From an uncultured Ignavibacteriales bacterium (lineage in GTDB: Bacteria > Zixibacteria > MSB-5A5 > GN15 > JAAZOE01), in contig CAZSYD010000023.1 in assembly GCA_964611355.1 (NCBI GenBank), positions 1 to 35,785 of the forward strand: a DNA stretch of 35,785 bases, written 5' to 3'. The notes below the pieces were generated by a model. It was given only the letters and a program-made list of their open reading frames with translations, was not told where the DNA came from and searched no databases. Made by a program: the position numbers and the translations under genes. Shown one piece after another: positions 1 through 35,785 of this stretch (the first letter of the stretch is position 1; the number at the start of each line of letters is the position of its first letter).

Positions 1-1
1 T

Positions 2-1084
2 CCGGCCCAGTTCGCGAAACTGATAAAAAATCGGCATCCATCCCTGTCGGGAAAAACGGGCATTTATCCGTCCGGACAGACCGTCAAGCTGTGTTTTCAG
101 CTCCTGATAATGGGGGACATTCAGCCGCGAGGGAACCACGATTTGAAGCAGCGATATCTGCCCGATGGTAGAAGGATATTTTTCCAGCAGCCGTTCAAAG
201 GCAAGAAATCGTTCCGGGATTCCTTTTGTATAGTCAAGACGATCGAGCCCAAGCACAACCACCGGCGCTTTCAGGTTTTCGCGCAGGTACCAGGCCGCAT
301 CGGCCGCCTCCCTGGATTTTGCGCCTTCATTGAATTCATTGAAATCGATTGAGATCGGATAATAACCCACATGAATATCACGATCCTCAAGACGGACAAT
401 CGAGCGTCGCTTTCGGACAAACCGGGTGGTTTCCGGGACAAACGATTTGACGCAGGCTATGAAATTGCGCCGGTCGTTCGGGGTCTGAAAACCAACATGA
501 TCGTGGCTTAGTATGGCCAGAAGCAAATCGCGATTCCAGGGCAGGCGGCGGAAAAGATCAACCGATGGAAACGGGATATGCAAAAAGAAGTTGAGATGGG
601 CGGTCACACCCAGTTGCCGAAGGTAATAGGCCACAAAAAAGAGTTGATAATCATGAATCCAGACAACGCTGTTTTCGTCGATACGGGTTGACACCGTTTC
701 AGCGAACTTCCTGTTCACATCCAGATACGCCTGCCAGTTCTCAGTATCAAATGAGAATCGACCCAAAAGATCGTGAAACAGCGGCCAGATCGTTTTATTG
801 GAAAAACCCAGATAATACTGCTCGATCTCGTCTTCGGTGACTGGTACCGATATGAGATCATATTCCTGAGAGTCGCTGTACTCTTTAAGCAGATTATCTA
901 CCGGGGCTTCGTCGCTGCACCCGGCCCAGCCGATCCACGCTCCGTGCGTCCTGCGAACGATAGGATGTAAGGCCGTTACCAGTCCGCCCGGGCTCGGCAT
1001 TACCTTCCACTGATTCCGATCAAAACTTATCCTGACGGGAAGCCGATTGGAGACTACAACCAATTTTTTGCCGCAAAAATCCAT
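2..1084 (-). CDS. otsA: Trehalose-6-phosphate synthase (GT20), 5' part; runs off the window edge
   Basis: Absent from the ORF track because no stop lies in the window. Hand translation from ATG 1084 (SD GAGAGGT) gives MDFCGKKLVVVSNRLP...PGGLVTAL...YYLGFSNKTIWPLFH...WIHDYQL...FFLHIPFP...GFQT...DRLDYTKGIPER, all characteristic GT20 motifs. Confidence 0.95.
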   Translation of the reverse strand, partial: MDFCGKKLVVVSNRLPVRISFDRNQWKVMPSPGGLVTALHPIVRRTHGAWIGWAGCSDEAPVDNLLKEYSDSQEYDLISVPVTEDEIEQYYLGFSNKTIWPLFHDLLGRFSFDTENWQAYLDVNRKFAETVSTRIDENSVVWIHDYQLFFVAYYLRQLGVTAHLNFFLHIPFPSVDLFRRLPWNRDLLLAILSHDHVGFQTPNDRRNFIACVKSFVPETTRFVRKRRSIVRLEDRDIHVGYYPISIDFNEFNEGAKSREAADAAWYLRENLKAPVVVLGLDRLDYTKGIPERFLAFERLLEKYPSTIGQISLLQIVVPSRLNVPHYQELKTQLDGLSGRINARFSRQGWMPIFYQFRELGR

Positions 1085-1191
1085 ACACCCACCTCTCGTG
1101 CTTATAACAAGAGGGATAATTCAATATATACTTTTTTAATGCCTCCCGCAATATAAACCAAAACAGTTTTTGAGGTAGCCGGTTAAACCAA

Positions 1192-1220
1192 TGGACATCA
1201 TCCGATTTACGCTATATTAT
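1192..1220 (+). promoter_or_regulatory. Putative sigma70 promoter for the ThiI-like gene
   Basis: TGGACA-N17-TATTAT upstream of the AGGAG SD and TTG start at 1243. Confidence 0.5.
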
Positions 1221-1242
1221 ATATTACAAGCAGGAGTATAAA

Positions 1243-2253
1243 TTGAGTCACAAAGATCACGGCATAGCGTTATTTTCCGGCGGCCTCGATTCGGCGCTGG
1301 CGGTTTTGCTCATACTGCGGCAGAATATCAAGGTTACGGCGCTGACCTTTTTGACCCCTTTCGCCAACAATATCTACGATAAGTCGAGTTCGGCCAAAGA
1401 TTCTTTTTCGCTTTCGGAACGATACGGATTCAAGGTAAAGTTGATACATCTGGGTGATGAATTCGTGGAAATCGTCAAAAATCCCAAATATGGCCACGGC
1501 AAAAACATGAATCCCTGCATCGACTGTCGTATTCTGATGCTCCGGAAGGCAAAGGAGTTTATGGAGACGGTCGGGGCTGATTTCGTATTTACCGGCGAGG
1601 TCCTGGGCCAGCGTCCTATGTCCCAACACCGGCCGCAACTCCATATCGTTGCCCGAGACAGCGGTCTGGAAGATAAGTTAGTCCGCCCGTTATCGGCCAG
1701 GCTTCTGCCTTTGACTGAACCGGAGCGATCCGGTCTCCTTGATCGCGAAAAACTGGAAGCGATATCGGGCCGTTCCCGCAGGCGGCAAATGAAACTGGCT
1801 GAAAAACTCGGTTTGGAAGAATACCCCTTGCCGGCGGCCGGTTGTCTTCTCACCGATCATGGCTATTCGCGCCGACTGCGCGACCTGTTATTGCATACCG
1901 ATAATGTTGATTTTGACGATTTCAATCTTCTCAGGATTGGTCGTCATTTTCGGCTGGACACCGGCGCCAAGCTGATTGTTGGAAGAAACAAGGAGGAAAA
2001 CGAAAAGATTCTCAGATATCGCAAATCCCACGAGTATATCTTCGAAGCCGTCGATACCGGTTCACCGTTAACGCTGCTTAAAGGCAAATTGAACGAAAAA
2101 ATCATACGGCTGGCCGCGTCAATAACGGCGCGCTATTGTGACCTGAAAGCTTCTGATGCGGTGGAAATCGCTTACTTTCTTGATGATGAAGAACCGAAGA
2201 ATATAACCATTACCCCACAGATTGACCGAGAACTGGAAAAAATCAGGATTTAG
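1243..2253 (+). CDS. ThiI-like PP-loop tRNA thiolation protein without THUMP, with a C-terminal NFACT-R/DUF814-like domain
   Basis: SGGLDS PP-loop, NPCIDCR, TGEVLGQRPMSQ, AAGCLLTD, GRHFRL...IVGRNKEEN; AGGAG SD before TTG. Confidence 0.8.
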   Translation: MSHKDHGIALFSGGLDSALAVLLILRQNIKVTALTFLTPFANNIYDKSSSAKDSFSLSERYGFKVKLIHLGDEFVEIVKNPKYGHGKNMNPCIDCRILMLRKAKEFMETVGADFVFTGEVLGQRPMSQHRPQLHIVARDSGLEDKLVRPLSARLLPLTEPERSGLLDREKLEAISGRSRRRQMKLAEKLGLEEYPLPAAGCLLTDHGYSRRLRDLLLHTDNVDFDDFNLLRIGRHFRLDTGAKLIVGRNKEENEKILRYRKSHEYIFEAVDTGSPLTLLKGKLNEKIIRLAASITARYCDLKASDAVEIAYFLDDEEPKNITITPQIDRELEKIRI

Positions 2254-2317
2254 CCGAATTCTCCGCAAAACCGACAATGGGACGATGAATCACCTAAAAG
2301 CAATCCGAGTTGTTATC

Positions 2318-2354
2318 AAAAAGTGAGCCCCTATCTCTGAACCGACAGGGGCCC
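2318..2354 (-). terminator. Rho-independent terminator of the candidate sRNA
   Basis: GGGCCCCUGUC-8 nt-GAUAGGGGCUC (11 bp, two G-U pairs) followed by ACUUUUU. Confidence 0.65.
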
Positions 2355-2419
2355 TCCTCTCCTTTTGTCTGTCGTAAACAACATCCCGCTCCCAGCGGAA
2401 TAACGCTTATAACAGACAT
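2318..2419 (-). ncRNA. Candidate ~100-nt small RNA: 5' long hairpin, purine-rich linker, intrinsic terminator
   Basis: Hairpin 2418-2366, linker AAAGGAGAGGA, terminator stem 2354-2325 followed by ACUUUUU. The sigma54-like promoter predicts +1 at 2419. Confidence 0.6.
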
Positions 2420-2430
2420 ATATCATATAC

Positions 2431-2445
2431 ACAAAGACCGTGCCG
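2431..2445 (-). promoter_or_regulatory. Sigma54-like -24/-12 promoter
   Basis: CGGCACG-GTCT-TTGT against consensus TGGCACG-N4-TTGC. Spacing is exact; the -12 element reads GT rather than GC. Confidence 0.5.
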
Positions 2446-2525
2446 CAAACGTATTAAAATTCTATAAAATATTCCGTTGCCGGTCACATGGATACGAACT
2501 TTGCATAAATCGATATCTTTCGCAT

Positions 2526-2592
2526 TCGCAATATATGCGATATCATATCTTTATTGATGTGCAAAGAGTAATCAATATCGCAGGAATTGCGA
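2526..2592. promoter_or_regulatory. Two TCGCA-N5-TGCGA palindromes (possible enhancer-binding-protein sites)
   Basis: TCGCA-atata-TGCGA at 2526-2540 and TCGCA-ggaat-TGCGA at 2578-2592, 52 bp apart. Confidence 0.45.
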
Positions 2593-2625
2593 AAAAAAGG
2601 CCTTCCTTTTTGCAAGAAAGGCCTT
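2592..2625 (-). terminator. Rho-independent terminator of 2670..3488
   Basis: AAGGCCUUUCUU-GCAAA-AAGGAAGGCCUU followed by a U-run. Confidence 0.85.
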
Positions 2626-2669
2626 CCTTAGCATAGGGATTTTGCCGCTTTACACCGCCGTAAACCTCG

Positions 2670-3488
2670 TCATTTCAGCAGCATCATTTTCCTGGTTCGC
2701 TCAAAATCATCCGCTTTGAGCCGGTAAAAATAGACGCCGCTGGCTACCAATTCTCCTAATCTGTTCTGGCCATCCCAGATAACTGTATGCGTACCGGCTT
2801 CCATATAATCGCTAACCAGATCTCTGACGTTCTGGCCCAGTACATTGTAAACGGAAAGCGTCACATAGCCCGGCTCCGGAAGCGAATAACTGATGCTGGT
2901 TGTCGGGTTGAACGGATTGGGCGAATTCTGGCGCAGGCCGTACACGGTCGGCAGCGCCTCGTCGCCAAGCCTGAAAAAGGTGCCTTCCACTTCCGGATGG
3001 ATGGTTCCCGCCTCAATTCTGCCGTTGGACTCTTCTTCATAGTAATAAGTCAGCGAATGATTCGGCAAGTCCATCTCAATCGGCGAGATTTCCAGTTCCG
3101 TAGTTCCCGGTTCCAGTTTGAAGTACATTTTGGCGATGGTTCCGGAGCCGGCCGACAGATCGGGAATCTCCTCCGACGGACCTATAGTCATCATACCTAT
3201 CAGTGTAAGCTGTTGATCATTGTAAATAGTGGCTATCAGGAATTCGAAGCCTTTTACCCGATCGGTAAACTCCACCTTCTCCAGGACAGCGCCTTCGGAA
3301 AATCCCAAAGGTATGTCCAGAGCGTTCAGATTCTTCGTGTTGACGACATCAAGAAGCACAACTATTTCGTCCGATGAAACGGTTTCCGAGGCCCGGGTTA
3401 TGACGAGTCGATCCGCCTGAGCAGCCAACGCCATGGCCGGAATCAGAAGCACAACCAGGCTTACTGCGATGATCGCGCTTTGCTTCAT
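2670..3488 (-). CDS. Secreted protein with a cohesin-like beta-sandwich and a C-terminal FlgD-Ig/T9SS-type sorting domain (paralogue 1)
   Basis: Signal peptide ending ALA-AQ; cohesin-like core (LDIPLGF...GSGTIAKMYF); CTD QNSPNPFNPTT...WDG...ASGVYFYRL...KMMLLK; SD GAGGGGG. Confidence 0.8.
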   Translation of the reverse strand: MKQSAIIAVSLVVLLIPAMALAAQADRLVITRASETVSSDEIVVLLDVVNTKNLNALDIPLGFSEGAVLEKVEFTDRVKGFEFLIATIYNDQQLTLIGMMTIGPSEEIPDLSAGSGTIAKMYFKLEPGTTELEISPIEMDLPNHSLTYYYEEESNGRIEAGTIHPEVEGTFFRLGDEALPTVYGLRQNSPNPFNPTTSISYSLPEPGYVTLSVYNVLGQNVRDLVSDYMEAGTHTVIWDGQNRLGELVASGVYFYRLKADDFERTRKMMLLK

Positions 3489-3643
3489 TTAATATCACCC
3501 CCTCAATAGGGTTAATGGTTTGGTTGCGCCTTTCACTCGTTCCCTGTGATACGCACAATTATTAAGGCTGCGCAGCCTGTAATCGGTGAAGTTCCTTACG
3601 CTGTGATGAAGAAAATGAAGGTGGGATATTCCTTACAGAAAAT

Positions 3644-3672
3644 AATATAGGCTTTTTAACCCTGTTTGTCAA
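3644..3672 (-). promoter_or_regulatory. Sigma70 promoter for paralogue 1, giving a ~150-nt leader
   Basis: TTGACA-N17-TATATT on the minus strand. Confidence 0.7.
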
Positions 3673-3755
3673 CTTATTTTTGTATTACCGATCGTAAAAT
3701 AATTCTCCCCGCACACTATTCAGGCGTCAATCAGATATATTATGACTGCAGATCA

Positions 3756-3790
3756 GAAAGGTTCCTCCGTGCAAGACGGAGGAACCTTTC
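3756..3790 (-). terminator. Perfect 15-bp hairpin downstream of paralogue 2 (terminator or stabiliser)
   Basis: GAAAGGTTCCTCCGT-5 nt-ACGGAGGAACCTTTC; the U-tail is weak. Confidence 0.7.
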
Positions 3791-3836
3791 CTTCCATTGG
3801 GGATATTGCCGCTTCAAGTCAGGTAGAAATGAGGCG

Positions 3837-4652
3837 TCATTTAAGAAGCAGCATCTTTTTGGTTTCCGAAAAGCTATTGGCCTCGATGCGGTAGAAATAA
3901 ATACCGCTTGCAACGGAAACTCCGGAGTTATCGCGGCCGTCCCAGACAACGTCATATGCACCGGCTTCGGCATATTCGTCAACCAGGCCGCACACATCCT
4001 GGCCGAGAATATTGAACACGGTCAGCCTGACCTGACCCGCTTCGGGAATAGCATAGCTTATTCGGGTGGTCGGGTTGAATGGATTGGGAAAGTTCTGGTT
4101 GAGAGCATAAACATCCGGCACGGCGCCGCCCGGCGGGAGCGAATACCCGACCGTCTCTACCTTTGGTTGAATCGTCTTCACCTCGGGATAGCCGTTGGAA
4201 TAGTCATTGTAATAATAAGTGAGCGAATGGCCGGGATCGGACAGCTCAATCGGGCTAATCTCAACCATGTCCGTGCCCGGGTCCAGCTTGAAATACATGT
4301 TGGCAATGGTCACGGAGCCGGGAGATAAATCAGGCTTGTCTTTGTTTCCCATGGTAATCAGGCCAATGAGAACCTGTTGCTTATCGTTATCGATGGTTGC
4401 GATCTGGAAATCGAACTTTTTGACCAGATCGGTGAATTCCACCTTTTCAAGGACGGCTCCCTCGGAAAATCCCAATGGAATATCCAGGGCCACCAGATCT
4501 TTGGTGTTGCTTACTTCCAGCGGCACGACAATCACATCCGTTGTGGTTGCCTGCGGCCTGGACATTACGAATTTGTCGGCGTCAACAGCCATAACAATAA
4601 CCGGCGCGGCTAAAAGCGCCAGGACGACTGAGACCAAAACACTTCGTTTCAT
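3837..4652 (-). CDS. Secreted protein with a cohesin-like domain and FlgD-Ig/T9SS-type CTD (paralogue 2)
   Basis: Collinear with 2670..3488, sharing ALDIPLGFSEGAVLEKVEFTD, HSLTYYY and PNPFNPTT; signal peptide; SD GGAGGGGG. Confidence 0.8.
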   Translation of the reverse strand: MKRSVLVSVVLALLAAPVIVMAVDADKFVMSRPQATTTDVIVVPLEVSNTKDLVALDIPLGFSEGAVLEKVEFTDLVKKFDFQIATIDNDKQQVLIGLITMGNKDKPDLSPGSVTIANMYFKLDPGTDMVEISPIELSDPGHSLTYYYNDYSNGYPEVKTIQPKVETVGYSLPPGGAVPDVYALNQNFPNPFNPTTRISYAIPEAGQVRLTVFNILGQDVCGLVDEYAEAGAYDVVWDGRDNSGVSVASGIYFYRIEANSFSETKKMLLLK

Positions 4653-5023
4653 ATTTACCTACCCCCTCCAGAAGGGTTTCAGGTTAGGCCGCACAGGTTA
4701 CTGCTCCTTGTAACCAGTACAACCTTGGTTGCTATTTATACGATTTTCGCCTTCTTAAGTTCCCGTTAAATATAATTCCGATCGCAAAGCCGAAAAATAC
4801 ACTTGAGCCGGGTTGCCACGCTATAATCAGCCCGCAATCGCATTCGTTTCATTCTTCACATCGGTCGAATGCCGCCGACAATAAAGCGTTCCTCCTGCTG
4901 TTTTACAATCATATTCAAAAAAATTCCCGCTTGATTTCCTCCCTGCTGAAGCTGTCCAAAGGATTCCCGCATCCAAGCCTTCATTAGAATCATCCCGGAT
5001 GCGTCATTAAACCCGCTTTAGGC

Positions 5024-5052
5024 TTGACATAAATTACGTGTCTTCTTAGCTT
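5024..5052 (+). promoter_or_regulatory. Putative sigma70 promoter of the OPT operon
   Basis: TTGACA-N17-TAGCTT; SD AAGGAGG follows downstream. Confidence 0.55.
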
Positions 5053-5105
5053 GATACAATTAAAATCGATACCAATATTCCTGCCTGAAGACATAAGGAG
5101 GTTAT

Positions 5106-7097
5106 GTGGCCGATAAAGAGGACCCTGCCGTTTCCAACAACTCCCGAAATTTTAAGCCATATATCAGCGCTGATCAGAGCATTGCCGAAGTGACCATCAA
5201 GGCGCTGGTGCTTGGTTCGATCATATCAGTCATATTCGGCGTCGCCAACGCCTACCTGGGGTTAAAATTCGGCATGACCATATCAGCATCCATCCCTGCG
5301 GCGGTTATTTCCATGGCCATATTACGGGCTATTTACAGCAAAAAAGGCGTTACCGTTTTGGAGAACAATATCGTCCAAACGGTTGGTTCAGCCGGGGAAT
5401 CGCTGGCGGCCGGCATAATCTTCACCATCCCCGCCTTTTTTATCTGGGCCGCCGACCCGGAAATGCAGGCGATGGGATATTTCCACCAAATCAGTAAAAC
5501 GCAGATATTCTGGCTTTCAATGCTGGGCGGATCGCTGGGTATCCTGCTCATGATTCCTTTGCGTAAATACCTTGTCGATAAAGAACACGGCAAGCTGAGA
5601 TTTCCGGAAGGCACGGCTTGCGCGGAAATAATTGTCGCCGGTGACGAAGGCGGCTCCAAAGCCAAAACCGTATTCCTTGGATTGGGCATTGGCGCTCTAT
5701 ATAAAATCCTTATGACCATCGGCAGGCTCTGGAGCGAGTCGCCGGGATACAATTTCAAGGGAATCATGAAAGGCGGCACCATCGGCATCGACGCCACACC
5801 GGCGCTCCTTGGCGTCGGATACATCATCGGGCCTCGAATCGCTTCGCTGATGATGGCCGGAGCCGTTATGGGGTACCTCGGTATCGGGCCGCTTTTGGCT
5901 TTCATCGGCGATCAGATTCCCGGACTTATTATTGCGCCCGGTAATATCCCATTGAGCGATATGAATCCCGCCCAGTTGCGGAATTTTTATATCAAGTATC
6001 TTGGTGTTGGCGCGGTTGCCTTTGGAGGTACGGTATCCCTGGTCAAGTCGTTTCCGACCATAATTCACTCATTCTCAACCGGTTTTTCGCAATTGATTAA
6101 TCGTCGGAGCGCCGCCGATGAATCAACGCCGAGAACCGATCGGGACCTGCCGATGTCTACAGTTTTGCTCGGCTCTCTGGCAATAGTAATATTTATCTGG
6201 CTTTTGCCCGGAACGGAACTGCATTTCCTTGGCGCTCTGCTGGCGGTTCTTTTCGGATTTTTCTTCGTCGTCGTGGCCGCTCGAATCGTCGGTATAGTCG
6301 GGTCGTCTTCCTCCCCCGTTTCCGGCATGACGATTTTTACCCTGCTGGTAACCTGCCTGATTCTGCTCTGGTTCGGCGTCAGTGGCGTCAGCGGAATGAT
6401 CACCGCCATGTCGGTCGGAACGGTCGTTTGCATCGCCGTTTGCATGTCGGGCGATATCGCCCAGGACCTGAAAACGGGATACCTTCTTGGAGCTACCCCC
6501 AAAAAACAGCAATTGACCGAATTTATTGGTCTTCTTTTCCCCGCTATGGTGATGGGATTTGCGCTTTATTTGCTTGGAAATGCCTTTGGTTTTGTCACCT
6601 CGCCTGAACACCCCCAGCCTCTTCTGGCGCCGCAAGCCAATGTCATGGCGACCGTGGTAAAAGGCGTCATCGGAGGGAATATTCCCTGGACGCCGATTTT
6701 TGTCGGCGTTATGATTGCGCTGGGCGTCGAGCTTTTGGGCATATCCTCGCTTCCGTTTGCCATCGGCTTGTACCTGCCGTTATCGCTTTCAACTCCTATT
6801 ATGCTGGGTGGAATACTGGCCATGCTTATCAGGAAAAGCACGCGGGATGATAACCTTTACAAGAAGCGCCAGGAAGGCGGCATTCTTTTCGGGTCGGGGC
6901 TGGTAGCAGGCGACGCACTGATCGGGGTCGTTTCCGCAGGATTAATAGCCTCCTTTGTATCCTTTAAGAATTTTTACGAATCACACGCCGAGGCATCGTT
7001 TTTAACGGGCGAATTTGGAACCTATCTGTCGCTTATCATGATCTTCGGGCTGGCTTTTATTTTCTACGCCAAAACCAGATCAATCGGCAATAAATAA
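5106..7097 (+). CDS. OPT family (YSL clade) oligopeptide/metal-chelate transporter
   Basis: NAYLGLKFGMTISASIPAAVIS, ENNIVQTVGSAGES, FPEGTACAE, QDLKTGYLLGATP, APQA; many TM helices; GTG start after AAGGAGG. Confidence 0.93.
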   Translation: MADKEDPAVSNNSRNFKPYISADQSIAEVTIKALVLGSIISVIFGVANAYLGLKFGMTISASIPAAVISMAILRAIYSKKGVTVLENNIVQTVGSAGESLAAGIIFTIPAFFIWAADPEMQAMGYFHQISKTQIFWLSMLGGSLGILLMIPLRKYLVDKEHGKLRFPEGTACAEIIVAGDEGGSKAKTVFLGLGIGALYKILMTIGRLWSESPGYNFKGIMKGGTIGIDATPALLGVGYIIGPRIASLMMAGAVMGYLGIGPLLAFIGDQIPGLIIAPGNIPLSDMNPAQLRNFYIKYLGVGAVAFGGTVSLVKSFPTIIHSFSTGFSQLINRRSAADESTPRTDRDLPMSTVLLGSLAIVIFIWLLPGTELHFLGALLAVLFGFFFVVVAARIVGIVGSSSSPVSGMTIFTLLVTCLILLWFGVSGVSGMITAMSVGTVVCIAVCMSGDIAQDLKTGYLLGATPKKQQLTEFIGLLFPAMVMGFALYLLGNAFGFVTSPEHPQPLLAPQANVMATVVKGVIGGNIPWTPIFVGVMIALGVELLGISSLPFAIGLYLPLSLSTPIMLGGILAMLIRKSTRDDNLYKKRQEGGILFGSGLVAGDALIGVVSAGLIASFVSFKNFYESHAEASFLTGEFGTYLSLIMIFGLAFIFYAKTRSIGNK

Positions 7098-7105
7098 GCG
7101 CGAGA

Positions 7106-9241
7106 ATGAAGTCTTTAAGGGATTATAGGAGTTGGGCCATCCTGATCTTCGGGGTGGCCTTTGTTATCCGCCTGATCTATCTCCTTCAGGTCAGATCGAA
7201 TCCCTTTTTCTACTCGCCGATGGTGGATGAGCTCTGGAATCTCAACTGGGCCACCGAGATTCTGGAAAAAAGCTTTTGGGGAAGTGAAGTCTATTTTCGC
7301 GGGCCGCTTTATCCTTACCTTCTGGCTTTGATATTGAAGGTGACCGGTTCCGATTATTTCTGGGCCCGGTTTATCCAGATGATTATCGCCTCAGCTTCGG
7401 TTTCGATGGCCTATCTTCTGGGGCGTGAATTTTTTTCCGAAAAGGTGGCTCGCCTTGGATCCGTTTTTTATGCCGTTTACGGAACCATGATTTTTTACGA
7501 GGCGATGTTTCTCATTCCGGTAATTTTCATCTTCCTGAACCTTTTGGGTTTAATTATCCTGGCCCGCAACCGTGATAATCCCCGCAAAAAACCTTACTTT
7601 CTTGCCGGTCTTGTCTTTGGACTGTCGGCTATTGCCCGGCCCAATATCCTGCTGATTGTGCCGATGCTGGCGCTGTGGATATTTTTCCATTTCCGCAAGA
7701 AAATCGAAACTCGTTCTATCGTTGTTCTTCTTCTGGTTTTCTTCATCGGCGTCGCACTGCCGATTGCACCGGTAACGGCCCGCAATTATGTTGTTGCCGA
7801 CGACCCGGTCATGATTTCATCGCAGGGCGGCGTAAATCTTTACCTCGGCAACAACACTATCGCCGAAGGGTTGACGATGATGATGCCGGAGATAGTCCTC
7901 GATGCCCGTATCCCCTGGGACAGGTTTAATCCAACCATATCGGAATATGCCGAAAAGGCTGTAGGGTACCCATTGAAACCGTCCGAGGTATCCGCCTTCT
8001 GGTCGAATAAGGCCAAGGAATTCATATTCGAGCATCCCGGCCAGTTTATTGGATTGACCTTCCGAAAACTGGTCTACTTTTTTTCCGGTTTCGAGAATTC
8101 CGATCAGACGGACATATATAATTTCACCAAATATTCACCGCTGATATCGATACTGATTTTCAACAAAATCCTGAAATTCCCTTTTGGTTTTTTTGCGCCG
8201 CTGGGTTTGATCGGAATCGGGCTATGCTGGTATCGAAGACGTGAGTTGGCCCCACTCTTAATCTTCTTTTTCGGGTATATACCGACAGTCATTCTCTTTC
8301 TTGTAACCGCCCGTCATCGACTAACGGTTATACCGATACTGCTCCTTTTTTCAGCCTATGCGATATTTTATCTCCGGGACAGGCTAAAGCTATCAAACCT
8401 GAAGAAAGCGGCCTGTCCGATTGCCGCCCTGATAATCCTTCTGGCCGTTATGAACACCAACTTTTTTGATCTTGGTTTTCAGAACGTATCCCAGATTCAT
8501 TACAGCTTGGCTTTGACGCATACTCGCCAGGGGAATTACGAGGAAGCGATAAAAGAGTATAAGCTGGCCATTGATAAGGCGCCCGCGGCCCCGGCGTTAT
8601 ACGTGGGGTTGGGAACCGCTTATTACAAAATGCAACGCCATCCGGATGCCATTGGGCAATTTACCCACGCCTTATCGCTCGATCCGGACTACGTTGACGC
8701 CCATGTTGGCCTTGGGATCACTTATTATGAAATGGGACGATTAGATAGAGCCGAACGGTCGCTCAGGCGAGCCGCAACGCTCGATCCGGATCGGATTGAG
8801 CCGTATATCAACCTGGGTGAGATTTATATGGCCCTGGAAAACCCGGAAATGGCGAGACGTTTTTTTGAAATCGCCCTGGAAATTGATCCGGACGACCATG
8901 TTCTTAATACCAAGCTGGGAGTACTTCACGGGCGGGCCGGCGATTCGGCCGCGGCTTATGATTATTTCCGTCAATCGCTGGAAATCAATCCGGATTATTC
9001 CGCCGGGTATCTTAACTGGGGCAACATCTGCCTGATAAACGGCGATACGGCAACGGCCATACAAAAATATAACCGGGCTATTGAACTCGACAGCCTGGCC
9101 CTTGAGCCTTACTACAACCTAACCCTTCTGTATATCAAACTGGGAAATTTGCAAAAGGCGCGGGAAAGCGTCGACGCCCTGCTAAGAATCGATCCTGACT
9201 TTGAAAAAGGCCTTGATTTGAAGCAAAGACTGGGCGGCTAA
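7106..9241 (+). CDS. GT-C fold (PMT_2/ArnT-like) membrane glycosyltransferase with a C-terminal TPR array
   Basis: N-terminal DE motif (MVDE), YFRGPLYPY, ARPN and multiple TM helices; about 7 TPR repeats after ~aa 460. Confidence 0.8.
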   Translation: MKSLRDYRSWAILIFGVAFVIRLIYLLQVRSNPFFYSPMVDELWNLNWATEILEKSFWGSEVYFRGPLYPYLLALILKVTGSDYFWARFIQMIIASASVSMAYLLGREFFSEKVARLGSVFYAVYGTMIFYEAMFLIPVIFIFLNLLGLIILARNRDNPRKKPYFLAGLVFGLSAIARPNILLIVPMLALWIFFHFRKKIETRSIVVLLLVFFIGVALPIAPVTARNYVVADDPVMISSQGGVNLYLGNNTIAEGLTMMMPEIVLDARIPWDRFNPTISEYAEKAVGYPLKPSEVSAFWSNKAKEFIFEHPGQFIGLTFRKLVYFFSGFENSDQTDIYNFTKYSPLISILIFNKILKFPFGFFAPLGLIGIGLCWYRRRELAPLLIFFFGYIPTVILFLVTARHRLTVIPILLLFSAYAIFYLRDRLKLSNLKKAACPIAALIILLAVMNTNFFDLGFQNVSQIHYSLALTHTRQGNYEEAIKEYKLAIDKAPAAPALYVGLGTAYYKMQRHPDAIGQFTHALSLDPDYVDAHVGLGITYYEMGRLDRAERSLRRAATLDPDRIEPYINLGEIYMALENPEMARRFFEIALEIDPDDHVLNTKLGVLHGRAGDSAAAYDYFRQSLEINPDYSAGYLNWGNICLINGDTATAIQKYNRAIELDSLALEPYYNLTLLYIKLGNLQKARESVDALLRIDPDFEKGLDLKQRLGG

Positions 9242-10179
9242 TACTTCCTGCGTCGTTCAATCATGTAGTTGGAACCGTCCAGCGATTTGGTATATTTCTT
9301 CAGATCAGCCAGCATATGTGACATCTCGCCAACGTGCCTGAAGACGTTACCCTCGTTGATGACCACGGCGATTGAAAGGGTCATAATCGGGTAAGTTTCC
9401 TCCTGACCGCGACGGCTCAGGGTAACAATATATCCCCGTCGGCGATCTTCTTCCTGATACCGGTACGGAATAAGAGTATCGAAAGTCCTGATAATATTAT
9501 CGCAGATATTGGGCACCAGGACGGGTGGAATTATATAAATAAAATCATCACCGCCGATATGTCCGACAAAACCTTCACGGCAGAGATCAAAGACCACATC
9601 TTTGATAATCCTGGCGGTCAGCCTGACAATCCTGTCGCCGTAAAAGTATCCGTAATAATCGTTGAAGGCCTTGAAATCATCCAGATCGGCATAGCAGACG
9701 GCAAATCCCTGCTCCAGTTCGATCTGACGTTCAATTTCCTTTTCAATAATGGCCGGACCGGGCAGGCGGCTGGATGGATTCACCGAGAGGTCCCGCACAG
9801 CTCGCTGAATCAGCATCGTTGTCTTGATCCTGGCGATATGAATCGGAACCGATTCGGAATAAAACTCCTCGGCGCTGTTCTCATAAGCCGCCAGGAGAGT
9901 ATTATCATTCGGGTCGGGATGGTATAGAATAGTCGGGATAATCGCCAGATAAGTATGATTCTTAATATGGCGCACCATATCGAGAAGCCGGAGGATAGAC
10001 TCATTCTCCGTCCTGGTCGTGCCCATGAAAACCAGGTCAAGGGGAAAACGCTGGGCCAGAGTAAGCAGCTCATCGGTGGTCTGGAAATAATGCCGGGAAA
10101 TTCGCCTGCCCTCGATCAGGCGGTTGAGATAATGTTCCACCTTGGCGCCATCGATATAACAGGCGATATGCGGCATCAA
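9238..10179 (-). CDS. GGDEF-domain protein with a degenerate receiver-like N-terminus
   Basis: [13 protein letters not shown]...[15 protein letters not shown]; start overlaps the xerD stop. Confidence 0.88.
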
Positions 10180-11147
10180 CTACCCTCACTGCTGTTCGAA
10201 TCGCCATTCCCCAGGGAACGGGGATGAAACTGCCGGTGAACTTCCAGCAGATATTCTCGATCAAGGTGGGTATAAATCTGCGTTGTATTGATACTGCTGT
10301 GTCCCAAAAGCTCCTGGACAACCCGCAGATCAGCGCCGCCCTCCAGAAGATGGGTGGCAAAACTGTGGCGGAAGGTATGAGGCGTCGTTTTCTTCTTAAT
10401 GCCGGCTTTGAGTATATACCCGTGAATCAATTTCCACATTCCCGACCGGCTGAAACCCTGCCCCCGCCGGGTAATAAAAAGCCGATTGCTTTCTTTTTTC
10501 CCGGCCGCCAGCCTGGGACGCGAAAGCTTCAGGTATCTGCCGATTGCGGCGATGGCATACTGCCCCAGCGGCACCAGTCGTTCTTTGTTTCCTTTGCCTC
10601 GAACCATGATATAAGCAATCTCGGGCACATAAACCGAGCGGTCCAGACCGATCAGTTCTGAAATCCTCATGCCGGCAGCGTACAGCGTCTCCAGGATAGC
10701 GGCGTCGCGTATCTGCCGTATATCATTCTTATCGGGCAACGACAAAATCTTCTGCACCTCTCGTATCGAGAGAACCGCCGGCAGCTTGCGTGACAGGCGC
10801 GGCCCTTTGATATCCTTTACCTGAAAGGTGATTTCCGGCTGGAAATGGAGATATTTTTTTATGGCCGACAGCCGCCGGTTGATTGTGCTCGGATTAAGTC
10901 CGCAGGAATAAAGACCATTCAGGTACCGGGTAAGATCGTTTCTGGAAATATTTTCAAGCGGTTTAGCTCTCAAAAAGCGTAAAAAGCCATATATGTCGCG
11001 GCGATAGGCGTCAATCGTATTCGGCGACAGACCCTCTTCCATGGCCACAGCTCGCAGGAACGGTTCCACCCGCCGCCAAATATCATCACTAATTTTATAC
11101 TCGTCCGGCATGACCAAATTAATGGGAGATATCAAGTAATAATGCAA
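10176..11147 (-). CDS. xerD: Site-specific tyrosine recombinase XerD (start uncertain, perhaps ATG 11111)
   Basis: [59 protein letters not shown]. Confidence 0.92.
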
Positions 11148-11153
11148 CTATTT

Positions 11154-11903
11154 TCAGACAGCCGTGGCCGCCACGGCGGCTATCACCCGTTTAACCGAAG
11201 CTTCCTCAAGGACACGGCTATTTTCGCGCAAGGTCGCGCCGGTTGTGGTAACGTCGTCAACCAGCAGTACCGTTTTCCCCTTTAGCATTTCTGTCTCGTC
11301 GTCAACCGCAAACGCTCCCCTCACGTTGGCCGGTCTTCTGGCTGCCGGAAGACGAGCCTGCTGGCGGGTTTTGCGGGTTGAATAGAGAACATCGACAAGA
11401 AGTCGAATTCCAAGGCAAAGGCCTATTTCGCGAGCGATCTCTTCGGCCTGATTGAAACCGCGCGCATATTGTCGGCTGGAATGAAGGGGAACGGGAACAA
11501 TAAAATCGATGGTGGGCATATTGGTCCAATCGGTAATCAACCGGGCCAATTTCCGGCCTAATGGCCCGGCAAGAGGTTTTAGACCGGCAAATTTCAGGTC
11601 GTGCAGGATGGTTTGCAGATGGCTGTCGAAATACCCGAGCGAGAAAACCGCCGGAGTCGATACACCACAGGAAGAACAACGAAGGGAATTATGAATAAAC
11701 TGCCTGCATTCAAGGCAATACGGGGCTTCCAGCCCGCAAACGGCGTTCCAGCATTTCCGGCAAACAAGGTGATCATCGGAGTCAGCCGGCAAACCGCACA
11801 GGCCGCAAACCGGAGGATAAATCAGATCGAGAAAATCGCCGGTTTCCGTTTTTATCAACCGACTGTATTTGGATACGAAATCGCTCATTACATCAGGCGG
11901 CAA
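11154..11903 (-). CDS. comF: ComF family protein (double zinc ribbon plus PRTase); start may be ATG 11888
   Basis: Four CxxC pairs, PVPLH...RGFNQ, LVDDVTTTGAT. Confidence 0.9.
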   Translation of the reverse strand: MPPDVMSDFVSKYSRLIKTETGDFLDLIYPPVCGLCGLPADSDDHLVCRKCWNAVCGLEAPYCLECRQFIHNSLRCSSCGVSTPAVFSLGYFDSHLQTILHDLKFAGLKPLAGPLGRKLARLITDWTNMPTIDFIVPVPLHSSRQYARGFNQAEEIAREIGLCLGIRLLVDVLYSTRKTRQQARLPAARRPANVRGAFAVDDETEMLKGKTVLLVDDVTTTGATLRENSRVLEEASVKRVIAAVAATAV

Positions 11904-12075
11904 ACCGTCGCTTTCATGTCAGGGCTTTCCAAGTAGAAAGATATTTCACGCTCATTTTCCCTGCTTTGTTTTCCCATTCGCCGCCGGAAGGAGAATTACA
12001 ATAATGACAAATTGGTCATCGATTGAGCCTGTCGAAGCGTGTTCCCTTTTTGCTGTTCGATTTTTGAACATATTT

Positions 12076-14256
12076 TTATGTCTGTGCCGTGTCCGTATTT
12101 TCGCCTTCACCGACGAGAGGATCAATATCAGCGCCCTTGGCCCGCTCGATGGATATTACGCCCCTGACACGTTTGACCTTATCGACGACCCGGTTTAGAT
12201 GCGACAGGTTTCTTATCTCAATTACAAACGAACCGACAACCGGCCCGCCTTTGCCCGAGATCTCGGCCCCTCTCACGTTGGCGTCGCCGTCAGAAATCGC
12301 CTGAGTGATATCCCGCAGCATGTTTTTGCGGTCCTCGAGGAGGGTATCCAGCCGGACAATAAACCATTGGTCCTTTTCAACATCCCATTCCACGTCGATC
12401 ACCCGCTCGGAAAACTGCGACAGCTCCAGGGCGGTAGTGCAATCGGCCCGATGGATGGTTATTCCCCGGCCGCGGGTGATGAATCCGATGATCTTTTCGC
12501 CGGGTACCGGCTGGCAACAGCCGGCAAAACGGAACATCATATTGCCCAATCCCTGAATCTTTATGCCCCGGCCGCTGCGAGCAGTGTCAAAAAACCTTTT
12601 TGCCAGCGACTTCTTTTCTTCCGGTTTTTCTTCCGGCCTGATCTTGGAAAGCACCTTCATGGCCGATACGCTGCCGTTCCCGACGGCATCAAGCAGGGCT
12701 TCGAAAGAAATAAACCCCATTCCCTGGGCAATATCTTCCATCTCCGGCGGCGAAAGCAGAGTGAGCTTCGCCTTTTTGAGTTCTCGATCCAGAATTTCGC
12801 GGCCCAGACTGACCGACTGTTCATACCCCTCCTGTTTCAACCAGCGTTTTATCTTGGATCGGGCCCTGGAAGTGCAGACTATTCTCAGCCAGTCGCGCGA
12901 AGGCTTTTGATTGGGCGAGGTCAAAATGGACACCTCATCGCCTGACTTCAGTTTTGCTCCCAGTGGCGCCATTTTACCGGATATCCTGGCGCCGGTTGTA
13001 TGCAAACCGACGTCGGTATGAATAGCGAATGCAAAATCAAGCGCCACGGAACCGGCCGGCAGATGAACCAGATCGCCGCCGGGGGTGAAGACGTAAATGT
13101 CTTCCTGAAGCAGATCAATTTTCAAAAACTCGAGAAACTCCGCCGGATTGGTCAAATCTTTCTGCCAGTCGAGCACCTCCCGGAGCCAGATCATCTGTTT
13201 GTCCGCCTTATCTATCTGCTGCCGCCCTTCCTTGTAAAGCCAGTGAGCGGCGATTCCGTTTTCCGCAATGTGGTGCATGGCATGAGTGCGAATCTGGATC
13301 TCGAGCATCCGTTCATCGGGACCAAAAACGGTGGTGTGCAGGGACTGGTAGCCGTTAGGCTTGGGATTAGCCATATAATCGTGAAAACGATCGGGAACCG
13401 GCTTCCACAGGGTATGAATAACACCGAGCACATGGTAACACTCCCGCTTGGTGGATACCAGAATGCGAATCGCAAACAGGTCATAGATTTTTTCCAGCGG
13501 GAGGTTACGCAGTTTCATTTTTCGGTAAATGCTGTCCAGGTTCTTGGCGCGGCCCGAAATCGATACCTTGACCCCTTCTTCCACAAGCGCCTTTTTGATG
13601 GGAGCGGTTACTTTATTAATATACTCTTCGCGTTCCTGCCGGGTCATCTCGATTTCCTGATGGATCGCTTTGTACTCCTCGGGCTGCAGATATTTGAACG
13701 ATAGATCCTCAAGCTCGGTTTTTATGCGGGCAACACCGAATCGATGCGCCAGCGGGGCGTAAACCTCCTTGGTTTCAGCGGCAATGCGAACCCTCTTCTC
13801 CGGATTGACGAATTCCAATGTTCGCATATTATGCAGTCGGTCGGCCAGTTTGATCAGAATCACCCGGATATCCCGAGCCATGGAAAGGAGCATCTTGCGG
13901 AAATATTCGACCTGTTCCTCCTCGCGCGATTTGAACTTGACCCGCCCCAGATTGGTAACGCCATCAACCAGCAGGGCAATTTCTTCGTCAAATTCCCTAC
14001 GGATTTCCTCGACGGTAACCGGCGTATCCTCGACGACATCATGAATCAGCCCGGCGGCAATAGTGGTTGAATCAAGGTGCTGTTCGGCAAGAATAAAGGC
14101 AACCTCAAGACAATGAGTAACATACGGCTCGCCTGATTCACGCTTTTGACCGGCGTGCACCCGCTCGGAGAATTCATACGCCTTGCGAATCAGCGGAATA
14201 TTGACGTTGGCATTAAACGCCTCGATCTGAATAATAAACTGAGCCAGATTTATCAT
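12076..14256 (-). CDS. spoT: Bifunctional (p)ppGpp synthetase/hydrolase, long RSH
   Basis: HDVVED hydrolase motif, KLADRLHNMRT, YQSLHT, EIQIRT, TGS, CCQPVPG and ACT domains. Confidence 0.96.
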   Translation of the reverse strand: MINLAQFIIQIEAFNANVNIPLIRKAYEFSERVHAGQKRESGEPYVTHCLEVAFILAEQHLDSTTIAAGLIHDVVEDTPVTVEEIRREFDEEIALLVDGVTNLGRVKFKSREEEQVEYFRKMLLSMARDIRVILIKLADRLHNMRTLEFVNPEKRVRIAAETKEVYAPLAHRFGVARIKTELEDLSFKYLQPEEYKAIHQEIEMTRQEREEYINKVTAPIKKALVEEGVKVSISGRAKNLDSIYRKMKLRNLPLEKIYDLFAIRILVSTKRECYHVLGVIHTLWKPVPDRFHDYMANPKPNGYQSLHTTVFGPDERMLEIQIRTHAMHHIAENGIAAHWLYKEGRQQIDKADKQMIWLREVLDWQKDLTNPAEFLEFLKIDLLQEDIYVFTPGGDLVHLPAGSVALDFAFAIHTDVGLHTTGARISGKMAPLGAKLKSGDEVSILTSPNQKPSRDWLRIVCTSRARSKIKRWLKQEGYEQSVSLGREILDRELKKAKLTLLSPPEMEDIAQGMGFISFEALLDAVGNGSVSAMKVLSKIRPEEKPEEKKSLAKRFFDTARSGRGIKIQGLGNMMFRFAGCCQPVPGEKIIGFITRGRGITIHRADCTTALELSQFSERVIDVEWDVEKDQWFIVRLDTLLEDRKNMLRDITQAISDGDANVRGAEISGKGGPVVGSFVIEIRNLSHLNRVVDKVKRVRGVISIERAKGADIDPLVGEGENTDTAQT

Positions 14257-14280
14257 ATTAGTATTATATAAGCAACCGAC

Positions 14281-15366
14281 TTAGCCGGCAAGTAGTCTGT
14301 TGTAAAGCTCGGCTGTTTTCTTTGCGTTTATTTCTATGTCGAAATGCTTTGATTTCTCAATCGAATTGCCCGACATGCGTTCTCTCTTCTCTCTGTCTGT
14401 CAAAAGGTCAATTACGGCATCGGCATAAGATTTCGCGTCGCGCGGACGGCACAATATGCCGTTGAAATTATATTCAGCCACTTCCGGCAAACCGCCGACG
14501 TCGGAAACTACCAGAGGTAGTCCGCAGGCGGCCGCCTCAATGGCGGAACTGTTAAGCCCCTCGCTGGTTGAGGTCAGGAGAAAAACATGAGCCGCCTTAA
14601 AAATCGGCGCCAGAGGTTCCCTGAATCCCGGCAGATAAACATTATCAAGGTTTTGTTCAGCGATCATTTTTTCAAGCCCTTCTCTTTCAGGGCCGTCACC
14701 CAGGATCAACATGGCGACACCTGAGATTTGCCCTAATACCAGTTCAAAAGCCCTCACGGCGGTGGCGAAATCCTTCTCCGGCGTCAAAGCTCCGGCAATT
14801 GCGATTATATGCTCATATCTGTCGGTTATTTCGGAAACAGTGGAGTCTTCCTTTACGGCGGCGCGAATCGATTTGAGGTCAAGGCCGGAAGGTATTATCT
14901 CAATGCGATCATTATCGATGCCTGTTGCTCGCAATGAATTCGCGACGGCTTTGCTGATAGCTATATAGTAACCGGCATGTCGCCGATACTTGTATCGAAC
15001 GCTCAGGCGGCCGGAGGGAGCGAAAACGACTCGCCGGGTGACAATCAGTTTCAGATGGGGAATTGATTTTTTCAATAATAAAGCCAGCGTATGGGCTTCG
15101 GAATCGTGGGCGTGGACGATATTTACATTATGATCTTCAATTGCCTTTTTTAGCGGGCGAAGAAATATTTTCCGAACCAGGGAACGTTTCGACAGAAACG
15201 CAATCGGAATATTCTCGATTCGTCCGCCTAATTCACTTCCTTCCGGGCAGGCGACAATCTGTTTGATCCCCTGTTTATGAAGGCATCGGCTTAAAAGGAA
15301 CACCTGCCGTTGCCCGCCCCGGAAGTCTTTTCCGGTATCGATATGCAAAACCGACGGCGATGTCAT
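14281..15366 (-). CDS. Glycosyltransferase family 4
   Basis: RGGQRQ, EGLNSSAIEA (EX7E), DVGGLPE. Confidence 0.9.
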   Translation of the reverse strand: MTSPSVLHIDTGKDFRGGQRQVFLLSRCLHKQGIKQIVACPEGSELGGRIENIPIAFLSKRSLVRKIFLRPLKKAIEDHNVNIVHAHDSEAHTLALLLKKSIPHLKLIVTRRVVFAPSGRLSVRYKYRRHAGYYIAISKAVANSLRATGIDNDRIEIIPSGLDLKSIRAAVKEDSTVSEITDRYEHIIAIAGALTPEKDFATAVRAFELVLGQISGVAMLILGDGPEREGLEKMIAEQNLDNVYLPGFREPLAPIFKAAHVFLLTSTSEGLNSSAIEAAACGLPLVVSDVGGLPEVAEYNFNGILCRPRDAKSYADAVIDLLTDREKRERMSGNSIEKSKHFDIEINAKKTAELYNRLLAG

Positions 15367-15384
15367 TATATCATAAATAGTCTG

Positions 15385-16146
15385 TTACCCGGTCTTTCGG
15401 GCTTTTGCCTGCAGTTCGCGCAGCTTGGCCAGCTTAATCAGCGTTCCGAACGAGGTTAAGCCGGCGATCATGAACCCTTCCCAGCCGTCGCGCCATCCTT
15501 TTTTAAATATGAGCTTTTTAATAAAGGCCATAATCGGTTTGACAATCAAATGATAACCATGGAACCGTTTCCCGGCTTCAAACATCTCTCTGGCGCCGAG
15601 GGTGGAATAATGATCGAGCTTGTGCATGTAATCTTCCAGGGTCGGGTAGGAATAATGCATCAACGGATTATGCAGGCGACCGGTTGGGCCCGTGACTTCG
15701 ACTTTTTCGTGCACCAGCGCGAGCGTGAAGCGCCCTGATGATTTTTTGAACAGGCGAAGGACATAATCGGGATACCACCCAGAATGCAAAATCCAGCGAT
15801 CAAGAAACCGCGTCTTGCGCGGGATGTAATAACCGCAGCATTCCGGTTCCGATTCCAAGAGTTGCCGGATCTCATTTTTCAGGGTGAATGAAACCTCTTC
15901 GTCGGCGTCGATCGACAATACCCATTCGCCCGTTGCCTTATCGAGGGCATATTGTTTGGCCGGCCCGAATCCCTTCCATTCAGGCCGGTAAACCCTGGCA
16001 TCGAAGTTCCGGGCGATCTCGAGAGTGCTATCGGTCGATTCGGTATCGACAATCACTATTTCATCAACCCAGGAAACCGAACGAAGGCACCGTTCGATGT
16101 TAGCCTCCTCGTTCTTGGTAATAATTATGGCTGATAGTTTTATCAT
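15385..16146 (-). CDS. Glycosyltransferase family 2, LPS core WaaE/KdtX-like
   Basis: IITKNEE, STDST, IDADE, WYPDYVLRLF, VHE. Confidence 0.9.
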   Translation of the reverse strand: MIKLSAIIITKNEEANIERCLRSVSWVDEIVIVDTESTDSTLEIARNFDARVYRPEWKGFGPAKQYALDKATGEWVLSIDADEEVSFTLKNEIRQLLESEPECCGYYIPRKTRFLDRWILHSGWYPDYVLRLFKKSSGRFTLALVHEKVEVTGPTGRLHNPLMHYSYPTLEDYMHKLDHYSTLGAREMFEAGKRFHGYHLIVKPIMAFIKKLIFKKGWRDGWEGFMIAGLTSFGTLIKLAKLRELQAKARKTG

Positions 16147-17252
16147 ATGGAATCCGCAGGCAAAAGCCTGACAACGGTGTCGTAAACGTCATCAACATCG
16201 ATGTCAAAGATATTATAATCGTTGCCCGAAATAACGGCGCCGCCTTCCTGATCGTGAGGTTTCCATAACCTGAAGTTTTTCCCGAAACGGGTGTACAGCC
16301 CGACCACCGGTACCTTAAAGGCCCGGGCGATATGAACCAGCGAAGTATCCGGCGTGATCAACATTCTCATCCGGCTGATAATGGCCGAGACTTCGAGAAG
16401 ATTCAGCCCGGCCGGCAGGGGATCGACGCGGGAGGAGAATTCGGCGGCAAGCGAAGCCGCCTTATCGTGTTCACGCGGATCGCATGTGATTACGATTCGG
16501 AAGGAAGGATACCTGTCCAGCAGGCGCCGGATCAGTTTTTCGTTTTTCGCCCTTTGCCAGACACGCGTCGGGCGGCCGGCGGAGATGTTAAGCCCGATCA
16601 TTCCTTTCGGTTCGGCGCTGTTAAGCGATGCGATAAATCTACTTGCCGTTTCCCGGAACTTCGCCGGTATCGTCGGCGGTACGTGTGTTTCAAGGTCGTT
16701 GGTATCGATACCGAAAGCAGACAGTAACTTGAGAGTGTTATCGATAATATGCGCTTCATTATCCGTCCGGTAACGGTAATTGAAATCGTAATACCCTTTA
16801 TGCCGGTTCTTCCCCAGCCCGATACGCCACGCGCGCCGTGAACTAAACTGCGTCAAAAACAACGCCGTTACAGAATCGTCGCAAACCAAGTCAACCACGG
16901 CATCCACATTCAGGCGGCGGATCTTGTTAATCGTACCAAGATCGCGCACGATATTTTTCCTATAAAGGAAGTTCTTGTCTATTCGTTCATCATTATTGAC
17001 TATGGCGATATTGCGCGGCGAGCTGATAGTAAACAACTCAAGGTGTGGATAGAGCTTTTTCAGGTTATGAAAGACCGGCAGGGAAATAATCATATCCCCA
17101 AGTTTTTCAGGCCTGATAAACAGAACCCGCTTGATCGATTTCGGATCGATAATCCCAAATTCCTCCCGCCCTTTTTTTAGAAAAACTGAAAAGGCAGTAA
17201 AAAATATCCGCTTGAAACCATGTTCGAGCGTTTTTAACAAGGATTTCCTCAT
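16143..17252 (-). CDS. Glycosyltransferase family 9 (heptosyltransferase-like)
   Basis: KLGDMII, TPDTSLVHIARA...PVVGLY. Confidence 0.9.
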   Translation of the reverse strand: MRKSLLKTLEHGFKRIFFTAFSVFLKKGREEFGIIDPKSIKRVLFIRPEKLGDMIISLPVFHNLKKLYPHLELFTISSPRNIAIVNNDERIDKNFLYRKNIVRDLGTINKIRRLNVDAVVDLVCDDSVTALFLTQFSSRRAWRIGLGKNRHKGYYDFNYRYRTDNEAHIIDNTLKLLSAFGIDTNDLETHVPPTIPAKFRETASRFIASLNSAEPKGMIGLNISAGRPTRVWQRAKNEKLIRRLLDRYPSFRIVITCDPREHDKAASLAAEFSSRVDPLPAGLNLLEVSAIISRMRMLITPDTSLVHIARAFKVPVVGLYTRFGKNFRLWKPHDQEGGAVISGNDYNIFDIDVDDVYDTVVRLLPADSI

Positions 17253-18370
17253 CCGGCTGTAATCCTGATTAAACTCGCTTCAAGTTTGTCAAGCATCGTT
17301 TTCAATCTGAAATTATCCTCAAAACGGATATGACCGGCCCGGCCAAACCGCTCTCGCAACGACGAGTCATTATAAAACCTCTCGATTGCATTTGTCAACT
17401 GCCGGGGATCGGCCGGATCAACCAAAAGAGCCGTTTTATCTTCGGCGACCACCTCCGGAATACCGCCGACGCGCGTAGCCACGACCGGCAAACCGGCCGC
17501 CATCGCCTCCACCAGAACGATGCCAAAAGGCTCAATAATCGCCGGATGAACGTAAAGATCGGCCCCGAAAACGGCCCTTTGATGATCTTCAAGCATACCG
17601 CCAAAAATAAAACGGTCGGCAAGATTATAACCGTTGATTTGCTTTGTAAGAGATGCTTTCAGCGGACCGTCGCCCAGAAACAGAAAAAAGATATTATCAT
17701 ACCTTGCAGCCAGCTCACGGGCCGCTTCGACCAGGTGGCAATGCCCTTTTTGTTTGACAAACCGGCCTGAAGTCAGGCAGACGAAGGCGTTATCCGGCAT
17801 ATTAAAGCGACGACGAAGATAACTTTCCCCTTCTTCCCGGTTGCCATGCCAGATTTTATCGTCAATCCCGATAGGTATAACGTCAAATAATGATTTGTCG
17901 ATATATCCGGATACGACAATTTCGTCCCGCAGATATTTTGAAGGGACTATCGCCCGGTCAACAAAGTTTGAAAATAGATACCGGTGTGAGAGCGTTTTTC
18001 TTGCCAGATTCACTCCCGGCGTCCAGATAATTTTATATTTCCCGGCAAGTTTGCGCGCCAGACCGGCCAGGCGCACATCCCTTACGAAGTTGCAAAGCAT
18101 AACATTTATATTATGCCGTCCCGCATAACCGGCAAGGCGCTTAATGGTTGCCGGATTAAAATCGCCGGAGTGTTTAAGAGGTATGATTTCCGTATTGTCA
18201 TGTACCGCGACACGATTGAGAAATTGAGATTCTTCGCGACCGGCAAACCGCACCCTGTGCCCTCGTTTCGCCAACCCCACGCCGCACAATTCCATCCAGT
18301 TTTCCAGGCCCCCCCAGACGGTTTTTTCAATAGAGTTGAGGAAAAGTATATTAAGATTCTTCGGGGGCAT
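17249..18370 (-). CDS. Glycosyltransferase family 4
   Basis: WGGLE, QKGH, EPFGIVLVEAMAAGLPVV. ATG 18370 is preferred because it limits the overlap with the upstream ABC gene. Confidence 0.9.
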   Translation of the reverse strand: MPPKNLNILFLNSIEKTVWGGLENWMELCGVGLAKRGHRVRFAGREESQFLNRVAVHDNTEIIPLKHSGDFNPATIKRLAGYAGRHNINVMLCNFVRDVRLAGLARKLAGKYKIIWTPGVNLARKTLSHRYLFSNFVDRAIVPSKYLRDEIVVSGYIDKSLFDVIPIGIDDKIWHGNREEGESYLRRRFNMPDNAFVCLTSGRFVKQKGHCHLVEAARELAARYDNIFFLFLGDGPLKASLTKQINGYNLADRFIFGGMLEDHQRAVFGADLYVHPAIIEPFGIVLVEAMAAGLPVVATRVGGIPEVVAEDKTALLVDPADPRQLTNAIERFYNDSSLRERFGRAGHIRFEDNFRLKTMLDKLEASLIRITAG

Positions 18371-20267
18371 GGTTATTCCGAAACTGCATTCGGTAAAGGC
18401 GGGCATACAGGCCGCCCTGCTTAAGAAGCGACTGATGCGTTCCCTTTTGGATTATCCTGCCCTTATCCATTACCTGTATCTTATCGGCCGATGTAATGGT
18501 CGAAAGGCGGTGAGCGATCACAAGTGTGGTTCGTCCCTCCATCAGGCGGTTGATCGCCTCCTGCACCTGGATTTCAGATTCCGTATCAAGGGCCGAGGTC
18601 GCCTCGTCAAAGATAAGAATTTGCGGGTTCTTGAGAAGAGCGCGCGCTATCGCCAGCCGCTGCCGCTGACCGCCGGAAAGCATCACTCCCCGATTGCCGA
18701 TTATCGTTTCATATTTCTCCGGCAGTTGTTCAATGAATTCGTGAGCGTTGGCCATTCCGGCGGCGGCCATTAGTTTTTCATCGGGCAGGCCGTCCATACC
18801 ATAAGCGATGTTATGCCGCACGGAATCGTTGAAAAGAAACGTTTCCTGCGTAACAATACCCATCAGCGAACGAAGGTCTTTTGTCGATACCGTCCTGATA
18901 TCCGTTCCGTCGATGGTGATATTTCCTTCCAGGGGATCATAGAATCGGGGTAGAAGATCAAACAATGTCGATTTGCCGCCGCCGCTGGGCCCCACCAGCG
19001 CCATTATCTCGCCCTTTTTCACTTCAAACGAGACGTGATCGATCACCCTGCTGCCGGCCTTGTACGAAAAAACAATATCGTTAAACCGGATTGAATCGTT
19101 AAAGCCGTCAAGGCGGCAGGGATGTTTCGGCTCCAGAACCAGTGGCGGCGTTTCCAGAACCTCAAATATCCGTCCCGCCGCCGCCATTCCTTCCTGTATT
19201 TTAATATGAATATTGGAAAGCGATTTAATCGGTTTGATCAGCGAAAACATGGCAAAAACAAAGATGATAAAATCTTCCGCTTTCAGGGTCGATTCGGCCG
19301 TCAGGATTTTCGTTCCGGCGTACCAGAGAATAAAGACTCCGGCGATGGTGGCCATCATATCGTTGATTGGCGTGGCCAGCATTCGCACGCGGGTCATTTT
19401 CAGAAGCGACTTGAAATACCGTTTTGTGGCGACGAAAAATTTGCCGATTTCGAACCTGTCCATGGCAAATGCCTTGACGATGCGGATATTGGAAACGGTT
19501 TCTTCGAGGACCGCATTGACATCAGCCATTCTTTCCTGAGAGCGGAAAGAATACTTTCTAAGCTTGCGGCCGACCTTATAGATAAACAGAAAGATAACAG
19601 GCAATACCAGCGCGGCCAGAAAGGTAAGTTTCCAACTCAGGATAATCAGAAAAGAAGCGAATATTACAACCGCCAGGGCGTCGGCCACCAGGTGGTTGAA
19701 ACCGATGTCGATCGTTTCGTTTAAGACAACCACGTCATTGGTCACGCGAGAAATCAAAAGCCCCGTGCGGGTTTTGTGGAAATAGGCCAGCGACAACCTC
19801 TGGTAATGCTCAAACAGCCGGTTGCGGATATCGCGAATAAACGACTGCTGGACAAAAGCCATAAAAAAGCCCTGAGTGTACAGAAATATATTCTTGAGAA
19901 AGGCGATAATTATTGCCGCCCAGCAGATCCTGAACAGCGTGGTCGTTTTGCTTTCGCGGACGATAACGTTGTTGACATTGCTTTTTATCCACACCTTCGC
20001 CTTATCCGGGACTGCGAGGATTCTATCCAGGAGGCTCTTCTCCTCACCGGTTACGTCAGATTTTGATACCTGCGCCGTCGGTGAAGCCAGGTTGGCAAGG
20101 TCGGAGTAAGCGCCTTCGGGAGTAAAAAGCGTTCCCAGAAGCGGGCCGATCATCCATATCAGCGCTCCAGCCATAGCGCTGTAAAGCATGGCCGAAATCG
20201 AAGCGATTACCAGTCGAAACCAGTACGGCCGGATAAGTCGGAAGGTTTTCAGATACAGGTTATCCAC
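18351..20267 (-). CDS. msbA: MsbA-like lipid A/LPS ABC exporter
   Basis: TMD plus NBD: GPSGGGKST, LSGGQRQR, DEATSALD, AHRLST; lies next to LPS glycosyltransferases. Confidence 0.85.
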   Translation of the reverse strand: MDNLYLKTFRLIRPYWFRLVIASISAMLYSAMAGALIWMIGPLLGTLFTPEGAYSDLANLASPTAQVSKSDVTGEEKSLLDRILAVPDKAKVWIKSNVNNVIVRESKTTTLFRICWAAIIIAFLKNIFLYTQGFFMAFVQQSFIRDIRNRLFEHYQRLSLAYFHKTRTGLLISRVTNDVVVLNETIDIGFNHLVADALAVVIFASFLIILSWKLTFLAALVLPVIFLFIYKVGRKLRKYSFRSQERMADVNAVLEETVSNIRIVKAFAMDRFEIGKFFVATKRYFKSLLKMTRVRMLATPINDMMATIAGVFILWYAGTKILTAESTLKAEDFIIFVFAMFSLIKPIKSLSNIHIKIQEGMAAAGRIFEVLETPPLVLEPKHPCRLDGFNDSIRFNDIVFSYKAGSRVIDHVSFEVKKGEIMALVGPSGGGKSTLFDLLPRFYDPLEGNITIDGTDIRTVSTKDLRSLMGIVTQETFLFNDSVRHNIAYGMDGLPDEKLMAAAGMANAHEFIEQLPEKYETIIGNRGVMLSGGQRQRLAIARALLKNPQILIFDEATSALDTESEIQVQEAINRLMEGRTTLVIAHRLSTITSADKIQVMDKGRIIQKGTHQSLLKQGGLYARLYRMQFRNNHAPEES

Positions 20268-20324
20268 GGGTTTGAAACATAATACAATCGATCCGGCCGG
20301 TCAACCGGCCCAAGTTCATACCGG

Positions 20325-21074
20325 TCAAAAGGAATCAATCCTGACGGCCGTCGCCGGGATGTTAACGGTGAATTTTGGGCGCCTGATTGGAATGTTATAT
20401 TTTTGCTCCCGCATAAAACCCCTGGCGCGGAAGTTGAAATCTTCATTATGGAACAATATGTTCTGAACCTTATAGAACGGAAAGCGGCGGTTGAAGGAAC
20501 CGTACTTGATAACGATCGAGTCGCCGCAGATCGGGTCGATCAGCTTTTCTTTTAATGGATATATCTTCTTTTTCAATCTTACCGTCCGGTCAAAACGGCC
20601 GTCCATATAACTTATTTCCCGGCCGACCGGCACGGCAATATTATCGGTCAATGATTCGCTCTTTTTGCAGGACAACAGGGAAAAAACATATAAAAGCACC
20701 TCGCCCGGCCGGGCGCAGTCGGCCCCCATTTGTATTTCCGCCAGGGGAGCAGAGAAATATTCGTTCCGGCTCTTGAAATAAATGGTAACCATATCGTTTA
20801 TAACGTTTCCCTTGAAGGCTCCCTTACCAAGATAACTCCGTCCATAAAACCCGACCGAATCACCGGAGAAATACAGTTCGGTGGCGACTGAAAATTTCTT
20901 GCCGTTATCATTTATCCGCAGATCAACCAGGTAGGCGGCCGATTGAAATTGCCGGGCTCTCATCCGGGTCAGACGAAAATAATCAATCTGCCCTTGTTCT
21001 TCTTCGATTGGCGGAAGAATCGTACATGATGAGAAAACAAGGAGGGTAAGTGCTATAATGAAAGCGCACCGCAC
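20325..21074 (-). CDS. Putative lipoprotein of unknown function (possibly LolA/LolB-like beta fold)
   Basis: Signal peptide with lipobox-like FSS-C; beta-rich; ends F.V.IP..A..I. Confidence 0.6.
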   Translation of the reverse strand: MRCAFIIALTLLVFSSCTILPPIEEEQGQIDYFRLTRMRARQFQSAAYLVDLRINDNGKKFSVATELYFSGDSVGFYGRSYLGKGAFKGNVINDMVTIYFKSRNEYFSAPLAEIQMGADCARPGEVLLYVFSLLSCKKSESLTDNIAVPVGREISYMDGRFDRTVRLKKKIYPLKEKLIDPICGDSIVIKYGSFNRRFPFYKVQNILFHNEDFNFRARGFMREQKYNIPIRRPKFTVNIPATAVRIDSF

Positions 21075-21078
21075 GAGG

Positions 21079-21717
21079 TTATCCTATCCCGGAAAAGAGA
21101 AATACTACCGCGCGGATAAACGGGCCGAGAATCAACCAGATGATGGAAAACCCGAAAAAATAACCGCTGAGGATAAGAAATATCAAAATCATCGGCGAGA
21201 CCTGCTCGATCCGATCCAGTGTCGGGCCGTACTGCTCCGGTAAAATGTTGCGAAATATATGGGAACCGTCAAGCGGATATATCGGGAGCAGGTTGAAAAA
21301 GGCCAGCGAGACGTTGATGAAAATCATAAGCTGGAGCATCACTATCAGGCCTTCGTTAATGCGTAAAAGATCGAGGACATTCAGGATGCGAAAGACGGTT
21401 CCCGAAATCAGCGCCAGTCCGAGGTTGGAAAGCGGTCCGGCGGCCGAAATCCAGAAATCGTCGCGGCGCAGGTTTTTCAGGTTATAAGGGTTGACCGGCA
21501 CCGGCTTGGCCCAGCCAAAACGAAAATGGGATAAAAACAGCATCAACGTCCCGAAAACATCAAGATGCGCCAGCGGGTTAAGGGTCAACCGACCCATTTC
21601 CCTGGCTGTCGGGTCGCCGCATCTGTAAGCCGTCCAGGCATGGAAATATTCATGCACCGTCAGCGAAAAGATAATTACCGGCGCGGCAATGATTATAGTC
21701 CGCAGATCAAGTCCCAT
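21079..21717 (-). CDS. Site-2 protease, peptidase M50
   Basis: HEYFH, GPLSN, FNLLPIYPLDG. Confidence 0.93.
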   Translation of the reverse strand: MGLDLRTIIIAAPVIIFSLTVHEYFHAWTAYRCGDPTAREMGRLTLNPLAHLDVFGTLMLFLSHFRFGWAKPVPVNPYNLKNLRRDDFWISAAGPLSNLGLALISGTVFRILNVLDLLRINEGLIVMLQLMIFINVSLAFFNLLPIYPLDGSHIFRNILPEQYGPTLDRIEQVSPMILIFLILSGYFFGFSIIWLILGPFIRAVVFLFSGIG

Positions 21718-21778
21718 ATATTAAAACTCCGAAACGCCATAAATACGGCGCATCAGGGTCAAAGTCAAAGATTTTTTC

Positions 21779-23050
21779 CTAAGCATAAACGCCGCGCATT
21801 AAGAGCACGTCGGTAACCCGCTTAACGGCCAGGACATACGACGCCAGGCGCAGCGAGCATTGGTGCTGTTTAGCTGCCATATTAACGTCATTAAAGGCCC
21901 GCACCATATGCTCCTCCAGCCGATCACCAACAACCCGTTCGCTCCAGAAATACCCCATTCGATCCTGCACCCATTCAAAATAGGAAACGGTAACGCCGCC
22001 GGCGTTACAGAGAATATCCGGAATGACCGTTATTCCTTTTTCGTACATGATCCGGTCGGCCTCCGGCGTAGTCGGGCCGTTGGCGCCTTCGCCGACTATC
22101 CTGGCCTTTATGTCCCCGACGTTATCGGCAGTAATCACATTTTCGAGCGCCGCCGGAATCAGGATATCGCAGGGGTAGCCGATAATCTCTTCTCTGTCTA
22201 TCCGAATGGCGTCCGGGAAGCCGGTGATCGTGTCATCGTTTTGCCCGGCATATTCAATGAGCGCTTCCACGTCGATGCCGTCCTTGTTTTCCAAACCGCA
22301 ATTGACGTCGCTGACGGCCACAATTTTGACCCCCATGCGGACCAGTGAACGGGCCGCAATCGAGCCGACGTTGCCAAACCCCTGAATTGCGGCCGTGCAT
22401 TCTTCGAGTTTTATGCCAAGTGAGCGGGCCGCTTCCCTGACTGAAATCCCGACCCCGTTGCCGGTAGCATCACGTCGTCCCCGCGATCCACCCATAACGA
22501 CCGGCTTGCCGGTAACCACCGACGGAGTATAGTCGCGCGAATGCATGCAGTAGGTATCCATTATCCAGGCCATCGTCTGCTCGTTGGTGTTGACATCCGG
22601 CGCGGGAATATCTTTTTCCGGGCCGAGAACATCAATCATATCGGCCGTATAGCGACGGGTCAACCGTTCCAGTTCTCCCAGCGACATCTTCTTCGGATCG
22701 CATGTGATGCCTCCCTTGGCCCCTCCGAACGGGATTCCCATAACCGCGCATTTCCATGTCATCCAGGCCGCCAGAGATTTAACTTCGTCAAGATTTACAT
22801 CCGGATGGTACCTGATACCGCCTTTACCCGGCCCGCGCACAATCGAATGCTGTACCCGGTAGCCGGCAAAAACCTGAAACGATCCGTCATCCATCTGAAT
22901 CGGTAGTTTGACGATAGTAATCCTGCGCGGTTCCTTGATAATTCTAAGGATGTTGGGATCAAGTTGGATCATCTTCGCGGCCTCGTCAAGATGCTGTAGA
23001 ACAAACTCATAGGTTGAGACCGGAATTGTTCTTGAACCAAGTTTGGCCAT
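21779..23050 (-). CDS. gdhA: Glu/Leu/Phe/Val dehydrogenase (glutamate dehydrogenase)
   Basis: GPGKGGIRYH, MTWKCA, PFGGAKGG, PAPDVNT, QGFGNVG, NAGGVTVSYFEW. Confidence 0.93.
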   Translation of the reverse strand: MAKLGSRTIPVSTYEFVLQHLDEAAKMIQLDPNILRIIKEPRRITIVKLPIQMDDGSFQVFAGYRVQHSIVRGPGKGGIRYHPDVNLDEVKSLAAWMTWKCAVMGIPFGGAKGGITCDPKKMSLGELERLTRRYTADMIDVLGPEKDIPAPDVNTNEQTMAWIMDTYCMHSRDYTPSVVTGKPVVMGGSRGRRDATGNGVGISVREAARSLGIKLEECTAAIQGFGNVGSIAARSLVRMGVKIVAVSDVNCGLENKDGIDVEALIEYAGQNDDTITGFPDAIRIDREEIIGYPCDILIPAALENVITADNVGDIKARIVGEGANGPTTPEADRIMYEKGITVIPDILCNAGGVTVSYFEWVQDRMGYFWSERVVGDRLEEHMVRAFNDVNMAAKQHQCSLRLASYVLAVKRVTDVLLMRGVYA

Positions 23051-23103
23051 AATATTCCCTCTTGAGCTTATATGTTATATTTTTGCCGAAAGGTATATAT
23101 GTT

Positions 23104-23688
23104 CTATTTGCGTGAAACGCAATCCGAATTGATATCAAAGAAACGCCACCGTTTTTCGGCGCCTTTCTTAATGCCGATTCTTGTGGAAATGCCAATCTCG
23201 GGCGTTCCGCTGCCGCGATCGACAAGATAAAGTTCCGACCCGGTAAGATCGATACCGTTTTGTTTGCGCGTCAATCCAAAAGCGCGGCAGAATTTCCCCG
23301 GGCCGTTAGTCGGCATTCCGGTATTCGTCGATGAGTTTTCGGCAATTAATTCTTCGCCGAGGACCGGCTCAACGGCGCGAATCAGAACCGCCGCCGGGAA
23401 ACCTTTCTTTTCTGTGACGATATTGAAACAGCTATACATACCATAAATAAAATATATATAACCGTGCCCGCCCAAACCATACATGACAGCGTTGCGCTCG
23501 GTTCTCCCGACCGCTGCATGGCAGGCGGGATCATCTTCGCCGACATAAGCTTCCACTTCAACGATATCGGCCGCCAGCAAACCTTTCCGATGACGGAAGA
23601 CAATGGTTTTCCGCAGAAGTTCTCGGGCGACGGTCAGGGTCGGGCGAAGATAGAATTCCCGCTTCAATTTTTCACCGGTCGGATTCAT
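23104..23688 (-). CDS. mpg: DNA-3-methyladenine glycosylase (AAG/MPG family)
   Basis: IVEVEAY, YIYFIYGMY, VLIRAVEP, NGPGK, RIGI. Confidence 0.93.
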   Translation of the reverse strand: MNPTGEKLKREFYLRPTLTVARELLRKTIVFRHRKGLLAADIVEVEAYVGEDDPACHAAVGRTERNAVMYGLGGHGYIYFIYGMYSCFNIVTEKKGFPAAVLIRAVEPVLGEELIAENSSTNTGMPTNGPGKFCRAFGLTRKQNGIDLTGSELYLVDRGSGTPEIGISTRIGIKKGAEKRWRFFDINSDCVSRK

Positions 23689-23694
23689 ATAACC

Positions 23695-24537
23695 CTATTC
23701 ATTAATATGCGGAAATAGTTCATACGCCACCGCAGCAGCGGCATCGAAATCGAGCGCGATATCTTTGACGTGATGCGCATCCGACCCCAGAGTAACCAAA
23801 CGAACTCCCGACTCGCGCGCCATATTTACTATCTCCATACAAGGATAATACTCATAATGACCATGCCGAATAGCCGAAGTATTAAGTTCATACCCGACGT
23901 CGTGAGCCAGCATTGTCTTGAACAGTTTTTCGATCCGGCCCCGATGAATTGTGTTGACTTCTTCACCGTAGTATTCCAGTCCAAAACGACGATAGATGTC
24001 AAGGTGGGCCAGGCAGTCGACCAGACCGGAACCGGCCATTTTATCGAGCATATCAAAATAGCGGTCGGCCAGTTGCTTGAGTGTATACTTGGCAAACAGC
24101 CCGGGAGCATCATGACGACTGGTAAAACACATGTCGTCGAAGCTATGCACCGCGCCAAGCCGAAAATGAAAATCGAACTTTGATTGTAAATCGGCAATTA
24201 TCTTTTCGCAACCGGGGAAATAACCAAATTCCATCCCCGCCCGAACCATAAGCCCGATATTCCCGTATTCTTCGTGAACTCCGGCAACGTTATCGAGGTA
24301 ATGTTTAACGGCCACATCCGACAGTTTCACCTTTTGGCCGTCGATTTTCAAATATCCATCCAGTTCCTTGCGGGCCGGATTGGCTTCATGATGCGGTGTG
24401 AAACAGATTCCCGACAGGCCAACGTCAAGCGCCGCCTTACACCATTCGTCAAGCGTTCCGTGACCGTCAACCGAATAATCGGGATGGGTATGATAATCGG
24501 CAACCGGGCCGCATTCCAGCTTCATTTTCTCAGGCAA
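23695..24537 (-). CDS. PHP-family histidinol-phosphatase-like protein (start may be ATG 24525)
   Basis: DYHTH, FTPH, GAVH, AHLD, ELNTS, GSDAH. Confidence 0.87.
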   Translation of the reverse strand: MPEKMKLECGPVADYHTHPDYSVDGHGTLDEWCKAALDVGLSGICFTPHHEANPARKELDGYLKIDGQKVKLSDVAVKHYLDNVAGVHEEYGNIGLMVRAGMEFGYFPGCEKIIADLQSKFDFHFRLGAVHSFDDMCFTSRHDAPGLFAKYTLKQLADRYFDMLDKMAGSGLVDCLAHLDIYRRFGLEYYGEEVNTIHRGRIEKLFKTMLAHDVGYELNTSAIRHGHYEYYPCMEIVNMARESGVRLVTLGSDAHHVKDIALDFDAAAAVAYELFPHINE

Positions 24538-25165
24538 AACGCGCCCCCGTCAAAAACGGATTAATCTTTCGTTCCTGCCCTATAGTCGTAACCGGGCCGT
24601 GTCCGGGATAGCATACGGTCTCGTCCGGCAACACCAGAAGCTTTTTTATAATGGAATCAATCAATTGCTCATGGCTACACCCGGGGAAATCGGTTCGACC
24701 GATCGAACCGCAAAAAAGAGTGTCGCCGCAAAATACAATGCCATCCGTATAGTAACATATTCCGCCGGGCGAATGACCCGGCGTCTGTAGGACTGTCAAA
24801 GTAATCGATCCGAAAGAAACGGTATCGCCGTCGACCAGAAGCTTTTCCGGAGGAGAACAGGTTACCGGGTTGCCGAGCATGGCCGAAAAATTTTCAACGG
24901 CTGACCCCAGGAGCAATTCATCCCCTCGACCGGCATAAAGAGGAATATCATACTTTTCCAGAATACCAGAAACAGCGGCAATATGATCGGCGTGGCCGTG
25001 AGTCAAAAGGATCATTTTGGGTTTTAGGCCCAAACGCTCGATCTCACTGATAATACGACCGGCTTCATCACCCGGATCAATGACAGCTCCCTCTCCCTTA
25101 TCCGGGTCGGAGATCAGGTAACAGTTGGTTTCAAACATGCCGACGACGAGGGTAAATATATCCAT
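24530..25165 (-). CDS. MBL-fold metallo-hydrolase (glyoxalase II/YcbL-like)
   Basis: THGHADH, TPGHSPG, GDTLF, GRTDFPG, PGHG. Confidence 0.92.
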   Translation of the reverse strand: MDIFTLVVGMFETNCYLISDPDKGEGAVIDPGDEAGRIISEIERLGLKPKMILLTHGHADHIAAVSGILEKYDIPLYAGRGDELLLGSAVENFSAMLGNPVTCSPPEKLLVDGDTVSFGSITLTVLQTPGHSPGGICYYTDGIVFCGDTLFCGSIGRTDFPGCSHEQLIDSIIKKLLVLPDETVCYPGHGPVTTIGQERKINPFLTGARFA

Positions 25166-25314
25166 CCGCTTTCCCGGTTATAGATTTCATCCCAAACTAT
25201 ATTCCGAGCATAAAAAGGCAACCCAAAAGTTTGGTCGATTCTTTATCGATATTTGCCGCCTGATCTCTCCTGACGGCGTCGGGACATTTTTTACGCTATT
25301 TTTTCCTGTCCATA

Positions 25315-25343
25315 TTGACTATAAACTCCGGATATAGTAATAT
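25315..25343 (+). promoter_or_regulatory. Putative sigma70 promoter of prfB
   Basis: TTGACT-N17-TAATAT. Confidence 0.55.
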
Positions 25344-25371
25344 ATTGACCCTTTTAGGAAAGGTGACGAAG

Positions 25372-26497
25372 ATGGATCACGAGGCGAGAGAAATTACAAG
25401 TGACTTAAGATCAAGGGTTTCCAAGATTGGGAGGTTTCTTTGACCTCGACCGGCGTCGTGAAAAAATTAACAAGCTTGAAAAACAAGCAGCCCAACCCGG
25501 ATTCTGGGACAACTCGGAAACAGCCCAATCGGTAATGCGCGAGCTGGCAACACACAAGAAATTAGTGGAAGATTTCCAAAATCTGGAATCGGAACTGGAC
25601 GATTTGATCGAACTGGGAGAGACGGCAACGGATAGTTCAAATGAGTTGGCCGAGGTAAAGGAAGAACTCGACGATTTCGCTCGGAGAGTAGATAAGTTTG
25701 AGTTGGCCGCTTATCTTTCCGGCAGTGACGATATCCGCAATGCCATCCTGACCATTCACCCCGGGGCCGGGGGAACCGAATCGCAGGATTGGGCCGAAAT
25801 GCTTTTCCGTATGTATAATCGCTGGGCCGAACGACAGGGATTTGCCGTCAACCTGATCGACTCTCAGGCCGGCGAAGAAGCCGGCCTGAAATCAGCGACT
25901 ATGACTATCAGGGGAGAATACGCTTACGGCTATCTGAAATCGGAATCGGGAGTCCACCGCCTGGTCAGAATATCGCCTTTTGACGCCAATCGGCGCCGCC
26001 ACACGTCGTTTGCTTCGGTGCATATTTGCCCTGAAATCGACGATTCCGTAGAAATCAAAATCAGGGATGAAGATCTTCGGATCGATACTTATCGCGCTTC
26101 CGGGGCCGGTGGCCAACATGTCAACAAAACGTCATCGGCGGTGAGAATTACTCACCAGCCGACCGGTATTGTGGTCCAATGCCAGTCGGAAAGAAGCCAG
26201 CACAAAAACCGGGATTCGGCAATGAGAGTCCTTCGCTCCCGCCTGTATCAAAAGGCTCTGGAAGAACGGCAGAAGGAAAAAGAAAAATATTCACAGGACA
26301 AAAAGAAAATCGAATGGGGCAGCCAGATACGCAGTTACGTTTTCCACCCCTATAATATGGTCAAAGACCATCGAACCGACGTGCAAACGTCTGATGTCCA
26401 GAGAGTAATGGACGGCGATCTGGAAATATTTATAAACGCCTTCCTTACCTTAGGCCATACCGGCAATTCGAAAACTGAAATAGAAAACCGGAGGTAA
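25372..26497 (+). CDS. prfB: Peptide chain release factor 2 with a programmed +1 frameshift
   Basis: ATG 25372 gives 23 codons ending GGG AGG TTT CTT TGA C; the +1 frame carries the SPF and GGQ motifs. Confidence 0.97.
25429..25444 (+). other. prfB +1 frameshift cassette
   Basis: Internal SD GGGAGG, 3 nt, then CTT-TGA-C. Confidence 0.95.
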
Positions 26498-26502
26498 CTG
26501 GT

Positions 26503-27495
26503 ATGGATATACTCAGTGTCATAAAAAATAAAGCCAAAAAACTGAATCGCACAGTCGTCCTTCCGGAAGGAAACGAAGAGCGGATGATTATCGCTGCCCG
26601 CCGACTGGTCGAGGAACAGATCGCCCGTGTTATCCTTTTGGGCGACGAAAAGGAGATTTCCGATCTGACCGGAAAGCATGGCCTTGGCACAGATAAAGTG
26701 GAAATCATAAATCCGGTCAACTCACCCGATTTCGAGGGCTTTGTCGATCTTTTATACGAACGTCGCAAAGCTAAGGGCATGACACGGCAACAGGCCGCCG
26801 AATTGATGAAAAAAACCCTGTATTTCGGGGCCGCCCTTGTCAAAACCGGCAAAGCCGATGCCTCTGTAGCCGGCTCGATTAACACCACCGGTAATGTTCT
26901 CCGAGCCGCCCTGCATATCATTGGCCTCGCGCCGGGGATTAAAATCGTGTCGTCGTCTTTTTTAATGACCCTCCCGGAATTCATGGGAGAAAAGGACAAG
27001 GTCTTCATGTTCGCGGACTGCGCCGTCATGCCGAATCCCAACCCGGAAGAACTGGCCTCCATTGCCGCCTCGACCGCCGATACGATGAAAAAGCTCGTCG
27101 GCGAGACGCCTCGTTTGGCCTTCCTTTCATTTTCCACCAAAGGTTCGGCCAATCATTCGGATATCGACAAAGTCCTTGAAGCACTGGAAATATTCAGGAA
27201 CAATTATCCTGATATTCAGGCCGACGGCGAACTGCAACTTGACGCGGCCATTATTCCCAAAGTCGGCGAGAAAAAAGCTCCCGGTTCGCCGGTGGCGGGA
27301 AAAGCCAACGTGCTCATTTTCCCTAACCTTGACGCCGGTAATATCGGATATAAACTGGTTCAGCGAATGGCGGGAGCTACCGCCACCGGCCCGATCATCC
27401 AGGGTCTGGCCAGTCCGGTCAACGATCTTTCCCGCGGATGTTCGGTTGATGATATTGTTGACGTCTCCGCCATTGCCGTACTGATGAAAGGATAA
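26503..27495 (+). CDS. pta: Phosphate acetyltransferase (short form)
   Basis: VLPEG, FADCA, SFSTKGS, DGELQLDAA, GNIGYK, NDLSRG. Confidence 0.95.
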   Translation: MDILSVIKNKAKKLNRTVVLPEGNEERMIIAARRLVEEQIARVILLGDEKEISDLTGKHGLGTDKVEIINPVNSPDFEGFVDLLYERRKAKGMTRQQAAELMKKTLYFGAALVKTGKADASVAGSINTTGNVLRAALHIIGLAPGIKIVSSSFLMTLPEFMGEKDKVFMFADCAVMPNPNPEELASIAASTADTMKKLVGETPRLAFLSFSTKGSANHSDIDKVLEALEIFRNNYPDIQADGELQLDAAIIPKVGEKKAPGSPVAGKANVLIFPNLDAGNIGYKLVQRMAGATATGPIIQGLASPVNDLSRGCSVDDIVDVSAIAVLMKG

Positions 27496-27589
27496 ACGGA
27501 AAATGCCGAGGGCGGGATTAAAAATATATTTAGCTTCAATCCCCCTGTATCCGAGGGACGGAGGAAACGTATATACAGTTAAAAACGGG

Positions 27590-27634
27590 TTGACATCGCC
27601 CGCGAAAAGATGTTATTTTCTCGCGGAAAATAAC
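27590..27634 (+). promoter_or_regulatory. Promoter with an overlapping palindrome upstream of the flotillin gene
   Basis: TTGACA-N18-TATTTT with an extended TG; GTTATTTTC-N5-GAAAATAAC at 27612-27634. Confidence 0.55.
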
Positions 27635-27687
27635 GCTTGTCGGCGGCAACGCAAAGCCGCCTTTTTATCTTGAAGGAGAGCATAATC

Positions 27688-29100
27688 GTGAGTCCCCTTA
27701 TAGTTATTATCATTGTTGCGGTGGTTGTTATCGCCGCGATTATTGTGGTTGTATTAAAGAATTACCGCAAGGTCGGCCCGAATGAGGCTTTGATTATCTC
27801 CGGTGGAAGGAAGCGTTCCATCACCATGTCGGATGGGACGGTCCGAGAGGTAGGATACCGGTATCGCATAGGCGGCGGAACGTTCGTGCGACCGTTTATC
27901 GAACAGGCCCAGACCCTTCCTCTGGAGATTATCCCGATGGATATACAGGTTGCCGACGCCATTTCGACTAACGGGATCCGCTGCACCGTCCGGGGGACGG
28001 CGGAAATAAAGATTGCCGGCGACGAGGCGTCGATCCATCTGGCCGCAGAGCAGTTTCTGGGCAAGCCGTTGAACGATATACGCGACGTAGCGCTGCGCAC
28101 GCTGGAAGGTTCCACGCGGGCCCTGATCGGGACCATGAATCTCGAATCACTGAACAAGAACCGCAAGGATTTCTCTGGAAAGGTGTTTAACGATGTCAGC
28201 ACCTACTTTGCCAATATGGGCTTGAAGCTTCTCTCCTTTAATCTGAAGGAAATCACCGACCCCTCAGGGTATCTGGAAGCGCTGGGCAAGCCGCGTATCG
28301 TCGAAGCGCGACGCGACGCGGAAGTTGCTGAGGCGGAAGCCGCCCGTGACGCCATCATCAAGTCAGCCGACGCGAAAAAAGAAGGGGATGTGGCAAAGAT
28401 TTCAGCCGATACAAAGGTCGCCGAAGCCAACCAGCAATTCGAACTCAAAAAAGCCGAATTGGAGGTGGATCTAAACCGCAAAAAAGCAGGCGCCGATTTC
28501 TCCTACGAATTGGAGCGGCACAAACTCAATCAGAACCTCAAAACCGAAGAAGGCAAAGTCAAGCTGATCGAGAAAGAGTCCGCCATCGAATTGGAGAAAA
28601 GGGAAATCAAACGGGTCGAGCAGGAATTGGAATCCAGGGTGCGCAAACCCGCCGAAGCGGAGCAATACCGGCTTGAGGCTGAAGCCAAAGGTATGGCCGA
28701 AGCCAAGCGTATCCAGGGAATCATCGAAGCCGAACTGGTTGAAAAGATCGGGCGCGCCGAAGCCGAAGCCCTGCGCCGGAAAACCGAGTCATGGAACGCC
28801 TGTTCCCAGCCGGCTCTGTTGCAGATGATGTTCGAGAAACTTCCGGATCTCGCTCGCGAGATGGCTGCTCCAATCTCCAAAATCGATAAAATCGTAATGC
28901 TCTCCAGCGATGGAACCACGGGAACATCGAAAATAACCGGTGAACTGGCGACCATGATGGCGCAATTGCCCACCGTCGTGAAATCGCTTTCCGGTTTTGA
29001 TCTCGAGGAATGGGTCAAGAAAATGGCGGAGAAAACCACAAAAAGCAATCCCGAAACTCCGCAACCCGCCTCCCCGGCAAGCGGTCCGGACAAGGAATAA
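27688..29100 (+). CDS. Flotillin (SPFH/Band 7) family protein
   Basis: GTG start after AAGGAG; N-terminal TM, PNEALIISG, GYLEALG, EA-rich coiled coil. Confidence 0.9.
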   Translation: MSPLIVIIIVAVVVIAAIIVVVLKNYRKVGPNEALIISGGRKRSITMSDGTVREVGYRYRIGGGTFVRPFIEQAQTLPLEIIPMDIQVADAISTNGIRCTVRGTAEIKIAGDEASIHLAAEQFLGKPLNDIRDVALRTLEGSTRALIGTMNLESLNKNRKDFSGKVFNDVSTYFANMGLKLLSFNLKEITDPSGYLEALGKPRIVEARRDAEVAEAEAARDAIIKSADAKKEGDVAKISADTKVAEANQQFELKKAELEVDLNRKKAGADFSYELERHKLNQNLKTEEGKVKLIEKESAIELEKREIKRVEQELESRVRKPAEAEQYRLEAEAKGMAEAKRIQGIIEAELVEKIGRAEAEALRRKTESWNACSQPALLQMMFEKLPDLAREMAAPISKIDKIVMLSSDGTTGTSKITGELATMMAQLPTVVKSLSGFDLEEWVKKMAEKTTKSNPETPQPASPASGPDKE

Positions 29101-29103
29101 ACG

Positions 29104-31449
29104 ATGATTTCCAACAGGATCGGCCGCCTGGAGCTTTCCCCTACCCTGCGCATCAACGCCAAAGCCACGGCAATGAAAGCCGAGGGTATTAATGTTATAG
29201 ATTTTTCCGTGGGCGAACCGGATTTCCCCACCCCGGCAGATATCAAGGAAGCCGGGAAAAAGGCCATCGACGATAACTTCACCAAGTACACCGCCAACGA
29301 CGGTATCCCCGAACTCAAAGAGGCGATTCGCGCCAGATTTCACGAAGATCACGGCCTGGAGTATCGGCCGCAGGAAATTATTGTTTCCTCGGGGGCCAAG
29401 CAATGTTTGTATAATCTTTGCGTCTCCGTCCTCAACCGCGACGAAGAAGTCATCATCCCGGCGCCGTACTGGGTTTCTTATCCGCAACAGGTTCTGATGG
29501 TCAAGGCCAATCCGAGAATCGTGCCGACCCGCGAGGAAAACGGTTTTCGCCTTACTCCGGAGGAATTGAAAGCAAACCTCAATTTCAATACCAAGGCCAT
29601 CATTATCAACAACCCGGGCAATCCGACCGGTTCAGCGTACACCCGCGAACAGCTGCTCGAAATCTGCGAGATTGCCGTGTCGGAGGGGTTGCTGATTATA
29701 GCCGACGAGATTTATGAAAAGGTCATTTACGACGACTACCGGTTTTGCTCCGTGGCGTCGCTCAGCGAAAAAATCAAGGAAAAGACGGTCATTATCCATG
29801 GCGTTTCGAAATCGTATTCAATGACAGGCTGGCGTATCGGATATGCCGCTGGCCCGCGCGATATCATCGCCGCCATGAGTATTGTGCAGTCGCATACCAC
29901 ATCCAACGCCAATTCGATTGCCCAGAAAGCCGCGGCTGAAGCGCTTTCGGGCCACCAGTCGGAAATCAACCGGATGGTCGCCGAGTTCCGAACGCGCCGC
30001 AATTATATGTTTAATAAACTCAAACGCATTCCGGGTATTTCCTGCTATGAACCTCAGGGAGCTTTCTACCTCTTTCCAAATATTTCAACCTATTACAACA
30101 CGGAATACGGCGGTTTGAAGATACGCAACTCTTACGGTCTGGCATATTACCTGCTCAAAGAAGCGGCCGTGGCCGTGGTTCCGGGCAGCGCCTTCGGGTC
30201 CGATGACAATATCCGTCTTTCGTACGCCACTTCCATGGAAAAAATCGAGGAAGGCACCGATCGTATTATCGAGGCCATGGCAAAACTGACTGAATCGCCC
30301 AAATACAGACGGGTCGCCCTGCAGAACGTAATGACCAATCCGCGCGGCATGACCAAAGCCGAGACCGAAATCACAGTCGCCGAACGCGACGCCCTTGTTC
30401 AGGAAGCGGAAGCGGCTCTCCCCTATGATCGCTATTTCGAATGGAATGCAAATATCAACGGAATTGTCATCCAACTGCGCACCAACGTTCCGCACCTGTA
30501 TGACTTCTGGGTTGAAAACTGGTATCCCGCCCAACTCGAATCCGACCTTGAGCCGCACGGCATAATCTATGCCGTCGACGGTGTACCGGGCCGGACACCG
30601 TATGGATATTTTAACCCGGATATGAAAACCGCTATTCTCTTTAACACGACCTACTATGGACAGGTCAGAAGCTGGGCTTTGGCTATGGTGGCTCTCGCCA
30701 GCGAGCGGCTTTTGGACATCCACGGCGTTCGGGCGGCATGTTTGGATTATAACGGCCGCGCTCTGGCCCTTATCGGCCCCAAGGGCATGAAGCGCGGTTC
30801 GACTTTTATGCGGCTTTTGGAAGACGACCAGGCCAATTTCCTGACCAATGACTGGATATTCGTCCGGTATCGGGGCGACGAAGCTATCGCCGACGCACCG
30901 GAGCGGAAGTTTTACGTGAAGACTTCAATTGTCAAAACCTTCCCGCGCTACGCGCGCATCTTCGACCGCAGCAAGTGCGAAAACGTGGCCACTACCCGGG
31001 CTGACTGGACGAACATGAAAGAACTGGGCGACGAGTGCCCGCTTGATCTTGGCGAACCGTATTGCTATTGGGGATCGGAAGATTCGCGAGCAATGGTCGA
31101 TCCGGCCTGGATCCACGGCCCCCACAGGTATGTCAAACGGTCCCGGCTGGATGCCGTTGCGCTGCTGTGCTGGGAACCAAACACGCCGGCGGTAGAAAAA
31201 CTCTCCGCGGAAAATGCACTAAACTTCATTACCGAAGGCAAATACCGTCTGCCCAGCGATGCCGGCATGACGCCGTATAAAACGCAGCCGTTTTTCAATC
31301 CGTATCTTTTGGCTTCGTCGGCAGACCAGGAAGATTTGCAACGCCGCAATTTTCATCAGCTTTTCCGCGTGACCACGGCGTACAAAGTGAATATTGCGGC
31401 AATTCCGGCGGAAGCGCTCAAATCGCGAATTCGGGAACTGATAGGGTAG
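29104..31449 (+). CDS. Aspartate aminotransferase (class I/II, PLP) fused to a C-terminal degenerate PEPCK/HPrK-like domain
   Basis: aa 1-~395: GEPDF, NPGNPTG, DEIY, SKSYSMTGWRIGY, IRLSYA. aa ~400-781: YYGQVRS, GPKGMKRGST, TND, ERKFYVKT, CENV, SRA. Confidence 0.85.
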   Translation: MISNRIGRLELSPTLRINAKATAMKAEGINVIDFSVGEPDFPTPADIKEAGKKAIDDNFTKYTANDGIPELKEAIRARFHEDHGLEYRPQEIIVSSGAKQCLYNLCVSVLNRDEEVIIPAPYWVSYPQQVLMVKANPRIVPTREENGFRLTPEELKANLNFNTKAIIINNPGNPTGSAYTREQLLEICEIAVSEGLLIIADEIYEKVIYDDYRFCSVASLSEKIKEKTVIIHGVSKSYSMTGWRIGYAAGPRDIIAAMSIVQSHTTSNANSIAQKAAAEALSGHQSEINRMVAEFRTRRNYMFNKLKRIPGISCYEPQGAFYLFPNISTYYNTEYGGLKIRNSYGLAYYLLKEAAVAVVPGSAFGSDDNIRLSYATSMEKIEEGTDRIIEAMAKLTESPKYRRVALQNVMTNPRGMTKAETEITVAERDALVQEAEAALPYDRYFEWNANINGIVIQLRTNVPHLYDFWVENWYPAQLESDLEPHGIIYAVDGVPGRTPYGYFNPDMKTAILFNTTYYGQVRSWALAMVALASERLLDIHGVRAACLDYNGRALALIGPKGMKRGSTFMRLLEDDQANFLTNDWIFVRYRGDEAIADAPERKFYVKTSIVKTFPRYARIFDRSKCENVATTRADWTNMKELGDECPLDLGEPYCYWGSEDSRAMVDPAWIHGPHRYVKRSRLDAVALLCWEPNTPAVEKLSAENALNFITEGKYRLPSDAGMTPYKTQPFFNPYLLASSADQEDLQRRNFHQLFRVTTAYKVNIAAIPAEALKSRIRELIG

Positions 31450-31459
31450 GAGTTTCAGT

Positions 31460-31888
31460 ATGGCCAATACATTAGGCATTGTTAAACCGGACGGCGTGCG
31501 CCGAAAACTGGTCGGCAGGATTACCAGCAAAATTGAAAACGCCGGTTTGATCCTCCGTGGAATGAAGGTTCTGCGGCTAACGAGAGAAAAAGCCGAACAA
31601 TTTTACGCGATTCACGAGGACAAACCATTTTTCAAACCCCTTGTGGAATTCATGAGTTCCGGACCGATTGTGGTCATGGTTATCGGCGGTCACGGTTCAA
31701 TCGAGCGCTGGCGCGAGGTAATGGGCGCGACCGACCCCGCGCAGGCGAAATACAACACCATCCGACGTGAGTTCGGGACCTCCATCGAGAAAAATGTGGT
31801 GCACGGGTCGGATAGTCCGGAAACTGCCCGAACCGAAGTTGCTTTCTTCTTCCGCGAAGATGAAATCCTGCCCAAGGAAATGACTTAA
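31460..31888 (+). CDS. ndk: Nucleoside-diphosphate kinase
   Basis: IVKPDGV, GATDP, NVVHGSDS. Confidence 0.96.
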   Translation: MANTLGIVKPDGVRRKLVGRITSKIENAGLILRGMKVLRLTREKAEQFYAIHEDKPFFKPLVEFMSSGPIVVMVIGGHGSIERWREVMGATDPAQAKYNTIRREFGTSIEKNVVHGSDSPETARTEVAFFFREDEILPKEMT

Positions 31889-31889
31889 A

Positions 31890-33743
31890 ATGCCTGATTC
31901 ACTTTACGATACTCAACTATATGCCCGGTTTTATCGGGATTTGCAACGTCGTCTGAATGGTCCCAATATAAAAGACGAGAAACTCAAAGACCTGCGCGAG
32001 CCGTCAATCAGGACCGGCACGCAAACCCGGTACGGTTCCTGGGGATGGCGCTCGACGGTCTCCAGCCGCATCGCTGAAAAAACCGTGAATATCGGCTCCG
32101 ACAAAGTCCGCGAATTCCATCTGCCCGAAACCAAAAGGAAAATAATCGCCAATGTTTCGGATGAATTGGATAAGGTTCTGCACCTGATGGAGACGATGCC
32201 CTTTGTTCTCCTGCGGCGTCAGATGGGAAACAACCAGGAATATAATCCCAAGTGCAATCTATATATATCGGTAGCCGATCTGAAAAACTATCGTCTGGCC
32301 TACATGTGGGGCCATACCATGGGGCCGGTGACCAATGCCCCCGGGCCGGAGTTCACCCTGATTCACATTCCCGAAGAGCACCATATCCGGCAGCAGGCTC
32401 TGGTTATGCCCGATCACAATGTGACCATGGTGCTCGGTTCGGATTACATGGGCGAAGATAAGAAGGGCTTTTTGCGCAACGGGATGTACGCCGCCGATGC
32501 CGGCGGAATGCTGGGTTTGCATGCGGGAACCAAAGTCGTCATCATTCGTGATCCGAAGACGAATAAACTGAAAAAGTACGGTGTGTTCCTGTTCGGATTA
32601 TCGGCCACCGGCAAGAGCACCTGGTCGTGCCACCAGCTTGGTCTGGACTGGTCAAAAGGGGAACGCACGCTGGTGTGCCAGGACGATATCTGCTTTCTTA
32701 AAAATGACGGCTCGGCATACGGTTCCGAGTACAACTATTTTGTCAAAACGGACGTGGATAAAAAACTGCAGGAGGCGATGTACAACGCGCTTGTGCATAA
32801 AAGCGCGCTATATGAAAACGTAATGGTCAACGCCGACGGCGAACCGGATTTCCTTGACGAAAATCTCTGCGGCAATGGCCGCGCCGTCATTATGAAAAAG
32901 CATTTGAAAATCAGGCACGGTCGTGGACCGTTTTCCATGAAAAGCATCTGGTACCCGTCGATCAACCTGCCGCCGCTGGACGAACTGGATGGGATCGTCT
33001 TCGCCTTCATCACCCGCCGCAACACTATCATGACCTTCGGCCAGCGATTGACCCCGATCCAGGCGGCCCTGGCGTATCTCTGGGGCGAATCGAGCCATAG
33101 CTATGCCTCCAACCCGGCCAAGGCCGGCGAATCCGTGCGCATCGTCGGCACCGATCCTTTTATCGTCGGTTCCCGCGCCCACAAAGTAAACCTTTTTTAC
33201 AAAATCATCATGGACCTTTCGGATAACTATCCCGGCAAGGTGTTTTTCTATCAATACAATACCGGCGGCATGGGCGAGATTATTGAAAAAAACGAAAAGG
33301 CGGGCACTAAAAAGGTTATTCGCAAGACGGAGCGGGTCCCGATCGATACAATGGCAACCATCCAGCGCGGTGATCTGCGCGGCACCAACCGGTATCGTAC
33401 GAGTCTTCTCGGCACCGAAGAAATCGTTTCCAGTCAGGGTACCGATTTGAGTCCCTACGTCCCGGAAAAATACTATTCCCGCGATCAAATCGATACCTAC
33501 CTGCGCGATCTCGTTAATGGTCGGCGCAAGTTTACCGAAGAGGTCGCCGAAGAAGGGTTAATGCCGGAAATAATCCGCGCTGCGGAAGAATCGTTCAAGA
33601 TCTCGCCTGAGAAAGAAACCAAAGTTTATATGCCGGTTAATAAGAGCGAACCTCCTCCGCCAAAGCAGAAACCGACCATCAAACTGACGGACTGGAAACC
33701 CAATCCACGTTTGGTGCGCGACCGCGGCTGGCGATACGGTTGA
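31890..33743 (+). CDS. Divergent phosphoenolpyruvate carboxykinase (ATP-type fold)
   Basis: YMGEDKK, LHAG, GLSATGKST (Walker A), QDD, FVKT, YENV, NGR, YNTG, in the same order as the PckA motifs. Confidence 0.82.
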   Translation: MPDSLYDTQLYARFYRDLQRRLNGPNIKDEKLKDLREPSIRTGTQTRYGSWGWRSTVSSRIAEKTVNIGSDKVREFHLPETKRKIIANVSDELDKVLHLMETMPFVLLRRQMGNNQEYNPKCNLYISVADLKNYRLAYMWGHTMGPVTNAPGPEFTLIHIPEEHHIRQQALVMPDHNVTMVLGSDYMGEDKKGFLRNGMYAADAGGMLGLHAGTKVVIIRDPKTNKLKKYGVFLFGLSATGKSTWSCHQLGLDWSKGERTLVCQDDICFLKNDGSAYGSEYNYFVKTDVDKKLQEAMYNALVHKSALYENVMVNADGEPDFLDENLCGNGRAVIMKKHLKIRHGRGPFSMKSIWYPSINLPPLDELDGIVFAFITRRNTIMTFGQRLTPIQAALAYLWGESSHSYASNPAKAGESVRIVGTDPFIVGSRAHKVNLFYKIIMDLSDNYPGKVFFYQYNTGGMGEIIEKNEKAGTKKVIRKTERVPIDTMATIQRGDLRGTNRYRTSLLGTEEIVSSQGTDLSPYVPEKYYSRDQIDTYLRDLVNGRRKFTEEVAEEGLMPEIIRAAEESFKISPEKETKVYMPVNKSEPPPPKQKPTIKLTDWKPNPRLVRDRGWRYG

Positions 33744-33833
33744 TAATCAATTTTGTCAAATTAACACTTTGAACCTATGCACCGCGGAATCGTACAATGG
33801 AGCAGTTGATAAGAAAAAGGAGATAGCGGCAAA

Positions 33834-34145
33834 ATGCCCACTTACCAGTATATATGTCCTTATTGCAACCATAAATTCGAAGTATTCCAGAGCATAGTCG
33901 AGGAACCTGTTTCCGAATGCCCCCGGTGCGGCCGCAAACCGCACCGTATTATCACCGGAGGTGTCGGATTCCTGCTGAAAGGTTCCGGGTTCTACGCCAC
34001 CGACCACCGCTCCGAATCCTACAAGCAGGCCGCCCGCAAAGAATCGGAAGTTTCCGGCGGCAGTTCGGACACTAAAAAAGGGCCAAAATCGACCGCCGAT
34101 TCAACGGCCGGGAAACCCGCCAAAACGGAATCAATAAACCATTGA
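33834..34145 (+). CDS. FmdB-family zinc ribbon protein
   Basis: MPTYQYICPYC...CPRC...LKGSGFYATD; SD AAGGAG. Confidence 0.9.
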   Translation: MPTYQYICPYCNHKFEVFQSIVEEPVSECPRCGRKPHRIITGGVGFLLKGSGFYATDHRSESYKQAARKESEVSGGSSDTKKGPKSTADSTAGKPAKTESINH

Positions 34146-34292
34146 AGTGTTTCTTACCCCGGAACAGGCAAAGAAGAAAGGGAAACCTCAGAAGGCGTCC
34201 CGTTCGATCTGGCGACGCTTGAATTTATGAAAAGGCTCAAGAACCGGCTCGACGCCCGGGGAATTTTTAACCCGGACAAGCTGTTTACTTGA
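34146..34292 (+). pseudogene. Relic of an FAD-linked oxidase (GlcD/D-lactate dehydrogenase) C-terminus
   Basis: Translates as SVSYPGTGKEER...ATLEFMKRLKNRLDARGIFNPDKLFT*, resembling the family end EHGIG..KR...M..IK...DP.GI.NPGK.F. Confidence 0.6.
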
Positions 34293-34330
34293 ATGCTTCC
34301 GATTTCCTCCGATTATTTCCGCCTGAAATA

Positions 34331-34361
34331 TTGACAAATGAGACCAAATCGTTTTTATTAA
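34331..34361 (+). promoter_or_regulatory. Putative sigma70 promoter of citrate synthase
   Basis: TTGACA at 34331 with an AT-rich -10 region (TTTATTAA) 17-19 nt downstream. Confidence 0.5.
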
Positions 34362-34368
34362 ATGTCTA

Positions 34369-34386
34369 ATGTGAATAATTTCACAA
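34369..34386. promoter_or_regulatory. Rex-type operator (also fits the CRP core)
   Basis: ATGTGAA-TAAT-TTCACAA against Rex TTGTGAA-W4-TTCACAA, one mismatch. Confidence 0.7.
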
Positions 34387-34469
34387 AACCGGATTGGCGG
34401 ATACGTGACAAATCAAATAAAAACAAATAGTAAACTCCAAAAAACCAAATCGCCTTTTGGGAGGTTCTT

Positions 34470-35747
34470 ATGTCAAAACTAAAGGATAAATTGGCCGGTC
34501 TTATACCCGCAATGCGGGACGACATCCGGTCATTTATCAAAGAACACGGTAGCAAGGAAGTTTCCAAGGTCACGTTAAAGCAGGTTTACGGCGGCATGAG
34601 GGGTGTCAGGGCTATGGTCTGCGACACTTCCGTTGTCCCTCCGGACAAAGGCCTGATTATCCGCGGCATACCGCTGAAAGAATTATTCGAAAAGATGCCC
34701 GAAGAGATTTTCTGGCTGCTCTGCACCGGCGAACTCCCCAGCTCCGACGAACTGAAAGACCTGCAGGACGAATACCGCAAAAACGGCGGCATCCCCGACT
34801 ATGTCTGGAAGGTGCTCGAAGCGATGCCGAAAGATGCGCATCCGATGTGCATGCTCGATACCGGTATCCTGGCCATGGAGGGCGAATCCAAATTCCGCGC
34901 CAGTTATACCAAAGGAGCACGCAAGGAGGAATATTGGGAATCAACTCTTGAAGACTGTATCCGCATTCTGGCTATCCTGCCGGAGCTGGCCGCCGGTATC
35001 TATCGCATGCGTTACAACAAAGGCCCGCGGATTGCTCCCGATCCCAGCCTCGACTGGGGCGCCGGTTACGTTCATATGCTCGGCGTTGACGATCCCGACG
35101 GTACTTTTGCCAAGTTGATGCGCCTTTACCTGACCCTGCACAGCGACCATGAGGGCGGCAACGTTTCGGCTCATACCTGTCACTGCGTCGGTTCGGCTCT
35201 GTCGGATCCTTTCTACGCCATCTCAGCCGGTCTCAATGGCCTCGCAGGCCCTCTGCACGGTCTGGCCAACCAGGAATGCCTGAAATGGGTTCTTGAGGTC
35301 ATGGACAAGTTCGGCGGCGTGCCGACCGAGAAGGAACTCGAGAAGTTTGCCTGGGATACTCTCAATTCCGGTAAGGTAATCCCCGGTTACGGTCATGCCG
35401 TCCTGCGCATCACCGATCCGAGATACGATGCCTTCCACGCCTTCGGCGCCAAGTACTGCGCCGACGACCCGGTCTATCAGACTGTCGCCCTGGTGTTCAA
35501 GGTGGTTCCCGGCGTTCTCAAGCAGGTAAAGAAGATCGCCGATCCGTGGCCGAACGTTGACGCCGGTTCCGGTTCGTTGCTTTACAAGTTTGGCTTGACC
35601 GAATTCGAATACTACACGGTTTTATTCTCGGTGTCGCGTACTATGGGCATGGCTTCACAGTTGATCGTCTCCCGCGCTTGGGGCGAACCGATCGAGCGTC
35701 CGAAATCAAGCACAACAAAATGGCTTAAAGATCAGATTGGCGCCTGA
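34470..35747 (+). CDS. gltA: Citrate (Si)-synthase, eukaryote-type
   Basis: YGGMRG, HSDHEGGNVSAH, GLAGPLHGLANQE, PGYGHAVLR, WPNVDA, PIERPKS. Confidence 0.95.
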   Translation: MSKLKDKLAGLIPAMRDDIRSFIKEHGSKEVSKVTLKQVYGGMRGVRAMVCDTSVVPPDKGLIIRGIPLKELFEKMPEEIFWLLCTGELPSSDELKDLQDEYRKNGGIPDYVWKVLEAMPKDAHPMCMLDTGILAMEGESKFRASYTKGARKEEYWESTLEDCIRILAILPELAAGIYRMRYNKGPRIAPDPSLDWGAGYVHMLGVDDPDGTFAKLMRLYLTLHSDHEGGNVSAHTCHCVGSALSDPFYAISAGLNGLAGPLHGLANQECLKWVLEVMDKFGGVPTEKELEKFAWDTLNSGKVIPGYGHAVLRITDPRYDAFHAFGAKYCADDPVYQTVALVFKVVPGVLKQVKKIADPWPNVDAGSGSLLYKFGLTEFEYYTVLFSVSRTMGMASQLIVSRAWGEPIERPKSSTTKWLKDQIGA

Positions 35748-35785
35748 TACTCGACTGCCATAAATTCAAACCAAAAACGGTCGCT

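Follow-up and report, generated by a model that had tools for sequence, protein, structure and literature searches.

The stretch of DNA analysed here (hereafter the window) is 35,785 nucleotides long and belongs to a 2.57-Mb MAG from the Zixibacteria that is 96% complete. Two of its genes converge on the locus of interest: a ThiI-like PP-loop/NFACT-R_2 gene on the plus strand (1243-2253), an order-wide syntenic partner of the locus, and a minus-strand gene, syntenic in relatives, for a secreted protein with a FlgD_ig/T9SS-type C-terminal domain (2670-3488). The latter, referred to below as the upstream gene, has an intrinsic terminator of its own, as an earlier note on this DNA had proposed (2592-2628, minus strand; -24.5 kcal/mol, z -4.3). 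It forms, with 3837-4652 on the same strand, a pair of tandem paralogues 5' of the locus, both encoding proteins with this C-terminal domain. Between the convergent genes lies a predicted sRNA of ~100 nt (2318-2419, minus strand). It comprises hairpin 1 (2366-2418, minus strand; 53 nt), the purine linker AAAAGGAGAGGAG with the single-stranded and invariant purine tract GGAGAGGAG (2354-2362, minus strand), and hairpin 2, an 11-bp terminator (2325-2354, minus strand), followed by a U-run that reaches 2318. A sigma-54-like -24/-12 box, cGGCACGgtctTTGT (cGGCACG-gtct-TTGT, 2445-2431, minus strand), predicts a +1 at 2419, and two predicted activator sites, TCGCA-N5-TGCGA palindromes without assigned strand, stand farther upstream, the proximal one at 2526-2540 (centre about -114) and the distal one at 2578-2592 (centre about -166). 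All these elements, initially read from the letters alone, were found again in this layout on the minus strand when the sequence was re-inspected.

The 106 nt of 2314-2419 (minus strand) fold with -54.4 kcal/mol (z -8.13), and none of 200 shuffled sequences folded equally well. BLASTN within the same family gave matches limited to the linker and hairpin 2 in 12 of 13 genomes; the sequence 5' of each match had an identical layout at every locus. A covariance model (CM) built from 13 sequences found exactly one copy per genome in all 14 genomes of the family, and a single weak, unconvincing match among the 137 genomes of the remaining order. A CM match in genome G060 was rejected, as it was a terminator behind a T9SS-type gene, without the purine tract. 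The exact motif turned up in 11 species genomes when the whole collection was searched, and at 8 metagenome loci, all of which shared the architecture.

In the family alignment, 96% of the cells assigned to pairs were paired, a value reached by none of 500 shuffles and falling to 35-42% in slid controls. The sequence of hairpin 1 is variable and its pairing covaries, 13 of the 28 pairs scored showing changes on both sides. The family shows no variation in the stem of hairpin 2; GGAGAGGAGGGCCCCUGUC and GAURGGGGCUC are unchanged or almost so, and the intervening loop is variable. The conservation on which the earlier note had made its proposal depend was thus found, together with covariation. 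Seven of the 13 aligned copies lack the U-run after hairpin 2, so that the 3' end of the sRNA is uncertain. We also considered that the signals might be due to chance or to a small protein gene, since a 41-aa ORF (2419-2294) has its ATG exactly at the predicted +1 in the source genome. Yet this ATG is present in only 8 of 13 copies, and homologues carry in-frame stops and frame shifts, while conservation and covariation exclude chance; we regard this explanation as extremely improbable.

The alignment also indicated which strand is transcribed. Read as minus-strand RNA, 93.5% of the cells of hairpin 1 and 100% of those of hairpin 2 can pair, against 74% and 80%, respectively, on the other strand. 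There are 73 G·U cells and the helices are viable only as minus-strand RNA, which fixes the strand of the RNA as minus. This bears on the possibility that the conserved 3' module is part of the convergent ThiI/NFACT-R gene, either as a bidirectional terminator or 3'-end element, or because the sRNA is cis-antisense to the 3' end of its mRNA. The gene pair is indeed syntenic in the family and in 11 of 20 genomes of families f3 and f4, in many copies the hairpin directly adjoins the stop codon of the convergent gene, and the genome holds no perfect complement of the sRNA other than the antisense strand. However, hairpin 2 owes its stability on the minus strand alone to G·U pairs, cis-antisense action does not need an invariant sequence, and the promoter, the upstream activator sites (UAS) and hairpin 1 all serve the minus-strand RNA; we consider either form of this reading quite unlikely.

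The window contains three sigma-54-like boxes, where 0.74 were expected, but 8 of 100 shuffles also reach three, so this number is not beyond chance; support for the box comes from its conservation rather than from window statistics. In the form GGCAY-N4-TTTGN, it is retained in 12 of the 14 family copies. In the sigma-54 promoter previously proposed, the GG at -24 and the spacing are canonical; the -12 element is TTGT rather than TTGC here, with GT or GA instead of GC. Twenty-four intergenic sigma-54-like boxes of the host genome follow GGCAY-N4-TTTG[C/A/T], so that TTTGT corresponds to local usage. The two copies without a box, L033 and L037, both from genus g2, have retained the palindromes. 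As they have no sigma-54 box, their transcription must work differently. A TTGCAC-N16/17-TATATT-like sequence stands in its place, and a promoter swap may have taken place in this genus.

Two perfect TCGCA-N5-TGCGA sites occur in the window, where 0.07 were expected and none of 100 shuffles reached two. Both were retained in all copies examined, and in the 11 aligned copies that have the box their centres invariably fall at -164 to -168 and -112 to -116. The locus thus carries conserved inverted repeats in the range typical of sites for enhancer-binding proteins (EBPs), about 80-200 bp upstream, and both the existence and the position of the two palindromes, as first described, proved right. 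The host genome encodes one rpoN, about 18 strong EBPs and one csrA, the three kinds of gene for which a search had been advised.

A search of the sRNA against Rfam 15 gave no family at the gathering threshold and nothing meaningful at E < 10, in agreement with the initial impression of an unrecognised family. Conservation, covariation, the minus-strand G·U pairs, the constant UAS geometry, the presence of rpoN and ~18 EBPs and the negative Rfam search together give good support to the central proposal of the earlier note, an unannotated, activator-controlled sigma-54 sRNA. Judged from sequence, the locus is a real, conserved gene for a non-coding RNA of ~100 nt with a predicted sigma-54 promoter and two predicted activator sites. 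It is a new RNA family within a known kind, the EBP/sigma-54-controlled sRNAs. No description of such an RNA was found in the available portions of the literature on Zixibacteria small RNA and on sigma-54 sRNAs. We know of no regulatory RNA reported so far from Zixibacteria, an uncultured phylum of the FCB group.

Only four perfect palindromes occur in the 2.57-Mb genome: the two of the window, one at a second sRNA (sRNA2) and one at an EBP operon. The third, on contig C34, stands upstream of a box, GGCATacatTTTGT, and of a second ~100-nt RNA (fold z -4.6). This sRNA2 (G000:C34 about 1901-1810, minus strand; locus L066) has the form AUGGCGGUGAAGGGUA...AGGUGGGGAU...AAGGAG-hairpin, recognisable across the order, and had no match in Rfam. 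It is unrelated in sequence to the window sRNA and more conserved (97-99% identity over about 80 nt between genera); in 11 genomes its promoter and UAS design matches that of the window sRNA. Nineteen additional perfect palindromes were examined, and a sigma-54 box was in range at only one of them.

A search with the module as a pattern (CGCA-N5-TGCG, 75-105 nt, GGCAY-N5-TTG) gave matches in 144 of the 151 genomes of the order, about two per genome, and a control pattern almost never matched. Thirty of these loci were inspected: 16 were sRNA2 homologues, 12 lay ahead of a 62-78-aa protein with two TM segments and 2 preceded longer RNAs. A ~70-80-nt leader separates the module from the ORF at the two-TM-protein loci of other families (L119, L122, L126, L129, L130, L132, L136, L139, L143). 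A tblastn search of the own genome for this protein was negative, which counts for little with a protein this short. The two longer RNAs sit between orthologues of the window's flanking genes, the upstream gene and the ThiI/NFACT-R gene, a pair that is syntenic within the family. Likewise, in 11 of 20 f3/f4 genomes, a palindrome and a box precede an RNA of 140-200 nt that extends into the stop codon of the convergent gene, ThiI/NFACT-R. At this depth, the stem of the terminator shows covariation and a purine tract is kept, e.g. AAGGAGAGAAGGG. A purine tract and a covarying stem in the same syntenic slot indicate that the window RNA is, as far as such comparisons tell, a shortened, family-level version of an order-wide sRNA.

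We looked at what the fourth palindrome precedes. It stands ahead of a small ORF with a signal peptide, and the next gene encodes a 978-aa TPR-GAF-AAA+-HTH_8 EBP (G000:C11:55325-58261), the two forming an operon (G000:C11:55325-58800, locus L067). The arrangement of palindrome, small ORF and EBP recurs with EBPs that are 60-64% identical; judged by coordinates, 9 of the 14 family genomes have the palindrome upstream of the EBP operon. In 11 of 12 f3/f4 genomes, one CGCA-N5-TGCG was found 520-640 bp upstream of the EBP, against 0.016 expected, and in 12 of 12 the small ORF beside the EBP encodes an (E/D)HPW(D/E) motif. All 151 genomes of the order encode the TPR-GAF EBP itself. In the L067 operon, the conserved CGCA-N5-TGCG site stands directly upstream of a sigma-70-like promoter. 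The EBP presumably binds the palindrome and hence would regulate its own operon. On the basis of this putative autoregulation, the 978-aa EBP is the best candidate for the activator of both sRNAs, which throughout this order of uncultured Zixibacteria are apparently controlled by a single sensor-activator protein.

Our preferred reading, which we consider probable, is that of a trans-acting sRNA controlled by sigma-54 and an EBP through the two palindromes, with the TPR-GAF EBP as the most likely activator and the purine tract and hairpin 2 as the effector. We directly observed the conservation, structure, strand, promoter/UAS architecture and presence of the module at three loci, and we infer the identity of the activator and the role of the effector module. 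The EBP would occupy both TCGCA-N5-TGCGA sites, which are about five helical turns apart, and sigma-54 RNA polymerase would start the sRNA at 2419 only upon activation by the palindrome-bound protein. The same EBP would drive the sibling sRNA on C34 as well. Hairpin 1 would serve as a structural or stability module, and the invariant GGAGAGGAG tract would form the effector module together with hairpin 2.

As to how this effector might act, our leading guess, a tentative one, is that the SD-like purine tract base-pairs, independently of Hfq, with CU-rich RNA partners. Neither Hfq nor ProQ was found in the host genome, which is 96% complete; as an Hfq-dependent sRNA the RNA would also be atypical with respect to the U-run, missing from more than half of the aligned copies. 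The SD-like linker may be a pairing seed, as the earlier note suggested, but the host genome provided no convincing complementary target: trans-target scans hit nothing beyond the antisense locus and sequences antisense to the ribosome-binding sites of other genes. A duplex of the sRNA with the leader of the EBP operon was no better than with shuffled sequence, and simple seed pairing leaves the invariant stem of hairpin 2 unexplained.

CsrA titration ranks second as an effector mechanism, and we consider it rather unlikely. In this scheme, CsrA would be titrated by GGA motifs situated in the linker and in the hairpin 1 loops, and the RNA would be a decoy or, in the term of the earlier note, a sponge. 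CsrA is the sole global RNA-binding regulator detected, there are about four GGA per RNA, the family set has 39 of its 52 GGA unpaired where the baseline is 35%, and some distant homologues present GGA in small loops (e.g. CUC-GGAAAC-GAG). Yet GGA was not enriched over dinucleotide shuffles in any of three sets (z 0.9, -0.1 and -0.2), and in the two sets other than the family one it showed no preference for unpaired positions (19/43 and 25/84). The phyletic pattern of csrA is uninformative, the gene being found in the host and in 145 of 151 genomes of the order. Moreover, CsrA binding does not account for the invariant 11-bp stem, and the host csrA adjoins flagellar genes (flgI-flgJ-flgN-flgK-csrA-flagellin-fliW). 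The FliW protein antagonises this type of CsrA in Bacillus and Campylobacter (PMC11934962). Apart from the presence of csrA, the sponge suggestion thus found no support. The flagellar cluster (G000:C9, locus L068 598-7617) has the gene order of the Geobacter csrA operon.

Returning to the sigma-54/EBP-controlled, trans-acting sRNA that we favour, one of its closest parallels is the Qrr/LuxO system of Vibrio, where an EBP, palindromic upstream sites and sigma-54 drive sibling sRNAs, and the direct regulon consists mostly of sRNAs. Unlike Qrr, the window sRNA is accompanied by no detectable Hfq in its host and has no sequence or Rfam similarity to Qrr; the two Zixibacteria sRNAs are unrelated to each other in sequence, and the candidate EBP, unlike LuxO, is not a response regulator but a protein of the TPR-GAF type. 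CrcZ/CrcY with CbrB and GlmY/GlmZ with GlrR are likewise sigma-54/EBP-dependent sRNAs, some of them protein decoys; they share the control predicted for the window sRNA but differ in motifs, phylum and activator type. CsrB/RsmY/RsmZ resemble it as purine-rich RNAs with GGA motifs beside a terminator. Their transcription starts at sigma-70 promoters controlled by GacA/UvrY and, in contrast with the window sRNA and its FliW-type csrA, they carry many loop GGA motifs.

A wider and more speculative proposal, which we think unlikely to hold, is this: an order-wide Zixibacteria circuit, possibly peptide-sensing, LuxO/Qrr-like, Hfq-free and independently evolved. A cytoplasmic TPR-GAF activator, co-transcribed with a small secreted protein whose (E/D)HPW(D/E) motif comes right after the signal peptide, would autoregulate via CGCA-N5-TGCG, and its output would be almost only riboregulators, namely the two sibling sRNAs, plus the tiny two-TM protein in some families. 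Under our preferred reading, the candidate activator, the DNA site predicted for it and its two or three output sRNAs make a compact, testable regulon. The design in which an EBP and sigma-54 control sRNAs would then reach well beyond Proteobacteria, and the alignments obtained from the locus are adequate to seed new RNA families. At about position 62 of contig C62 of the host genome, where the contig edge cuts off the upstream sequence, AAAAAGGAGAGGAG is followed by a small hairpin and resembles the 3' module of the sRNA.
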